A stretch of DNA of 64,000 bases from Minisyncoccota bacterium (lineage in GTDB: Bacteria; Patescibacteriota; Minisyncoccia; Phycocordibacterales; UBA9973): positions 14,187-78,186 of the forward strand of contig JBAZSF010000003.1 of assembly GCA_041662525.1 (NCBI GenBank). The letters run 5' to 3'. Position numbers and translations under genes: made by a program. Under the pieces are notes generated by a model, which did not search any database, was not told where the DNA came from, and saw only the letters and a list, made by a program, of their open reading frames with translations. This document shows positions 1 to 64,000 of the stretch, one piece after another (position 1 is the first letter of the stretch; every line of letters begins with the position of its first letter).

Positions 1-134
1 CATCATTTGCACCCAATACTGACGCCCTTAACCAATTTAATTTTTTCCCTATTTTTTGATTATGAGGTTCAGTTCGTTTTTGAAAATTCTGTTGATTCAA
101 CATATATCCTATTATAACAAAAAAACTAATAAAT

Positions 135-2759
135 TTATTTTTTATTCAAAACCTTAATCCTATACATGAATAACCATTTAGTGAATTCAACTAATAAAAC
201 ATTTAAAATACACCAACAAACTACCAACCACATCCAAGACAGAGGCATAGGAGCTATATCAAACAAATTTCTTATAAAAGGAATCGACATTGTTGCAACA
301 AGAATGCCAACACCTATAATTATAGCCACATTTAATTTTTTATTTGAAAATGGATTATATGAAAATATCGGCTTGTATAAACTTCTAAAAGAAAAAGCTA
401 TGACTAAAATATAAATAGAAAAACAAACAAAGAAGATTGAACGAACTATTTTTATATCAATATTAAATTGTAATAATACGTAATATAGAAGAAATATTAA
501 AATAGAACTAATAGTTCCAAGACCAAAAGACAGCATCTTTACTTCCGTTGTTAATAATTGTTTTTTAAATGATTCCTTGTTTATCCCTTTATCCAAATTG
601 TCATCGTAAGCAAAAGCAAGGGCGGGTAAACTACCAGTAAATAAATTTACCCATATAATCTGAAGAGCAGTAATAGGTAAAGCCATATTCATAATAAAAC
701 TCCCTCCAATAATAAATATTGAGTCAAAAGCATTGGACATTAAATAAATAAAAGTTTTTCTTATGTTCGCGAGGATCCTTCTTCCCTCGTCTATCGCCAT
801 GCTAATAGTTTGAAAATTATCATCCAAAAGAACTAAATCTGAGGCACTTTGAGCAACATCGCTTCCAGAACTAAGAGAAATACCGATATCCATAGATTTC
901 AAAGCAGGAGCATCATTAACACCATCGCCCGTCATCGCTACTATTTCTCCCAGATCACGATATAGATTTCCTATTCGAAGCTTGTCTTCAGGAGTAACTC
1001 TGGCAAATATTTTAATATTTTTTATTACATCTTTTAGTTGAGAATCAGTCATCAAATGGATATCTTCACCAGTCAAAACATCCTCATCTGTTATGTTCCA
1101 TCCGATACTTCGAGCAACTGAGATAGCGGTTCCTTTTAAATCTCCAGTTATTATTACAATCTTGACTCCATGTGACTCTATGTTTTTAACAGCAAAAGGA
1201 ACTTCTTCTCTAATTGGATCAAAAAAAGAAAGAATGCCTTCAAATGAAACGTTTTTTATTAAATTTTTTTTAATATCTTCTATATTTTTTGTTTTAAAAG
1301 TTCCGAGAGCAATTAATCTTTTTCCATTTTTACTGGCATCCTCTATCCAAGATAAAATCTTTATATAGGTATCTTTATCTACATCTGACATTTTTAGCAA
1401 AATATCAGGAGCTCCCATAATAATATAATTGTCTCCATCTCTAGAAAGAGAAAATTTATTAGTTGAATTGAATGGTAGACATAAATTATTTTCTTCTATT
1501 AAGGTTTTACGTAAATGTATATTATGGCAAGTTGAGGCCTTTGCGATATTAACCTCAAAAGGATGCCCTGTAAAATTCCATTTTTTTTCAATATCATCTG
1601 GATTTTGGACCAAAACGTCTATGTTTTTTAGAGATAATTTAATAATTTCTTTTTGTGCATGTGATAGGTTGGTTATGTTTGATTCTGAATAAATTTCTTT
1701 TTTTAAAACATCAAAAGTATAAACACCTACAAGTTGCATATCTGCTTTGGTTAGAGTACCTGTTTTATCAGTCATGATCAAAGTAGTTGATCCTAAGGTT
1801 TCTGCTGCTGCTAATTTTCTAATGATTCCTTTCTTAGAAGCTATTCTCACTGCTCCAACTGAAAGGATGATAGTCAAAGCAATCGGTAACGATTCTGGAA
1901 CTGCTCCTACACCAATCGCTGCTGATAAAATCAACATTTGAAGTATCGGTTCTCCTCTTGAGACACCAAGAATAAAAATACACATCACAACAAAAATCAC
2001 TAATGTAAAAATATACCAAGACAATTGACCAACTCCTTTTTGAATCGGAGTTACCGCTCTATCAGTATTTGAAACTAGATCAGCGATTTTACCTAGTTCA
2101 GTATTAATTCCAGTTTCCACAACAACTGCCGCATCAAAACCTTCCACCACCAATGTCCCAGCATAAACCATATTTGTACGATCTGCCACCAAAGAAGATT
2201 CCTTTATTGTCTCTGATGTTTTTGTTACAAATTCTGATTCTCCAGTTAAAATAGATTCATCTACTTTAAAATTATTGGAAGAAATAACGCGGGCATCTGC
2301 AGGAACTCTGGAACCATAAGATAATTTAATAATGTCTCCCGGAACTAACAAAGAAGAATCGATTTCCTGTTCTTTTCCATCCCTAACTACACGAGATCTA
2401 TCTTTTATATAGGTAACTAATTTATCTAAAGTATTTTCTGCTTGATATTCACGATACAAACCAAGACCAACATTTATTAAAACTGTGCTCATTATAATAA
2501 TCGTATTAATCCATTCATGCAAAAATCCAGTTAAAATAGCAGCTCCAACCAATATAAAAATAAGAGGGCTTATTATTTGCTTAAGAGCCAAATCGACAAT
2601 GCTTATTATTTTTTTATTTTTAAATTTATTAAGTCCAAATATTTTTAAACGTTTCTCCGCTTCTTCTTGTTTTAATCCATTAATTGAGGTATCTAATCCT
2701 GTCAATACTTCTTCGGCGGTAAAAAACCAGGGTGTTTGTATTTTTATTTTTTCTTCCAT
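135..2759 (-). CDS. P-type cation-transporting ATPase (P2/Ca2+-Mg2+ type)
   Basis: 874-aa ORF with phosphorylation motif DKTGTLT and hinge motif TGDGVNDAPALK; about 10 TM segments. Confidence 0.9.
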   Translation of the reverse strand: MEEKIKIQTPWFFTAEEVLTGLDTSINGLKQEEAEKRLKIFGLNKFKNKKIISIVDLALKQIISPLIFILVGAAILTGFLHEWINTIIIMSTVLINVGLGLYREYQAENTLDKLVTYIKDRSRVVRDGKEQEIDSSLLVPGDIIKLSYGSRVPADARVISSNNFKVDESILTGESEFVTKTSETIKESSLVADRTNMVYAGTLVVEGFDAAVVVETGINTELGKIADLVSNTDRAVTPIQKGVGQLSWYIFTLVIFVVMCIFILGVSRGEPILQMLILSAAIGVGAVPESLPIALTIILSVGAVRIASKKGIIRKLAAAETLGSTTLIMTDKTGTLTKADMQLVGVYTFDVLKKEIYSESNITNLSHAQKEIIKLSLKNIDVLVQNPDDIEKKWNFTGHPFEVNIAKASTCHNIHLRKTLIEENNLCLPFNSTNKFSLSRDGDNYIIMGAPDILLKMSDVDKDTYIKILSWIEDASKNGKRLIALGTFKTKNIEDIKKNLIKNVSFEGILSFFDPIREEVPFAVKNIESHGVKIVIITGDLKGTAISVARSIGWNITDEDVLTGEDIHLMTDSQLKDVIKNIKIFARVTPEDKLRIGNLYRDLGEIVAMTGDGVNDAPALKSMDIGISLSSGSDVAQSASDLVLLDDNFQTISMAIDEGRRILANIRKTFIYLMSNAFDSIFIIGGSFIMNMALPITALQIIWVNLFTGSLPALAFAYDDNLDKGINKESFKKQLLTTEVKMLSFGLGTISSILIFLLYYVLLQFNIDIKIVRSIFFVCFSIYILVIAFSFRSLYKPIFSYNPFSNKKLNVAIIIGVGILVATMSIPFIRNLFDIAPMPLSWMWLVVCWCILNVLLVEFTKWLFMYRIKVLNKK

Positions 2760-2850
2760 AAATTCATTTTAACAAAAAGTTCCAATTTTTACTAAAACAA
2801 ATAAAATAACCTATATAAATTATAGTTCGTAATTTGGGCTCCGAACAATA

Positions 2851-3228
2851 TTACTTCACATCCACCACAACCTTAAACCCGCCGTAAGCAAAACGCTTCA
2901 TGTCAAAAGGCATGGGCATATTTTCATACTTTTTATCTTTACTCATCTCGGCAATGACTTTTTTATTTACCTGATCACGATGCGCCTTGGACTTATAGAC
3001 AATAAAAGAAAACCATACAGTTTCGGCTTTTCCCGCCTTTGCCATTTTTGGAAACGTGAGCGACGGAGTCCCGCCCATATTTGGGCTCATGTCATCACCC
3101 ATGCATTCCTTATAATCAAGAGCGCCATGTTTGAGCCAAACCCTAGCTCCCTCTCGCGCCATCTTGCGATAAGCAACGAAATTTTTCTTGGGCACCACTA
3201 GCACAAAACCATCTACATATTTTGCCAT
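2851..3228 (-). CDS. DUF1428 family protein
   Basis: 125 aa starting MAKYVDGFVLVVPKKNFVAYRKMA, typical of DUF1428 proteins (family recall from memory). Confidence 0.55.
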   Translation of the reverse strand: MAKYVDGFVLVVPKKNFVAYRKMAREGARVWLKHGALDYKECMGDDMSPNMGGTPSLTFPKMAKAGKAETVWFSFIVYKSKAHRDQVNKKVIAEMSKDKKYENMPMPFDMKRFAYGGFKVVVDVK

Positions 3229-3255
3229 AAAATTATTATTAGTTATTATTAATCC

Positions 3256-3648
3256 TTACAATATAACGGGCTGCAACATGCCCACTTGGTTGCCTTCGGT
3301 GTCTTTAAACATTACAAATTTACCAATACCGGATATGTCCATTACTTCTCCTACTGTCTCACCGCCGGCTTTATTAACAATATCCATATGCTCTTTAAGA
3401 TTATCCACTGAAATAACAACATGGGGAATTGTTCCGTAATCACCTTTTTTAAAAAAACCACCGTTTATCGCTCCCTTGTTAATATGCATATTGTTTTTGT
3501 CCACGGGAGAAGTGGTCGCTAAAAGATAATCTTTCATATCAGGGCCGAGCTGAGTCATTTTCCAACCAAAAACACTCTCATAAAATTTTTTAACCCGAGT
3601 ATTGTCTTCAACTGGCATTTCAAAATGTACCACAGGATTCATTTTCAT
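3256..3648 (-). CDS. VOC/glyoxalase-bleomycin resistance family protein
   Basis: 130 aa; N-terminal VHFEMPVED..KKFYESVFGW pattern of the glyoxalase/VOC fold. Confidence 0.65.
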   Translation of the reverse strand: MKMNPVVHFEMPVEDNTRVKKFYESVFGWKMTQLGPDMKDYLLATTSPVDKNNMHINKGAINGGFFKKGDYGTIPHVVISVDNLKEHMDIVNKAGGETVGEVMDISGIGKFVMFKDTEGNQVGMLQPVIL

Positions 3649-3850
3649 ATATTTTTTTTAATTATTCTATTAATAATAAGAAAATAATAAAATACAATTG
3701 TTAAAATAAGATTAAAATTAAAATAAATGCAGATTATATAACTAGATTCTTGCAAAAGAAAAAAATGGATTTCCTTTTTCCTTTTTTTAATACTAAATTA
3801 ATCTTTGATTGATACGATTCATTTATTATTATAAATTTAACATTTTTAAG

Positions 3851-4555
3851 ATGAATAAAAATAAAATGTATTACTATGGGGGTGGGTTGATTGTTGTTTT
3901 AATTATTATTGCAGGTTTAATATATTCATATTCAACACAGCAAAAAAAAGATCTCGTTGATGCTGTCTCGCAAAAAGCGATGACTTTTTTTGTGACTAGT
4001 GTTAATCCAGGAAAAGGAGCTGACCTTGGAGGATTGTCCGGAGCAGACAACTATTGCCAATCACTTGCGCAATCTGCTGGCGTGGGGAATCTTACCTGGC
4101 GCGCATATTTGAGCACTACTGCCACTGGAGGATCCTCTGTTGTAAATGCACGTGATCGTATTGGAAATGGTCCTTGGAAAAATTTTGCAGGAATTACTAT
4201 TGCTAATAACTTAGATGAGTTACATGGAATTAACAACATCAACAAACTGACAGCTTTGACTGAAAAAGGCGCGACAATAAACGGACGTGGGGACACTCCA
4301 AATTTGCATGATATTTTGACTGGTTCTGGAATGGACGGCAGAATAATCCCCGGAGAAGCCGATACTACTTGCGGTAATTGGACAAAAAGTGGAGACGGAG
4401 CAGCTATGCTGGGACATCACGACAGAATAGGAACCAGTGACACCGAAGCGGCTAGATCATGGAATTCATCTCATCTCTCACGTGGTTGCAGTTTGGATGC
4501 TTTAGCTAGTTCTGGTGGTGGAGGACTGTTCTATTGTTTTGCAATAACAAAATAG
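3851..4555 (+). CDS. membrane-anchored/secreted Cys-containing protein, unknown function
   Basis: ORF 3809-4555. A likely start is ATG at 3851, followed by a hydrophobic helix. Conserved-looking motifs include TCGNWTKSGDG and GHHDRIG, and the C-terminus is FYCFA. Local GC is visibly higher than surrounding DNA. Confidence 0.45.
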   Translation: MNKNKMYYYGGGLIVVLIIIAGLIYSYSTQQKKDLVDAVSQKAMTFFVTSVNPGKGADLGGLSGADNYCQSLAQSAGVGNLTWRAYLSTTATGGSSVVNARDRIGNGPWKNFAGITIANNLDELHGINNINKLTALTEKGATINGRGDTPNLHDILTGSGMDGRIIPGEADTTCGNWTKSGDGAAMLGHHDRIGTSDTEAARSWNSSHLSRGCSLDALASSGGGGLFYCFAITK

Positions 4556-4657
4556 TAATTATTAATTTAAACTTTTTGTTTTATTTTATCTCCACTCTCT
4601 TAAAATATTAAATTTGGACACAACTATAAAACATAGACGATATTCTAATAAATATCG

Positions 4658-5308
4658 TTAAGGGCAGACAAACTCACAATTAGGACCAGTGCGCCCAACA
4701 TAAGAACCATCAGGGCATTGTTTAGCATCCGCAGTGCAAGCAACAGGTTCTTTTGTTTTTGGTCTATCTGGCAAATTAATTTTGACTTTATCATTAATAA
4801 CTTTATCATTTAAAACTTCACAATCTATTTGTGACATCTGAAACCCTGTAGTTAATTTTGTTTCATCTTTATATAAATAAACCCCATCTCCTCTATCAAC
4901 CATTTCTCCAAAAAAAGCAACGGCACTTCCTTCACCAAATTCAATTTTTAATTGTTCTGTCACATTCATACCTTCAGCGAAAGAATCCCACCAGACATCG
5001 GCGATACGTCCGCTAATCTTGGGGTCCATTTTGCCAACCATCCCATTAAATTTTCCAATCTTGCTATCTTTTTCGGCTGGAAGATTTTGATATTCACCAG
5101 TTACTTTATCACTTAAAATACTCATTTTAAGCCAGGCGCGATCAATAAGACCACTTGCAGTGTCTTTAGAATACTGATAACACATAGCGATAGGTTCTGG
5201 TGTTAGATCGTTTTGGATTATTTCTGACTTTTTATTTTTAAAAAGAAAAACAAAAATCACGACCAAAATAAGAACAATGATAGCTATATAAATTAGTATT
5301 TTTTTCAT
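4658..5308 (-). CDS. membrane-anchored hypothetical protein, Cys-rich C-terminus
   Basis: 216 aa with an N-terminal TM helix; C-terminal CTADAKQCPDGSYVGRTGPNCEFVCP. Confidence 0.45.
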   Translation of the reverse strand: MKKILIYIAIIVLILVVIFVFLFKNKKSEIIQNDLTPEPIAMCYQYSKDTASGLIDRAWLKMSILSDKVTGEYQNLPAEKDSKIGKFNGMVGKMDPKISGRIADVWWDSFAEGMNVTEQLKIEFGEGSAVAFFGEMVDRGDGVYLYKDETKLTTGFQMSQIDCEVLNDKVINDKVKINLPDRPKTKEPVACTADAKQCPDGSYVGRTGPNCEFVCP

Positions 5309-5510
5309 AACACAATTCTATCACAAATTTGAACTTCTACTAAGAAGGGTAAAAAAACTAATTCTGATGCAAAGAATGGTTATTTATACAGCTTCTTTGT
5401 ATATTGGAATGATTTTTTAATAAGTGTAAAGAGTAATTTTTGATTCATATTGGAAAGTTTACTTATGTATAAACATCCTTTACTTGTTTTATGTTTCCCA
5501 AGTTTTGTTT

Positions 5511-6245
5511 CTAAGATTTTTGAGATGTTTCCAGCAACGACGCTTCAGAACAAACTTTCGTTAAATTCCAAGAACGCTTGAACATAGTGCCAACAAGTAT
5601 GCCAGACACAATTAGCGTGAGCCAGTTGATTGACATGACAGCAACCTCGAATCGGTACTCTCTGTTTATTCCGTAAAAAATTGAAATTAATATAAAAGTT
5701 ATAAGTGTAAGAACAAAGCTTCCAATAAATATTGAGCGAATTACCCTTTCAAGTCTGCTTTTCGAAAAGACCGGGGCCATGAACAAGAAAGATACGCCCA
5801 TAAGGATAAAACCGAGTTCTTCAAGAGCGATAAAAATTCCATGAGGGTTATATTGTGTAATGAGCGCAATTCCGTCAAATTCGCCATTGAGCAAACTCGG
5901 CTGAACGACGGATAGTTGGATAAAATAATTGGCTAGTAGTATCAATGCTGACATAATGGCAAAAGATAAGCCCACTTGACTGAATGTTTTCTTTTCACTA
6001 TCCGCTTGGCGATGAATACAGGTCATGAAGATGATATAAAGCAAAAGCCATACGATAGCACAATACATCCAGATGTAATCTGCGGGGAAACGCAATACCA
6101 TATCGAGGTAGGGATATTTAAAACATGAACCAACACAAAAAGGTCCTGATAAGGGTTCGGTTAAGTAAGCAACTATAAAAGTGATCACTGTTGCCGTTCC
6201 TGTCAGTATTGAAATGTAGAAACCGATGCGATTATTCATAATCAT
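5511..6245 (-). CDS. polytopic membrane protein
   Basis: 244 aa with multiple hydrophobic segments; overlaps the next ORF by 14 nt, as in an operon. Confidence 0.45.
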   Translation of the reverse strand: MIMNNRIGFYISILTGTATVITFIVAYLTEPLSGPFCVGSCFKYPYLDMVLRFPADYIWMYCAIVWLLLYIIFMTCIHRQADSEKKTFSQVGLSFAIMSALILLANYFIQLSVVQPSLLNGEFDGIALITQYNPHGIFIALEELGFILMGVSFLFMAPVFSKSRLERVIRSIFIGSFVLTLITFILISIFYGINREYRFEVAVMSINWLTLIVSGILVGTMFKRSWNLTKVCSEASLLETSQKS

Positions 6246-6660
6246 TTTTATTTACATAATTGGAATTAAGCTTGAAAACTTTCCACGCAAAATATATAAG
6301 CACTATTGAAACAACTGCACCAATACCTTCAATCATTGAATAAAGCGGGGTTGCCACTTCAGGCTGTAGCAGATGGATCTGATCAGCAATTACAAAAAAA
6401 ATATTAAAGACCGCTGCGATTATTGCAAAATACGCTCCAAGCTTGGGACGTTTGTAGATCAAAGGTATGGCAGATATTTCGATTATTAAAATGACAAAAA
6501 AGTATGCCAGCCAAAGGAGAGAAACATTATTCTGCGGTCTTGTCTCAAACCCGATTGGCGGAGGAAATTCAAGTGCGGTAATAATGAGAGTAGCGATAGT
6601 GGAGCCAACAACTCCTCGCTTTGCCCATTTAAGATTTAAAATACTTTCACTTTTCAACAT
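6232..6660 (-). CDS. small polytopic membrane protein (DoxX-like?)
   Basis: 142 aa with 4 predicted TM segments. Confidence 0.4.
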   Translation of the reverse strand: MLKSESILNLKWAKRGVVGSTIATLIITALEFPPPIGFETRPQNNVSLLWLAYFFVILIIEISAIPLIYKRPKLGAYFAIIAAVFNIFFVIADQIHLLQPEVATPLYSMIEGIGAVVSIVLIYFAWKVFKLNSNYVNKNDYE

Positions 6661-6734
6661 AAAAATATTATATCATAAGTTTAAACTATTATTAAAGTAG
6701 ACAATAAACCTTGTATTATAAGTTTAAAAACTTG

Positions 6735-6751
6735 CTCCGGGGGTAGGGATA
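6735..6751 (-). repeat. 17-nt direct copy of the tRNA-Asn 3' end (T-stem/acceptor), possible att remnant
   Basis: gctccgggggtagggat at 6735-6751 is identical to 6920-6936 in the tRNA-Asn 3' exon, 166 bp downstream of the tRNA. Confidence 0.5.
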
Positions 6752-6957
6752 TCTTTCCTTACAGGAACAGTATACCTTTTGTACTTTTTTCTCCCGCCAC
6801 AGCGGAATCAAAAAGACACAAAAGCTTTTCGCTCCCTACACGAAAATAAAGCAGTTTATTTTCTCCCCGGAGCCGTAAAAAGTAAAACGCCTGCTTTCGC
6901 AGACGTTAAACTTTTTTGGCTCCGGGGGTAGGGATCGAACCTACGACCAATCGCTTA

Positions 6958-7533
6958 CACTTTATCTCCTATTGCTAGAAGTGTGGACTATATCATCTTC
7001 ATATCTTTTTTAAAAAAGACTTAGAAGCAAGGCGCTTCCACCGACAACTTGTCGATGTACTCCAATAAATGGATAGTCTCTACACCTTCCCTAACACAAT
7101 GTTAGGGCTTGGCTCGGGATTACCCTGAGAGTTTGTCTCGAAGGGCTTCCCCGAATTCACCTTGTTTTTCAACCTACCTTTCAATAGGAAGCTGCGTAAT
7201 ACCTTCATGTATTTCCATATGACAATTTGCACACAAGAGAACGCATTTTTCAATTTCTTTTTTAATACGTTCCCAAGATCTCGTTAACCCCCTAGAAGAA
7301 AGATCAAATTCTTTTTCTTTTGGATTAATGTGATGAAAGCTTAAAGCTCTCTGACATTTCTTATAGCCACATAAAATACATTTACCGCCTTTATGATCTC
7401 TAGCCATTTCACGAAGTTTTTTTCTTCTTCGGCTAACAGCTAAAACCATATATTCTCGACGATCGGCATAGGTTCTGGTTTCTACTCTTTTCTTTTTGGT
7501 ATACACAAGTAGATTATACCACAAACCTCTGAC
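6958..7533 (-). mobile_element. group I self-splicing intron (IC3-like core) carrying an HNH endonuclease ORF
   Basis: A 576-nt insertion sits between anticodon-loop nucleotides. The 5' exon ends in U and the intron ends in G. The 3' 216 nt contain AAUCCCGAGCCAAGCC and GGGAAGGUGUAGAGACUA ... UAAGUC (P7-like GACUA/UAGUC), resembling cyanobacterial tRNA-Leu group I introns (from memory). Confidence 0.7.
7174..7449 (-). CDS. HNH homing endonuclease (intron-encoded)
   Basis: Motifs CILCGYKKCQ ... HHINP ... CANCHMEIH give an HNH zinc-finger nuclease signature. The ORF track starts at a TTG (7524); the first ATG gives 91 aa. The ORF lies wholly inside the intron. Confidence 0.75.
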   Translation of the reverse strand: MVLAVSRRRKKLREMARDHKGGKCILCGYKKCQRALSFHHINPKEKEFDLSSRGLTRSWERIKKEIEKCVLLCANCHMEIHEGITQLPIER

Positions 7534-7690
7534 ACAGGCGACCGCTCTACCGCTGAGCTACCCCGGAATTTATTTATCTTTAAAAAGAACTTTTCTTATA
7601 GTAACAGAAATTTAAGAAAAAACAAATTGAAAAATTACTATTATGGTTTGCATTTTAAACAAAATAAGGTAGAATAGTTTTGTTAGATAA

Positions 7691-7766
7691 GGGCCCATAG
7701 CTCATCTGGTAGAGCGCCTCATTTGCAATGAGGAGGTAAGGAGTTCGAGTCTCCTTGGGTCCACCA
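7691..7766 (+). tRNA. tRNA-Ala(UGC)
   Basis: 76-nt cloverleaf GGGCCCATAGCTCATCTGGTAGAGCGCCTCATTTGCAATGAGG...TTCGAGT...TGGGTCCACCA with anticodon TGC and the G3-U70 Ala identity pair; CCA is encoded. Confidence 0.9.
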
Positions 7767-8628
7767 TAGAAGACTCAACAGGCAGAAATGCCTGTTTTGT
7801 TTTGAAAACACAAGCTACTTCTCTTGTTCCAAATATTTTATTTTCAAACGTCAGACCTTGGGGAAATTGGAACTCCTGTAATTTAATTTTTATGCTTATA
7901 TTTTTTATTGCAGACCATATTTTACTTGGCTGTTTTAAATATTCTTCCATAAATTCAATCATCTTTTCATAATCAGCATCACTATTGGGAATATTAAAAA
8001 GCGAAGAACTCGTTTCCATTAATTTAATTTCTATAATTTCTAATTGTTGCTTCAATATATTGTCATTAATTACCCCATCAAGATTTTTCTTAATTATTGC
8101 AGACTGTCTTTCATTTAATTCTTGTATACATTTTTGTAATTTCTCTGCTTCTTTTCTTTTTTCAGAAGTTGCTTTAATAAGATTATCTCGCACAAGTATT
8201 TTTAACTTTTGATAATGTTTCTCATCCAGTCCATATCTATCCATATATTCTCTAAAACTTTTTTCAAATTCATCTCTTGGGTAGCTTGATTTTTCATTCC
8301 CAAAACGATAAAAAGGATATTTTTTGCCACTTCCACTAGTAGACCAACTTCCTGTTAACACCTTACCATCATTATTTTTTACAAACTTACGAAGAGGAAA
8401 ATCTGGGTGATTTTTAAGATAAGCAGAGTGCTTACGTCCTCTACTTTTTAAAACCCTTTGCACTTGATTAAAAAGTTCTTCTGAAATAATGGGTTTAAAA
8501 TTACCCTTGTGCTTCTCCCCAAACTTTACAATCCATCCCGCAAAAAGTTCATTGGTAAGCATTGAATAAAAATATCCTTTTGAGAAAGGCTTACCTTTTT
8601 TATTCAATAAGCCCTCTTTTACCATCAT
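7702..8628 (-). pseudogene. large serine recombinase C-terminal part (recombinase domain, degenerate Zn ribbon, coiled coil); frameshifted relative to the N-terminal fragment
   Basis: Motifs GKPFSKGYFYSMLTNELFAGWIV and FKPIISEELFNQVQ are typical of the serine-integrase recombinase domain. The zinc-ribbon cysteines are absent. The frame is open from about 8700 and overlaps the N-terminal ORF frame. The last 21 codons are antisense to tRNA-Ala. Confidence 0.7.
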
Positions 8629-8657
8629 TCTTCGTACTTCTTCTGTTGGATAAGTAT

Positions 8658-9254
8658 TTAAGGCAATAAGTTCAAATGTTTGAGTATTAAAGGAGACATT
8701 ATTTCATCCTGTGCAATAGTAGCTCTACCCGCTACTTGAACGTTCTTATAACCCACTGTAGCCATCCAAACATAGCGACCATCTCTCATAGCATCTTTCA
8801 TTCCACCTGCACAACGTTCTGCACGTACATCATTATCAAACTGTGCTACGTTAGCAAACATATTTTCCATAAATTTACCTTGTGCTGTATCTTCAAAATA
8901 CTCTGAAGTAGATTTAATCTCTATCCCATATTTTTTAAAGAAAAGGCGAAGATGGCTGTAATCTTCAACACTGCGAGAAAGACGGTCTACTTTATATATA
9001 ACAACTACTCCTACCCTATTCTTTTTATCTGAGCAAAAAGCCAGAAGTTTTTGAAGCTCCGTTCTATTTGCTGTTTTTGCACTCTCCCCCTGTTCAATAA
9101 AAATCTCCGTAATATCATAATCATTTTTAAAACAATATTCCCTACAGATTTTTTCTTGTGTACTCAAACTATTACCTTCATCAACCTGCTCCTTTGTAGA
9201 AACTCTCACATATATTACTGCTCTTTTTTTAACTACATTGTTTACTAAGTTCAT
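8658..9254 (-). CDS. large serine recombinase, N-terminal catalytic (resolvase) domain fragment
   Basis: AVIYVRVSTKEQ catalytic Ser motif and resolvase-domain architecture. Ends just before the next ORF, in an overlapping frame. Confidence 0.85.
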   Translation of the reverse strand: MNLVNNVVKKRAVIYVRVSTKEQVDEGNSLSTQEKICREYCFKNDYDITEIFIEQGESAKTANRTELQKLLAFCSDKKNRVGVVVIYKVDRLSRSVEDYSHLRLFFKKYGIEIKSTSEYFEDTAQGKFMENMFANVAQFDNDVRAERCAGGMKDAMRDGRYVWMATVGYKNVQVAGRATIAQDEIMSPLILKHLNLLP

Positions 9255-9465
9255 ATTCTTTTTTATCCAAAAACGCCTCCACTAAAATATTTGCCAAATA
9301 GTTTAATGATTCATTTTCAGAAGAGTTATTATTAATATCTTCTACACACCAAGATTGAGAATAAATAACTTTCTTATCACATTGATTTATTAAATTCTCG
9401 TTTCCAACACTAATACTTTTCTCAATGATTTCATCAACATTGATATTTTCTTTTACAAAATTCAT
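9229..9465 (-). CDS. hypothetical protein
   Basis: 78-aa ORF with no recognisable motifs. Confidence 0.3.
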   Translation of the reverse strand: MNFVKENINVDEIIEKSISVGNENLINQCDKKVIYSQSWCVEDINNNSSENESLNYLANILVEAFLDKKEYELSKQCS

Positions 9466-9574
9466 TTACTACATCATTCTTTTAATCTCTAGCTGTCTAT
9501 GCAATGCAAGGATTTCTAAATTAGATTAATAAAAAAATCTTTCCCACAAAGAAAAGATTTTCGACATTATCTTT

Positions 9575-19369: not shown

Positions 19370-19667
19370 GGTCTTGCATCTATAAGCCGAATTTTGTAAT
19401 CCAACCGAAGTCAGATGAAAGTAATTTATCTAGGTACCGCATTGCTGCGAGACTCAAGCGATTCTCTCTAGCCGAAGCTAAAGCACGATCTTGCACACAC
19501 GTAAGTATTTTGCCGTTTCACCCGAACTAAATCGGTTCGTCACTGTTCGCAACTCTATCCTTGCGGACGACGGGCGTTACCCGCTACGCTTTCCCAACAC
19601 TAGGCTGGAATGTGTGTTCGGACTTTCCTCCCCGACATAAGCCGGAGTAACTATCAAACGCAGGACC
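19370..19667 (-). ncRNA. rnpB: RNase P RNA (bacterial type, compact)
   Basis: The minus strand contains GGGGAGGAAAGUCCGAAC (P4 5' strand), GGGUAACGCCCGUCGUCCGCAAGG, GGGUGAAACGG and ACAAAAUUCGGCUUAU (P4 3' strand); the ends pair as P1. Confidence 0.8.
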
Positions 19668-19722
19668 AAATTTAATTGTAATACAAAATTCAAAAAAGTA
19701 AAGGTAATCGTAATATTATTTC

Positions 19723-20946
19723 TTAAGACAACCTTCCTTTAAAATCTTCATAACTGAATTTTTTTACAAGTTTAAATTTGCCTGATGATTTTCTAAGAAA
19801 AATTGATGGCAATCTGATACCGTTAAAAGTATTGGTTTTTACCATCGTGTAAATAGCCATATTTAAAAATATTAATTTATCACCAATGGCTAATTTCTTT
19901 TTGAAAGTATAATTGCCTATTACATCTCCAGCTAAGCAACTCGGCCCACCGAGACGATAAACATGAGGGTATTTTTTACCTGTATCAGCCCCTAGGATCG
20001 TCGGTTTGTATGGCATTTCAAGAATGTCTGGAACATGCGCGGCAGCCGAAAAATCAAGAATAGCTATATTCATGCCATTATCAATAATATCCGCCACGCT
20101 AGTCACCAAAACCCCAGCATTCAATCCTACTGCTTCACCTGGCTCCAAATAGACTTCTAAGTGAGGATATCGTTTTTTAAAATCCTTAATTGTTTTAATT
20201 AATAGATCAACATCATAATCCCCACGGGTGATATGATGTCCACCACCGAAGTTCATCCATTTCATTCTTGGTAAAAATTCTTTAAATTTTTCTTCAAAAG
20301 ATTCAAGAGTTCGCACCATAGCATCAGCATTAAGCTGGCAAAGATTGTGATAATGCAAGCCCTCTATGCCGTCTAATTCTTTTTCTTCAAAATTTTTTCT
20401 AATTATGCCCAATCTAGAATTCGGTCCGCAAGGATCATACATCGGTGTTCCAGCTTCGCAATGCTCTGGATTTACCCGCAAACCACACGATACTTTCTTC
20501 TTGCTTTTTAAAATTATTGGTCGAATTCTTTTCCACTGAGAGAAAGAATTAAAAATCAGATGATCAGAATATTTTATATATTCGGCAATATTTTTTTCCG
20601 TATAAGCCGGTGAAAAAGTATGCGTTTCTCCACTAAATTCTTCACATCCTAAACGAGCTTCATCGATAGAGCTAGCTTCGGTTCCAGCTAAATATTTTTT
20701 TACTAACGGAGAAATACTAAACATAGAAAACCCTTTTAAAGCCAAAAGAATTTTACACCCAGCTTCTTTTTGGACTCTTTTTAATATCTTCATATTATGC
20801 TCTAACTTTTTTTCATCTACCACAAAACAAGGAGTTTCTAGATTTGCAAAATCTTCTGCCTTCCATCCCTGACCAGTGCTCCAAGGTTCAGTTGATGGCT
20901 CTCCATGACCCATTTGAGTTTTAATTGAACATATTTGATTAGCCAT
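19723..20946 (-). CDS. nspC: carboxynorspermidine/carboxyspermidine decarboxylase
   Basis: TPCFVVDEKKLEHNMKILKRVQKEAGCKILLALKGFSMF matches the CANSDC N-terminus; about 400 aa with an alanine-racemase-like fold. Confidence 0.8.
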   Translation of the reverse strand: MANQICSIKTQMGHGEPSTEPWSTGQGWKAEDFANLETPCFVVDEKKLEHNMKILKRVQKEAGCKILLALKGFSMFSISPLVKKYLAGTEASSIDEARLGCEEFSGETHTFSPAYTEKNIAEYIKYSDHLIFNSFSQWKRIRPIILKSKKKVSCGLRVNPEHCEAGTPMYDPCGPNSRLGIIRKNFEEKELDGIEGLHYHNLCQLNADAMVRTLESFEEKFKEFLPRMKWMNFGGGHHITRGDYDVDLLIKTIKDFKKRYPHLEVYLEPGEAVGLNAGVLVTSVADIIDNGMNIAILDFSAAAHVPDILEMPYKPTILGADTGKKYPHVYRLGGPSCLAGDVIGNYTFKKKLAIGDKLIFLNMAIYTMVKTNTFNGIRLPSIFLRKSSGKFKLVKKFSYEDFKGRLS

Positions 20947-20948
20947 AT

Positions 20949-22199
20949 TTAGTAATTCTTTTTTAGTGGCGCTGGAAGATCTTTTAGATTTTTAACCACC
21001 CAAGTTAAACCTAGATTTTCCATTTCTTCTAAGAATACTTTCGAGTCTAAAGATTTATCTTCTGGAACTTTCACCCCACTACCACTCCATTTCCCTTCCA
21101 ACATCAACTTAGCGCAAGTAACTGCAGGAACAGCTGTATTGTATCCGATCCCATTACCACCAGTTTCTAAAAAAGCCTTGTGATGGTCGGTAACGTTATA
21201 CATATAAACCACTTTTTTCTTGCCATCCTTAATTCCAGAAATAATATCACCGGCGATAGTTTTACCTTTATATCCTTTATTGAAATCGTCACCCGTAGGC
21301 AAAAGTGATTTCAAGAATTTTACCGGGACAACTTCGCAGTTATTATATTTAACTGGATCAATCCTAGTCATGCCGACATCATATAGCACTCGCAAATAAG
21401 AAAGATAAGTCTTTGAAAAGGTCATCCAAAATCTAGCTCTTTTAAGACCAGGAATACGAGTGACTAGAGTTTCTAATTCCTCATGATACATCAAGTATGG
21501 CGTGAACTTGCCAGTCTCTGGAAAATCAAATTCAAAGTAAGAGGCATCTTCGTCGATCAAACGTCCGCGTTCCTGCCATTTACCATTTTCCCAAAAGTGA
21601 ATCGGCAAAATAAGTTCTCGTAAATTTATTTCTGGGTTAAAATTCGGAGCAAATTTAATTTTTTTATCTTTTGAACCACCGTTGCAGTCTATAATATCAA
21701 TGGTATCTATTTTGTCAAAAAGGTAATCTCGCGCATAAGCAGAAAAGATATTCGTTACTCCGGGAGCAAATCCTAATCCTGTGACGGCTAATAGTCCTTT
21801 TTTCTTGAAATCTTTATCTTGAGCTAATTGCAATTTATACGAGAAGCCGTATTTTTTAGGATCTTCATAACAACAAGTATCAACGTATTTAATGCCTAAT
21901 TCTAAGCAGGCATCCATTATTACTAAATTGTCGTAGGAAAGTCCGAAGTGCAACAATAGTTCAGGCTTTACTTTTTTTAGAAGGTCTAATAAAAATTTCT
22001 TATCACCCACATCTCCCTGATGAATATTTATCTTCACTTTTCCTTTCGTTTTTTTAAAAATTGAAGCCTTCACTTCTTCACAATTTTTAGTAGTACGGCT
22101 AACCACATGAATCTCAGAAAAAGTCTTAGGATATTGAGCCATTTTGTGTAAGCCCACCCTGCCGACATTTCCACACCCTATCACAAGTATTTTAGACAT
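20949..22199 (-). CDS. carboxynorspermidine/carboxyspermidine dehydrogenase (saccharopine dehydrogenase family)
   Basis: MSKILVIGCGNVGRVGLHKMAQ Rossmann N-terminus, 416 aa, adjacent to nspC. Confidence 0.8.
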   Translation of the reverse strand: MSKILVIGCGNVGRVGLHKMAQYPKTFSEIHVVSRTTKNCEEVKASIFKKTKGKVKINIHQGDVGDKKFLLDLLKKVKPELLLHFGLSYDNLVIMDACLELGIKYVDTCCYEDPKKYGFSYKLQLAQDKDFKKKGLLAVTGLGFAPGVTNIFSAYARDYLFDKIDTIDIIDCNGGSKDKKIKFAPNFNPEINLRELILPIHFWENGKWQERGRLIDEDASYFEFDFPETGKFTPYLMYHEELETLVTRIPGLKRARFWMTFSKTYLSYLRVLYDVGMTRIDPVKYNNCEVVPVKFLKSLLPTGDDFNKGYKGKTIAGDIISGIKDGKKKVVYMYNVTDHHKAFLETGGNGIGYNTAVPAVTCAKLMLEGKWSGSGVKVPEDKSLDSKVFLEEMENLGLTWVVKNLKDLPAPLKKNY

Positions 22200-22225
22200 A
22201 ATTTTTTAAAAAATAATTTGTAATG

Positions 22226-22346
22226 CCACGAATTACGAAACATAACTTTTCGCAGGGGTTTCGAGGCTGACGAGCCGAGAACTTCAGGATTTTTTTTACC
22301 AGAAAAAAATCCGTACCGAAGAAAAGTTATGTTTCGTAATTCGTGG
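22226..22346. repeat. MITE-like palindromic element copy 1 (perfect 26-bp terminal inverted repeats)
   Basis: ccacgaattacgaaacataacttttc at 22226-22251 is exactly the reverse complement of 22321-22346; internal hairpin aggattttttttacc agaaaaaaatcc. Confidence 0.7.
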
Positions 22347-22454
22347 TGCAATAAGAATAGTTTACTACTTGCTACCTTAATGTCAATCTTTAAAACCCTT
22401 TGTTTTTCAAAGAAAATAGGGTATATTTAAAAAACTTAGTTTTATTTTTAATGT

Positions 22455-23342
22455 ATGTCTAAGAAAATTATTGTAAATAAATTCGGAGGAGGAATTTTGA
22501 CTAGAAATCTTATTCCTTTGATGGCGGAACACTTACGAGAACAAATAAAAGATGGCTACAGCCCTGTCGTCGTGATTTCGGCCTTGCCTGGGGTCACAAA
22601 TGAGCTTTTAACAATTAAAGATATATCTTTTTTAAGGAAATTTAAAGAGAAAAATTTTCAAGTAATGATAGATCTGGGATTCAATAAAGAATGGCAAAAA
22701 AAGGCTAAAATTGAATTAAATAAATTATTTGACAATATGAAAAAAGATATTGATTCAGATAAAACCATTCCCTCAAATGAAGACAAGATCGTCGCTTATG
22801 GAGAAAAATTATCCGCTACTATTTTTACTTTTTATCTTCAAATGCTTGGATTGCCAGCCAAAAGATTTTTAGCCGAAGAAATCCCTATTATCACTGACGA
22901 TAATTTTAAAAATGCTAATATTATTTACAAAATTTCCCAACAGAATATTCAGAAAAATATCCAAGAAAAAATTAATGATTTAAAAATAATTCCAGTTATT
23001 CCTGGCTTTACTGGTAAAACTACTGAAGACAAGATTACTACTCTAGGGCGTGGTGGGACAGATACTACCGCTTGCTTTGTCGGTTCTGCTATGCGGGCAA
23101 AAAAAGTAATTCTTTGGAAAGATGTCGGTGGAGTTTTTTCAGCTGATCCAAAAATAGTTCCCGAAGCAAAATATATCCCGACTATTAGCTATCAAGAAGC
23201 AGAAAAAGCTGGCAAAATAATACATGAGAAAGCGATTCAATATGTGAAATTATTCAATACTCCACTAGAAATAACTTCTCTTATAAATCCAAAATTAAAA
23301 ACAAAAGTTAGAAAAGTCGTGTATAATAAATTTATTAAATAA
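22455..23342 (+). CDS. aspartokinase-like amino-acid kinase (catalytic domain only, no ACT domains)
   Basis: KFGGGIL, VVVISALPGVTNELL, GRGGTDTTA motifs of the AAK/aspartokinase family; only 295 aa. Confidence 0.65.
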   Translation: MSKKIIVNKFGGGILTRNLIPLMAEHLREQIKDGYSPVVVISALPGVTNELLTIKDISFLRKFKEKNFQVMIDLGFNKEWQKKAKIELNKLFDNMKKDIDSDKTIPSNEDKIVAYGEKLSATIFTFYLQMLGLPAKRFLAEEIPIITDDNFKNANIIYKISQQNIQKNIQEKINDLKIIPVIPGFTGKTTEDKITTLGRGGTDTTACFVGSAMRAKKVILWKDVGGVFSADPKIVPEAKYIPTISYQEAEKAGKIIHEKAIQYVKLFNTPLEITSLINPKLKTKVRKVVYNKFIK

Positions 23343-23346
23343 TTAT

Positions 23347-23491
23347 GAATTACAAAACATAAACTTTTCTTCGGTACGGATTTTTCGAAGCTTGAAAAAT
23401 CTCTTCGAGCCTGAAGCTCTCAGAGCCGAAGGCCTGAAGTTCTCGGATCGACAGCCTCGAAACCCCTGCGAAAAGTTATGTTTTGTAATTC
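23347..23491. repeat. MITE-like palindromic element copy 2 (inverted relative to copy 1)
   Basis: TIRs gaattacaaaacataaacttttc and gaaaagttatgttttgtaattc; the reverse complement matches the copy-1 core (ttcgcaggggtttcgaggctg.cga.ccgagaacttcagg). Confidence 0.7.
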
Positions 23492-23503
23492 AAAAAAAAT
23501 CAC

Positions 23504-24592
23504 ATGAAAAAATTAAAAGTTGGAATCTTGGGTGCTACTGGGATGGTAGGTCAAAATTATATTCGTTTATTGGAAAATCACCCCTATTTTGAGGTTGTGT
23601 ATTTAGCAGCTTCTATAAATTCGGCTGGTAAAAATTATGCGAGTGCTGTTTTAGGACGCTGGCAAATGAATTCATCAATCCCAGAAAATATAAAAAATAT
23701 AATCGTAGAAGACGTAATAGATATAGAAAAAGCTAAAAACAAATGTGATTTTGTTTTTTCAGCATTTGAAATTAGAGATAAAGAAATGATTAAAACGATA
23801 GAAGCAAAATATGCGCAAGCAGGGTTGCCTGTTATTTCAAACGCATCAGCCAACCGCCCGACAGAAGATATCCCAATGATTATTCCAGAAATTAATCCGG
23901 AACACTTAGAAATGATAAAGATACAAAAGAAAAATCATAAGTGGAACAAGGGTTTTATCGTGGTGAAGCCAAATTGTAGTTTACAAAGCTATCTGACTCC
24001 CATTTTTGCTTTAGAAAAAGCTGGCTACCCAATTAAAAAAATATTTATTACCACCCTCCAAGCTGTTTCTGGAGCTGGTTATCCTGGAGTATCGAGTTTA
24101 GATATGATCGATAATGTCATCCCTTATATTGGAGGCGAAGAAGAAAAAACAGAAGAGGAACCTTTAAAAATTTTAAGCAAAATCAAAAACGGAAAATTCA
24201 TTCAAAGAAAAGATATACAGATTTCTGCTCACTGTACTAGAGTCCCCGTAACAGATGGGCACTTGGCTTGTGTTAGTATTTTATTTAAAAACAAAAAACC
24301 AACAAAAGAAAAAATTATAGAGATTTGGAGAGAATTTAAAGGATTACCACAAGATCTCAAACTTCCTCTTGCTCCCATTCATCCGATTATTTATAAAGAA
24401 GAAGAAAATCGTCCCCAGCCAAAAAAAGACAGAGATAATGACAAAGGTATGGCTATAACTGTCGGCCGTCTAAGAAAATGTAAAATTTTTGATTATAAGT
24501 TTATGGCTTTGAGCCACAACACTGTCCGGGGTGCAGCCGGTGGAGGAATTTTAAACGCGGAACTTCTCGTGAAGAAAAATTACTTAAAATAA
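23504..24592 (+). CDS. asd: aspartate-semialdehyde dehydrogenase
   Basis: GILGATGMVGQ NAD(P) motif and the active-site Cys in VVKPNCSLQSY. Confidence 0.9.
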   Translation: MKKLKVGILGATGMVGQNYIRLLENHPYFEVVYLAASINSAGKNYASAVLGRWQMNSSIPENIKNIIVEDVIDIEKAKNKCDFVFSAFEIRDKEMIKTIEAKYAQAGLPVISNASANRPTEDIPMIIPEINPEHLEMIKIQKKNHKWNKGFIVVKPNCSLQSYLTPIFALEKAGYPIKKIFITTLQAVSGAGYPGVSSLDMIDNVIPYIGGEEEKTEEEPLKILSKIKNGKFIQRKDIQISAHCTRVPVTDGHLACVSILFKNKKPTKEKIIEIWREFKGLPQDLKLPLAPIHPIIYKEEENRPQPKKDRDNDKGMAITVGRLRKCKIFDYKFMALSHNTVRGAAGGGILNAELLVKKNYLK

Positions 24593-24701
24593 TATTTTAC
24601 CCACTTATTCACATTTGCTTGACATTGTTTCTGTTTGACCTACAATAACTAAACTATTTATTTTTATGATAATAATGCAAAGTATGATTTTGTAAAATAA
24701 A

Positions 24702-26168
24702 ATGAAGAAAAAATTTAATCACAAGATATTAATTATTGGCTATGGTTCAGTTTCGCAGTGTACCCTTCCAATTTTATTAGAAAAAATCGATGTTCCTTTA
24801 AAGAACATAACTATTATTGATTTTGAAAATAAAGCTGAAACATTAAAAAAATACACAAGCAAGGGAATAAAATTTGTTCGCACTAAAATTACTGAAAAAA
24901 ATATAAATAAAGTTTTAAAGGAAAACGTGGATGACGGTGGTTTGATTATTGATTTAGCTTGGAATATCGGCTGTAATGATATTTTAAAGTGGTGCCATGA
25001 TCACAATGTTTTATATATAAATACTTCAGTCGAACAATGGGATCCGATGAAGGAAATTGAGAAAAAAAGTCCATACGAAAAATCTCTCTATTTCCGACAA
25101 ATGCAAATGCGGGAAATGTCTAAGAATTGGCCAAAAGATTCTACTTCTGCTGTTGTCGATCATGGTGCTAATCCTGGTCTCATTTCACATTTTGTGAAGC
25201 AAGGATTAGAGGACATAGCGACAAAATTAATTAAAGATAAAAAGGTAAAAGGCAAAGAAATAGAAGAATTAAAAAATTATATAAAAAATAAAGAGTTCAA
25301 TAAATTGGCAAAAAAACTTGAAGTAAAAGTTATTCATTGTAGTGAAAGAGATACGCAAATAACTAATCGACCAAAAGAAGTCAATGAATTTGTCGGCACC
25401 TGGAGCATTGAAGGCCTCCGTGAAGAAGGCACTGCGCCAGTAGAAATGGGTTGGGGTACGCACGAAAAGAAACTCCCCGCATTAGCACACATTCCTAAAA
25501 TTGGTCCTAAAAATCAAATTTTCTTGGCGCAAATGGGTATCAATACTTTTGTAAGATCTTGGATACCAAATCAAGAAATTGTCGGAATGGTTATTCGTCA
25601 TGGTGAAGCCTTTGGACTTTCGGACCGCTTAACTGTTTGGTCAGATAAAAATAAAAAAAATCAGAAAGCAATATACCGGCCAACAGTACATTATTCTTAT
25701 ATGCCCTGCCATGAAACATTATCCAGTCTCTGTGAGCTACGTGGACTCAATTATAATTTGCCACCTAAATTACGAATTATGAGCAATGAAATTACCTCTG
25801 GGGCTGATATCTTGGGAGCACTTTTAATGGGTCACCCGTATAAATCTTGGTGGACAGGCAGCAATCTAAGTATTGAGGAGGCCCGACAGCTGGCTCCGGG
25901 ACAAAATGCTACTACCCTGCAGGTTGCAGCAGGTCTTATGGGAGCAATTTTGTGGATGATAGAAAATCCAACCAAAGGAATAAATTTACCAGACGACCTG
26001 CCACATGATTTTGTTTTAAAAATCGCTAAACCTTATCTTGGCAAATTTATTTCTACCGTATCAGACTGGACGCCAGTTAAAAACAAAACAGTCTACTTCA
26101 AGGAAAATCCTGCTAGTGTTCAAAATAAAGATATTTGGCAATTTGAAAATTTTAAATTTTTACCATAA
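24702..26168 (+). CDS. hss: homospermidine synthase
   Basis: GANPGLISHFVKQ, SERDTQ, GTWSIEG, EMGWGT, VRSWIP, IYRPTVHYSYMPC, GSNLSIEEARQLAPGQNATTLQV, DWTP, WQFEN closely parallel bacterial HSS (from memory of Blastochloris HSS). Confidence 0.85.
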   Translation: MKKKFNHKILIIGYGSVSQCTLPILLEKIDVPLKNITIIDFENKAETLKKYTSKGIKFVRTKITEKNINKVLKENVDDGGLIIDLAWNIGCNDILKWCHDHNVLYINTSVEQWDPMKEIEKKSPYEKSLYFRQMQMREMSKNWPKDSTSAVVDHGANPGLISHFVKQGLEDIATKLIKDKKVKGKEIEELKNYIKNKEFNKLAKKLEVKVIHCSERDTQITNRPKEVNEFVGTWSIEGLREEGTAPVEMGWGTHEKKLPALAHIPKIGPKNQIFLAQMGINTFVRSWIPNQEIVGMVIRHGEAFGLSDRLTVWSDKNKKNQKAIYRPTVHYSYMPCHETLSSLCELRGLNYNLPPKLRIMSNEITSGADILGALLMGHPYKSWWTGSNLSIEEARQLAPGQNATTLQVAAGLMGAILWMIENPTKGINLPDDLPHDFVLKIAKPYLGKFISTVSDWTPVKNKTVYFKENPASVQNKDIWQFENFKFLP

Positions 26169-26219
26169 TTATCATAAGTAACAAAAAATTATTATTTATA
26201 ATAAAATCTTTTTAACGAA

Positions 26220-27518
26220 ATGAACATTAAACAAAAAAAACAATTACAGGAACTCGCTGCCAAACATGGTACGCCACTTTTAGTAGTGGATCATGAAAAA
26301 CTACGACAGAACTATTTAGAATTCAAAGAAAAATTACCAACAGTCCAAGCATATTTTGCAGTTAAGGCTAATTCTGATCCTGATATTATAAAAACTATGT
26401 ACGACATGGGAGCTAGTTTTGATGTGGCTTCTTTTCAGGAATTCATGAAAGTTTATAACAACATCAAACACTTGGGAGAGAAAGAACGACAACAATATAT
26501 TTGGGATAACATAATTTATGCCAATACTATTAAACCGGCCTCGATTTTAAAAAAGTTGAATATTTACAAACCCTTGGTTACTTTTGACAACATTGAAGAA
26601 TTAAAAAAAATCAAAAAACATGCTCCGGATGTGCGTTTAGTTTTACGGATTCGGGTACCGAACACTGGCTCGATGGTGGAGCTTTCTAGTAAATTCGGTG
26701 TTCATCCTGGAGAAGCAGTCGACTTAATGGCGGAAGCCATCGGTATGGGGCTAGGAGTTGAAGGCATTAGCTTTCATGTGGGCAGTCAGTGTAACAATTT
26801 TGAAAATTACGTCTTGGCTCTTTCTCTCGCTTCTTCAATTTTTAAGGAAGCAAAATTAAGAGGGCTGGATATAGGGTTTATAGACAAAGACGGTAAGAAA
26901 ATGAAAGTCTTAGATATTGGGGGTGGCTTTCCAGTCAAATACACAGCTGATGTAAAGCCTTTCCCAATGCTCGCTAAAAAAATAAATTCAGAAATCAAAA
27001 GAATGTTTAATGGAGATGTAGATGTCATCGCTGAACCGGGAAGATTTATGGTAGCCAACACCTGTACCCTGGTCACAAAAATTATAGGGAAATCTATCCG
27101 AGACGGAAAAACCTGTTATTATTTAGATGACGGAGTTTATAATACTTTTTCTGGACAAGTTTACGACCATCAAAGCTACCCCCTCCATTCATTTAAAGAT
27201 GGAGAAAGAAAAGTTTGCGCTACTTTCGGTCCGACCTGTGATGCTTTTGACACTATTTCCTTGGCAGATGAATTACCAGAAGATTTAGAGATAGATGATT
27301 TGCTTTATGCTGAAAACATTGGTGCTTATACTACCGCTTCTTCTTCTTTCTTTAACGGATTCAAACCGACAAGAATTGTATCGATAAATAAATGCGCTCC
27401 GGATGAGCTCTGTTCCTGCGGGAGTAATAAAAAATTCAAAGATTGCGGAATTTTAAATACTGAAGAACATAAATCGCTCCACCACTTAATGTCAAAAGAC
27501 ACGAAAGATAAAAACTAA
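26220..27518 (+). CDS. PLP-dependent ornithine/lysine decarboxylase family (type III fold) with C-terminal SEC-C-like Cys motif
   Basis: YAVKANSDPDIIKTMYDMGASFDVAS, GGGFPVKY, EPGRFMVA; C-terminal ELCSCGSNKKFKDCG. Confidence 0.8.
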   Translation: MNIKQKKQLQELAAKHGTPLLVVDHEKLRQNYLEFKEKLPTVQAYFAVKANSDPDIIKTMYDMGASFDVASFQEFMKVYNNIKHLGEKERQQYIWDNIIYANTIKPASILKKLNIYKPLVTFDNIEELKKIKKHAPDVRLVLRIRVPNTGSMVELSSKFGVHPGEAVDLMAEAIGMGLGVEGISFHVGSQCNNFENYVLALSLASSIFKEAKLRGLDIGFIDKDGKKMKVLDIGGGFPVKYTADVKPFPMLAKKINSEIKRMFNGDVDVIAEPGRFMVANTCTLVTKIIGKSIRDGKTCYYLDDGVYNTFSGQVYDHQSYPLHSFKDGERKVCATFGPTCDAFDTISLADELPEDLEIDDLLYAENIGAYTTASSSFFNGFKPTRIVSINKCAPDELCSCGSNKKFKDCGILNTEEHKSLHHLMSKDTKDKN

Positions 27519-27524
27519 AATAAA

Positions 27525-30110
27525 CTAAGGATTTGGGACTTCGGGTGCTGGTATTGGATCTAATACTATCTCTGGTGCTGGAGCAGGTACTGGATCTGGT
27601 TCTAATGCAGGTTCTGGGTCTGTTACGGGCTCTGGTGCTGGCTCTGGATCTGGTGCTGGTGTAGGTGTAGGGACCGAAGGTCCTGAGCCTGTAGGCGAAG
27701 GATGTGCGAGCAAAAGCAAATTGTGAATATCATCTTTGGTTAAACATTCACCATCTACGCAGATTTTCTCCTTAGCGTTAAATACATTGGCAAAAACATC
27801 TGTCACCCCATTCGTAGCATCCGCTAGCCATGTGCCGATGACAACCTTAACATTAGTAAAGAATGCTGTCACAAAAGTTTCAGAGGGAGATCCAGACAAC
27901 GGAGTAATAGTGCCAGCAACAGAATCTAAATTTAAATTAAGCTCTTTGATTGCTTGGATCGAGAGCATTTGTAGAGCGACTCCATAGTTCACCGTCTTAT
28001 AACCTTTGTCATCCATACCTACCAACTCTGGGAAAACATTTTGCACTTCGTCTGCAATGAGGCCATAGACTCGACCAGTACCAAAACCACGATCTAGAAA
28101 TTCATCCGCTCGCCAAGAATATGTTACTGGGTTAAGCTCCGTAATTTTTAAAAGAGTTCCTGAAAGAGAAGTAATATCTTTTTTGAGTTTAATGTCTGAA
28201 GAACAAGAACCGACTAGAGCAGCTCCATCGAAACCTTGAAGACAACCATTGGTGCCAGAAGTTCCAACTCGGATATCTCCGACGACTACGAGCTTGTTTG
28301 TTGTCGGACTCGTCGTCCCGATGCCGACGTTACCATTCAGGATCGTATATCCAGTTCCCGCTGGAGTTATGACTACGTTCAGATTATCTACGCCTGTCCC
28401 GGCGGTTTCTGCGGTCAAGTTGACGCTCGTACCCGCAACCCCAGTCAAAGACATCCGCTCATAATTTGAGGAGTTGGTATAGGTATTATACAAACGATAT
28501 ATTGTTTGGTTAACACCATTTCTTTGGGCTAGGGTATTGGCTAGTTCATTCATATATAAATATGAGGTACTCGCATAGCTTAAAAATGGACCATATAATG
28601 CAGTATTGCTTTTTATGATGGCATTCACACTTAAATCATATCCAGCATTTGAAGCAGGTGTATTTATTCCTACTCTTCCTTGTGGGTTTATATCAATAAC
28701 CTTCGTCCCAGCCAGAGAGTAAAGTCCATTTGCGATCTTAATTTTGCCTAGTACGGATATGTCACCAGTACCCGGAGTCAATTCTTTCACGCTCAACGAA
28801 GTTATTATCGTGGTTCCAGAGCCACTATTGTAAGCATTGAGGACAATCTTAGCTGTACTTGTTGCGGTTACATAGTCAGTGAAAGTGGCAGCTGTCAATG
28901 GTTCTCTTGCACTTACACCACCAAGATTTAAATAAGAATATGTCATAACAGAAGAAACTGTATATGTTATTTTATAAGTCCTTCCAGCAGTTACAGCGAA
29001 AGTTCCAGCTGGAGTAAGTGTACCCGTGCCAACAGTGCAAGTTAATTGCCCACCACCAGCACTGCAAGTGCCAGTTGCCGTCCAGTTAGCCGCCTCCAAA
29101 GCTGGCGCCATCTCTGGCCCCTCAGTCGCGTTGATTCCAATGCTTCCACCAGACGTTGACGAACCGATGTCCAGTGTGTTACCCGGACTCGTCGTCCCGA
29201 TCCCGACTTTGCCACCCTTGAAATAAATACCAGCAGTTGAAGACGGCCCGATCCAAGATTCAGCGAGTGTAGTAAGGGGATTAATTGAAGTAGAGTTGAT
29301 AATACCACCGGTCATGGTTCCACCTGCAAGTGGTAGATATGCAGTAGAAGTAAATGCATTCGTCCCTAAAGTTCCCCCACCAGCTGGAATGGTGAGAGTG
29401 GATCCAATATCTGAAAAAGTCAAAGTGCCTGCTCCGCCGTTGACGGTTAACGCGGTAGTGAAAGTGGCATTGGAAACTGCTACTGCTGTGCCATTGTAAG
29501 CAAGAAAGTCAGTCGTCGCGCTGTTGGCAGCTGAACCGAAAGTGCGGTAAGCGACAAAGTCCCCAGTGTCGTTGTCCGCTGCGGATCCAAAAGTACGATA
29601 AGCCAAGACATCCGTACCAATGACTAAACCTAAAGTAGTGGGAGTGACCGCCGCCGCGGCACCAGAGACATCATAGGCACTACTGTCTGTAAAGGCAGCG
29701 GTGCCAAGTAATCCAGTGACTGAATTTAAATTGATAATGGAAGCAGTTAAGCCAGTGAGGTTCGTAGCCGTCGCCGCATTCCCTGTCGTGTCTTGATTGA
29801 AAGTTGGGAAAGAAGTGAGGAGAGCGGCGGAGCCGTTGGGTGCGAGATAGGTGGAATTGTCGTAAGAAATAGTGGTGCCGGATATTTTAACAAAACCGGT
29901 ACCACTTAAGGCAGTTTGTGCAGGCAAAACATCACAATCAACTTGTGATGGTAAACATTCTGGATTATTTGTTTCTCCTGGGTTATAAGGAGTACCATCC
30001 CAAACTGCGAAAGCTATACTTGAAAAAAAATAAAAAAATACAACAAAAATAAACAGAATAGTTATTTTTTTGTTTAATCGAATTTTCATTTTTAACCAAT
30101 ATTTTACCAT
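27525..30110 (-). CDS. large secreted surface protein with tail-fibre-type intramolecular chaperone (peptidase S74-like) domain and Pro-rich C-terminus
   Basis: N-terminal signal/TM. SDIKLKKDITSLSGTLLKITELNPVTYSW...GLIADEVQNVFPELV...GYKTVNYGVALQMLSIQAIKEL matches the phage tail-fibre/endosialidase chaperone domain. The C-terminus is PAPDPEPAPEP repeats. GC is elevated. Confidence 0.6.
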   Translation of the reverse strand: MVKYWLKMKIRLNKKITILFIFVVFFYFFSSIAFAVWDGTPYNPGETNNPECLPSQVDCDVLPAQTALSGTGFVKISGTTISYDNSTYLAPNGSAALLTSFPTFNQDTTGNAATATNLTGLTASIINLNSVTGLLGTAAFTDSSAYDVSGAAAAVTPTTLGLVIGTDVLAYRTFGSAADNDTGDFVAYRTFGSAANSATTDFLAYNGTAVAVSNATFTTALTVNGGAGTLTFSDIGSTLTIPAGGGTLGTNAFTSTAYLPLAGGTMTGGIINSTSINPLTTLAESWIGPSSTAGIYFKGGKVGIGTTSPGNTLDIGSSTSGGSIGINATEGPEMAPALEAANWTATGTCSAGGGQLTCTVGTGTLTPAGTFAVTAGRTYKITYTVSSVMTYSYLNLGGVSAREPLTAATFTDYVTATSTAKIVLNAYNSGSGTTIITSLSVKELTPGTGDISVLGKIKIANGLYSLAGTKVIDINPQGRVGINTPASNAGYDLSVNAIIKSNTALYGPFLSYASTSYLYMNELANTLAQRNGVNQTIYRLYNTYTNSSNYERMSLTGVAGTSVNLTAETAGTGVDNLNVVITPAGTGYTILNGNVGIGTTSPTTNKLVVVGDIRVGTSGTNGCLQGFDGAALVGSCSSDIKLKKDITSLSGTLLKITELNPVTYSWRADEFLDRGFGTGRVYGLIADEVQNVFPELVGMDDKGYKTVNYGVALQMLSIQAIKELNLNLDSVAGTITPLSGSPSETFVTAFFTNVKVVIGTWLADATNGVTDVFANVFNAKEKICVDGECLTKDDIHNLLLLAHPSPTGSGPSVPTPTPAPDPEPAPEPVTDPEPALEPDPVPAPAPEIVLDPIPAPEVPNP

Positions 30111-30139
30111 ATAATTATACTACAAATCAGATCAAAATA

Positions 30140-31372
30140 TCATCCAATATCTTTAATATTTTTAGTAATAATTTTTTCAGTGGAATCGATGTCTTTCTTT
30201 AGTTCTTCTATGTTTACACGCTCCACAGAATTTACTATTCTCCCCGCCCTATCAGCTAAATCACTACGCAAGAAATTAAATGATTGATTTATGACATTTT
30301 CAGCTTCATCTAATTTATTTTTGGTTAATTTATTAATATTTTTATTTTTTATAAAATAAAAATAAGTTTGCGTGATCAAATTTAGGATCAAAATAATTAT
30401 AGTTATAATAAATAACCACATTTCAAAAGAAACATTAAAGATGATATTATCGATTTTTATAATAATTGCATTCGATGCTTCACTATTTGTTTTATCTTCT
30501 TGAATCATTGTTGCGGTAACGGCATAGGAGCTAGGTTTTAATGAATTGGGAACTAAAATATTAAAATTACCATTCATATCTGCCACACCAAGAACAAGTA
30601 TTTTTGTTCCATCTTGAGAAACAAATGTTAAAAGCACTTGCGCTTGCGGATAACCTGAAGAACCGACTACAAACACCGCACCATCTTTTATTTCAGATAT
30701 AATTTCCGGAGCTTGCGGAATAGGTAACGGTTCCGACACTTCTAGTGTTGTTTCTGGTATTATTTCTGTTACTATTTTGGGTGTTGTTTTTGGTGCTGTT
30801 TTGGGTGTAATTTTTGGTACTGATATTGATGTAGGATTTGTCGGAGTTGAAATTGGAGGAATTGTTGTTTTTTTAATATATATTGTGGCACCAGTTAAAT
30901 TTCCTGTAATATCTGTTCCTAAACCATCATTTTCCCGAACATTTCCATTAGCAAAAACGATAGAGGCTGTTCCTTGTTTTTTAACTTTAAAAGTAACTGA
31001 AAGTACATTACCATTCTGTCCGACAAAACCTGGAGTCGGCAATCCTCCATTAAAAGTAATTTGGCCGGCATTGCTTGAAAAACTTGGCTCTTCTACCCAT
31101 AAAGAAAAAATTGAAGAAGTTTTTTGTAGGGAGAGAACTTCAAGCATATCTGCGGGAAATTGGATTATTCCCTCCACATTATTGATTGACTTACCTAAAG
31201 TATTCACATTTATTTTCATAGTAATAGTGTCGCCAACAAAAACATTTAGAGTGTTAGGTGAAATAGATAAATTTGCAGCATGAGTTTTATGTGGGATAAG
31301 AAAACTTAATGCTAAAAACATAATTGTAAATATTTTATTTTGAACAGACAACTTTAAAATTTTATTTTTCAT
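30140..31372 (-). CDS. cohesin-domain surface protein with C-terminal TM
   Basis: A signal peptide, then NLSISPNTLNVFVGDTITMKINVNT...VEGIIQFPADMLEVLSL...GQITFNGGLP (cohesin-like). Confidence 0.6.
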   Translation of the reverse strand: MKNKILKLSVQNKIFTIMFLALSFLIPHKTHAANLSISPNTLNVFVGDTITMKINVNTLGKSINNVEGIIQFPADMLEVLSLQKTSSIFSLWVEEPSFSSNAGQITFNGGLPTPGFVGQNGNVLSVTFKVKKQGTASIVFANGNVRENDGLGTDITGNLTGATIYIKKTTIPPISTPTNPTSISVPKITPKTAPKTTPKIVTEIIPETTLEVSEPLPIPQAPEIISEIKDGAVFVVGSSGYPQAQVLLTFVSQDGTKILVLGVADMNGNFNILVPNSLKPSSYAVTATMIQEDKTNSEASNAIIIKIDNIIFNVSFEMWLFIITIIILILNLITQTYFYFIKNKNINKLTKNKLDEAENVINQSFNFLRSDLADRAGRIVNSVERVNIEELKKDIDSTEKIITKNIKDIG

Positions 31373-31991
31373 TTTTTTTACTTCTAAACTTTATGAATAA
31401 TCTAGCTCCAATAAACAAAATACTTAAAATTAATATAAACATTCCCACATATCTAACAAAATGATTTATTTTCTCATGGATAGATAAGGATATCGGTTTT
31501 AACCATGGATTTATTTTTGTTCCCTTTCCATCATTTGCAAAAATAGAAAAAATATCTTTAAAACCAATCAAGGCAGAACCCTCTTTTTTAGCAAGGAAAT
31601 TAATTCTCAAAATTTGTCCATCTTTGCCAAGAAAACCATCCGGTGACCCCCCAGTAAAACTTAATTCTCCTGTTTCATTATTAAAAACTGGCTCTTTAAT
31701 CCAAAGAGAAAACAAAGAATTGTTTATTTTTACTTCTTTTATCTCTAATTTGTTTTTATCGTAAATGATTGTCCCATCTATAGCGTTTATCGTTTCCGTC
31801 GAAGAAATTTTTAAATCTGCCAAGAATATATTACCTTTTTCAATCTCTTTCAGATCTTTTTGAAAATAAATTTCAGTAACAGCATGAGAAAGTGGTGTGA
31901 AAGAAAAGAAAAATAAAAAAGACACTAGGATTGTAAGCAAAATTTTTATTCTTTTGTTTATTTTTTTTATCATATAGTCCTTCTGCCCCAC
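31362..31991 (-). CDS. cohesin-domain protein with C-terminal TM anchor
   Basis: Same cohesin-like motif set (AIDGTIIYDKNKLEIKEV...GELSFTGGSP); overlaps its neighbours, consistent with an operon. Confidence 0.6.
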   Translation of the reverse strand: MGQKDYMIKKINKRIKILLTILVSFLFFFSFTPLSHAVTEIYFQKDLKEIEKGNIFLADLKISSTETINAIDGTIIYDKNKLEIKEVKINNSLFSLWIKEPVFNNETGELSFTGGSPDGFLGKDGQILRINFLAKKEGSALIGFKDIFSIFANDGKGTKINPWLKPISLSIHEKINHFVRYVGMFILILSILFIGARLFIKFRSKKNEK

Positions 31992-33010
31992 TCTGAGAGC
32001 ATAATAGAAAATTCAACTGAATTAACCTTTCCGTCTTTATCAATGTCTACATAAATATTGTTGAACGGAGGGTTCTTTTTCCAAAAATAAAGTAAAATAG
32101 AAAAATCAACTGAATCTACTATATGGTCGTGACTAAAGTCTGCTTTATCATAATGGATCTCGCTTACCAACGGTAATGTTCCACTATCGCCTCCGCTTCC
32201 ACCACCACCTCCACCACCAGCAATAGTAGTAAATACTTGCGAAGCTACAGAATAACTTTCTCCAAAAGCTACTTTTAATTTAAAATAATAAGTCCCCATG
32301 CTTGGCACTGTAGCAATTTTATCTGTAGTCCAACTTTCTCCAGATACAATTAATTTTGCTGCTGAAGAATAAAAAATATCATCACCACTCCCACAAGGAT
32401 TATCTATACCAGAAACAACACACCATTCATATTGATATTCTGTATCAATAGACCCTTCATTTGTTATTGTAATATTTGCAGAGACTGAAGGAATAATATT
32501 ATCAGTAATTGAATTTATTAATACCTCAGCTGGAGATTCTCGTAAAGAACATTGAAGCCAATCTGTAGAAACACCACAATTATCACAACTAAAATTAATT
32601 CTTCCCGCTTTGGTTCCAGGGGTACCGGCCATTCCGGTAAATTGTCCAGCAGCATTAATTATTGCGCCAGAAAAATCTATCCAACCCAAAGATTTTGACC
32701 AAGCCTTACCACCTAATTCTCCTGCACAATTATTTGTTACTCCACTTTCATTTGGAGACAAATTAATCCATCCATATTGACGACTCCAGGCATATCCGCT
32801 CAATCCTGTATCTGTGATATGGACATTACAATTATCGCAACTAAAATTAATCCAACCTAAATTTTCACCAAAAGCAAACTGAGCACTAGGAGAAATTATT
32901 CCATTAGTTTCAGAGGCAAAAATATAAGAAGCAGAAAAAAATAGTAAGACGAAAAGTCCCAAAGTGAAAAATCTTTTTACAAGTATCCTAAGAGTATTTC
33001 TATGTTTCAT
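31970..33010 (-). CDS. secreted protein with Gly-rich linker and C-terminal dockerin-like repeats
   Basis: GGGGGGSGGDSG linker; DIDKDGKVNSVEFSIML and HDHIVDSVDFSILL dockerin-type Ca-binding repeats. Confidence 0.5.
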   Translation of the reverse strand: MKHRNTLRILVKRFFTLGLFVLLFFSASYIFASETNGIISPSAQFAFGENLGWINFSCDNCNVHITDTGLSGYAWSRQYGWINLSPNESGVTNNCAGELGGKAWSKSLGWIDFSGAIINAAGQFTGMAGTPGTKAGRINFSCDNCGVSTDWLQCSLRESPAEVLINSITDNIIPSVSANITITNEGSIDTEYQYEWCVVSGIDNPCGSGDDIFYSSAAKLIVSGESWTTDKIATVPSMGTYYFKLKVAFGESYSVASQVFTTIAGGGGGGGSGGDSGTLPLVSEIHYDKADFSHDHIVDSVDFSILLYFWKKNPPFNNIYVDIDKDGKVNSVEFSIMLSEWGRRTI

Positions 33011-33091
33011 TTTTCCTATTAAGACCTCTATATTATATCAATATAGCTCGTATTATAAAAGAAATTTAGAAATAAATATGGGGATAAATAT

Positions 33092-34405
33092 CTACTTCAA
33101 ATATCTCTTTAAAAATTCTTCTTTAAATTCAAAAAAGTTGTCATCCAGAATAGATTGACGAATTTTTTTGACTAAGTTTACTATAAAATACAAGTTATGA
33201 GTTGAAGCTAAGGTGCCGGCAAGCATTTCTTTGCCGTGAAAAAGGTGCGCAATGTATGCTCTGGTGTAATTCTTGCACGAATAACATTCGCAATCTTTTT
33301 CAATAGGCGCAAAATCGTCTCTATATTGAGTATTTAATATATGTATTTTCCCATTTTTTGTGTAAATTGTTCCATTCCTCCCAAGGCGTGTAGGTAAAAC
33401 ACAATCAAAGAGATCTACTCCATTTTCGATGCCCATAAACAAATCTTCTGGTTCACCTATGCCTAGCAAGTGACGAGGTTTTTCTTCTGGTAATATTTCA
33501 TTTACCCATTTTACCGCGGTAGACATGTCCTCTTTTGCAAAACTCCCACCAATACCAAAACCATCAAAGTCCAAACTACTAATGAATTTTGCAGATTGTT
33601 TACGTAGATTTTCATCTCTCCCGCCCTGTACAATGCCGAAAAGCGCTGTAGAAAATTCTCTTTTTTGGGGTGTCTCGCAGGCTGACGAGCCGAGAGGCAG
33701 CGCTGGGCTAGCAAGCCCAGACAGCGACCCCAAAGAAGAGGAATTTTCTCCAGCGCTTAATTTCTGATGCTCTCGCAAGCTTCTCTCTGCCCAACGATGC
33801 GTTCGCTCTAGGGCTTCTTCTTGATATTTTAAATCCTCCGTCGGACTAGTGCATTCGTCAAAAGCAAAAATTATATCCGCACCCAAATTGTGCTGAATCT
33901 GAATTGATTTTTCCGGAGTGATGTAATGAATAGATCCATCAAGATGCGATTTAAAAGAAACACCGTCTTGCCCTATTTTTGCTAAACGTGGCGCATCGCT
34001 ATCATCAAAACGCTCAGGAATTAAAAGTGACGGATCAGTAATTTTTAAAAGTTTGGATATATCTTTACCATAAGCGACACCTAAAGAAAAAACTTGAAAT
34101 CCTCCAGAGTCAGTCATTGTGGGTCCTTTCCAATTCATAAACTTCCCTATCCCCCCCGCCCCTCGCACTATTTCATCCCCTGGTTGTAAATATAGATGAT
34201 AAGTATTTCCGAGCACCACTTGTGTGCCGGCTTCCCTCACCTGTTCCGGATTTAAAGACTTTACTGTGGCCTTGGTCCCCACAGCCACAAAAGCCGGAGT
34301 ATGTATAACCCCATGCGGAGTCTCTAAAACTCCCACCCTCCCCAGACATGTTTTACCGGCTCCGCCTTTGCTATTCTTTAATTTTTTTTCTATTTTAAAT
34401 TGCAT
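33092..34405 (-). CDS. tgt: queuine tRNA-ribosyltransferase (tRNA-guanine transglycosylase) with an in-frame ~36-aa insertion
   Basis: GRVGVLETPHGVIHTPAFVAVGTKATVK, LFGIVQGG and a C-terminal Zn-binding CxCxxC...H. The extra segment SAGENSSSLGSLSGLASPALPLGSSACETPQKREFS is encoded by the palindromic element. Confidence 0.85.
   Translation of the reverse strand: MQFKIEKKLKNSKGGAGKTCLGRVGVLETPHGVIHTPAFVAVGTKATVKSLNPEQVREAGTQVVLGNTYHLYLQPGDEIVRGAGGIGKFMNWKGPTMTDSGGFQVFSLGVAYGKDISKLLKITDPSLLIPERFDDSDAPRLAKIGQDGVSFKSHLDGSIHYITPEKSIQIQHNLGADIIFAFDECTSPTEDLKYQEEALERTHRWAERSLREHQKLSAGENSSSLGSLSGLASPALPLGSSACETPQKREFSTALFGIVQGGRDENLRKQSAKFISSLDFDGFGIGGSFAKEDMSTAVKWVNEILPEEKPRHLLGIGEPEDLFMGIENGVDLFDCVLPTRLGRNGTIYTKNGKIHILNTQYRDDFAPIEKDCECYSCKNYTRAYIAHLFHGKEMLAGTLASTHNLYFIVNLVKKIRQSILDDNFFEFKEEFLKRYLK
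33641..33758. repeat. palindromic (MITE/RPE-like) element inserted in-frame in tgt
   Basis: About 30-bp imperfect inverted repeats aagcgctgtagaaaattctcttttttgggg and ccccaaagaagaggaattttctccagcgctt flank a GC-rich core that shares the 17-mer aggctgacgagccgaga with intergenic element copy 1. Confidence 0.65.
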
Positions 34406-34452
34406 TATTTACTACTGCTCCACACATTCGCATTACTATGCTCAGTATTTCC

Positions 34453-35250
34453 TCACCTTTGTTCGTCAACTTCCACAAATTTAAGCTCTTGGATGTTTAC
34501 TGGACTCACAAGCAATACCTTCGTAAAAGGATCTCGCGGATCAGAAATAATTGTTTCCACAATAGCCAAAACATATGGATTGATACCCGGCAAAACTACC
34601 TGATCCCCTTTTTGTAATATAAAATCTCTAGGCAAAATCATTTCAAAATTCCCTCCGCCTCGCCCGACTATCTCCAAAAAAGAGTCTTTGCCGGTGACGA
34701 CAACCTGTGTTTTTTCCCCAGCATTTGAAAACAAAACTACATTAGAGGAACTTTCGTAAACTAAATCCACTCGCCCAATAGGCACATTCCCAAAAGCGAA
34801 AACCATACCCCCTACTTTTATTCCCTGTGCTGTACCTGCATCAATAATCAACGTATCATAAACGCTCTGATTCGGTTTAGCTAAAATAGCTGCCAAAATC
34901 ATTTTTTTATTTTCATTTTTCCTGCCTAAAATTTCTTTTAATTTATTATTTTCATCAACCACCGAAAGATAATTCGCTCGATCAGCCGCACTATCTCTTA
35001 TTTGATCTTTTAAATTTTGGTTTTCTAAAAAAAGAGAATTTTTAGAAATAAAATACGCACCCAAACTTCCAAATTTTTCACCAACGTTCTGCCCCACAAC
35101 TAAAACAGGATGAAAAAATACTTGACTAACAGAAGAAAGTCCATCAAAAACACCAGACTTAAAATAAAATAAAATGATTAAAACAACAATACCCAGTGTG
35201 ATTTTAAAAATCTTATTTCTTTGTGTTTTTTTATCTAGGAGGTAGCTCAT
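34453..35250 (-). CDS. mreC: rod shape-determining protein MreC
   Basis: N-terminal TM, coiled coil, then a beta-rich domain; located downstream of mreB. Confidence 0.75.
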   Translation of the reverse strand: MSYLLDKKTQRNKIFKITLGIVVLIILFYFKSGVFDGLSSVSQVFFHPVLVVGQNVGEKFGSLGAYFISKNSLFLENQNLKDQIRDSAADRANYLSVVDENNKLKEILGRKNENKKMILAAILAKPNQSVYDTLIIDAGTAQGIKVGGMVFAFGNVPIGRVDLVYESSSNVVLFSNAGEKTQVVVTGKDSFLEIVGRGGGNFEMILPRDFILQKGDQVVLPGINPYVLAIVETIISDPRDPFTKVLLVSPVNIQELKFVEVDEQR

Positions 35251-36277
35251 CTTGATTGCCGATCAAAACATCTTTATAAAGTGGAAGATTATCCAAAATA
35301 ACTCCTGTCCCGCGGGCCACAGCAGAAAGTGGATCTTCAACAACATAAACTGGAATTTTAAGAACTTTTTGTAAAAGTTGGTTCAGTCCAGGAATTAAAG
35401 CTCCACCACCAGAGAGAGTAATTCCACGATGCATTATGTCTGACAAAATTTCCGGCGGAGTTGATTCCAACATGTCTTTTACACCCTCTACCAATCCTTT
35501 AATTGATAAAGAAATTGCTTCACGAATATCAGAATCTGTAACCACCACTTCACGAGGAAGACCAGTCAAAAGATCTCGCCCATGAACTTCCGTTTCCATA
35601 TATTCTCCAGGAATGACGGAACCTATAGCAATTTTAACCATTTCAGCCGTTCTTTCTCCAATCAAAATTTTAAATTCATCCCGCATATAAGAAATAATGT
35701 CATTGTTCAACCTATCACCAGCAATTTTTAAATTCTTTGATTTTACTATTCCCCCCAAAGAAATAACTGCGATATCCGTCGTTCCTCCGCCAATATCTAT
35801 AATCATCGAACCGACAGGATCTTTAATAGGAAGTCTTATCCCAATAGCAGCCGCCATCGGCTCTTCTACTAAAAAGACTTCTCTCGCTCCAGCAGAACGT
35901 GCAGCATCGTATACCGCCCGTGTCTCCACATTGGTGGTACCAGATGGTACCCCTACCAAGACTCTCGGCCGAGCTAATTTTTTAGATATTTTATCGGCTT
36001 TGTTTATTAAATAAGAAAGCATTTCTTCAGTAACTTCAAAATCAGAGATAACACCATCAACAAGAGGACGGATAGCTCTGATATGTCCTGGGGTACGCCC
36101 AAGCATTTCTTTGGCTTGTGTACCTACCGCCAAAATTTGGTTGGTCTTAATATTTACCGCTACGACAGACGGTTCATTGATTACGATCCCATGACCTTTT
36201 AAATATACCAAGGTATTGGAAGTACCTAAGTCTATTCCTATATCATTAGAAATTAATTTGTAAAATTTGTCGAACAT
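35231..36277 (-). CDS. mreB: rod shape-determining protein MreB
   Basis: IGIDLGTSNTLVY, actin-like ATPase motifs, 348 aa. Confidence 0.9.
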   Translation of the reverse strand: MFDKFYKLISNDIGIDLGTSNTLVYLKGHGIVINEPSVVAVNIKTNQILAVGTQAKEMLGRTPGHIRAIRPLVDGVISDFEVTEEMLSYLINKADKISKKLARPRVLVGVPSGTTNVETRAVYDAARSAGAREVFLVEEPMAAAIGIRLPIKDPVGSMIIDIGGGTTDIAVISLGGIVKSKNLKIAGDRLNNDIISYMRDEFKILIGERTAEMVKIAIGSVIPGEYMETEVHGRDLLTGLPREVVVTDSDIREAISLSIKGLVEGVKDMLESTPPEILSDIMHRGITLSGGGALIPGLNQLLQKVLKIPVYVVEDPLSAVARGTGVILDNLPLYKDVLIGNQDELPPR

Positions 36278-37557
36278 GTTTTTATTAATTCATCAAGTGT
36301 TACTATTTTTCCTTTTTCTTCTGTGCGTTTTTTTAACTCAATTCCCCCGTCTTTTATACTGCGCGTAGAAACAACTGCCCTAAAAGGAATACCCAGCAAA
36401 TCCGCATCAGAAAATTTTTCCCCAGCTGATACATTTGTACGATCATCAAACAAAACTTCAACACCTGCTTTTAATAAACTTTCATAAACTTTATCAGCCT
36501 CTTTTAAAACTATTTCGTCTTCCCCCAAAGCAAGAAGGTGTACTTTAAATGGCGCGATGGACTCAGGCCAAACTATGCCTTTATCGTCAGACAAAACTTC
36601 TACTACTGTTCCCATCAATCTTCCCAAACCAATACCATAACTGCCCATTACAACCAATTTTTCTTCTCCGTTTTCATCCTTATATTTAAGATCAAAGGGT
36701 GCTGAAAATTTTGTTCCAAGAGAAAAAATGTTGCCTACCTCCACCGCTCTTTTTTCAACTAAATTTTCTTTGTTTAGTTTAAGTTCTGATATGATCTCAT
36801 CATTATAAACTTCTTTATTTATAGCAATTCCTGAATTTTCATCCAAGTAAATAGTATCTTCGCCAACAGAAGTGATTGTTTGAAATTCATGAGAAAATTT
36901 TGAAAAACTGCCACCAGAAGCAAAAGTAATGTAAGTTAAATGCCCGATTCCAACTTTTTTGAAAATATTTTGATAGGCTGTTTTTGCCTTTTCATAAAAA
37001 ACATTATGTTCTTCCTCGTCCTTGGAAAAAGAATAAAGCGCCTTCCAATAAAACTCTCTTCCTCTCATAATTCCAGACTTGCTTCTCGTTTCATTTCTAA
37101 AAATATTTTTAAAATCGTATGGATAAATTGGCAAATCTTTATAAGAGCTCACATATTGCTTTAAAATGTTTGAATGAGCTTCTTCATTAGTAAAAGACAA
37201 ACCAACCTCCCCTCCATTTTTTAATTTTGTTTTAAACCAATTGTCTACAACTTCATCACTCCATCTATTAGATTTTTCCCACACTTCTTTATTTTGAAGG
37301 ACAGAAGTTCTCATCTCCATCCCGCCAATCTCATTCATTTCTTCTCTAATTATGTCTTCTACTTTATTTAAAACTCGTAAACCGAGTGGTAAAAATGAAT
37401 ATACACCGGCCATTTCTTTATGGATAAAACCACCCCTAATTAGAAGCTCTGCGTTTCTGGACGTCTCGTCCGCCGGCGCTTCTTTTCTCGTTTTAGTAAA
37501 AAGTTTAGATTGTCTCATATATAGAAACATCTTACTCGAAAAAAGCCCTTTGGTCAA
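36253..37557 (-). CDS. proS: proline--tRNA ligase
   Basis: MRQSKLFTKT...LLIRGGFI...GVYSFLPLG class II ProRS N-terminus. The true start is probably the internal Met at about 37518. Confidence 0.8.
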   Translation of the reverse strand: MTKGLFSSKMFLYMRQSKLFTKTRKEAPADETSRNAELLIRGGFIHKEMAGVYSFLPLGLRVLNKVEDIIREEMNEIGGMEMRTSVLQNKEVWEKSNRWSDEVVDNWFKTKLKNGGEVGLSFTNEEAHSNILKQYVSSYKDLPIYPYDFKNIFRNETRSKSGIMRGREFYWKALYSFSKDEEEHNVFYEKAKTAYQNIFKKVGIGHLTYITFASGGSFSKFSHEFQTITSVGEDTIYLDENSGIAINKEVYNDEIISELKLNKENLVEKRAVEVGNIFSLGTKFSAPFDLKYKDENGEEKLVVMGSYGIGLGRLMGTVVEVLSDDKGIVWPESIAPFKVHLLALGEDEIVLKEADKVYESLLKAGVEVLFDDRTNVSAGEKFSDADLLGIPFRAVVSTRSIKDGGIELKKRTEEKGKIVTLDELIKTCSTNFTN

Positions 37558-37616
37558 AGTTTACCTGCCGACAAGGCACGGTTGCAAAAAACAATTCTTT
37601 CTGCTATATTATCCAT

Positions 37617-38369
37617 ATGCAAAAAGTAGAAAATAAGAAAGAGCTGGATACAATCATAGAGAAAATGTTCAAAGCTGGAGCTCATTATGGGTACAGCAAA
37701 ACCCGAAGACACCCCTCTGTTTCAAAATATATATACGCCACAAAAAACAAAGGAGACATAATCAATCTTGAAAAAACAAGCATGCTTTTAGACGAAGCAA
37801 CAGAATTTATAAAAAGCTTAGGAGCTAAAAACAAAGTTGTTCTTTTTGTTGGCACCAAACCTGAAGCCAAAGTTGCGATAAAGAATATTGCAGAAATACT
37901 AAAAATGCCTTACGTCGTAGAAAGATGGATAGGTGGAACTCTCTCTAATTTTACAGAAATAAAAAAAAGAATCACTGAATTAGAAACTTATCAAAAAGAT
38001 AGTATTGGAGGTGGGCTTGATAAATACACTAAAAAAGAAAGAGTGGTGATGGCAAAAAAAATGGAGAAACTAGCAAAATATTATACTGGTTTATTGGGGT
38101 TAAAAAAGGCCCCAGATGCTCTATTTATCATAGACGCAAAGAGCGAACACATAGCAGCCACCGAAGCTAGAAAGTCTGGTATTAAGGTGATTTCTTTAGT
38201 AAATTCTGATTCTAATATAAAAGAGATTGATTACCCTATCGTGGCAAACGATTCAGGGATACCATCTATCAAATTTTTTATTAATGCTATTGCGAATGCT
38301 TATAGAGAAGGCCAAGAATCCGCCGAAGTAGAAAACCCTATCTCTCCGAAAGCTGAAAAGAAATCATAA
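37617..38369 (+). CDS. rpsB: 30S ribosomal protein S2
   Basis: AGAHYGYSKTRRHP...YIYATKNKGDIINLEKT S2 signature. Confidence 0.9.
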   Translation: MQKVENKKELDTIIEKMFKAGAHYGYSKTRRHPSVSKYIYATKNKGDIINLEKTSMLLDEATEFIKSLGAKNKVVLFVGTKPEAKVAIKNIAEILKMPYVVERWIGGTLSNFTEIKKRITELETYQKDSIGGGLDKYTKKERVVMAKKMEKLAKYYTGLLGLKKAPDALFIIDAKSEHIAATEARKSGIKVISLVNSDSNIKEIDYPIVANDSGIPSIKFFINAIANAYREGQESAEVENPISPKAEKKS

Positions 38370-38377
38370 ACAATAAT

Positions 38378-39157
38378 ATGTCTATTCAAATCACTACAGA
38401 GCAAGTCAAAGAGCTCCGAGATACCACTGGTATTTCAGTAATGCAATGCAAACGTGCCCTCGAGGAAGCTCTCGGCGACATGAAAAAAGCTATCGCGATC
38501 TTAAAAAAGACCAGTTCTGATATTGCACTCAAAAAGGTCAATCGTGAAGTCTCCGAGGGAAGAGTTTCAATTAAAACAAAGGAAGGTAAAGCAATCTTGG
38601 TGTCTCTGCATTGTGAGACTGATTTTGTTGCTAAAAATGAAGACTTTGCAGCGCTTCTCGAAACTCTTGCCAATAAAGCATTAAAAGATGGGGTGGAAAA
38701 AATGAAGGCAGAGGCAAAAGATATAATAGATCCCATAATCCAAAAAACTGGAGAAAATATTCAATTAGGTGACATATATGAAGTAGAAGGAAGTGTGTTG
38801 GGAATTTATGTACACAACAATAAAACAGGAGTTATTGTTTCCTTAGAAGGAGGCAATGCAGAACTCGCAAAAGACATCGCTATGCACACAACCGCCATGA
38901 AACCAGAATATATTACAGAGGCAGAAATAACTGATGATGCAAAGAAAACAATGCAGGAGATTTTTGAAAAAGAAGTTGCCAGTATTAATAAACCTGAGGA
39001 AATAAAGAAGAAAATGTTGGATGGAAAAATGACAACATATTTCAAAGAAAAAACTTTAATCAACCAAAGTTTTATAAAAGATGGAGAGATAACGATAGGT
39101 AAGCTGCTAGAAAAGAATAATGCAAAAATCAAAGAAGTAAAAGTTTATTCAATATAA
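38378..39157 (+). CDS. tsf: elongation factor Ts
   Basis: ITTEQVKELRDTTGISVMQCKRALEEALGDMKKAIAILKK UBA-like N-terminus of EF-Ts; immediately after rpsB. Confidence 0.85.
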   Translation: MSIQITTEQVKELRDTTGISVMQCKRALEEALGDMKKAIAILKKTSSDIALKKVNREVSEGRVSIKTKEGKAILVSLHCETDFVAKNEDFAALLETLANKALKDGVEKMKAEAKDIIDPIIQKTGENIQLGDIYEVEGSVLGIYVHNNKTGVIVSLEGGNAELAKDIAMHTTAMKPEYITEAEITDDAKKTMQEIFEKEVASINKPEEIKKKMLDGKMTTYFKEKTLINQSFIKDGEITIGKLLEKNNAKIKEVKVYSI

Positions 39158-39158
39158 T

Positions 39159-39566
39159 ATGTACATTCTTTTAATTTTGTTTTTTGGATCACTCATCGGA
39201 ATCACTTTTATGATAGGAAGGAAATTATTACTGCTCCAAAATGGACAAATATCATACAAGGAAAGTGCAGAAACTTTTTTAAAAGCCCAATACTTTGAAG
39301 AATTGAAGCATTCAGCTTTTAAAACAATTAAGAAACATCGATATACTGGACTAGTAACAATAGTTAGATTGTACGTTATATCTTCTAATTTTTTAAAGAA
39401 TAAATATGAGCAGATAAAGATTAAAATAAAGGATGCCTATTATAAAAAAATAAACAATGGGGCAAAAGAAAAAAGAGAAGTTCCTAAATTTCTAAAAATT
39501 ATTTCAGAATATAAGCACAAAATCAGAGAGATAAGGCACAAAATAAAAGAGGAAGAAAATTTGTAA
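39159..39566 (+). CDS. small membrane protein, K-rich
   Basis: 135-aa ORF with an N-terminal TM helix. Confidence 0.35.
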   Translation: MYILLILFFGSLIGITFMIGRKLLLLQNGQISYKESAETFLKAQYFEELKHSAFKTIKKHRYTGLVTIVRLYVISSNFLKNKYEQIKIKIKDAYYKKINNGAKEKREVPKFLKIISEYKHKIREIRHKIKEEENL

Positions 39567-39574
39567 CAAATTAT

Positions 39575-39650
39575 GCCGCCTTAGCTCAGTTGGTAGAGCA
39601 ACACTTTTGTAAAGTGAAGGTCCTCGGTTCGAATCCGAGAGGCGGCTCCA
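39575..39650 (+). tRNA. tRNA-Thr(UGU)
   Basis: GCCGCCTTAGCTCAGTTGGTAGAGCAACACTTTTGTAAAGTGAAGGTCCTCGGTTCGAATCCGAGAGGCGGCTCCA; anticodon loop TTTGTAA; CCA encoded. Confidence 0.85.
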
Positions 39651-39798
39651 GCAGGTTAATATAGACTCAAAACGAGAAACAGCTCAAATAGGTCAATATA
39701 GGTTCAAAACGTGAGACGACTCCAGCAGGTTAATATAGACTCAAAACGAGAAACAGCTCAAATAGGTCAATATAGGTTCAAAACGTTAGGTGGCTCCA
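39651..39798 (+). repeat. two tandem 74-bp repeats directly after tRNA-Thr, each ending in a degenerate copy of the tRNA 3' acceptor end
   Basis: Unit gcaggttaatatagactcaaaacgagaaacagctcaaataggtcaatataggttcaaaacg + gagacgactcca / ttaggtggctcca (compare tRNA gaggcggctcca). Confidence 0.75.
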
Positions 39799-39807
39799 AT
39801 AAAAATC

Positions 39808-40500
39808 TTATTTATTTTTAGGAATAGAAACTTTTTGAGTAGTTGGCTCTTGAAGTTTAAAAGATTCTTGAACACGAGTTTCTAGATCTTCTAAACTATG
39901 AAAACCAGTCAATACTTCATCGTCTATAACCAATGCTGGGAGTTCCGTGTCTTTTATTTTATAAATTTGAAGCATAGAAGTAACAGCCGAGAGATCAGTA
40001 CTGTAATCAAAGGAATAAACCCTAAGCTCAGGATATTCTGTTCGAAGGGTTGAAAGCACTAGGCTTTGTTGTCCACACAAGCTACAATTTGATGCTGTAG
40101 TGTAAAAATAAAGGATAAATGCAGACTTTGTCCCGCATCTAGAAGAAATTTTTTTAGTTAATAAATAATCTTTAATTTGCAATAGTGAATAATATTTCTT
40201 TAAATATGTAACCTCATCTACAGAACCTAAATTATTTTCGCTCCACTCTAGCTTGCTCCCAAGCTCACCTAATTCGCTCGAAAATACAGAATCAGAAATA
40301 CTTTTACAAGAAAGTTCGGAAAGCAGAGAAAATTGAGTTTCTGAAGAAAGTATATCAATAGCTATTTTATCTTGGATTGTTTTTAATTGATTAATCTTTT
40401 TATTCCCAAAATAATTACTAAGATAAATAGCGGTGACAAAAAGTCCCACAGTAATCAATAAAACAATTAAATATTTTTTCCAATCAATATTATTATTCAT
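39808..40500 (-). CDS. membrane-anchored thioredoxin-fold-like protein with CxxC
   Basis: N-terminal TM; CSLCGQQ motif. Confidence 0.35.
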   Translation of the reverse strand: MNNNIDWKKYLIVLLITVGLFVTAIYLSNYFGNKKINQLKTIQDKIAIDILSSETQFSLLSELSCKSISDSVFSSELGELGSKLEWSENNLGSVDEVTYLKKYYSLLQIKDYLLTKKISSRCGTKSAFILYFYTTASNCSLCGQQSLVLSTLRTEYPELRVYSFDYSTDLSAVTSMLQIYKIKDTELPALVIDDEVLTGFHSLEDLETRVQESFKLQEPTTQKVSIPKNK

Positions 40501-40578
40501 CCCAGTACTAAAATTTTAATTAATAATCTTTATCTTTATGTCCCGTAATCAAAAATTTAGTACGGGACAGGTATATTT

Positions 40579-41862
40579 TTATCTCCAAGCGGGCTTTCTT
40601 TGTAAAATAGTATTATAAACTGCTTTCATCAGCCAAAACGGAGCGACAATAGAAAAAATGGGGAAAAAATAAAACATATCAAGAGACAAACCCCATTTCC
40701 CTTCGGTCATTTTTCGACCTAAGATCATCGCAAAAATTACTAAAAAATATATACAAAAAATTAAAAATATAAAAGATTGAGTATTTATAAAAAATGGATC
40801 AAAAATAAAACTTTTTACCTTAAAAGTAAAACCAACTGTTCCAAATTGAATAATTTTTGAATATATAAAATCCGCCAAACTATAAACAATTCTACTAAAA
40901 AGATAAGTTACAGAAAAAATAGAAATAACACCCATGGGTAAAGTGAACAAAGCAAAATTACCATATTGTTTTTTAAATAAAACATTTCGGTAATCAATGG
41001 TATTGTTGATAAAACCATAAATCCAGCGTAATCTTTGTTTATAAAGTTTTTTAGTTGTTCCAGGTGTATTTGTATAGACAAATGCATCATTACAATGTTC
41101 TATTTTATAATGATTTTTCTGCATACGATAAGCGATTTCCATATCTTCTGTATTGTGTCCATGATTATAACCCCCTAAACTATCGAACACTTTCTTTTTA
41201 AAAATAGTCATAGGCCCCGGAGTCACATTAATAGCTCCTAAGAAACCAAGCATTTTCTTAAAATAAACACCCATATTATATTCAGCTTTTTGCGCCTTTT
41301 TTAAAATATTTTTTGAACTAGATATAATAACAGACGGAGAAACTGCCATAATATTAGGATCTTTTTCGAAATAACTCATAATACGGACAAGAGATTCAGG
41401 ATCAGCAAATGAATCTGCATCCAAACCACCAAAAAAATCGGTCTTCGTATTTTGGATTCCCAGATTGAGTGCAGTAAACTTCCCCCCGTTTTCTTTATGA
41501 AAAACTTTTATATTAGAATAATCTTTAAACTTATTTATTACATTCAGTGTATTGTCTGCAGAACCATCGTCAATTAGAAATATTTCAAGCTTATCTTTTG
41601 GGTAATTTAAACCAAGCAGAGAATTTACAGTTTTTTCAACAGTACTTTCTTCATTCCAACAAGGCACAACAATTGTTACAGATGGGTAAGTCTCTAATGT
41701 AATTCTCCCCTTTCTAATAACTATTTTTTTTCTATTTTCAATAAAAGTAACTAAAAAAAACACCTGCACAAAAACAGACAAAAAAATCAAAATATAAAAT
41801 ATAAGGTCAAAAAATGATGTTATCATCACTAATATCATAACATTTTTAGGACTTTTATGCAA
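40579..41862 (-). CDS. family 2 processive glycosyltransferase (cellulose/PNAG/chitin synthase-like)
   Basis: VVPCWNEE, LIDDGSADNT, GLDADS, QRLRWIYG (QxxRW) motifs; TM segments at both ends. Confidence 0.8.
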   Translation of the reverse strand: MHKSPKNVMILVMITSFFDLIFYILIFLSVFVQVFFLVTFIENRKKIVIRKGRITLETYPSVTIVVPCWNEESTVEKTVNSLLGLNYPKDKLEIFLIDDGSADNTLNVINKFKDYSNIKVFHKENGGKFTALNLGIQNTKTDFFGGLDADSFADPESLVRIMSYFEKDPNIMAVSPSVIISSSKNILKKAQKAEYNMGVYFKKMLGFLGAINVTPGPMTIFKKKVFDSLGGYNHGHNTEDMEIAYRMQKNHYKIEHCNDAFVYTNTPGTTKKLYKQRLRWIYGFINNTIDYRNVLFKKQYGNFALFTLPMGVISIFSVTYLFSRIVYSLADFIYSKIIQFGTVGFTFKVKSFIFDPFFINTQSFIFLIFCIYFLVIFAMILGRKMTEGKWGLSLDMFYFFPIFSIVAPFWLMKAVYNTILQRKPAWR

Positions 41863-41911
41863 AATAAAAAGACCCTTAAAAGGGTCTTTTTATTCAACAA
41901 AAAATCACAAA

Positions 41912-42202
41912 TTACATCTTTTCTTCCATTTTTTCAGTTCCACAGCAAGCACCGTGTGCTTCCATGTTTTTCTTACATCTGCAACCAAAAATCTTCATAA
42001 CAGCAGCGATACCTACAAGCACATAAATTATTCCTTCAACTATTGGCATAGATCCAAAAATCATATTTACGACATTCCATGCTTCTCTACTATTCCCCAT
42101 CAACATTCCAATACCAATCAATCCCCAATTTAAACCTCCTATGATTAGTAAAATTTTACCAATCTTAGAACAAATACACATACCTTTATTTCCCATATCC
42201 AT
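41912..42202 (-). CDS. DUF378 family membrane protein
   Basis: GGLNWGLIGIG motif characteristic of DUF378. Confidence 0.65.
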   Translation of the reverse strand: MDMGNKGMCICSKIGKILLIIGGLNWGLIGIGMLMGNSREAWNVVNMIFGSMPIVEGIIYVLVGIAAVMKIFGCRCKKNMEAHGACCGTEKMEEKM

Positions 42203-42328
42203 ATATTTTTTAATTTCAGCCTGAGGCTGATCCGCCTATGGCGGAAAATTATTATTAATACATTAATTATACTACTTTTTTATATTGTATGCTACAATAG
42301 TATATTATTACAATAGAAAATAGGAAAT

Positions 42329-43087
42329 ATGGAAAATAACAACCAAAAATCAATAGTAAGTGCAATTATCATAGTAGGGGTTTTGATAGCTGGAGCAATT
42401 TTATTAAAAGGTAGCTCGACACCCAAAAATCCTAAAACAACTGAAAATGGAATTCCGGTAACGACTGCCATGCTAGCGCCAGTTGGAAAAGAAGACAGAA
42501 CACTTGGAAACCCACAAGCAAAAGTTACTCTTATTGTATATGAAGATTTTCAATGTCCTTTTTGTGCAGCAGTTACAGGGTTAGGGCTTGATTCACCTTC
42601 TATGAAACCTGTAATGGATTACTTAAGAAAAAATGATCCTGCTTGGACTCCTTTTATGCCTGAGATTGTTAATAATTATGTAAAAAATGGAGAAGTATTG
42701 CTTGTATATAGAGACTTTACTTTCTTAGGTTCAGAATCAGTAAAGGCTTCTGAGGCTGCAAGGTGTGCAGGAGATCAAGGAAAATTTTGGGAATATCATG
42801 ACTATCTTTATTCTCACCACGGTGGAGAAAACAATGGAAGTTTCGCAGATCCTAAATTAAAATCTTTTGCCAAAGAACTTAAATTAGACACTTCTATTTT
42901 TGATGCCTGCTTAGACAATGGTAAATATACGAAAGCAGTTGAAGATTCAAAAAATGAAGGAGCTGCCGCTGGAGTTACCGGCACACCGAAAGGATTCATC
43001 TTAAGAGATGGAAAAATCGCAGGCACTATCGACGGAGCTGAACCACTCAGTATGGTAAAGCCAAAGATAGACGCAGCGTTGGAATAA
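42329..43087 (+). CDS. DsbA-family thiol:disulfide oxidoreductase
   Basis: N-terminal TM; YEDFQCPFCAA active-site CPFC. Confidence 0.75.
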   Translation: MENNNQKSIVSAIIIVGVLIAGAILLKGSSTPKNPKTTENGIPVTTAMLAPVGKEDRTLGNPQAKVTLIVYEDFQCPFCAAVTGLGLDSPSMKPVMDYLRKNDPAWTPFMPEIVNNYVKNGEVLLVYRDFTFLGSESVKASEAARCAGDQGKFWEYHDYLYSHHGGENNGSFADPKLKSFAKELKLDTSIFDACLDNGKYTKAVEDSKNEGAAAGVTGTPKGFILRDGKIAGTIDGAEPLSMVKPKIDAALE

Positions 43088-43097
43088 TCTAATCAAG

Positions 43098-43132
43098 AAA
43101 AATCCAGCAAGGACTCCCCTTGCTGGATTTTT
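43098..43132. repeat. REP-like GC-rich hairpin (also a terminator for the DsbA-like gene)
   Basis: aaaaatccagcaagg actcc ccttgctggattttt perfect palindrome. Confidence 0.65.
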
Positions 43133-43154
43133 CTTATTTGTATATAATATATTC

Positions 43155-43829
43155 ATGTATAGAAAAACACCATTTGTCGAAAAAGAACACTATCATATAT
43201 ATTCTAGAGGAGTAGAGAAACGTAAAATATTTCTGAATATAAAAGATTATAATCGTTTTGTGGCTTTGCTGTACATCATGAATCAAAGCATATCATTTCG
43301 ATTTGATAATTTTTTACAAGCACATAAAAATAACTTAGAAGAAATTTTCAAAGAGCAACGAGAAAAAACTCTCGTTTCAATTTTGGGATACTGTCTAATG
43401 CCAAATCATTTTCATTTAATACTTTATGAACACACGGAGGGTGGCATTAGTAAATTTATGGGTAAACTTTTAACTGCTTATTCGATGTATTTTAATACAA
43501 AATACGAAAGAAGTGGTCCCCTTCTAACACGCCCATTCAGATCACAGCATATTGAAAATGAATCGCAGTATATGTACATATTTTCTTATGTGCACCTCAA
43601 TCCACTTTCAATTATTGATAAAGAATGGAAAGAAAGTATTAAAAATAAAAAAGAGGCCAAAGAATTTTTAGAAAAATATCAATTCTCAAGCTATTTAGAT
43701 TTTCTAGAAAACAACAGACTAGAATCTGCAATTATTGATTTTTCATTGATTCCAGAATATATAAAAGAAATAGAATTAGATTTTAAAACACTTGAACAGA
43801 TATTTAATGAAAACCAACCAATTAATTAG
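43155..43829 (+). CDS. IS200-like / REP-associated tyrosine transposase (RAYT, HUH Y1)
   Basis: YHIYSRGVEKRKIF..., LGYCLMPNHFHLIL (HxH motif), YVHLNPL; 224 aa. Confidence 0.8.
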   Translation: MYRKTPFVEKEHYHIYSRGVEKRKIFLNIKDYNRFVALLYIMNQSISFRFDNFLQAHKNNLEEIFKEQREKTLVSILGYCLMPNHFHLILYEHTEGGISKFMGKLLTAYSMYFNTKYERSGPLLTRPFRSQHIENESQYMYIFSYVHLNPLSIIDKEWKESIKNKKEAKEFLEKYQFSSYLDFLENNRLESAIIDFSLIPEYIKEIELDFKTLEQIFNENQPIN

Positions 43830-43842
43830 TTAATTAATAGTT

Positions 43843-43864
43843 CAGCAAGGGCTCCCCTTACTGG
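43843..43864. repeat. REP-like hairpin copy
   Basis: cagcaagggctccccttactgg, a variant of the cagcaagg-actcc-ccttgctg hairpin. Confidence 0.55.
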
Positions 43865-43865
43865 G

Positions 43866-44411
43866 TTAATTTAATATGTATTCCCAACCCGGTTTCCATG
43901 CTTTAGTTTTTCGCCAGTCTTCAGCTAACGCTTCCTCCCATGTCTTACCCTTAAGTAAAACATCAAGTGCAAGTTGAGGTGCCTTATGTGCCACGATAGC
44001 AACACTTTTGCCATCGTAATTCTCTTTTAAGAATTTCAAAAAATTAGCCATTCTATTTTTTACATCTTCATAACTTTCTCCTTTCGGGAATCTTTTCATT
44101 ACACATTCTTCTTCACACATTGGTTCAACAATTTCTGAAGGGCTAGCATTTAATTCCCCATAATTACATTCACGCAATCTGCTATCTTTTATAATCGGAG
44201 CCATTTCTTTAAAAGCTAAATTTGCTGAGTCAAATGCTCTTTTTAAATCTGAACAGAAAATTACATCAAATTTTTTAGTAACTTGATTTCCTAATTCAAT
44301 AGATTGTTTTATCCCTAATTCTGAAAGTTCAACATCAGACCAGCCAGAGGAAATTTCTTTTTCATTGTCTGTTGTGGTGCCGTGAACAAAGTAAGTTATT
44401 TTTATTGACAT
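43866..44411 (-). CDS. histidine phosphatase (phosphoglycerate mutase) family protein
   Basis: ITYFVHGTTTDNE N-terminal catalytic His motif, 181 aa. Confidence 0.65.
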   Translation of the reverse strand: MSIKITYFVHGTTTDNEKEISSGWSDVELSELGIKQSIELGNQVTKKFDVIFCSDLKRAFDSANLAFKEMAPIIKDSRLRECNYGELNASPSEIVEPMCEEECVMKRFPKGESYEDVKNRMANFLKFLKENYDGKSVAIVAHKAPQLALDVLLKGKTWEEALAEDWRKTKAWKPGWEYILN

Positions 44412-44424
44412 AATCTTTGTTTTC

Positions 44425-44445
44425 CAGCAAGGACTCCCCTTGCTG
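44425..44445. repeat. REP-like hairpin copy
   Basis: cagcaaggactccccttgctg. Confidence 0.6.
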
Positions 44446-44447
44446 AA

Positions 44448-44921
44448 TTAGTGTTCTAATACCATTTTCACTCTAGGTGTTCCATTACCAAAATAATTTT
44501 CTATTGTTTCAGTGATTTTAAAACCCAAAGATTCATATAAATTAACCGCCTCAATATTACCTGGAAAAGTTACCAACCAAATCTTTGATGCACTTGAAAA
44601 TTTAGAAAGAAATTGATTCATAGCTTCTCTACCCAGACCCCTACCTTGAAAATCTGGATCAATAGCTAATACATTTAGATAAATTATATTATTTTCTTTC
44701 CTTTCATATTGAATTTGTCCCACAATCTTTTTCCCAGCTTTTACCATAAAAAAGGATTTATTTTCACCATATATTTGTTCTGGCTTAGTTTCAGCCCGAT
44801 AAGTTGGTTTAGCAAGTCTTTGTTCTAGAGCAAAAAAAGTTTCAAAATCTGCTTCAGTTCCTTCTACTAAAGTTACTGGTCCTAATTCTTGAGTATTTTT
44901 AGTTTTGTTTAAGTCTTCCAT
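44448..44921 (-). CDS. GNAT family N-acetyltransferase
   Basis: QGRGLGREAMNQFL acetyl-CoA binding motif. Confidence 0.75.
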   Translation of the reverse strand: MEDLNKTKNTQELGPVTLVEGTEADFETFFALEQRLAKPTYRAETKPEQIYGENKSFFMVKAGKKIVGQIQYERKENNIIYLNVLAIDPDFQGRGLGREAMNQFLSKFSSASKIWLVTFPGNIEAVNLYESLGFKITETIENYFGNGTPRVKMVLEH

Positions 44922-44958
44922 ATTTTTATTATAATTTGACTAGGTCTGACTTAGTCGA

Positions 44959-46203
44959 TTAATCAAAATAATTCTTTAGCCTGGCTATTTTTTCGTGCTG
45001 GCGGAGTTTTTCATGGACTTTCGCCTCAATTTGACGAATACGCTCTCGAGTTACTCCAAACTCTTCCCCTACTCTCTCTAGAGTATGCTGAATGCCATCC
45101 ATTAAACCATAACGCATTTCTAAAATCTTGCGCTCTTTGGGATTAAGCTCGTCTAGCACTTCACGAATCTGGTCAGAGAGAATTCTGCGAGAAGATTCTT
45201 GATCTGGGCGTAAAATCTTATCATCTGGGATAAAATTCTCCAAGGTTGATTTATCGTCATCATCTCCGACAGGTTGTTCGAGTGATACTGTCTCTTGTGA
45301 AATATTTTCAATAACGTGAATTTTTTCAACAGGAATACCCATTTCAGTGGCAATCTCTTCTGCCAAAGGTTCTCTACCTAAATCCTGACTGAGTCGGCGA
45401 TGGGTTTGTTTATATTTAGAAATTGTCTCCACCATGTGCACTGGAATACGAATAGTTCTAGACTGGTCAGCGAGTGCTCGAGTGATAGACTGACGAATCC
45501 ACCAAGTAGCATAAGTGGAAAATTTATATCCTTTAGTCCAATCAAATTTCTCTACGGCCTTAAATAATCCAAGGTTTCCTTCTTGGATCAAATCAAGCAA
45601 GGTTAAATTCGCGGACCTCCCTACATATTTTTTTGCGATAGAAACAACTAGACGTAGGTTAGCACGTGCTAATAAATTTTTTGCTTCAACATCTCCACGT
45701 TCAATGCGCTTAGCTAAGTCCTTTTCATCACTAGCATAAATCAAAGGATATTGTCCTATCTCTTTTAGATATATCTGAATAGAATCATGCATATTTCCTT
45801 TATTCAAATCTTTGTCACTCAAATCAATGTCTAAATTAAGTAAGTTCCCTCCTTCTAACACATCAATAGAAGCTGTTGAAAATTTTTCATAAAGCTCATC
45901 TAAAAATAAAATATTATTTTCAATATCAGGAAAAGTTTTTAATATTTCATCATAAGTAATGAAGCCGCGTTTTCTTCCTTTTTCAATAAGACTATTTGCT
46001 AAAACATCTAATTTTTCTGCCTTTTTCTCAGCAAAAGATAGTTTTTTAATTTTTTCTTTTTTAATAACCTTCTTTTTTTTCACTACTTTTTTTATCTTTT
46101 TATTTTTCTGAACCTGCCTCGCTGATTCAAGGCGGGCTTTTTTTACTTTTTTCACAATTTTTTTTCCTATTTTTTTTATTTTCTTTATTTTTTTCTTTTT
46201 CAT
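44959..46203 (-). CDS. rpoD: RNA polymerase sigma-70 factor RpoD
   Basis: Regions 1.2-4 are conserved ([63 protein letters not shown]); K-rich N-terminal extension. Confidence 0.9.
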
Positions 46204-46209
46204 AAATAT

Positions 46210-47946
46210 TTATCTTTTTACGCGACTATTTTTAATATCTTCTTTTCTTTTATTTATCTCATTTATTTTTTTTAAAATCTCTATCTCTTCCTCCTTCCCT
46301 TTCAAATTTTGTAATTCTATCATATGCTTTGTTAATTCTTCATTAAAATATTCTTCTTCTATGCTTAACAACATTTCATGCACATCCTTCTCTAGATTTT
46401 CATTATTTGCATAAAATTCCTCTACTTCATAAATCAAATCTTCCTTTATGTCTTTATATTTTTCTCTGACGTTTTCTTTTGCTTTTTCTAACTTTTTAAA
46501 AATAAATTCTGGGTCTATCTTTTTATTAGAAATACTTTCCTGCCAAAAAGCTATCCCTAGCAGTCTCCGCTCTATAGGGTCTTTTCTTAATTTTTTCTCT
46601 ATATTTTCTTTGGCTATTTTTGTTTCCTCCTTTTCATATTTTAACTCAAACTCTACCTTTTTTAAATCTTCCATTAAGGCATTTTCAGATATTCCAGATT
46701 TATTGCTAATTAATGTAATAAAATGTGATTTTTCTATAGAGCTTTCTAATTCATTTATAAAAGGAAGCAAACGCTCCTTTATTTCCCTGCCAGCTTTTCT
46801 GCTATCAGAATTAGTGTCTTTCAAGATTCTCATAAGCATAAATTCAATAAAATGTTTTGAATTTCTTATTGCTTCACGCCATGCATCCACCCCCACTTTC
46901 GAGATCAAATCTGCTGGATCCATGCCTTCTTTTATATCTGCCACTTTTACATCCATACCTAAAGATAATGCAATTTTTGCAAAACGATTTGTGGCATTTA
47001 CTCCTGCGCGATCAGCATCATAAGCAAGGACAATATTTTTTGATAATCTAGTGATAAGTCCAAGATTATTTATAATATTTTCTTTCGACATTATTGAATC
47101 AGCCATGGCTGTCCCAGAAGAAGCTACTGTATTTTTAAATCCTGACTGATGAGATAAAATCAAATCCATTTGACCTTCAACCAGAATAGAAAAGTCATTT
47201 TTTCTAATGGTATCTTTAGCTTTATCTATACCAAAAAGTACAGAAGATTTATTAAAAATAATAGTCTCTGGACTATTTAAATATTTAGCAGACTTTCCGT
47301 CATCCACAAAGATTCTTCCAGAAAAAGCAATGATCCGTCCACTAGAATCACCCATAGGAAACATTATCCGTCCACGAAACCTATCGTAATAGCCCTTCTC
47401 TGTTTTTTTAATTAATCCAGCTTTTTCTAATTCGTTATCAGTAAAATTTTTAGATTTTAAATAATCATAAAGTTTACGCCAATCAAGCAAAGCAAAACCA
47501 ATTCTAAATTCTTTTATTGTTTTTTCTTCCAAACCCCTAGATTTAAGATAACTTAGGGCCTCATTATTGGTCGCCAAATTATCACAAAAATATAATGTTG
47601 CTATTTCCATCACCTCGTACAACCTTTCCTTTTCACTCTGACTTTTTTGTTCTTTAAGATTGTGAGATTCTAAGACAATCCCCGCTTTGCCAGCAAGTAA
47701 TTTAAGAGCTCCCCTGAAATCAAGACCCTCAAATTCTTCTACAAAAGTAAAAATATCGCCTTTCACCCCACAACCAAAGCAATAGTAAGTCCCCCTGTCA
47801 GGAGAAATAAAAAATGACGGGGTTTTCTCATTATGAAATGGGCACCTTGCTTTTAGATTTGCGCCTACCTTTTCAAGCTTTATATAAGAAGATACAACTT
47901 CTTCAATTGATAGTCTCTCCTTAATTTTAGCAACAGGAGAATTCAT
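46210..47946 (-). CDS. dnaG: DNA primase
   Basis: Zn-finger CPFHNEKTPSFFISPDRGTYYCFGCGVKGD; TOPRIM EGQMD...DAD. Confidence 0.9.
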   Translation of the reverse strand: MNSPVAKIKERLSIEEVVSSYIKLEKVGANLKARCPFHNEKTPSFFISPDRGTYYCFGCGVKGDIFTFVEEFEGLDFRGALKLLAGKAGIVLESHNLKEQKSQSEKERLYEVMEIATLYFCDNLATNNEALSYLKSRGLEEKTIKEFRIGFALLDWRKLYDYLKSKNFTDNELEKAGLIKKTEKGYYDRFRGRIMFPMGDSSGRIIAFSGRIFVDDGKSAKYLNSPETIIFNKSSVLFGIDKAKDTIRKNDFSILVEGQMDLILSHQSGFKNTVASSGTAMADSIMSKENIINNLGLITRLSKNIVLAYDADRAGVNATNRFAKIALSLGMDVKVADIKEGMDPADLISKVGVDAWREAIRNSKHFIEFMLMRILKDTNSDSRKAGREIKERLLPFINELESSIEKSHFITLISNKSGISENALMEDLKKVEFELKYEKEETKIAKENIEKKLRKDPIERRLLGIAFWQESISNKKIDPEFIFKKLEKAKENVREKYKDIKEDLIYEVEEFYANNENLEKDVHEMLLSIEEEYFNEELTKHMIELQNLKGKEEEIEILKKINEINKRKEDIKNSRVKR

Positions 47947-47952
47947 AAATTA

Positions 47953-50900
47953 TTATTTTTCTTCTATCGCAGAAATCTTATTCTTAAATCCAGTTCCTGC
48001 TGGGATTAAGCGTCCGATAATAACATTTTCTTTTAGACCTCTTAGAGAATCCACTCCACCCTTGATTGCATTTTCTATCAAGACACGATTAGTATTTTGG
48101 AATGATGCTGCTGATAACCAACTCTTAGTACGAAGAGAAACTTCAGTGATACCAAGCACTACTATTTCTGCTTTTGCTTCTTTCCCATCTGTCTCTTTTA
48201 CTCTAACATTTTCTTCAATAAAAGCAGTGTTTTCAACAATGTCTCCGACAGAAAAATTAGTCTCACCAGCATCTTTTATTTTTCTACGAGAAAACATCTG
48301 TCGAATAATGATTTCAGTATGTTTTCTAGAAATTGAAGCACTTTGAAGCTCGTAAACTTTATTTATTTCTTCAATAATATATTCTTCAACCAATTCTTTA
48401 TTTCCCAATTTAAACATTTCAGTAATATCGGCTGATCCATCTGTCAAAAGCTGTCCTTTTTTTACAGATTCTCCGACTTTCACAATAGGCATTCTACGAA
48501 AAGCTACTGCATACTCTATTTCATTCGCTTTGCCATCAACTTTACTATCAGACAATACTTTAATTGTTTTTTCTCTTAGATTTTCTTTACCTTCTTTGTT
48601 GGTAATAGAAATTACTTCTCCATCTGTTTCAGAAATAATAGCAGGATTTTTAGGAATACGTCTTTCAAAAATTTCTTCAACACGTGGTAGGCCTGTGGTG
48701 ATATCTGTTCCCGCCACACCTCCCGCATGGAATGTACGGAGCGTCAACTGAGTCCCTGGTTCTCCGATAGCCTGAGCAGCAATAATACCAACAGCCTCAC
48801 CGAGTTCTACTAAATGATTTCTCCCTAAATCTAGCCCATAACAGTTAACACAAAGACCATGCACTGTTTTACAGGTAAGCGGAGAACGTACAAACACCTC
48901 AGTAAACCCTGCTCCTTCAATATTGTAAGCTTCTTCTTTAGTAATTAAAAATCCTCTATTGTAAACAACATTCCCATCTTTGTCTTTTAAGTCTCTCGCG
49001 AGAATTCTTCCACGAATATTTTTAGAAAGAGGAATTTCAATTCCGGAAATATTTTCTTTAGTAACTATTTTACCTTCTTTGGTGCCACAGTCTTCTTCGG
49101 TAATAACGACATCCTGAGCCACATCCACCAATCTTCTTGTTAAATATCCAGCTTTTGCCGTATTGAGTGCTGTATCAGATGCACCCTTACGAGCGCCGTG
49201 AGTAATAACGAAATATTCAATTGGAGAAAGACCTTCTTGGTAACAAGGAATAATCGGAAATTCTAGAATTTTTCCTTGGTTATTTTGAATAAGACCGATC
49301 ATGCCTGTCATTTGCATAAGACTACTCATCGTACCTCTCGCTTTAGAAGTAAATAAATCATAAGTAGAACCTTTTTTATCAAGGGTGTTTGGTAGAACTT
49401 TTTCTAGATTTTTCTTCACTTGTGTCCAAATTTCAATAATTTTTTGATATCTTTCATCCAAAGAAAGAAGGCCTTCACTCCATTGGGCTACCATATCTTT
49501 TTCTAATTTTTTTCCTTCTTCTATAATCTTTTTCTTTTCTTCTGGAACTTTTATATTGTCCAATCCCCAAGTCGTGCCAGAAACCGTAGAATACTTAAAT
49601 CCAAATTCCTTAATCTTATCTAAGATGTTGGGAGTATTTTCTACTCCAGAATGAACAATAATCTCATCTAAAAGAGAAGACAATCTATTTTGAGTCATTT
49701 CATCGTTCACATAAGAAAAATCATTCGGCAAAATACTGTTAAAAAGAAGCTTCCCAACAGAAGTTTCAAAAATTCCTCCATCAAATTTTCTATATTTATG
49801 TGAATCGGTCGCTAGGACTTTTATCTTGGCACGAAGAGATATAATACCATAATCAGAAGCAGTTATAGCAGTGTTTGGATTAGGAAAATATTTGCCTTCA
49901 CCAATTTCTCCTTCAACTGACTTGGTCATCCAATAACTACCGAGCACCATATCCATACGAGGGTGCACTATCGGATCTCCATTTTGTGGTTTAAGTAGAT
50001 TTTTACTCGATGCCATTAATTCTTTTGCTTCCCATTGTGCTTCTTCGAGTAAGGGTACATATACAGCCATCTGATCTCCATCGAAGTCAGCATTGAAAGC
50101 CTGACAAACAAGTGGATGGACTTGAATAGCATTTCCTTCAATCAAAATAGGATTAAAAGCTTGAATACCTAGACGGTGCAAGGTCGGCGCACGGTTTAGA
50201 AGCACAAATTTACCTTGAATAACTTCTTCTAATATTGCCCATACCTCAGCAGAACGTTCTTCTATAAGTTTATTTGCTCCACGAATATTAAAAGCAAGTT
50301 CTGCTTGTAAAATCTTTGAAATTACAAATGGTCGGAAAAGTTCGAGAGCCATGTGTTTTGGTAATCCACATTGATTCAACTTTAGTTCAGGACCAACGAC
50401 GATAACACTACGACCTGAATAATCTACTCGTTTTCCTAAAAGATTTTGACGGAAAAGACCTTGTTTAGATTTTAAATTGTCTGAAAGTGATTTAAGAGGA
50501 CGTTTTTGAGATTGGCTCATCGCTACAGAATCATTTTGTTTAGCAATTGAATTATCAATAAGAGCATCCACTGCTTCTTGGATGATTCTTTTTTCATTTC
50601 TTAAAATAACATCAGGGGCATTTATTTCTTTTAATTTCTTTAAACGATTATTTCTATTTATAACACGACGATAAAGATCATTTAAATCACTTGTCGCATG
50701 ACGTCCACCGTCTAAAGCCACCATCGGGCGTAAAACTGGTGGGATAACAGGAATAACAGTCAAAAACATCCACTCTGGTCGAATCCCTGCGTAAGTCATA
50801 GCGCGAATCAAAGAAAGTCTTTTTTGTAATTTTTCTTTTTCAACCACACTAGCTTGTTCAAGCATCTTTTCTGTAAGATGTTTTAATTTATTTAAATCAA

Positions 50901-51573
50901 GATTTTTGAAAATAGAGTAAATGGCTTCCGCTCCAATATTGGCTTCAAAACAAGTCCCGTATTTCAAAGAAAAATGATGGAAAGAAATTTCATTTAAAAC
51001 TTTTCCTTCATAAATTTCTCCAATTTCTTTCTTAGTAATAGAAAGTAAGGTTTTTAATTTTTCACGAGTTTCATCATCAGATGAATTTTTTAATTTTATT
51101 TTAAATTCCTTATCTAGCCCAGAAAGAATCGTTTCTTTTTCTTCTTCGTGAACTTTTGTAATGATATATCCCGCAAAATATATAACTTTTTCAAGATCAG
51201 AAACAGATATATTCAAAAGGATACTCATCCTAGAAGGAACTCCGCGTAAAAACCAAATATGAGAAACTGGAGTAGAAAGTTCAATATGTCCCATACGCTC
51301 TCTACGCACAATAGAACGAGTGACTTCCACACCACATTTTTCACAAATAATATCTTTATAGCGAATGCGACGATATTTTCCACAATAACATTCATAATCT
51401 TTTTCTGGACCAAAGATTTTCTCATCAAACAGACCCCCTCTCTCAGATCTTCCAGTACGATAATTTATCGTTTCAGGTTTAGTAACTTCCCCAAAAGACC
51501 ATTCTTTAATCTGCTCAGGAGATGCGAGTCTGATAGCAATTTGATCAAATTCAGTTGTGTTTAAAGTTTTCAT
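47953..51573 (-). CDS. rpoC: DNA-directed RNA polymerase subunit beta'
   Basis: 1206 aa; NADFDGD catalytic motif; Zn-binding CxxC...CxxC. Confidence 0.95.
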   Translation of the reverse strand: MKTLNTTEFDQIAIRLASPEQIKEWSFGEVTKPETINYRTGRSERGGLFDEKIFGPEKDYECYCGKYRRIRYKDIICEKCGVEVTRSIVRRERMGHIELSTPVSHIWFLRGVPSRMSILLNISVSDLEKVIYFAGYIITKVHEEEKETILSGLDKEFKIKLKNSSDDETREKLKTLLSITKKEIGEIYEGKVLNEISFHHFSLKYGTCFEANIGAEAIYSIFKNLDLNKLKHLTEKMLEQASVVEKEKLQKRLSLIRAMTYAGIRPEWMFLTVIPVIPPVLRPMVALDGGRHATSDLNDLYRRVINRNNRLKKLKEINAPDVILRNEKRIIQEAVDALIDNSIAKQNDSVAMSQSQKRPLKSLSDNLKSKQGLFRQNLLGKRVDYSGRSVIVVGPELKLNQCGLPKHMALELFRPFVISKILQAELAFNIRGANKLIEERSAEVWAILEEVIQGKFVLLNRAPTLHRLGIQAFNPILIEGNAIQVHPLVCQAFNADFDGDQMAVYVPLLEEAQWEAKELMASSKNLLKPQNGDPIVHPRMDMVLGSYWMTKSVEGEIGEGKYFPNPNTAITASDYGIISLRAKIKVLATDSHKYRKFDGGIFETSVGKLLFNSILPNDFSYVNDEMTQNRLSSLLDEIIVHSGVENTPNILDKIKEFGFKYSTVSGTTWGLDNIKVPEEKKKIIEEGKKLEKDMVAQWSEGLLSLDERYQKIIEIWTQVKKNLEKVLPNTLDKKGSTYDLFTSKARGTMSSLMQMTGMIGLIQNNQGKILEFPIIPCYQEGLSPIEYFVITHGARKGASDTALNTAKAGYLTRRLVDVAQDVVITEEDCGTKEGKIVTKENISGIEIPLSKNIRGRILARDLKDKDGNVVYNRGFLITKEEAYNIEGAGFTEVFVRSPLTCKTVHGLCVNCYGLDLGRNHLVELGEAVGIIAAQAIGEPGTQLTLRTFHAGGVAGTDITTGLPRVEEIFERRIPKNPAIISETDGEVISITNKEGKENLREKTIKVLSDSKVDGKANEIEYAVAFRRMPIVKVGESVKKGQLLTDGSADITEMFKLGNKELVEEYIIEEINKVYELQSASISRKHTEIIIRQMFSRRKIKDAGETNFSVGDIVENTAFIEENVRVKETDGKEAKAEIVVLGITEVSLRTKSWLSAASFQNTNRVLIENAIKGGVDSLRGLKENVIIGRLIPAGTGFKNKISAIEEK

Positions 51574-51574
51574 A

Positions 51575-54500
51575 TTATTTATTTTCCTTTTTTAAATCGA
51601 TATCAAGTGCCAGACCTCTTAAATAATTTAAGAGCACATTGAATGATGCTGGAGAATTTGGCGGCCTAATCGTTTCATTTTTAATAATAGAATCAAACGC
51701 CGCAGAACGACCAAGTATGTCATCAGATTTAATAGTAAGCATTTCACGAAGTGTATAAGCTGCACCGTAACCTTCAAGGGCCCAGACCTCCATTTCTCCA
51801 AATCTTTGTCCACCACCTTGAGCTTTTCCACCGAGGGGCTGTTGAGTAATTAGAGAGTAAGGACCAACTGAACGCATATGAATCTTGTCTTCCACCATGT
51901 GATGGAGTTTGAGCATATACATATATCCAACTGCCACATCTTGATGAAAGGCCTCTCCTGTTCGTCCATCAAAAAGTTTTAACTTTCCATTATCTGGCAA
52001 TCCGGCCTTCACTAATTCTTCTTGTATTTCTTCGTGTTTTGCTCCTAAAAATGGTGGGACTATAGCTTGATAACCAAGACTATTGGCGGCCATCCCCAAA
52101 TGTATTTCCAAAATTTGCCCCAAATTCATACGAGAAGGGACTCCGAGTGGTGAGAGAATAACATCCACCGGTGTTCCATCAGCCATATATGGCATATCTT
52201 CTTCTGGAAGAATTGTTGAAATAACTCCTTTGTTTCCATGTCTTCCTGATATTTTATCTCCAACTGAAATATTTCTAATCTGAGCAACTTCTATTACTAT
52301 TTTTTTAATAATACCCGCTTCAAGGGTATGCCCTAAACTACGAGAAAAGATCTTTACCCCAATGATGCGTCCACGCTTGCCGTGCTCCATGCGAAGAGAA
52401 GTATCTTTTACATCACGTGCTTTTTCAGCAAAGATCGAACGAAGGAGTCTTTCTTCTGGAGTAAGTTCCGTTTCGCCTTTTGGAGTAATTTTACCGACTA
52501 AAATATCATTCTCTCTTACTTCCGCTCCAATACGAATAATCCCATCTTCATCCAGATCTTTTAACCGAAGCTCTCCAACATTTGGAATATCGCGTGTTGT
52601 AATTTCGGGTCCAAGTTTGGTATCCCGAACAGCACAAGTAAATTCTTCAACATAAACTGATGTAAATTTACTCTTTTTTACAAGACGTTCAGAAATAACA
52701 ATTGCATCTTCGTAAGTTGATCCAGCCCAGGACAAGAAAGCCACGAAAATATTTTGGCCAATTGAAATTTGTCCATTTACTGTACTACTCGTGTCTGCGA
52801 GCACATCACCTTTTTTTATTTTATCACCGACATTTACGAGTGGACGCTGATGAAAAACAGCAAAATTATTGTTTCTTAAAAAATTAATTAAAGTATAAGT
52901 TTTTTCCTTTTTCCCCTCTATCACTATTTTTTTAGCATCTAAATAAGAAACAATACCGTCTTCTTCTGCGATAACTAACCTACCTGAATCTCGTGCCGCT
53001 AATTCTTCAACTCCGGTCGCGACTAGAGGCATTTCTGGTAGGACACAGGGCACAGCTTGTTTCTGCATGTTACTTCCCATGAGTGCTCGGTTTGCATTAT
53101 TGTGTTCCAAAAATGGAACCATCGAAGTGGCTATAGAAAAAGCTTGATTTGGAGCAACATCAATAAAATCAACTTGATCTGGAGAAACTGTTCCTGGTTC
53201 TGTTTTGATTCTTGCTTCTACTCTTTCTTCAGTAATCTTTCCATGGATATCATAGGAAATTCCAGCATGCGCGATATTATATTTTTCTTCTTCGAGTGCA
53301 TTCAAATAAACTATTTCGCCAGTGATAATACCCTTGGTGACTTTCACATAAGGAGTTTCAATAATTCCAAAATCATTTATTTTTGCATAAGTGGAAAGGT
53401 GCAAAATAAGTCCAATGTTTGGACCTTCAGGAGTATGAATAGGACAAACTCTTCCATAGTGCGAAGGATGCACGTCACGTACTTCTAATCCAGCTCTTTC
53501 ACGAGTAAGACCTCCGGGTCCAAGCGCTGACAAAGTACGTAAATGTTCCATTTCACAAAGCACATTTTCTTGTGCCATGAATTGAGAAAGTTGGTTCGTG
53601 GTAAAAAATTCTTTAATACGAGCTTGCAGTGGTCGCTGATTGATGATAGCGATAGGCATGGCTGTATCAACATCAATGATAGACATACGGTCTTGAATAT
53701 TCCTCTTAATCTGCATCATTCCAGTACGTACTTTTTGTTGAAGTATTTCTCCGACAAAACGTACTCGTCTCTGACCCAAATGATCTATATCGTCAGCTTT
53801 TGAAAGAGGTGTATTGTTTAAAAGAATAATATGAGAAATTACTGTAACTAAATCTTCTTTAGAAATTATTCGGCGAGCCATCTCATCCTCTTCCATCGAT
53901 TTTTGAAAACGTTGATTAAATCTAAATCTTCCTACTGGGGAAAGATCATAACGTTCCGCTGTAAATAAAGAACTAATCAATTCCTTAGCATTATCAGCAG
54001 TGGCCATATCACCATCTCGAAGACGCTTATAAATTTCAATAGAAGAATCATTCACACTTTTTACACCATCTTTCACTAAAGATGCTTTAATTATTTCTTC
54101 TGCCAAAGAATTACCAGCAAATGCTTTTAAGATCATCTCATCTGTCTCATAACCCAAAGCCCGCAACAATGCGACAGCAGGAAACTTCCTCTTTTTGTCT
54201 ATTCTTATATAAATTCCTCCGTCGGATTCTGACTCTATTTCAATCCAAACTCCGCGAGCAGGAATAATTTTTGCACCAAAGTATTTATTACCTTTACTTT
54301 CAGATTCTGTAAAAAATACTCCAAAGCTTCGTGCGAGCTGTGGCACGATGACGCGTTCTACTCCATTGATAATAAAAGTTCCGTGTGAAGTCATCAAAGG
54401 AAACTCAGACATAAAAATCTCCTGCTCTTTAACAGTACCGAGAATTTTATTAGTCAATTTTACTCGCGCCTTGAGCTGTCCTTGATAGGAAAGTTTATTT

Positions 54501-54748
54501 ATTTTAGAATTATGTTCATCAACTTTAGATTCACTCAAAGAAAAAGAAGTGAATTCTAATTGAAACTTTTTTCCAGAGTAATCTATGATTGGAGAAAATT
54601 CTTTAAAGACTTCTCCGATACCAGTCTCTATCAACCATTTGAAACTTTTTAGTTGAGCTTCAATTAAATTTGGAAATTCTACTAAAGGCTTTTTGTATCT
54701 ATTAAAATACTTCTTTGGACGCTTTGCTTCGCTTATTTCTTTTGACAT
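51575..54748 (-). CDS. rpoB: DNA-directed RNA polymerase subunit beta
   Basis: 1057 aa; conserved RpoB blocks (GRHGNKGV, GGQRFGEMEVWALEGYGA). Confidence 0.95.
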   Translation of the reverse strand: MSKEISEAKRPKKYFNRYKKPLVEFPNLIEAQLKSFKWLIETGIGEVFKEFSPIIDYSGKKFQLEFTSFSLSESKVDEHNSKINKLSYQGQLKARVKLTNKILGTVKEQEIFMSEFPLMTSHGTFIINGVERVIVPQLARSFGVFFTESESKGNKYFGAKIIPARGVWIEIESESDGGIYIRIDKKRKFPAVALLRALGYETDEMILKAFAGNSLAEEIIKASLVKDGVKSVNDSSIEIYKRLRDGDMATADNAKELISSLFTAERYDLSPVGRFRFNQRFQKSMEEDEMARRIISKEDLVTVISHIILLNNTPLSKADDIDHLGQRRVRFVGEILQQKVRTGMMQIKRNIQDRMSIIDVDTAMPIAIINQRPLQARIKEFFTTNQLSQFMAQENVLCEMEHLRTLSALGPGGLTRERAGLEVRDVHPSHYGRVCPIHTPEGPNIGLILHLSTYAKINDFGIIETPYVKVTKGIITGEIVYLNALEEEKYNIAHAGISYDIHGKITEERVEARIKTEPGTVSPDQVDFIDVAPNQAFSIATSMVPFLEHNNANRALMGSNMQKQAVPCVLPEMPLVATGVEELAARDSGRLVIAEEDGIVSYLDAKKIVIEGKKEKTYTLINFLRNNNFAVFHQRPLVNVGDKIKKGDVLADTSSTVNGQISIGQNIFVAFLSWAGSTYEDAIVISERLVKKSKFTSVYVEEFTCAVRDTKLGPEITTRDIPNVGELRLKDLDEDGIIRIGAEVRENDILVGKITPKGETELTPEERLLRSIFAEKARDVKDTSLRMEHGKRGRIIGVKIFSRSLGHTLEAGIIKKIVIEVAQIRNISVGDKISGRHGNKGVISTILPEEDMPYMADGTPVDVILSPLGVPSRMNLGQILEIHLGMAANSLGYQAIVPPFLGAKHEEIQEELVKAGLPDNGKLKLFDGRTGEAFHQDVAVGYMYMLKLHHMVEDKIHMRSVGPYSLITQQPLGGKAQGGGQRFGEMEVWALEGYGAAYTLREMLTIKSDDILGRSAAFDSIIKNETIRPPNSPASFNVLLNYLRGLALDIDLKKENK

Positions 54749-55050
54749 AAGTTATGTTTGACCTAAATAAAAAAGAAAATAAAGAAAAATCAAAGAAAAA
54801 CAGATGAAAAATGCTTTTCTTTAGCTTCTCAAGATTTATTTAAATTATTTAGATATGATTAAGTTAAAAACCTTGTAATAGTAAGCACAAGATTGCATCC
54901 GATACTCAATCAATGAATCTCAAACAGCCTACTCTATTTCATCCTTTTTGTCAAATTTTGGTTGTGGATTATTAAACTAACGGCTCAAATACTAGGTATT
55001 TGAGCCGTTTACATTAAATACTAAAGTAACCCCTTCATATTTTTATTATT

Positions 55051-55503
55051 TTATGTTTCTTTAATTTGTTTTGTTAAATTCTCAATTTTCTTTGCTTTCA
55101 TCATTTCCAACGCTTTTTTCATTCCTTTGGCCATAGCCAAATCAACAAAATCGGAATCAATCGCTTCTTCGATCTCTCGCGTGGTCTCTTCAATCAACTT
55201 ATCTTTTTGATCTTTTGAAAATTCACCCACAAGAATTTCCTGACTTTTAAGTGTTTTAAGAAAATCATCAATAGCTGATTTTTTTTGATCTTCAAGCGAT
55301 TCTTTTTTCTTTTCACTCTTATTAGTTGTTAAATTATCTTTTGCTGCACCCTCGGTTTTATTTGATTCAACTGATTTATCTTGAACTTTTTGCTCATTTT
55401 TATTTCCACATGCTCTACAAAATTTATCACCAGCCTCATTTTTATTTCCACATGCTCTACAAAATTTATCATACCCCTCATTTACTATATTTTTTAATTC
55501 CAT
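55051..55503 (-). CDS. zinc-ribbon repeat protein, K/E-rich
   Basis: Two DKFCRACGNKNE repeats encoded by a roughly 45-bp tandem DNA duplication. Confidence 0.4.
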   Translation of the reverse strand: MELKNIVNEGYDKFCRACGNKNEAGDKFCRACGNKNEQKVQDKSVESNKTEGAAKDNLTTNKSEKKKESLEDQKKSAIDDFLKTLKSQEILVGEFSKDQKDKLIEETTREIEEAIDSDFVDLAMAKGMKKALEMMKAKKIENLTKQIKET

Positions 55504-55658
55504 ATAATTACATCATATATTATTTTATAACAGTCAAATTATGGCATGTACCTAAATAAATGTCTATCAGGTTCCACATCTTATTCCTATTTTATTTTTC
55601 CTCCACTCTTCTATCCCGAACCAAAGCAAAGCTTGGTACAGGACAAATCTTTTTATGA

Positions 55659-56315
55659 TTATTTTTTAGCCCGCCTCCAGTTTTCAATAAGTTTATGGTT
55701 ACCTGACAAAAGTACTTTTGGAACTCTATAATTTTTACCTTTGTATTTTAAGATTTCAGGACGAGTGTACACTTCACTCGATGAGACTCTCTCTTCTTCA
55801 AGTGATTCATATTTACCAAGCACTCCTGGAATCTGGCGGGAAATAGAATCTACTAAAACCATAGCTGGAAGTTCTCCACCAGTTAATACATAATCCCCTA
55901 TTGAAAACTTTTTAGTTTTTAAAATTTTATCTATCCGCGCGTCTATGCCTTCGTATCTTCCGCAAATTAAAATTATATCGGTATATTTTTTAGAAAATGT
56001 TTTAGCAAAAGTAGTAGTGAATTTTGGAGCGCTTGGAATAAAATTTATTATTAAAATTTTATTTTTATTCTTTATTTTTGAAATAGCTTTTTCCACTGCT
56101 TTTAAAATTGGCTCTACCCTCATGACCATACCAGGTCCTCCACCATAAGGCTTATCATCAACAGGTTTATAATTGTTTTTGGGCGCTTTAATAAAATCTC
56201 TAGGATTATAGAATTTTACTTCTATTAGTTTATTTTTTAATGCCCGCCCTATAATAGATTCATTTAAATATGATTCAAAAATGTTTGGAAAAATTGTAAT
56301 TATGTGAAAACGCAT
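55659..56315 (-). CDS. trmD: tRNA (guanine37-N1)-methyltransferase
   Basis: MRFHIITIFPNIFESYL..., SPOUT knot motifs (GGYEGIDAR-like CGRYEGIDARI). Confidence 0.9.
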   Translation of the reverse strand: MRFHIITIFPNIFESYLNESIIGRALKNKLIEVKFYNPRDFIKAPKNNYKPVDDKPYGGGPGMVMRVEPILKAVEKAISKIKNKNKILIINFIPSAPKFTTTFAKTFSKKYTDIILICGRYEGIDARIDKILKTKKFSIGDYVLTGGELPAMVLVDSISRQIPGVLGKYESLEEERVSSSEVYTRPEILKYKGKNYRVPKVLLSGNHKLIENWRRAKK

Positions 56316-56317
56316 GG

Positions 56318-56450
56318 GTTAGGCTCTAGGCAACTAGGCCCTAGGCATTAGCTAAGCTTATAAATTTAAAAATAAAAAAGCAAACAAAAAACCCGAGATT
56401 CCCCGAGTTTTTTGCTAGAGCCTAGTGCCTAAGGCCTAGAGCCTATTTCA
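56318..56450. repeat. palindromic intergenic element (ggctctaggc-type inverted repeats)
   Basis: gggttaggctctaggcaactaggccctaggca (left) against the reverse complement of ctagagcctagtgcctaaggcctagagcc (right), flanking an A-rich core between the KH gene and trmD. Confidence 0.55.
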
Positions 56451-56822
56451 TATTCCTTTCAAGTCTTCCATTGCCTGATCAACGGTTTTCATTGTTGGAG
56501 CAGAGCTCATAGATCCTCCAAAAGACCCCGTAGGTCTATCAGTTCTCTCAGTTCTTTCGGGCCTGACAGATCCTTCAGGTTCATTTATCTTTAGATTTAC
56601 ACGAGCGTTATTCTTCATACCAATAATGCGAAGCAAGGTACGAATAGCTTTTGCAGTATTCCCCATCCTTCCGATAATTTTACCCATATCCGCAGGATTC
56701 ACAGTAAGTGTTATCAAAACTCCCATTTCATCTAAGGATCGTTCAATCTTCACATCGTTTGGATTGTCGACGAGTGCCTTTACCACATATTCTAGAAATA
56801 TTTTATCAGCTTCTTCTGTCAT
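56448..56822 (-). CDS. KH-domain RNA-binding protein (UPF0109/YlqC-like) with C-terminal extension
   Basis: GKIIGRMGNTAKAIRTLL KH motif; operon position between rpsP and trmD. Confidence 0.8.
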   Translation of the reverse strand: MTEEADKIFLEYVVKALVDNPNDVKIERSLDEMGVLITLTVNPADMGKIIGRMGNTAKAIRTLLRIIGMKNNARVNLKINEPEGSVRPERTERTDRPTGSFGGSMSSAPTMKTVDQAMEDLKGI

Positions 56823-56906
56823 AGTGTTTTAAAAAATTTAATCTTTTAATCTTTTACTAATCTTTGCAGTATACGACCGAATGACTGCTTAAATAATTAT
56901 ACAAAA

Positions 56907-57215
56907 TTATTTTTTAGCTTTCAACTCTTTTCTCTTTACTGTTGGTTTCTTTTTAGGTAAAACATTTACTTTCTTGCCTTCAATAACTTTTTGATGTACT
57001 AAAAAATTATGCATTGTGTCAGAAAGCTTTGCCCCTTTTGAAGTCCAATATTTTATTCTATCAGCTTGGAATTTTGTCTCTCCTGCCTTAGGGTTATAAG
57101 TTCCAAGAATTTCTAAAAATCGCCCACTCTTTGTGCTATTTTTTGAATCAGTCAAAACAACCCGAAACGCCGGATCATTCTTCCTACCTATTCTCTGCAA
57201 TCTTATTTTTAACAT
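56907..57215 (-). CDS. rpsP: 30S ribosomal protein S16
   Basis: MLKIRLQRIGRKNDPAFRVVLTDSKNSTKSGRFLEILGTYNP. Confidence 0.9.
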   Translation of the reverse strand: MLKIRLQRIGRKNDPAFRVVLTDSKNSTKSGRFLEILGTYNPKAGETKFQADRIKYWTSKGAKLSDTMHNFLVHQKVIEGKKVNVLPKKKPTVKRKELKAKK

Positions 57216-57270
57216 GAATAGAGCTTAACATAAATTATTAAAAAGGCAAATAAAAATCCCCCCACTTCAC

Positions 57271-58005
57271 TTATCTTCCCGTCCTCACAACCTGGCCGGT
57301 CTGATGTGTGGTGCCAGTATGATAGCTATTACCTATACCTACGGTTTGACCAGTTTGATATGTAGTACCAGTATAATAGACCATGCCTGTACCAAAGTTT
57401 TGTCCAGTTTGGTATGGAACACCAGTATAGTAATTAGTCCCTGTTTCAATAAATTGACCAGTTTGAAAACTAGTGCCTGTATAATAATTAGTGCCTGTAC
57501 CAAAAGTCATGCCTGTACCAAGGTTTGATCCAGTATTAAAAGTTTGGCCAGTTTGATATGCAGTACCAGTATAATAGACCATGCCTGTACCAAAATTTTG
57601 ACCAGTTTGGTATGCAGTACCAGTATAATAATTACTGCCTATCCTAAATGTAATACCTGTACCAAAGCTTGACCCAGTGTAAAAAGTTTGGCCAATTTGA
57701 TATTTAATACCAGTATTATAATCAGTTCCCGTCCAAAAGATCATGCCTGTGCCAAAATCCTCACCAAGAATAAAAAATTGGCCTGTTTGAAAAAAAGTAC
57801 CCTCCTCAAAGGTCATGCCTGTATCAAATTCAGTACCTATTTCAAATTCAGTGTCTGTGTCAAAAAGTATATCAGATTCAAAATTTTCATATGCTACTAT
57901 CGGCATAGCAGACCCCAAAAAAAATATTAATGCAAAAGTTGCTATGAGAAACTTCCTCCAGTTATATTGTTCATTGTTCATACTCATAATTTTTAATTCT
58001 ACCAT
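57271..58005 (-). CDS. secreted tandem-repeat protein (xTGxxYxTG octad repeats)
   Basis: Signal peptide, then about 20 degenerate 8-residue repeats (YTGTAYQTGQNFGTGMVY...), with the underlying DNA repeats visible. Confidence 0.55.
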   Translation of the reverse strand: MVELKIMSMNNEQYNWRKFLIATFALIFFLGSAMPIVAYENFESDILFDTDTEFEIGTEFDTGMTFEEGTFFQTGQFFILGEDFGTGMIFWTGTDYNTGIKYQIGQTFYTGSSFGTGITFRIGSNYYTGTAYQTGQNFGTGMVYYTGTAYQTGQTFNTGSNLGTGMTFGTGTNYYTGTSFQTGQFIETGTNYYTGVPYQTGQNFGTGMVYYTGTTYQTGQTVGIGNSYHTGTTHQTGQVVRTGR

Positions 58006-58068
58006 ATTTACAAATTATTGTCAATTACTCTGTAGGAGAATTATTCATATTATGCTATTATCTATAAA

Positions 58069-60036
58069 GTGAAAAACCATCTAAATAAGCAAATAAATAA
58101 ACAACAAGGCCTCGCCCGTGGGTCTATGGCCGAGGGTATTATTTCTATCTCTTCCAAAGGCACAGGATATGTAGCTATCGGAATAGGAAAAAACAAAGAA
58201 CAAGATCCGGAGATTGACTTTAAACATTTGAACACGGCGCTTCATGGGGACACAGTAGAAATACTCCTCCATCCTAAAAGTCAGAAACGCCAGACTGCCG
58301 AAGTTGTAAAAATAATTTCTCGCGCAAAAATGCATTTTACTGGGGTCTTGGAACAAGAAAGTAATGTATTTTTTTTAAAACCAGACGATACGAAAATGTA
58401 TACAGATATTTTAATTCCAAAAGAAAGTTTTAATAACGCAAAAGCAGGACAAAAAGTTTTCGTAGAAATAGTTTCCTGGAAGGATGCCCAAAAAGCCCCG
58501 ATTGGAAAAGTAATAAAAATTCTAGGAAAACCTGGTGATAATGATACCGAAATGAATGCAATCGCTATAGAGAAAGGTTTTGATTCAAAACTCCCAGACA
58601 AAGTAGAAGAAGAAGCAAAAAAGATTAAATTAGAAGGAATTAAAAAAAATGATTATGAAAGTCGCCGCGATTTCAGGAAAACACTCACTTTTACAATTGA
58701 CCCTGAAGATGCAAAAGATTTTGATGATGCAATATCTTTTAAAGAAATGGAAAATGATAGATATGAAATAGGTATACATATCGCAGACGTGTCACATTAT
58801 GTCAGACCAGGTAGTGCACTAGATGATGAAGCCCGCGCAAGAGGAACTTCTGTTTATTTAGTGGATAGAACAATACCGATGCTCCCAGAGATTCTTTCGA
58901 ATGATTTATGTAGTTTAGTCCCAGACCAAGATCGACTCACGATGAGCGCAGTATTCACAATCGATAAAAATGCAGAAATAAAAAGTGAATGGTTTGGGGG
59001 CACAATAATACATTCACAAAAAAGATTTACTTATGAAGAAGCAGAAAAAACAATAAAAAACAACGAAACTCCACTTCATAAAGAACTTTCTATTTTAAAT
59101 AATTTAGCTAAAAAATTAACAAAAGAAAGATTTAAACAGGGTGCAATGTTCTTTGAACAAGAAGAAGTTAAATTTATTCTAGATGCTAAGGGTGTCCCAA
59201 TAAAAGTAATAAAAAAAGAACGAGGTGATTCTAATAAATTAGTGGAAGAATTTATGTTACTGGCAAATAAAAAGGTTGCAAAAGTTCTCTCTAAAAATAC
59301 TTCTATTTATCGTATTCATGATGAGCCCTCCAAAGAAAAAATGGCTGATCTAGCATTTTTCTTAGGAAGCTTGGGGCACAAGGTATCTTTACAAAATGGA
59401 ATAATCTCAACACACGAAATAAACAAATTACTCACAAACCTTAAAGAAAAAAAAGTAAATGAAATAACTAGAGACACAGTGAATCGTGCCATTATTAAGT
59501 CTATGGCGAAAGCACTTTATTCTACAAAAAATATCGGGCACTATGGTCTAGCTTTTGAATATTATACGCACTTTACTTCCCCCATTAGGAGATATCCAGA
59601 TATTATGGTGCATAGACTCCTCAGTATTTATTTGGCAAATAAAAAAATTGCAAAAGATAAATTAAAAGATAAATTATTTGAATACGAAAAAATTGCAATA
59701 ATTTCTTCTGAACAAGAAAAACGTGCTTCGGACGCCGAGCGTGCTTCGATAAAATACAAACAAGTAGAATATATGTCTAAACACAAAGAAGGCAGGTTTG
59801 ATGGAGTAATAAGTGGCGTAACAGAATGGGGTATTTATATTGAAGAAATAGAGACAAAATCCGAGGGTTTAGTGCGAATACGAAATATGAAAGATGACTT
59901 TTATATTTTTAATGAAAAGAAGTTAGAATTAATTGGACAAAAAAAGAAAAGGAAGTACCGTCTCGGTGACCGTGTTAAAATAAAAATAAAAGAAGTTAAT
60001 TTAGAGAAAAAAACCATAGACTATACATTGACATGA
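58069..60036 (+). CDS. rnr: ribonuclease R (RNB family 3'-5' exoribonuclease)
   Basis: Cold-shock/S1-like N-terminus, RNB catalytic TFTIDPEDAKDFDDAISF, C-terminal S1. Confidence 0.9.
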   Translation: MKNHLNKQINKQQGLARGSMAEGIISISSKGTGYVAIGIGKNKEQDPEIDFKHLNTALHGDTVEILLHPKSQKRQTAEVVKIISRAKMHFTGVLEQESNVFFLKPDDTKMYTDILIPKESFNNAKAGQKVFVEIVSWKDAQKAPIGKVIKILGKPGDNDTEMNAIAIEKGFDSKLPDKVEEEAKKIKLEGIKKNDYESRRDFRKTLTFTIDPEDAKDFDDAISFKEMENDRYEIGIHIADVSHYVRPGSALDDEARARGTSVYLVDRTIPMLPEILSNDLCSLVPDQDRLTMSAVFTIDKNAEIKSEWFGGTIIHSQKRFTYEEAEKTIKNNETPLHKELSILNNLAKKLTKERFKQGAMFFEQEEVKFILDAKGVPIKVIKKERGDSNKLVEEFMLLANKKVAKVLSKNTSIYRIHDEPSKEKMADLAFFLGSLGHKVSLQNGIISTHEINKLLTNLKEKKVNEITRDTVNRAIIKSMAKALYSTKNIGHYGLAFEYYTHFTSPIRRYPDIMVHRLLSIYLANKKIAKDKLKDKLFEYEKIAIISSEQEKRASDAERASIKYKQVEYMSKHKEGRFDGVISGVTEWGIYIEEIETKSEGLVRIRNMKDDFYIFNEKKLELIGQKKKRKYRLGDRVKIKIKEVNLEKKTIDYTLT

Positions 60037-61943
60037 ACCCTGTTTTAAAAACAAAAATTAAATTAATATTTTGGATGATACCACCGGTAATTATTGGTAT
60101 TTTTTTTGCAACATTTATTTTTAATAATATTAATTTTGCAAAAATATTTCGATTCAAAAATAACGAGGCTTTAGTAGTCCAGCTTATCGCTCCCGAAACA
60201 ACGAAACCTAAATATTATTATATTAATAAAGATACAAATGGTGGACCAAAAGTATCTGCAAAAGCCTTTTTGGTCGGTGATTTAAATACTGGAGAAGTGA
60301 TCCTCTCAAAAAATCAAGATCAAAAATTCCCCATAGCTTCTACTTCCAAACTAATGACCGCACTTGTTACCAGTAAACTAATAAAATCAAACGAAACAAC
60401 CAAAATAACAAAAAATGCCCTGGCGACCTCTGGACAAAACGGAGAATTAAGATTAGGAGAAAAAATAAAAATTTCTGATCTGATATATCCGCTTCTTTTA
60501 GAATCAAGCAATGATGCGGCAGAAGCGCTTGCCCTATATTTTGGCAGAAATAATTTTATCGCAAAAATGAATCAAGAAGCTTCGGCTCTACAAATGACTT
60601 CCACTTCTTATGAAGACCCGAGTGGGCTAACTCCTAAAAATCAATCAACCGCATCTGATATGTTTAAATTGGCTGGATATATAGCACAGGAAAAATCTGA
60701 TTTATTTAAAATTACTACTAAAAGTAGTTATTCCACTAAAACCCACAGTTGGTCCAATATCAGCCAGTTTCTAAAAAATGATGAATATATGGGAGGTAAA
60801 AGTGGCTTCACAGATGAAGCTAAACAAACAGTCGTTTCCCTTTTCAATTTGCCCCTAAGTCAAACAGGTTCTCGTCCTATTGTTATCACCTTATTACAAA
60901 GCTCTGATCGTCAAAATGATGTGGCAACTATTTTAAAATATTTAAAGAAAAACGTATATTACGGTGGTGTCGCTGAGGCAAACACTAACTGGATACAAGA
61001 AAAAATTGGAATACCTGACATTAAAGAACAAAATTTTATTTCTCTTTCTTTTGCTGGCGATATAATGCTTGATCGTGGAGTAAAAAATTCAGTCATAAAG
61101 AATTTCAACAATGATTACTCTAAACTTTTTGAAAAATCAAACAACCTGCTAAGGTTGTTAAAAAACACAGATATTTTCTTTGCTAATTTAGAAGGTACCG
61201 CTTCTGATAAAGGCATTGATCAAAAGAATTTGTATTCATTTAGAATGAACCCTGCAGTTATTCCCACCCTTAAAGGTGCGGGTGTGAGCGTTTTGTCTTT
61301 GGCAAACAATCACGCAGCTGATTGGGGACGTAATGCTTTCGTTGATACTCTCGCACGCTTGAAGGAAAATGAAATCCTCTATACGGGAGGAGGAAGTAAC
61401 AAAATAGAAGCGGAGACACCAAAAATTATAGAAAAATATGGAATGAAAATCGGCTACCTTGGATTCTCTGACGTTGGACCAAATAATATGTCCGCAGATA
61501 TTGAAAAGACAGGGGTGCTTCTAGCGAACGATCCAAATTTTGATGAAATAATTAAAAATGCAGCGAAACAAGTTGATTACCTTGTAGTAACATTTCATTT
61601 TGGCGAAGAATATAAAGCCAAACATAATGCCAGACAAGAATATTTGGCGCATAGAGCGATCGATAATGGTGCAAAGATTATAATCGGTTCACACCCGCAT
61701 GTCATACAAGATACAGAAGTTTATAAAAATAGTTTTATCGCCTACTCACTTGGCAATTTTATCTTTGACCAATTTCGAAATAAATCAACCATGCAAGGCA
61801 TGCTTCTAGAATTAAAATTATTTAAAGATGGTTCGATGACTGTAAAGAAAAACATCACCCAACAAAATTCTGTTTTCCAAATAGAAAAAGTAACAGAAGG
61901 CAAAGAAGAAAACGTAAAATTCCAAACAACAAAAATAAATTAA
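60033..61943 (+). CDS. fusion protein: D-alanyl-D-alanine carboxypeptidase (peptidase S11) plus CapA/PGA-type metallophosphoesterase
   Basis: ASTSKLMT (SxxK), ESSNDAAEAL (SxN), then LSFAGDIMLDRGV...LANNHAADWG CapA-like domain. Confidence 0.7.
   Translation: MNPVLKTKIKLIFWMIPPVIIGIFFATFIFNNINFAKIFRFKNNEALVVQLIAPETTKPKYYYINKDTNGGPKVSAKAFLVGDLNTGEVILSKNQDQKFPIASTSKLMTALVTSKLIKSNETTKITKNALATSGQNGELRLGEKIKISDLIYPLLLESSNDAAEALALYFGRNNFIAKMNQEASALQMTSTSYEDPSGLTPKNQSTASDMFKLAGYIAQEKSDLFKITTKSSYSTKTHSWSNISQFLKNDEYMGGKSGFTDEAKQTVVSLFNLPLSQTGSRPIVITLLQSSDRQNDVATILKYLKKNVYYGGVAEANTNWIQEKIGIPDIKEQNFISLSFAGDIMLDRGVKNSVIKNFNNDYSKLFEKSNNLLRLLKNTDIFFANLEGTASDKGIDQKNLYSFRMNPAVIPTLKGAGVSVLSLANNHAADWGRNAFVDTLARLKENEILYTGGGSNKIEAETPKIIEKYGMKIGYLGFSDVGPNNMSADIEKTGVLLANDPNFDEIIKNAAKQVDYLVVTFHFGEEYKAKHNARQEYLAHRAIDNGAKIIIGSHPHVIQDTEVYKNSFIAYSLGNFIFDQFRNKSTMQGMLLELKLFKDGSMTVKKNITQQNSVFQIEKVTEGKEENVKFQTTKIN
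61858..61930 (+). repeat. direct repeat A (3' end of the preceding CDS), partner at 62337-62410
   Basis: 55 nt identical (cccaacaaaattctgttttccaaatagaaaaagtaacagaaggcaaagaagaaaa) plus about 18 nt similar. Confidence 0.8.
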
Positions 61944-62336
61944 AAAAATAAGCTGGGCGAATATTCCGCCCAGCCTGAAACAAACGATAAAATCAACAAA
62001 ATCAACATTCTTCGAACTTGTGATAGAACTGGCACGTGGGTTCGTCGCAACTGCGACGTTTTTTCCAACTCCCTCAAACATGCCTTTCAAAATCAATTTC
62101 CTTACCTTTTCCACAGGACACACAAATCGCGCCTGTGAAAACTACACTTCTAACATTTGATTTCTGGAAATAACTAGGTTCCATAAACTTATCCCCTTTC
62201 TTTTGGATTATTAGCCTAAGACTAATATTGTGTGGATTTTCTATTAAAAAACTAACATTGGCTCACTTTAAAGTCAAACTTTTATGAAAAGTCCTCCGTA
62301 TATTCTATTAGGGCGGAGGTGTTGCCTCCGCCCCAT

Positions 62337-62410
62337 CCCAACAAAATTCTGTTTTCCAAATAGAAAAAGTAACAGAAGGCAAAGAAGAAAATATTAAATT
62401 CCAAAACGTT
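62337..62410 (+). repeat. direct repeat B
   Basis: See repeat A; the two flank a ~400-bp non-coding insert with two terminator-like hairpins. Confidence 0.8.
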
Positions 62411-62446
62411 AAAACTGCATCTACGCTATAGCGTAAATTAAAAACT

Positions 62447-63052
62447 TTAATATCCGGCTTGTTTGAGTAATTTTTTAAGCAATGAAACTGGCATGCCGAC
62501 GATGGATTCTTCGTCACCTTTAATTTTTTTCACATAAGGTCGGAGTATTGGAGATTGAACACCGAAGCCACCAGCTCTACCTAGTGCATCACCATTTTTT
62601 ATAAAATCTTCAATTACAGATTCTGGAAATTTATTAAAGAAAACTTGAGCTTTATCTATGCCTTCAAAATATTCTTTTGTGACTGTATTATAAACCACAA
62701 TAGCGGTCACGCCTTCGGGTCCTACTCCCCCGCCATATTCTCTTAAAAATTCACGGGCTTTTTCCGTAGAGTTTGGTTTCTCGCGCACCTTTCCATCACA
62801 AACAGCGATAACGTCAGAAGTGATAAGCAAAGCAGGTTCTTTTATTTTTGGAATCAAAACATCAGCTTTAGCACGAGCGACGACCAAAGGTCTTTCATAT
62901 GGATCATTCGTTTCAATTAATCTTTCATCAATATCAGGAACTAAAATATCAAAAACATAACCAGCTTTTTCAAGAATATTTTTCCTATATTTTGAAGATG
63001 AACCAAGAATTAGTTTCATAAATCTATTTTGCGATCTGAGTTGCTTCTTCAA
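62447..63052 (-). CDS. maf: Maf-like nucleoside triphosphate pyrophosphatase
   Basis: MKLILGSSSKYRKNIL...; 201 aa; Maf fold motifs. Confidence 0.8.
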   Translation of the reverse strand: MKKQLRSQNRFMKLILGSSSKYRKNILEKAGYVFDILVPDIDERLIETNDPYERPLVVARAKADVLIPKIKEPALLITSDVIAVCDGKVREKPNSTEKAREFLREYGGGVGPEGVTAIVVYNTVTKEYFEGIDKAQVFFNKFPESVIEDFIKNGDALGRAGGFGVQSPILRPYVKKIKGDEESIVGMPVSLLKKLLKQAGY

Positions 63053-64000
63053 ATTTTACAGAGAGAACTTTAGACGCTTCGTCGGAACCTATGGTGATAC
63101 CGTAAAGTACTCCGGCGCGGGACATCGTTTCTCTATTATGCGTAACGACGATGAGCTGAGAATGCTTGGAAAGCTTCTCTAGCATATCTCCATATTTGCG
63201 AGAATTTGCTTCATCTAGGGCTGCATCTGTCTCATCTAGCACTAAAAATGGTGGAGGGTTTACTTGCGACATAGCAAAAAGAAGAGCAATAGAAGTGAGT
63301 GATCTTTCTCCTCCAGAAAAAGCGTTTATCTCTTTTACTTTTTTATTCGGCAAAGAAACATTTATCTCTACCCCCTTTTCAACAACAACTTCTTTATCTT
63401 CAGGATCCTCACTGATATCTTCACCATCTTCAGATTCAATGTTTTTTCTCTTTTTTATTTCAACAACAGAAAGTGATCCATGTCCGCCGCCAAACATCAA
63501 AGAGAAAAATTCTTGAAATTCTGTATTAATTTTTTTAACACCCTCTTTAAATTCTATCTCTATTTTTTCTTTTAAATCTAAAATAAGTTTTTGCAAAAAC
63601 TCAATACTTTTTTCTAAGTCCTCCATTTCCTTCATTAAAAATTGGTCCCGCTCTCTCACCTCATCAAACTCTTTCATTAGTTCTGCTCCGTTACCAAGTC
63701 CTGCATCTTCTAATTTTATTTTTATGCGTTCAATCTTTCTTTTAAGTTCTTCTTGAGTAATTCCTGTACCAGTATTTTCAATTATAAAATTCTCATAAGA
63801 CAATTCCTCTTTGCCGACAAGAGCTTCCCCTTCTTTTATTTCATTTTCAAATCCCTCTCTACGATTTCTTAAATTTTCTTCTTTTATTGCCACAAGTTCT
63901 GAAGCGGAAGATAATTCTTGATGTCTGACTTTCCACGTAAATTTTTCTCGCTCGAGATCACGCAATGCCTCCATCTCTTTATTTATCGCTTGTTTTAATG
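63024..64000 (-). CDS. smc: chromosome segregation protein SMC, C-terminal part (continues beyond window end)
   Basis: LSGGERSLTSIALLFAM ABC signature, Walker B LVLDETDAALDE, coiled-coil region; no start within the window. Confidence 0.9.
   Translation of the reverse strand, partial: LKQAINKEMEALRDLEREKFTWKVRHQELSSASELVAIKEENLRNRREGFENEIKEGEALVGKEELSYENFIIENTGTGITQEELKRKIERIKIKLEDAGLGNGAELMKEFDEVRERDQFLMKEMEDLEKSIEFLQKLILDLKEKIEIEFKEGVKKINTEFQEFFSLMFGGGHGSLSVVEIKKRKNIESEDGEDISEDPEDKEVVVEKGVEINVSLPNKKVKEINAFSGGERSLTSIALLFAMSQVNPPPFLVLDETDAALDEANSRKYGDMLEKLSKHSQLIVVTHNRETMSRAGVLYGITIGSDEASKVLSVKFEEATQIAK

Follow-up and report, generated by a model that had tools for sequence, protein, structure and literature searches.

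Group I introns between positions 35 and 36 of tRNA-Asn genes have been described from Patescibacteria by Nakagawa et al. (bioRxiv 10.1101/2025.07.03.662931, July 2025; mSystems January 2026, PMC13011429). In 95 complete Patescibacteria genomes, 15 tRNA-Asn and 3 tRNA-Asp genes were found to be split at this site, with the split tRNA-Asn often being called Thr(UGU) with a 33/34 intron by ARAGORN and tFind (PMC13011429). Two of these 35/36 introns self-spliced in vitro with precise junctions and mutation of the omega-G to C blocked the reaction; guanosine-dependent self-splicing and a sequenced ligated tRNA were reported for the intron of GCA_016700035.1, a homologue of the one analyzed here (PMC13011429). 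Four Patescibacteria tRNA-Asn introns were furthermore noted to encode an HNH protein (PF01844), with the HNH-bearing copies including GCA_016699425.1, GCA_000503835.1, and GCA_001029735.1 (PMC13011429). According to the accessible part of an earlier, purely computational preprint (10.1101/2020.01.27.920355), the number of intron-interrupted tRNA classes rose from 4 to 21; its class 'Asn.4Ug' is equated with the 35/36 tRNA-Asn site in PMC13011429, and the accessible part of the preprint text itself mentions neither Asn nor endonucleases.

The window, i.e., the whole 64-kb stretch of DNA analyzed in this study, very probably carries a gene of this kind, namely a tRNA-Asn(GUU) gene of a Patescibacteria-type bacterium which is split between positions 35 and 36 by a self-splicing subgroup IA intron containing an HNH gene. 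An initial reading made from the sequence only had considered such an arrangement to be unreported; since the site, the tRNA, the HNH protein and the splicing have all been published (PMC13011429), the locus is a further member of a class already described with experiments. The features of the locus, together with a second tRNA gene used for comparison, are the following:

7567-7534, minus strand: tRNA-Asn 5′ exon, 34 nt, TCCGGGGTAGCTCAGCGGTAGAGCGGTCGCCTGT
7537-7534, minus strand: 5′ strand of P1, formed by the anticodon-loop bases CUGU, which can pair with GCAG at 7195-7192
7533-6958, minus strand: group I intron of subgroup IA, 576 nt in length, with omega-G at 6958
7520-7498, minus strand: start hairpin GGUAUA...UAUACC in the P1 loop, conserved
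7506-7174, minus strand: ORF of the predicted HNH endonuclease, 110 aa from GUG 7506
7195-7192, minus strand: internal guide sequence GCAG (3′ strand of P1), within the ORF codons Thr-Gln
6957-6917, minus strand: tRNA-Asn 3′ exon, 41 nt, TAAGCGATTGGTCGTAGGTTCGATCCCTACCCCCGGAGCCA
6886-6907, minus strand: terminator-like hairpin with U tract, 10 nt past the CCA, a consensus match only
39575-39650: tRNA-Thr(UGU) of the window, with G1-C72, C2-G71, and U73

The 5′ exon comprises tRNA positions 1-35 and ends in C32 U33 G34 U35 (CUGU), and the 3′ exon starts with U36 A37 A38 and runs to the discriminator G73 followed by an encoded CCA. When both exons were joined, ARAGORN called a tRNA-Asn(gtt) of 75 nt that folds into a regular cloverleaf, the anticodon GUU, the pair U1-A72 and G73 being read from the sequence. 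The pairing of the two halves as one tRNA-Asn, the 576-nt insertion after U35 at 7533-6958, and the U and G that end the 5′ exon and the intron, respectively, had all been recognized in the sequence-only reading and are hereby confirmed. The insertion lies between U35 and U36 of tRNA-Asn(GUU), which is the site of the Patescibacteria 35/36 class, and a corresponding intron-less allele would read GGTCGCCTGTTAAGCGATTGG plus flanks. Upstream of the tRNA-Asn gene, the promoter scan yielded no sigma-70-like site; a promoter match at 7014-6987 is located inside the ribozyme and was treated as a chance match.

A search with the Rfam model Intron_gpI (RF00028) matched 7261-6965 of the minus strand along the full model (1-253) with 68.0 bits, which exceeds the gathering score of 50 (E-value 4.2e-15), and thereby bore out the earlier assignment as an ORF-containing group I intron. 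For the individual helices, a secondary structure drawn up for the window sequence was evaluated by counting pairs in an alignment of 66 ribozymes (the window, 60 ORF-bearing and 5 ORF-less relatives), with slid 3′ partners and 500 shuffles as controls. The helices downstream of P1 are:

7188-7173, minus strand: P2 hairpin CCUAUU-GAAA-GGUAGG; both partners changed in 6 of 6 pairs, pairing in 96% of cells
7164-7158 with 7034-7028, minus strand: P3; pairing in 98% of cells, both partners changed in 4 pairs
7154-7149 with 7119-7114, minus strand: P4; both partners changed in 8 of 11 pairs of P4 and P5 together
7146-7142 with 7126-7122, minus strand: P5; counted together with P4
7113-7111 with 7086-7084, minus strand: P6; invariant
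7107-7101 with 7095-7089, minus strand: P6a; both partners changed in 7 of 7 pairs
7078-7074 (GACUA) with 6990-6986 (UAGUC), minus strand: P7, the guanosine-binding helix of the pseudoknot; invariant in 66 of 66 sequences
7073-7070 with 7064-7061, minus strand: P7.1; pairing in 98% of cells, both partners changed in 2 of 4 pairs
7057-7050 with 7046-7039, minus strand: P7.2; pairing in 80% of cells, both partners changed in 8 of 8 pairs
7027-7024 with 7000-6997, minus strand: P8 outer helix; pairing in 99% of cells, both partners changed in 3 of 4 pairs
7019-7014 with 7009-7004, minus strand: P8a inner helix; variable
6981-6966, minus strand: P9 hairpin CUUCUA-GCAA-UAGGAG; both partners changed in 5 of 6 pairs

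Across the 66 sequences, 90.1% of cells form standard pairs as compared to 35-47% with slid partners, both-side changes occur in 49 of 67 pairs, and none of the 500 shuffles matched any of the observed measures. Covariation was found for P2, P3, P4/P5, P6a, P7.1, P7.2, P8, and P9, and these compensatory changes support the P3-P9 core with its P3/P7 pseudoknot, in which P3 (span 7164-7028) encloses P4, P5, P6, P6a, the 5′ strand of P7, P7.1, and P7.2, and the P4-P6 domain spans 7154-7084 of the minus strand. P6 and P7 are invariant across the alignment and hence uninformative on covariation; the strands of P7 are in accordance with the AGACUA/AUAGUC consensus of RF00028. The UAAGUC formerly proposed as the partner strand of P7 turned out to be situated in P8, the true partner being the UAGUC at 6990-6986.

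The subgroup had to be revised as well. A core of subgroup IC3, as assumed in the sequence-only reading, is compact and lacks P7.1 and P7.2, whereas in the intron of the window approximately 40 nt with two covarying hairpins fill the position between P7 and the 3′ strand of P3, a region that appears as a 37-nt insertion relative to the Rfam consensus. Because these two hairpins are P7.1 and P7.2, the layout is that of subgroup IA and the intron belongs to IA, not IC3. Both elements are listed among the class-distinguishing features of group I introns (PMC3984707), and 25 of 28 of the 35/36 introns were placed in subgroup IA, with none of the Patescibacteria tRNA introns falling into IC (PMC13011429).

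The remaining helix, P1, is formed by the CUGU of the anticodon loop and the GCAG at 7195-7192, which was located through the ORF-less relatives and is kept as (A)CGCAGCUUCC in the ORF-bearing ones. It consists of only 4 bp and is assigned from sequence and position and not from covariation, because both strands are (nearly) invariant in the relatives. In sequence and position, the U35.G wobble at the 5′ splice site and G6958 as last base of the intron are those of a group I intron. A competing guide candidate, GUAGGU at 7177-7172, which can pair with the exon sequence GCCUGU, was dropped as it is the 3′ half of P2, for which covariation was found. For P10, a pairing of UUA at 7199-7197 with the exon UAA (with a one-base gap) was considered; it is not kept in the ORF-less relatives, and no convincing P10 was found. 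Of the two pairings from which the exact junction was to be derived, P1 places the splice site at U35, and P10 does not contribute.

In the ORF-less relatives, only 5-24 nt separate the 5′ splice site from GCAG as compared to 338 nt including the ORF in the window, and the ORF is therefore located in the loop of P1. It reads from GUG 7506 (alternatively from TTG 7524, yielding 116 aa) to the stop codon UAG at 7176-7174 and overlaps the ribozyme by 22 nt, such that the guide sequence (7195-7192) and the 5′ strand of P2 (7188-7183) are inside the ORF and the stop codon is inside the 3′ strand of P2. Restricting the ribozyme to the last 216 nt of the intron, as had been done previously, is incompatible with this overlap. 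The last seven codons, Thr-Gln-Leu-Pro-Ile-Glu-Arg, and the stop codon (7197-7174) consequently double as guide sequence and P2. Since the same codons encode both, the intron-borne proteins possess a near-invariant C-terminal ...GITQLP; in free-standing copies of the gene (see below), this end has drifted (ITKIPK, ISILPK, MVQLK). At the other end of the ORF, the probable start codon GUG (7506-7504), which is AUG in most relatives, is located at the 5′ edge of the 3′ strand of the start hairpin. This hairpin was recovered by RNAfold in most of 34 related leaders and precedes the free-standing HNH copies as well. By analogy to phage intron nucleases, it might serve as a brake on translation. The placement of the ORF in the P1 loop and the sharing of its terminal codons with the guide sequence and P2 go beyond the description by Nakagawa et al.: PMC13011429 contains no mention of an ORF in the P1 loop, of an overlap with guide sequence and P2, or of free-standing HNH genes.

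The encoded protein matched the Pfam HNH family (PF01844) with 21.4 bits, a value exactly at the cut-off, and PHROG HNH families down to 1.4e-29, and its ORF is intact, so that the previous identification of a complete HNH endonuclease holds. The family comprises 728 homologues that are 60-95% identical to the window copy. Among 26 sequences, residues C43, C46, H58, H59, C92, N94, C95, H96, and H100 do not vary; they constitute the zinc-binding and catalytic CxxC...HH...CxxC(N)CH..H motif of HNH proteins. An AlphaFold (AF2) model reached a pLDDT of 79.8, and its top Foldseek matches in the PDB were all HNH nucleases (Cap5, the Gme HNH nicking enzyme 4h9d, the HNH domain of Cas9, and T4 endonuclease VII), with weak values of E ≥ 0.05 and TM ~0.4 despite probabilities of up to 0.97. 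A sequence search of the PDB with the HNH profile yielded nothing closer than the nuclease domain of a group II intron maturase (E 0.022). Relative to the window copy, dN/dS ranged from 0.03 to 0.24 with synonymous sites being mostly saturated, and all 60 ORFs that carry both motifs used to locate the 90-aa core were intact over this core. From these observations, the protein is an HNH nuclease that is under selection and probably active. It is most likely a homing endonuclease; the strong purifying selection on the ORF fits an active nuclease and does not by itself establish homing.

The same HNH family is present in at least 540 species-level genomes, as revealed when one genome of each species was searched with the HNH alignment; of the relatives obtained, at least 540 in number, 80 loci were kept. 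The split tRNA-Asn gene was present in 66 of these 80 loci. In 65 of the 80, the HNH ORF resides inside the split gene, with introns of 511-716 nt, and in one further locus (L007) the ORF is inside the intron as well, the locus being cut by the contig end. The nearest relatives of the window copy (91.7% nucleotide identity over tRNA and intron, 95% amino acid identity of the HNH protein) are metagenome-assembled genomes labelled Patescibacteria, Nomurabacteria, Saccharibacteria, or Paceibacterota. Compared with the locus to which its tRNA-plus-intron segment is 91.7% identical (L001), the window shares only one other stretch, which is 67% identical, located 12 kb away in the window and not syntenic. 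This contrast in identity weakly hints at horizontal spread.

In 12 of the 80 loci, the HNH gene is found outside the tRNA-Asn gene, whose 35/36 intron is ORF-less. The free-standing gene is located immediately upstream in the same orientation (L013, L018, L019, L048, and L077), downstream of the tRNA-Asn (L066), in divergent orientation (L038, L047, L059, L060, and L071), or in convergent orientation with an overlap of the tRNA 3′ end (L022). In a neighbour-joining tree the free-standing copies are scattered among the intron-borne ones, and 6-9 changes of state, never a single one, were needed over 50 bootstrap trees, a count derived from short proteins and simple trees. It is therefore rated as a lead that the free-standing state may have arisen several times. 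One example is provided by the free, divergent copy of L047 and the intron-borne copy of L015, whose ribozymes are 89% and whose HNH genes are 82% identical to each other. It is conceivable, and put forward here only tentatively, that the HNH gene and its start hairpin form a module that repeatedly changed places between a free-standing site beside tRNA-Asn (upstream, downstream, or divergent) and the P1 loop, where its reading frame continues into the guide sequence and P2. Were this to be the case, a single gene family of Patescibacteria would preserve the stages leading from an ORF-less ribozyme with a neighbouring nuclease to a mobile intron, and tRNA-Asn introns would be spread by HNH proteins more often than is implied by the published view of limited transfer. 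The interleaving of free-standing and intron-borne copies bears on the question of how mobile group I introns are assembled.

For the intron of the window itself, splicing is inferred by homology, with the in vitro result belonging to the homologue. In the proposed mechanism, the whole gene would be transcribed as a single precursor, in which C32-U35 would pair with the GCAG about 340 nt downstream and form P1, placing the U35.G wobble at the splice site. The core, consisting of P3-P9 with P7.1 and P7.2, would then bind a free guanosine in P7, and this guanosine would cleave after U35. Subsequently, the omega-G at 6958 would take the same binding site and ligation of the exons would yield a normal 75-nt tRNA-Asn. 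As to mobility, the HNH protein may cut intron-less tRNA-Asn genes near the anticodon, upon which repair would copy the intron into the cut gene.

It is less likely, although the possibility carries some weight, that the intron splices while its HNH protein does not take part in homing, i.e., that the intron is vertically inherited as a fixed resident of the only tRNA-Asn gene and that the protein has another role, such as a help in splicing, or is decaying. Such a long residence would agree with the saturation of synonymous sites between most relatives, which points to old lineages, and with the fact that an intron-less tRNA-Asn target was found in none of the fetched loci. Nevertheless, decay of the protein is difficult to reconcile with the low dN/dS values and the 60 of 60 intact ORFs described above, and the identity of the tRNA-plus-intron segment to L001, as opposed to the 67% of the non-syntenic stretch, hints at spread. 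Moreover, since the HNH gene occupies different positions in related lineages, inside the intron or beside the gene and on either strand, it appears to move. With regard to a help in splicing, HNH intron proteins are not known to act as maturases.

A self-splicing, probably mobile intron between U35 and U36 of tRNA-Asn remains the preferred interpretation. As GU is present at both junctions, two splice readings exist, Asn(GUU) with the intron at 35/36 or Thr(UGU) with the intron at 33/34, each with a U before the intron and a terminal G (G6960 in the case of Thr). Default ARAGORN reported only tRNA-Ala and tRNA-Thr for the whole window and no tRNA-Asn elsewhere in the 64 kb. When introns were allowed for, ARAGORN recovered the split gene from the genomic sequence under the label tRNA-Thr(tgt) i(33,576). 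Besides this label and the terminal bases, BLAST matches of the spliced tRNA among E. coli records speak for Thr; these are weak matches, all of them to plasmid-borne genes annotated as tRNA-Thr (80% over 60 nt), too weak for an assignment of the isotype. The pairing of GCAG with CUGU puts the U.G wobble on U35 and not on U33, and the base that would end the intron in the Thr reading is an A instead of a G in 34 of 66 relatives. U1-A72 and the discriminator G73 are features of bacterial tRNA-Asn, and both are present in the gene; the real tRNA-Thr(UGU) of the window (39575-39650) differs from it, with an identity of 63% to the spliced tRNA. The identity to the tRNA-Asn of GCA_016700035.1, for which the ligated product was sequenced, amounts to 83%. 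All 66 related split genes gave tRNA-Asn(gtt) when spliced in silico; their intron boundaries were set by CTGT and GTAA motifs, which partly builds in the terminal G, and it is the folding of the spliced products as tRNA-Asn that provides the independent check. Finally, the same miscall has been published, and the sequenced spliced product of the homologue proves the 35/36 junction (PMC13011429). Taken together, a tRNA-Thr(UGU) gene with a 33/34 intron is highly improbable. Even less credence can be given to the idea, for which no observation speaks, that the halves are unrelated pieces of pseudo-tRNAs and that the resemblance to a ribozyme arose by chance or marks a dead relic. Against it stand the Rfam E-value of 4e-15, the recurrence of the same split gene in 66 of the 80 related loci, nearly all helices showing compensatory changes, and the lack of any other tRNA-Asn in the 64-kb window.

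The assignment as tRNA-Asn has a practical side. Default tRNA finders miss the split gene and intron-aware finders label it as tRNA-Thr, with the consequence that carrier genomes appear to be without tRNA-Asn and are scored as less complete, a point already made in PMC13011429.

Among known systems, the tRNA introns of subgroup IC3, i.e., those in cyanobacterial and plastid tRNA-Leu(UAA) and in the tRNA-Ile of Azoarcus, differ from the intron of the window in lacking P7.1 and P7.2, in being usually ORF-less and in being inserted at 34/35 or 36/37. Phage introns of subgroup IA with homing endonucleases, such as T4 td with I-TevI and the SPO1 intron with I-HmuI, have an IA core with P7.1 and P7.2 and carry their nuclease in a peripheral loop, with an RNA hairpin at the start codon limiting translation. 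The intron of the window shares this core, the peripheral location of the nuclease and the start-codon hairpin, whereas the phage introns reside in protein-coding genes, have their ORFs in other loops and encode larger multi-domain nucleases. The cyanobacterial tRNA-fMet intron with I-Ssp6803I (Bonocora and Shub, 2001, cited in PMC3984707) likewise combines a bacterial tRNA intron with an anticodon-directed homing endonuclease; it differs in that I-Ssp6803I is a PD-(D/E)XK and not an HNH enzyme, in its insertion at 33/34 and in its cyanobacterial host. In collaborative homing, as described for the psbA intron of cyanophages with F-CphI (PMC6083498) and for T4 mobE with I-TevIII (PMC2790892), a resemblance in gene arrangement exists to the 12 related loci in which a tRNA-Asn gene with an ORF-less intron of the same family has the HNH gene as its neighbour. 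This likeness does not extend to the window itself, and it concerns bacterial chromosomes instead of phages. By far the closest are the introns described by Nakagawa et al., which agree with the one of the window in host tRNA, insertion site, the U at position -1, omega-G, IA-type core, and, where an ORF is present, HNH family, and also in being miscalled by ARAGORN as Thr(UGU) with a 33/34 intron. In line with this, the introns in their Table S3 show the same start hairpin, RTYADR... ORF, ...CGCAGC(C/U)U..., P2 and core. The intron of the window thus does not differ from them in kind and represents a further copy, here from an uncultured genome.

The end of the HNH ORF carried in the intron of the split tRNA-Asn(GUU) has a double use, as its final seven codons and the stop codon (window 7173-7197, minus strand) also serve as the P2 hairpin and as the guide sequence, i.e., the 3′ strand of the ribozyme helix P1 (GCAG at 7195-7192). 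Because the ORF end is shared with these two elements, a ribosome completing the ORF would unfold P1 and P2. An RNA structure is also found at the beginning of the gene, and its 3′ strand has the probable HNH start codon at the 5′ edge:

Window 7498-7520, minus strand: conserved hairpin GGUAUA(C)-loop-UAUACC, the same element being present in the leaders of the related loci L001-L043

Extended gene calls translate this hairpin into a spurious 'WYT..VYT' peptide. The hairpin is also located upstream of free-standing HNH copies, i.e., genes of the same family adjoining a tRNA-Asn with an ORF-less 35/36 intron, which were found in four arrangements:

L013, L018, L019, L022, L038, L047, L048, L059, L060, L066, L071, L077: loci with a free-standing HNH gene

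These copies are polyphyletic among the intron-borne ones, the 50 bootstrap NJ trees calling for 6-9 changes between the free-standing and the intron-borne state. By analogy with phage intron nucleases, the start-codon hairpin is probably a translational control element travelling with the HNH gene. Separately, L071 contains multiple tandem, partly repeated tRNA-like copies (2805-3229, minus strand; CGGGCTGTAGCATAGTGGTA...), and an intron-containing tRNA-Gln called there by ARAGORN is false, having been produced by merging such copies.

The closest relative, L001, is 91.7% identical to the window over tRNA plus intron (L001 2383-3100, window 6917-7625). The only further stretch in common is non-syntenic and 67% identical (L001 1-686, window 19717-20390). 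The element may have a more recent origin than the genome around it. Close to its split tRNA-Asn, L001 also carries a bacterial RNase P RNA class A (721-1039, minus strand; 104.7 bits); no RNase P match was obtained anywhere in the 64-kb window. Patescibacteria-type split tRNA-Asn contigs also occur in MAGs labelled as Burkholderiales, Nitrospira, and Gammaproteobacteria (L004, L047, and L070). These labels probably reflect binning errors, transfer being a possible alternative.

Next to the split tRNA-Asn, two further genes overlap on opposite strands:

Window 7691-7766, plus strand: tRNA-Ala(UGC), overlapped by the 3′ end of the recombinase
Window 7702-9254, minus strand: large serine recombinase in two ORFs, with an in-frame TAA (8660-8658) splitting them

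The N-terminal part of the recombinase matches Resolvase (5e-34) and the remainder the Recombinase domain (2.5e-7). The split gene looks like an integrase that has decayed, from an element that had inserted at tRNA-Ala, 124 nt away from the tRNA-Asn gene. Further along the window, a SAM riboswitch match (9564-9666, minus strand) is marginally over its threshold (44.6 vs. 44.4), and a LOOT RNA match (10314-10433, plus strand) reaches 81 bits vs. a gathering score of 46.

The standard Rfam Intron_gpI model overlooks part of the tRNA-Asn 35/36 intron family. The ORF-less introns of L018, L022, L048, and L077 score below its gathering score; in all four, the split tRNA was found by ARAGORN and P7 motifs are visible.

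Follow-up and report, generated by a model that had tools for sequence, protein, structure and literature searches.

A tRNA-Ala integrative element in a Paceibacteria genome with an attachment site that most likely lies within its serine integrase gene

A recombinase gene that ends within an antisense tRNA

The stretch of DNA analysed here (the window, 64,000 nucleotides from a Paceibacteria genome) carries an intact tRNA-Ala(UGC) gene and, on the opposite strand, two ORFs in overlapping frames that together make up a single large serine recombinase gene.

7691–7766, plus strand: intact tRNA-Ala(UGC), the presumed integration target (ARAGORN; Rfam tRNA 67.5 bits)
7702–8628, minus strand: distal ORF as listed, 308 aa (Pfam PF07508 Recombinase, E 1.5e-9)
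7702–8681, minus strand: distal part of the integrase, including the frame upstream of the ORF (PF07508; alignment; AF2 and Foldseek on homologs)
8658–9254, minus strand: proximal ORF with the resolvase catalytic domain, 198 aa (Pfam PF00239 Resolvase, E 5e-34)
8679–8681, minus strand: frameshift site, A3 where homologs have A4, a 1-nt deletion (protein alignment; DNA alignment with five homologs)

The initial annotation had taken the two ORFs for one large serine recombinase, and the Resolvase and Recombinase matches agree with this (PF07508 scores 38.5 bits in the window ORF against a cut-off of 21.1, and 34.7–48.1 bits in homologs). The distal part comprises the recombinase domain, zinc-ribbon-like hairpins that lack cysteines and enclose a coiled-coil insert, and a 21-aa tail (VDPRRLELLTSSLQMRRSTR, followed by the stop) encoded by the antisense strand of the tRNA. 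Catalytic residues R17, S19 and D90-R91-R94 are kept; an alignment of 23 sequences shows no variation at S19, D90, R91 and R94, and conservation of at least 90% at R17. The AF2 model of a homolog (pLDDT 83) places strands 301–316 and 466–474 on either side of helices 344–420, a predicted hairpin domain interrupted by a long coiled coil and akin in fold to solved integrases, and the top Foldseek matches (9dxd, 9iu2, 9rah and 4kis; E 1e-10 to 6e-20, full length) are full-length serine integrases. Zinc-ribbon cysteines are absent from the window integrase and from every family member in the alignment: the equivalent segment, LTGSWSxGRxKKYPFYRFG, is cysteine-free in all members, and PF13408 (zinc ribbon) gave no match even at E <= 1 in the family members searched. 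The absence noted in the initial annotation therefore holds, but its attribution to decay does not, since a whole intact family is without these cysteines.

The frame break, anticipated near 8630–8700, is localised by alignment to intact homologs to one missing A in the minus-strand sequence CTC-AAA-CAT, where five homologs read AAAAC and encode PLI[LRKQ]KTFELI. The distal frame is open upstream to ~8715 and overlaps the 3' end of the proximal ORF by ~55 nt. As judged from these alignments, the deletion separates the catalytic from the DNA-binding part of the ORF; if it is real, the window holds a recently immobilised copy, because all other parts are intact, and the immobilised island proposed earlier is then probably correct. 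Alternatively, an error in sequencing or assembly produced the frameshift, in which case the integrase is intact, the element is still mobile and the rest of our interpretation stands. We regard this as possible, if somewhat unlikely. The lesion is a homopolymer length change of a single base, there are no further stops or frameshifts in the gene, the remainder is 77% identical to intact homologs over the full length, and the tail, both cores and both terminators described below are intact. Against an error, a run of three or four bases is short for a systematic homopolymer artefact, and a second public contig (L081, ENA ERZ27249449, MEGAHIT-style k141_767153; 4815 bp), which may stem from related reads, is 100% identical to window positions 7246–12060, deletion included.

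As originally described, the integrase stop codon (7702–7704) lies inside the antisense tRNA-Ala(UGC), 65 of whose 76 nt are overlapped. The family of intact ~515-aa proteins numbers 413 loci in reference genomes and occurs in Patescibacteria, where it is very widespread, and in Bacteroidota; more than 100 intact homologs share 53–77% identity with the window integrase, and nearly all end in an antisense-tRNA peptide. Among the 80 best family loci the integrase ends within an antisense tRNA gene in 39, and the tRNA is read in the same codon phase in all 38 loci with a T-loop anchor, so that the overlap is not a product of chance. Ala-UGC is the overlapped tRNA in 30 of these 38, the others being Leu, Arg, Lys, Tyr, Val, Glu, Ala-CGC or Ala-GGC, and at least 10 different tRNA genes are used across the family. 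Homologs are not naturally split into two genes, an option that had been raised earlier: a profile search found one recombinase ORF at each of the other tRNA-overlapping loci, with the exception of L024, where the match starts from residue 79. Some genomes carry two copies of the recombinase. In L024 two tRNA-Ala genes each carry an element, and in L012 and L041 a second recombinase body is fused to a tail, as predicted for tandem insertion.

Attachment cores, the detached tail and the tRNA terminators

The features that delimit the element lie at the tRNA junction and 9 kb away from it.

7759–7764: attL core, GTCCAC on the plus strand and GTGGAC on the integrase strand (same core at both junctions in 15 tRNA-Ala loci)
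7777–7804, plus strand: replacement intrinsic terminator, CAGGCA-GAAA-TGCCTG and a T-run (second-best plus-strand site in a scan of 7600–17000)
16673–16756, minus strand: detached native C-terminal tail, VDLDFIFWNRFARECEYLVAILKEAKE followed by a stop (tail HMM E 2e-16; homology; coding signature)
16751–16756: attR core GTCCAC, repeating the attL core in direct orientation (repeat unit 8992 bp)
16810–16853, plus strand: native tRNA terminator, outside the element and ~55 nt past the core (14 pairs and a T-run)

The suggestion that an integrative element abuts the tRNA-Ala 3' end is borne out by an element spanning ~7759–16756 (~9.0 kb) in the 3' end of tRNA-Ala(UGC). Its attL core corresponds to tRNA positions 69–74 (acceptor end, discriminator and C74) and is read as Val-Asp codons in the integrase; the tRNA nucleotides from the core onward are common to, or supplied by, the element. 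The core is GTGGAC at tRNA-Ala and TGTCC at tRNA-Lys, and the junctions share 6–9 bp (GT-GG-AC, an imperfect palindrome) and nothing longer, a pattern that would suit a serine recombinase. The attR core falls within the range, up to ~17.4 kb, in which a search for attR had been proposed; the partial tRNA-Ala 3' repeat expected to mark it is absent, with no matches beyond chance length in the window and, in related loci, matches only to other tRNA genes or to a few short 5' fragments. The reconstructed window attP is GAGTCTTCTATGGTGGACTTAGACTTTATT and the reconstructed attB is GAGTCTCCTTGGGTCCACAGAAAGAAAC.

The block at 16.6–16.76 kb was considered as a non-coding RNA and rejected, Rfam giving only a 27-bit L20-leader match and RNAalifold weak structure on both strands; translation revealed it to be an integrase tail. 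This tail lies on the same strand as the integrase, 9 kb from it and in frame, begins at GTGGAC like the tRNA junction and has no usable ORF upstream. A detached tail is found at 16 loci, 3.8–10.3 kb upstream of the integrase–tRNA junction and starting precisely at a core that the tRNA end also carries, and all 25 tail-HMM matches are on the integrase strand; in homologs without tRNA overlap the tail is contiguous with the integrase. When the two parts are joined, the window C-terminus aligns with P0048 without a gap across the junction (59% identity, 64 aa, E 2e-24). The tail frame has no stops, against 35 and 21 in the other two frames, and pairwise divergence at codon positions 1, 2 and 3 is 0.39, 0.33 and 0.56, a pattern which indicates that the detached tail is coding. 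In AF2 models the native tail forms a confident helix behind a linker with pLDDT <50; the 21-aa tRNA-encoded tail has pLDDT <50 and is probably disordered.

The replacement terminator is antisense to integrase codons K-T-K-Q-A-F-L-P, and attL carries, besides a T-run, this hairpin, which is kept with changed stems in 16 of 16 loci. The native terminator is the best terminator-like site on the plus strand between 7600 and 17000, and the reconstructed attB consists of the tRNA and an intrinsic terminator in at least 9 of the 16 loci.

In the Patescibacteria branch of the family the attachment site thus most likely lies within the integrase ORF. We consider it probable that the window contains a ~9.0-kb element in tRNA-Ala(UGC) with attP inside the integrase ORF, whose integration exchanges the last helix of the enzyme, and that this copy carries a frameshift. 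The element would insert at the acceptor/discriminator end of the tRNA, using an attP located ~27 codons before the integrase stop in the flexible linker preceding the C-terminal helix; recombination with the tRNA 3' end would occur at the core GTGGAC, with crossover probably at the central GG. Integration would split the gene, keeping the body at attL and moving the native tail to attR, 9 kb away. At attL the frame of the body would continue across the antisense tRNA as far as a stop in the D-arm, giving the 21-aa tail, and the integrase would end inside the tRNA because its attachment site lies inside its ORF. The arm contributed by the element would restore the CCA end of the tRNA and supply a replacement terminator, and excision would rejoin body and tail in one frame and re-form the tRNA with its native terminator. 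Recombination itself, the crossover dinucleotide and a functional effect of the tail swap are what we infer from this anatomy and its recurrence across the family, from cores that keep the frame, from a tail constrained as coding sequence and from the terminators.

Several observations count against this interpretation. Of ~30 loci whose flank covers the full 10 kb, just 16 have a detached tail within reach. Outside the core, dyad symmetry is weak in the reconstructed attP, attL being the most symmetric site; this is not the textbook serine-integrase pattern and would imply that recognition occurs mostly via the tRNA-like half-site. Finally, neither an excised circle nor an empty attB was found for any element searched: the exact junctions of the window attB and of the attB common to L006 and L013 had no matches in metagenome contigs, homologs of the flanking PQQ-dehydrogenase gene occurred only on short contigs that end before the site, and no terminal overlap was seen in the contig of L082, where the integrase gene is contiguous. 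Those Patescibacteria copies in which the tail is contiguous may be products of fusion in tandem arrays instead of free forms.

The existence of tandem arrays (L012 and L041) and the lack of an observed free form would also fit a reading in which the detached tails are relics of older, decayed integrases in such arrays and not attR halves. This appears improbable: in 14 of 16 loci there is no integrase-like sequence ahead of the tail, homology begins exactly at the core with a tRNA-type terminator outside it, the tails are stop-free with a coding signature, and each element has a single tail, invariably on the integrase strand. The proposal of the initial annotation, a classical tRNA-linked island whose decaying integrase has run into the neighbouring tRNA by chance and has lost its cysteines, accounts for the proximity of the integrase to the tRNA 3' end and for the frameshift. 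It is nevertheless very improbable given the 39 overlapping loci, the single phase in 38 of 38, the absence of the cysteines from all intact members, the lack of a tRNA 3' direct repeat in the window and a detached tail that starts at an in-frame shared core. Termination in the tRNA is a family trait, and the native end of the protein is encoded at 16673–16756.

LOOT RNA, cargo and a possible role for the tail swap

Between the integrase and the detached tail lie RNA elements and a cargo region.

9229–9465, minus strand: small ORF overlapping the integrase start, with a C-terminal motif, SLNYLANILVEAFLDKKEYE, conserved across the family
9564–9666, minus strand: SAM-riboswitch-like aptamer facing the small ORF and the integrase (Rfam 44.6 bits, gathering 44.4)
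9866–9969, plus strand: second, weaker SAM-like aptamer, facing LOOT (Rfam 39.5 bits)
10265–10293: promoter-like site of LOOT (promoter scan)
10314–10433, plus strand: LOOT RNA (RF03000; Rfam 81.2 bits, gathering 46.4, model positions 1–121)
10464–10483: LOOT terminator (terminator scan)
10932–16571: cargo region (Pfam)
10932–11921, minus strand: PIN_12 protein (Pfam)
12051–13169, minus strand: Mrr-type restriction endonuclease (Pfam)
13172–13543, minus strand: Top1-type zinc-ribbon protein (Pfam)
13729–16053, plus strand: 774-aa protein
16095–16571, plus strand: 158-aa protein

LOOT RNA is a recurrent core component, present in 13 of 16 delineated elements, and each of the 15 LOOT matches has such an integrase no more than 4 kb downstream. 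A role for it as a guide RNA choosing the target was rejected, the best matches to attP and attB being 6–8 nt against a mean of 7.1 in shuffles. The SAM-like aptamer has a homolog in L002 that scores 61.4 bits; an invertible segment between the two aptamers was also considered, and no inverted repeats were found. At least 28 of 80 loci have the motif of the small ORF ahead of the integrase, and the product of this ORF is possibly a regulator or directionality factor. The C-terminal helix of this small protein resembles the lost integrase tail.

The cargo is defence-like overall and unrelated from element to element (129 ORFs fall into 109 clusters), and differs even between close relatives (L002, 4.6 kb; window, 9.0 kb). 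This variability bears on whether the recombinase might have been domesticated by the host, perhaps as a regulator or an invertase linked to a tRNA locus, as its wide distribution in Patescibacteria and its preference for Ala-UGC could suggest. We judge such a role highly improbable, since at least 10 different tRNA genes are targeted, two copies occur in some genomes, the direct orientation of the repeated cores would give excision rather than inversion, and relatives in Bacteroidota adjoin conjugation genes. Programmed −1 ribosomal frameshifting or transcriptional slippage as the link between the two ORFs has a very low probability. The frames overlap by ~55 nt and the required shift is −1, yet the overlap has no X XXY YYZ heptamer or long A-run, and the homologs are single ORFs, unlike the two-ORF layout of IS3-type elements.

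If attP does lie within the integrase ORF, the tail swap might serve as a built-in state switch, with the small upstream protein and LOOT RNA as partners, although we think this unlikely and put it forward only tentatively. The free element would then produce a full-length integrase whose C-terminal helix supports integration of attP into the tRNA, and the inserted gene a disordered, tRNA-tailed isoform with changed directionality, being either locked or able to excise. The conserved small protein encoded upstream might modulate the integrase, and LOOT RNA would be a functional partner of the recombination or maintenance module.

Relation to known integration systems

As judged from sequence and models, the window enzyme belongs to the large serine recombinases, having the catalytic, recombinase and hairpin/coiled-coil regions and lacking the zinc ribbon. 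It shares with large serine integrases (Bxb1, PhiC31, Listeria A118/LI; PDB 9iu2, 9rah, 4kis, 9dxd) the domain order of resolvase catalytic domain, recombinase domain and beta-hairpin domain with an inserted coiled coil, together with the catalytic Ser and Arg and, as far as the junctions suggest, a very short core without long repeats. Unlike them, the window family has no zinc-binding cysteines or PF13408 match, targets tRNA 3' ends, apparently carries attP inside its own ORF, has an extra C-terminal helix and asymmetric att half-sites, and is at most 29% identical to any copy in phage and plasmid collections (no relative above 29% in PLSDB and INPHARED); IMG/VR holds relatives at <=32% identity only. 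Members from Bacteroidota (Chitinophagaceae and others; 44–60% identical) share the cysteine-less architecture and the motifs of the small upstream ORF and of the tail, but differ in their contiguous tail and lack of tRNA overlap. Three metagenome homologs with a contiguous tail and a Bacteroidota-like context (Por_Secre_tail) adjoin TrwB-type coupling protein and ArdC genes, which indicates that they sit in conjugative or mobilisable elements.

The attB sites of the myxophage Mx8 lie at tRNA-Asp genes, and the targets of SSV1-type integrases are likewise tRNA genes. In Mx8, attP lies within the int coding sequence, which acquires a new 3' end and encodes an altered protein on integration (PMC6070905); in SSV1-type integrases of Sulfolobus fuselloviruses the att site is also inside int, and the gene is partitioned on integration (PMC5861418). 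The window system resembles Mx8 Int/IntX in having the att site inside the integrase gene and gaining a new 3' end upon integration, and at 16 loci the att core lies in the integrase ORF in this manner, the reaction being read from the anatomy. It would therefore work like Mx8 and SSV1 without being a member of either, its chemistry being that of a serine and not a tyrosine recombinase. The tyrosine recombinase Mx8 Int comes from a 49-kb phage, whereas window-type islands are 4–10 kb, non-viral and exchange only ~27 codons; SSV1-type integrases are tyrosine recombinases of archaeal viruses whose split leaves two large fragments, whereas in the window family the catalytic and DNA-binding body stays whole and the frame open. 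Classical tRNA islands share an integrase adjoining the tRNA 3' end, a restored tRNA end and accessory or defence cargo, but use tyrosine integrases and are bounded by direct repeats, ~15–60 bp long, of the tRNA 3' part, compared with 6 bp and a serine integrase here.

Our results would thus provide a serine-recombinase counterpart of the Mx8/SSV1 design; in the literature searched, all accounts of an att site inside the integrase gene concern tyrosine recombinases, and no description of a system such as the present one was found. For annotation, they imply a chimeric origin, partly from an antisense tRNA, for ~515-aa 'recombinase family proteins' that terminate in GLEPAT..LQMR.STR, such endings being neither native C-termini nor the result of pseudogene decay. 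The tail swap provides a model of integrase directionality that can be tested, and compact cysteine-less integrases with conserved tRNA targets are candidate genome-engineering tools. Element boundaries become exactly predictable from the tRNA 3' end, the GTGGAC core and the detached tail, the orphan LOOT RNA gains a genomic home, and a widespread family of small integrative elements is defined in Patescibacteria (CPR bacteria), in which mobile elements are poorly known.

Frameshift and family traits of the integrase

The integrase region comprises the following features.

8658–9254, minus strand: ORF1, 198 aa, resolvase catalytic domain (PF00239, E 5e-34)
7702–8628, minus strand: ORF2, 308 aa, Recombinase domain (PF07508, E 1.5e-9), in a frame different from that of ORF1
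7691–7766, plus strand: tRNA-Ala(UGC) (Rfam, 67.5 bits)

The ORF2 frame stays open upstream to ~8715, overlapping the end of ORF1, and its stop lies at 7702–7704, after 65 of the 76 tRNA-Ala nucleotides have been read antisense. The initial annotation, which described one recombinase split by a frameshift near 8630–8700 and terminating within the opposite-strand tRNA-Ala(UGC), is therefore correct in its observation. Searching a protein database with the joined ORFs retrieved more than 100 homologs (~515 aa, 53–77% identity, ~100% coverage; the few named by source are Nomurabacteria, Pacebacteria, Paceibacterota and Parcubacteria), all single, unsplit ORFs, which disposes of the alternative that homologs are naturally two genes; nor is there a slippery heptamer in the overlap of the two frames. 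In protein alignments ORF1 matches up to ...MSPLILK and the other frame resumes at TFELIAL..., and at the DNA level the window reads ...AAAC ATTTGAA where five homologs read ...AAAAC ATTTGAA, placing one missing A at 8679–8681. The A3 run at this position may be a homopolymer sequencing error; a public contig of 4815 bp (ENA ERZ27249449) is 100% identical to 7246–12060 with the deletion included, and it is likely that the deletion is real. The integrase gene and its sites are otherwise undamaged, so any inactivation would be recent, and the window copy is probably a dead member of its family.

The further suggestion of a decaying, immobilised integrase holds only as far as this probable deletion. 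The zinc-ribbon cysteines are indeed absent, but not through decay: no family member has them, the equivalent aligned segment being a conserved LTGSWSxGRxKKYPFYRFG, and none matches PF13408 even at E ≤ 1. Likewise, the C-terminus of almost every close homolog reads ...SSxVDPTGLEPATPSLQMRCSTR and a stop, the translated antisense tRNA. Judged from these alignments, cysteine absence and tRNA overlap are family-wide traits rather than decay. Among 80 loci fetched out of 413 matching in reference genomes, the recombinase ORF ends within an antisense tRNA at 39. For the 38 loci with a T-loop anchor, window counted, the target is Ala-UGC in 30, the others being Leu-UAG, Leu-GAG, Arg-GCG, Arg-CCU, Lys-UUU, Tyr-GUA, Val-GAC and Glu-UUC; Ala-CGC and Ala-GGC are used as well. 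The tRNA codon phase is identical in all 38. At the remaining 41 loci the gene continues 26–71 codons past the match end, with no tRNA there; their titles name Chitinophagaceae, Bacteroidota, Bacteroidia and a few differently named MAGs, and cultured Limnovirga, Flavipsychrobacter and Parasediminibacterium are among them.

The attachment site and the detached C-terminal tail

Comparison with two close relatives (L002 and L006) revealed a conserved block at 16.58–16.76 kb. As a structured RNA it has no Rfam family and no convincing structure. On the integrase strand it reads ...FLS-VD-LDFIFWNRFARECEYLVAILKEAKE and a stop, preceded by neither a long ORF nor a start codon. This tail is contiguous with the recombinase in homologs without tRNA overlap, for example at locus L016 (...SSQVRLGVQFWNSFAKECDYLVEILKESERQHS, stop), and in many metagenome proteins of 524–553 aa. 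A tail profile search gave 25 hits at E < 0.05, every one on the integrase strand, and a detached tail is present at 16 loci (window counted), 3.8–10.3 kb upstream of the integrase–tRNA junction. Its start always coincides with a short core identical to that at the tRNA junction: GTGGAC (± 1–2 nt) in 15 tRNA-Ala loci, the reverse complement of tRNA acceptor positions 69–72, the discriminator and C74, and TGTCC in the tRNA-Lys locus. The window cores and the terminators are as follows.

7759–7764 and 16751–16756: att cores, direct repeats 8992 bp apart, both read as Val-Asp codons
16810–16845, plus strand: native tRNA terminator, outside attR (terminator scan)
7777–7796, plus strand: replacement tRNA terminator, inside the integrase (terminator scan)

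Joining the window cores in silico yields ...AFLPVESSMVD-LDFIFWNRFARECEYLVAILKEAKE and a stop, and homolog P0048, whose tail is contiguous, aligns to this product with no gap where the two parts meet (59% identity over 64 aa, E 2e-24). Over 16 × 24 codons the detached tails have no stop in their own frame, against 35 and 21 when read in the two others, and their divergence is highest at third codon positions (0.39/0.33/0.56 for positions 1/2/3), pointing to coding constraint. The attachment site thus appears to sit inside the integrase ORF, and insertion at the core would part the body (at attL) from its native tail (at attR). Recombination itself, the crossover position and any role of the tail swap are what we infer; scans for junctions in metagenome contigs, together with terminal-overlap and flanking-gene look-ups, found neither an excised circle nor an empty site in public contigs.

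An AF2 model of P0048 (mean pLDDT 83) places in order a catalytic domain, a recombinase domain, a long coiled coil set between beta-hairpins, and a C-terminal helix; its best structural matches are the full-length serine integrases 9dxd, Bxb1 (9iu2), PhiC31 (9rah) and LI (4kis). The linker at 491–495, which corresponds to the att core, has pLDDT < 50 and is followed by a confident helix at 500–523, whereas the tRNA-encoded tail of the integrated-form homolog P0001 has pLDDT < 50. Given this difference between the models, integration probably exchanges the helix for a disordered peptide.

When the empty site (attB) was rebuilt from the tRNA side and the outer flank of the tail, at least 9 of the 16 loci yielded a tRNA with an intrinsic terminator after it, flanks that fit integration into a tRNA gene. 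Within the element the tRNA is always followed by a hairpin and T-run, with stems that vary among loci, encoded antisense in the integrase codons K-x-K-D/Q-A-F; in an independent scan of 7600–17000, the two best plus-strand terminators were the native and replacement ones. The GT-GG-AC core forms an imperfect palindrome whose centre is non-palindromic, which would fit a crossover by a serine recombinase. The arm on the integrase side resembles an inverted tRNA acceptor/T-arm, with complementarity at offsets 2, 3, 7, 11 and 12 in 13–16 of the 16 loci, and the most dyad-symmetric site is attL (core 7759–7764), not the reconstructed attP, which has little symmetry beyond the core. This suggests that att recognition is mainly through tRNA-like half-sites. 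The tail-side arm carries a conserved TTTTGGAAC (F-W-N codons) 16–24 nt from the core.

The outer attR flank of two loci (L008 ~3620–3674, L026 ~1980–2029) contains further copies of the core with some bases from the tRNA side, which share a long palindrome with the native terminator. In two others (L001 11615–11643, L010 11664–12060), short pieces from the 5' part of tRNA-Ala lie just past the intact tRNA. All may be scars of earlier events.

Cargo, RNA elements and host surroundings

Several observations speak for mobility. From one element to the next the cargo is unrelated (its 129 ORFs form 109 clusters); it is defence-like, with AAA_15/AAA_21 ATPases (OLD/Gabija/PARIS-type), Abi_C, PIN_12, Mrr, methyltransferase, ResIII and PD-(D/E)XK. 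Host genes of L002 share 88–92% amino-acid identity with the window, yet its element is 4.6 kb against 9.0 kb. At L012 (378–2192) and L041 (5452–7143) the tail of the downstream element is joined to another recombinase body, a more distant one, as predicted for a second element inserting into an occupied site, and a complete 0.68-Mb chromosome (L024) carries elements in both tRNA-Ala(GGC) and tRNA-Ala(UGC) (3477–5056, 9929–11331). Other features within and around the window element are listed below.

9229–9465, minus strand: small ORF in another frame than the integrase, whose start it overlaps; found at the corresponding place in at least 28 of 80 loci
9564–9666, minus strand: SAM-riboswitch aptamer (44.6 bits), facing the small ORF and integrase
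9866–9969, plus strand: SAM-riboswitch aptamer (39.5 bits), facing a short ORF and the LOOT RNA
10314–10433, plus strand: LOOT RNA (RF03000), with a promoter-like site and a terminator of its own
6917–7568, minus strand: tRNA-Asn(GUU), interrupted in its anticodon loop by a group I intron of 576 nt
6965–7261, minus strand: group I intron match (Rfam, 68 bits)
7174–7524: HNH endonuclease ORF inside the intron
19367–19666, minus strand: bacterial RNase P RNA (96.8 bits, just below the Rfam gathering score of 100)

The LOOT RNA, an orphan motif, recurs in 13 of 16 delineated elements. A scan of ~485 kb gave 15 hits, every one of them at most 4 kb upstream of such an integrase and most of them on the strand opposite to it (besides the window: L001, L002, L006, L008, L011, L013, L014, L019, L025, L026, L029, L040 and L041). 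As a guide RNA it was rejected, its complementarity to att sites being no better than chance. The two SAM aptamers are diverged copies in divergent orientation inside a mobile element, and an inverted-repeat switch was ruled out; L002 has one at 9288–9394 (minus strand, 61 bits). The small ORF ends in a motif, (E/D)xxLDYLAxILVEAFLDxK, conserved in Patescibacteria and Bacteroidota members and bearing a weak resemblance to the helix of the integrase tail (ECEYLVAILKEA); the ORF could encode a regulator or directionality factor.

The element is bracketed by host markers, with tRNA-Asn on the left and a PQQ-dehydrogenase gene and RNase P RNA on the right; a protein identical to this dehydrogenase is named Candidatus Paceibacterota bacterium at NCBI. 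In L001 the tRNA-Asn is uninterrupted, its 3' exon identical to the window at 41 of 41 positions. Compared with the window, L001 and L002 have the RNase P RNA in reverse orientation with respect to the conserved segment beside it, and 19.66–24.6 kb of the window (four genes) is absent from L002, which together indicate a second rearrangement/indel hotspot beside the island.

Relation to known systems

In its fold and domain content the enzyme belongs to the large serine recombinases, but it is atypical: it lacks zinc ligands, targets a tRNA, and shares at most 29–32% identity with members of the phage, plasmid and viral collections. Similar designs are known from myxophage Mx8, where attP lies within int and integration makes a new 3' end (PMC6070905), and from SSV-type integrases, where int is interrupted upon integration (PMC5861418), but both are tyrosine recombinases. 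No description of such an element was found in the searchable full-text literature, which is not proof of novelty.

Three metagenome contigs (L091, L093 and L094, encoding P0084, P0065 and P0073) carry contiguous-tail members in a Bacteroidota-like context, with TrwB-type coupling protein and ArdC antirestriction genes as neighbours and T9SS-tail proteins nearby. The family's other branch is suggested to serve conjugative or mobilisable elements.

The finding is real and the underlying system of considerable interest: it appears to be an atypical serine-recombinase variant with its att site in its own ORF.

Follow-up and report, generated by a model that had tools for sequence, protein, structure and literature searches.

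A palindromic repeat lies in frame in the tgt gene of a Patescibacteria genome and probably behaves like the Rickettsia palindromic elements

Is the palindrome that interrupts the tgt gene of this Minisyncoccota bacterium a mobile repeat that entered the coding sequence and kept its reading frame, in the manner of the Rickettsia palindromic elements (RPEs)? We addressed this question in a window of 64,000 nucleotides, by which we mean the whole stretch of DNA analyzed. The tgt gene (queuine/tRNA-guanine transglycosylase) lies on the minus strand at 33092–34405 and encodes an ORF of 437 aa. This ORF matched TGT in Pfam (E = 6e-137), with the match split in two stretches, and Tgt structures in the PDB (E = 2e-98), with the alignment broken around the insert; its translation carries the DSGGFQ, GIGEPED and CxCxxC...H motifs. 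The gene is conserved here; its essentiality was assumed in the earlier note on this DNA and has not been shown. Inside it lies element E3 (33641–33758), a 118-bp palindromic repeat with a GC-rich 'type 2' core. The core reads on the plus strand, that is, antisense to tgt. The arms of E3 (33641–33670 and 33729–33758) are 30 nt each, 80% complementary and 58 nt apart. As RNA, the plus strand folds at -70.5 kcal/mol (z = -8.3) and the minus strand at -61.4 kcal/mol (z = -7.3), and for neither strand did any of 200 shuffles fold as well. The arm search and the fold z-scores thus agree on the palindrome with inverted termini of ~30 bp and a GC-rich core that the earlier note had described. In the sense of tgt, E3 takes in the last base of codon L216 and runs on to codon L255; it encodes Tgt residues 217–255 (SAGENSSSLGSLSGLASPALPLGSSACETPQKREFSTAL) in frame and without a stop; the claim that the tgt frame is kept through the element holds, since the ORF is open across 33641–33758.

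We compared the window Tgt with its homologs. The spacing between the THRW and LFGIVQGG motifs is 53 residues in the window Tgt and 22 in nine close relatives without the insert. Among the 120 closest Tgt proteins (77–89% identical; source labels Nomurabacteria, Paceibacterota or Patescibacteria), this spacing is 22 in a few and 41–83 in the remainder, and all 120 are uninterrupted across the insert region. In 80 further tgt loci (42–82% identity), all distant relatives, like some close ones, have a region of 26–32 aa, and long, strongly folding inserts are confined to the near clade. Because the region of 26–32 aa recurs in all of the distant and some of the close Tgt sampled, the short, insert-free state is inferred to be ancestral. 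In the PDB alignment, query residues 211–246 were unmatched and stood opposite 6 residues of Z. mobilis Tgt, the insert falling between chain residues 182 and 189, ahead of the LFGIQQG strand. Homologs without the segment therefore exist, near and distant, and their alignment delimits an insertion, as had been expected. The further claim that an insertion of ~36 aa is encoded exactly by the 118 bp was borne out only in part: there is an insertion, but the net gain in the window Tgt is only 31 aa (93 nt), below the 39 aa and 118 nt of the palindrome. The right arm of E3, which is the 5′ arm in the sense of tgt, encodes SAGENSSSLG and resembles the native NTENKISLFG segment; one arm of the tgt palindrome appears, by this kind of comparison, to be host sequence. 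Since roughly half of the 120 closest Tgt proteins have this core at the corresponding site, the insert has, as read from its distribution, mostly been inherited vertically, and it seems neither private nor recent. A second lineage-specific insertion in Tgt (residues 110–140), which is conserved as protein and not palindromic (z = +1.2), served as an internal control for an ordinary protein loop. An AlphaFold2 model of Tgt from a 16-sequence alignment reached a pLDDT of 39 and was not usable for judging the exposure of the insert; surface exposure is inferred from the alignment to solved Tgt structures and from general knowledge of the TIM barrel.

The core of E3 is not confined to tgt. The 17-mer AGGCTGACGAGCCGAGA occurs exactly at 22264–22280 and 33679–33695 and, with 2 mismatches, on the minus strand at 23441–23457 in a search of the window, against a chance expectation of 0.04; none of 100 shuffles reached three matches. 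That the tgt element and the intergenic element at 22226–22346 have this 17-mer in common was a central observation of the earlier note, and the identity is exact in both and far above chance. Had all related Tgt proteins carried the segment and the 17-mer occurred nowhere else, the insertion would have been refuted; both empty Tgt and other copies of the 17-mer were found. The intergenic element E1 (22226–22346, plus strand; 82.2 bits with covariance model R1) has an AT-rich 'type 1' core and perfect arms of 26 nt, including the terminal repeat GAATTACGAAAC, and is flanked by divergent saccharopine-dehydrogenase-like and amino-acid-kinase genes. Element E2 (23346–23492, minus strand; 53.1 bits), also intergenic and with a type 1 AT-rich core, sits between the amino-acid-kinase and asd genes; it carries the 17-mer with 2 mismatches and an extra GC-rich hairpin nested in its P3 hairpin (see below), and its spacer is empty in a relative, L005. 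E1, E2 and E3 align with one another over the centre.

Model R1 was built on 40 copies. It scored E3 at 86.4 bits (E = 9e-21) and found exactly three copies in the 64-kb window. It also recovered the tgt copy of another relative, L001, and one copy between genes in L005, and gave a single weak match in the 470 kb surrounding diverse tgt genes. From these results we regard the family as restricted to its lineage and thinly spread, with about one copy every 20–40 kb. A scan of genome_contigs (one genome per species) for AGGCTGNCGANCCGAGA matched at least 119 stretches. About 55 clear family members were found among the matches listed, all in Patescibacteria MAGs labeled Nomurabacteria, Paceibacterota, Minisyncoccia or Saccharibacteria; the non-members among the matches listed were chance matches in GC-rich genomes. 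On 47 IMG/VR contigs with the 17-mer, R1 gave no match, and all 47 of these 17-mer matches were due to chance. The copies fall into three subtypes of equal length, namely type 1 (AT-rich; E1 and E2), type 2 (GC-rich; E3) and a third variant, type 3. Intergenic copies showed no orientation bias relative to the neighboring genes. A profile of eight insert peptides searched against 5.8 billion sequences returned only 2 matches at E <= 1, because so short a motif cannot gain significance in a collection of that size.

In-frame copies were found in five host genes, identified through Pfam as tgt, uvrD/pcrA, tsaD, the gene for the CCA-adding enzyme and fmt. With E1 and E2 in intergenic DNA and cores in five genes, the proposal of one repeat family in both intergenic DNA and ORFs is confirmed. 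The copies deep inside long ORFs are of type 2, plus one type-3 copy. A core antisense to the gene gives the peptide GSLS-x5-ALPLGSSACETP, and a core in sense gives G[VL]SQA[DV]EPRGSA-x5-DSDP (GVSQADEPRGSA..DSDP). No other translation was seen, and inverting the palindrome turns one of these two frames into the other. At a single site, three genes hold the core in either orientation: tgt in the window and three other alleles versus five alleles, uvrD in three versus one, and tsaD, over 118 homologs, in 20 alleles antisense versus 24 in sense. The whole element, being a palindrome, would be able to flip, and both partner frames are open in the GC-rich subtype, so that either orientation may be tolerated within a coding region.

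The occupied sites in tgt and tsaD are hot spots, with many cores, empty alleles and remnants. Twelve or more further insert sequences, among them types C to G, occupy the tgt site in other alleles, and empty alleles and short remnants were found there as well. Proteins with 85–90% identity over the rest of their length have unrelated inserts or no insert. All tgt inserts examined as DNA are palindromic and share their outer limits. R1 did not recognize the other Tgt insert types (C–G). By BLAST, types D and E are other repeat families, with copies at other places in other genomes, a conserved centre and copy-specific arms. The type C and type E alleles have common outer arms, GAAAATCAGAAA and TTTCTGATTTTC. 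Their left arm encodes ENQKQ(A). The empty allele L135 has a matching native stretch, DNQKQIA, and because of this match the right arm of the two types is read as an inverted copy of host codons. Over 15 tgt alleles the arms are nearer to the native segment than shuffled arms are (Fisher p = 7e-4); the alleles are not independent, and this likeness is only suggestive.

The TsaD site lies between GGPQISKLAE..K and LPRPM. In nine of the 118 homologs it is empty; among the others are type-2, type-1-like and type-3-like cores, each in either orientation, a core like that of family E, and double inserts in tandem. Flanks such as EKQSLRG ... PEKI[SG]FS are common to many of these cores, and the left flank equals native KGKQSS. 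In both tgt and tsaD, one arm thus appears to match native codons, the other being apparently an inverted copy of the first. This does not extend to the whole family: the arms of E1 and E2 (GAATTACGAAAC) are common to copies in other genomes, so arms can also travel with the element, and the idea that arms are always host-derived fails for these two. At the CCA site, L027 is empty and L082 is occupied, and comparison of these two alleles is ambiguous. A shared terminal inverted repeat, TGAATTACGAAAC, is present only in a subset, comprising E1, E2 and copies at four other loci, and E3 has arms that bear no relation to the arms of E1, E2 or the UvrD, TsaD and CCA copies. In a neighbor-joining tree of Tgt with the insert masked, the insert types are interspersed; the tree has no support values and is a hint only.

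The 19 type-2 copies align without gaps and fold into a T-shaped three-way junction consisting of a long stem P1, hairpin P2, an unpaired A, hairpin P3 and an unpaired G. On the plus strand of E3, the left arm (33641–33671) is the 5′ half of P1 and pairs with the right arm (33727–33758), its 3′ half, with columns 10–23 covarying with columns 79–92. P2 (33672–33698), GUCUC-GCA-GGCU(GACG)AGCC-GA-GAGGC, holds the 17-mer; its type-2 consensus is G-UCUC/GCA/GGCU(GNCG)AGCC/GA/GAG-C. P3 (33700–33725) has a variable stem with compensated changes and an AGCA loop, and encodes a variable 5-aa stretch. Under this fold, 94.6% of cells are paired in the 19 copies and 17 pairs have changed on both sides (105 cells), a value that none of 500 shuffles reached; slid controls gave 37–44%. 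The closing pair of P2 (columns 24/50) is G-C or C-G in 19/19 copies. Pairs 57–61/66–70 of P3 show changes on both sides in 2–10 of the 19 copies, with 98.9% of cells paired. The junction and loop bases are invariant across the type-2 copies. Sequence constraint falls on the asymmetric centre of ~60 nt; the arms differ by copy and evolve by paired changes. Mismatches in the arms are strand-symmetric (G.T 43 versus A.C 35), so the arms behave as a DNA palindrome, and they show no RNA-strand signature. The plus strand folds better in 37/42 copies, mainly through a conserved U-G pair in P2. Rfam scans at the element, window-wide and permissive local, gave only generic long-hairpin (miRNA-precursor) matches far below threshold. 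The Rfam scan also placed a group I intron elsewhere in the window.

How strongly the centre is constrained can be judged from its surroundings. Third codon positions are 33–49% identical between insert-sharing tgt alleles, which amounts to saturation, yet the 19 type-2 copies have nearly the same nucleotides throughout the centre apart from the P3 stem. In 62 type-A Tgt proteins, collected by a regular expression that is somewhat biased toward the core, core-encoded residues are 79–100% conserved with one at 63%, arm-encoded residues 26–85% with most at 30–60%, and P3-encoded residues 32–71%. The arms and the centre at one locus are probably of the same age; since the arms nevertheless diverge, the centre must be either under sequence-specific selection or repeatedly homogenized or replaced, and these two possibilities are undecided. 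In copies that appear to have been inherited vertically, a near-invariant centre over saturated synonymous distances is hard to fit to purely selfish, decaying DNA and points to function or continuing homogenization.

This constraint is the main reason for keeping alive a different explanation, in which the host retains the repeat as a functional structured nucleic acid (a hairpin or cruciform DNA bound by protein, or a structured RNA), its in-gene copies lying in tolerant loops. The invariant junction and loop bases, the strongly covarying stems, the conservation of the centre while the synonymous sites of tgt are saturated and the arms diverge, and the constant core length over the three subtypes all speak for it, as does the better folding of the plus strand in 37/42 copies, where one P2 pair alternates between U-G and C-G, as fits a single-stranded form. 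A host function is harder to reconcile with both orientations at the same site, with intergenic copies that lack an orientation bias toward neighboring genes and with arm mismatches that lack a strand bias. Copies are moreover few, three in the 64 kb of the window and one weak match in the 470 kb near diverse tgt genes; their sites may be empty in relatives, different cores replace one another at one site, and no Rfam family matches. On balance we consider this explanation unlikely, without discarding it.

Whether the insert reaches the protein is a separate matter. All 18 insert-bearing tgt alleles obtained as DNA are open in frame (18/18), and they had been recovered through conserved peptides elsewhere in Tgt, a procedure blind to the frame of the insert. 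Because every insert-bearing allele is in frame, translation is favored over removal from the mRNA; that the insert is translated is an inference from frame conservation alone. Removal through some small-intron mechanism not yet known, or through cleavage of the hairpin by RNase III and ligation, such that the peptide is never made, could draw on the long stem, which juxtaposes the two junctions, and on the group I intron, which indicates that introns exist in this genome. It would, however, need no reading frame, and all alleles are in frame across more than 10 unrelated inserts and 5 host genes, with a single pair of partner frames in use. No ribozyme or intron family of Rfam matched at the element even at E <= 10. 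A group I/II intron or other intervening sequence was rejected, as no intron model matched and the frame is always kept. The string CTGACGAG (CUG-N-CGA) might be read as a hammerhead motif, but this CUGANGA-like string is the loop and stem of P2, has a variable base at the hammerhead's invariant A6 and no GAAA/stem arrangement, and finds no match in Rfam. We therefore hold removal from the mRNA to be very improbable. The still weaker idea of an ordinary lineage-specific protein loop with a protein-level role, its palindromy and 17-mer being incidental, has in its favor the recurrence of the peptide GSLS..ALPLGSSACETP at the tgt site of many relatives, but is already contradicted by the same nucleotide core in intergenic DNA and four other proteins, by opposite-strand reading into an unrelated peptide in some Tgt, UvrD and TsaD alleles, by unrelated or missing inserts in proteins 85–90% identical outside the site, and by the palindromy of every insert, which the genuine loop at 110–140 lacks.

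We consider it probable that E3 is a non-autonomous palindromic repeat of Nomurabacteria/Paceibacterota-type Patescibacteria, inserted in frame in tgt, translated, and RPE-like. What is shown directly is that E3 is a palindrome with an open frame and belongs to a repeat family, that this family occupies the host genes named above and occurs in both orientations, that its stems covary, and that its sites include empty alleles and hot spots. The extra loop of ~30–40 residues in Tgt is probably disordered, and we infer that it is tolerated because of its place at the N-terminal end of the barrel strand of LFGIVQGG, away from the active-site face. Recognition, by an enzyme that moves the element or by a host factor, is inferred to keep the centre constant. 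The most speculative part of the reading concerns how the repeat spreads: cores may enter or be swapped where hairpins already present have their tips, and one of the arms could be made by fold-back or template-switch copying of adjacent host sequence. No target-site duplication was readable at E2 (against L005) or at the CCA site (L027 against L082), the genomes being too diverged, and no parent IS or transposase was seen in the window or the loci, without a systematic search. No near-identical pair of genomes differing by one copy was available, and recent movement is accordingly not shown directly.

A bolder version of the mechanism, which we advance only tentatively and think rather less likely than its opposite, is that the mobile or exchangeable unit is the T-shaped centre of ~60 nt alone, which would enter hairpin tips, with the arms copied from the flanking host sequence. 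No dedicated transposase would then be needed. The loops of Tgt, TsaD and UvrD would be permanent 'landing pads' in which cores are swapped and flipped while the frame is kept, and the near-invariant junction bases would reflect either recognition by an enzyme yet to be discovered or an activity that the folded strand itself possesses.

The probable reading of E3 as an RPE-like repeat can be set against known systems. As described by Ogata et al. (2000) and summarized in a later paper, RPEs are palindromes of 100–150 bp, in several subfamilies, dispersed in a small, reduced genome; they lie between genes and in frame in many unrelated housekeeping genes, where they encode a conserved peptide, and orthologous sites are occupied or empty in relatives, with no known transposase (PMC10969869). 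The likeness to RPEs asserted in the earlier note agrees with the behavior described in that summary. The Patescibacteria family likewise comprises dispersed elements of ~100–150 bp, both intergenic and within ORFs, which keep the frame and encode a conserved peptide. It differs in belonging to another phylum, in having as its conserved unit an asymmetric T-shaped centre with copy-specific arms, one of which looks host-derived, in occurring in both orientations at one site, and in single sites that are hot spots for many different cores. The conserved T-shaped centre with copy-specific arms, the two orientations at one site and the hot spots are absent from this RPE summary (PMC10969869), which does not stand for the primary RPE papers. 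Homology to RPE-1 to RPE-10 is unlikely given the different phylum, although no sequence comparison was made.

Like MITEs (Correia/CREE, ERIC, BOX, RUP), the Patescibacteria elements are short, non-coding, hairpin-forming and multi-copy, with occasional in-frame fusions to ORFs, and a subset of copies has the common terminal inverted repeat TGAATTACGAAAC. Unlike a classical MITE, E3 and other in-gene copies lack this repeat, the family is conserved centrally and not terminally, and neither a target-site duplication nor a parent IS was seen for it. REP/BIME elements, associated with RAYT, are simple hairpins of 20–40 bp with a conserved GTAG/CGTC head and are extragenic; they were rejected, since the family of E3 is longer than 100 bp, branched and found inside genes. 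Integron attC sites have conserved R''/R' core sites (RYYYAAC...GTTRRRY) at the stem base and lie beside gene cassettes; these too were rejected, as in our family the stem base varies between copies, the conserved bases are central and there is no cassette context. The T-shaped ITRs of parvoviruses and AAV consist of a long palindromic stem and two small unequal hairpins in 'flip/flop' orientations. Our elements share with them the long stem, two unequal hairpins, about one unpaired base at the junction and two orientations, as a structural analogy only; they are chromosomal interspersed repeats and not a genome terminus, no homology is implied, and no Rep/HUH protein or nick site was identified. 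In fungal mitochondria, GC-rich palindromic clusters and double-hairpin elements are known, some of which are bypassed by the ribosome and not translated. The resemblance lies in GC-rich hairpins that spread in AT-rich compact genomes, into coding regions and with nested insertions; the hosts and sequences are different, and the frame conservation in Patescibacteria argues for translation.

Full-text literature searches returned no paper that describes, for Patescibacteria or Parcubacteria, repeats that are palindromic, MITE-like or in frame. The T-shaped centre, the flip-flop orientation, the partly host-made arms and the interchangeable cores are the features that we regard as new relative to the Rickettsia elements and MITEs. 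Detailed accounts of in-frame 'selfish' palindromes come mainly from Rickettsia. An independent and richer system in the Candidate Phyla Radiation (CPR) suggests that such remodeling of proteins recurs in reduced genomes. Variable loops of 30–40 residues in the housekeeping proteins of these bacteria ('CPR-specific insertions') can be repeat DNA and not adaptive, and the T-shaped centre, flip-flop orientation, host-derived arms and core swapping make this family a testable case of how a palindrome is born and moves without an obvious transposase.

Compared with the Tgt of Z. mobilis, the protein encoded in the window has another inserted segment, about 31 aa long (residues 110–140; window 33986–34078). 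This segment showed no variation among CPR relatives and was non-palindromic (z = +1.2). As an ordinary lineage-specific loop, it contrasts usefully with E3, the palindromic repeat inserted in frame in the same gene.

Some host-gene sites contained tandem arrangements. In three TsaD homologs (P0172, P0194, and P0147), the single TsaD site held two different cores in tandem, so that the region spanned 89–95 aa versus 27. In the tgt allele at L091:5751-6000, a locus from a related Patescibacteria genome, the post-core segment was tandemly duplicated (CCCCAAAAAGACTCCTC twice), giving a region of 83 aa. Two further repeat families had cores in common with two kinds of tgt insert, 'type E' and 'type D', which are distinct from E3; copies were located at L018:3193-3238, L104:146-190, and L101:4925-4952, and at L070:1637-1683 and L104:2485-2506. 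Both families followed the same design: the GC-rich centre was conserved, and the AT-rich arms differed from copy to copy. Among the matches listed, four of the five host genes of in-gene copies act on tRNA (Tgt, TsaD, CCA-adding enzyme, and Fmt); because this sample is small and restricted to those matches, the bias may be due to chance.

Elsewhere in the window, Rfam gave a full-length match to the LOOT RNA motif (10314–10433, plus strand; 81.2 bits versus a gathering score of 46.4), followed by a further hairpin, and a SAM riboswitch match barely at threshold (9564–9666, minus strand; 44.6 versus 44.4 bits). It also detected a group I intron (6965–7261, minus strand; 68 bits), whose host gene was not identified; ARAGORN found only tRNA-Ala nearby (7691–7766, plus strand).

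An extra GC-rich hairpin was nested within the P3 region, one of the two hairpins of the T-shaped centre, in two otherwise normal type-1 copies, the intergenic E2 (window about 23395–23440) and L102:2243-2390, forming palindromes within palindromes. Longer copies of 135–158 nt (L045:7801-7935, L070:7788-7922, L053:2521-2655, and L017:2949-3106) possessed an outer module, TGAATTACGAAACTCGTCG[AC]AGG ... CC[TA]AGAAAGAGTTTCGTAATTCA, which wrapped either type-1 or type-3 centres and contained a conserved asymmetric bubble whose polarity was coupled to that of the core. These longer copies may represent the full-length form of the element.
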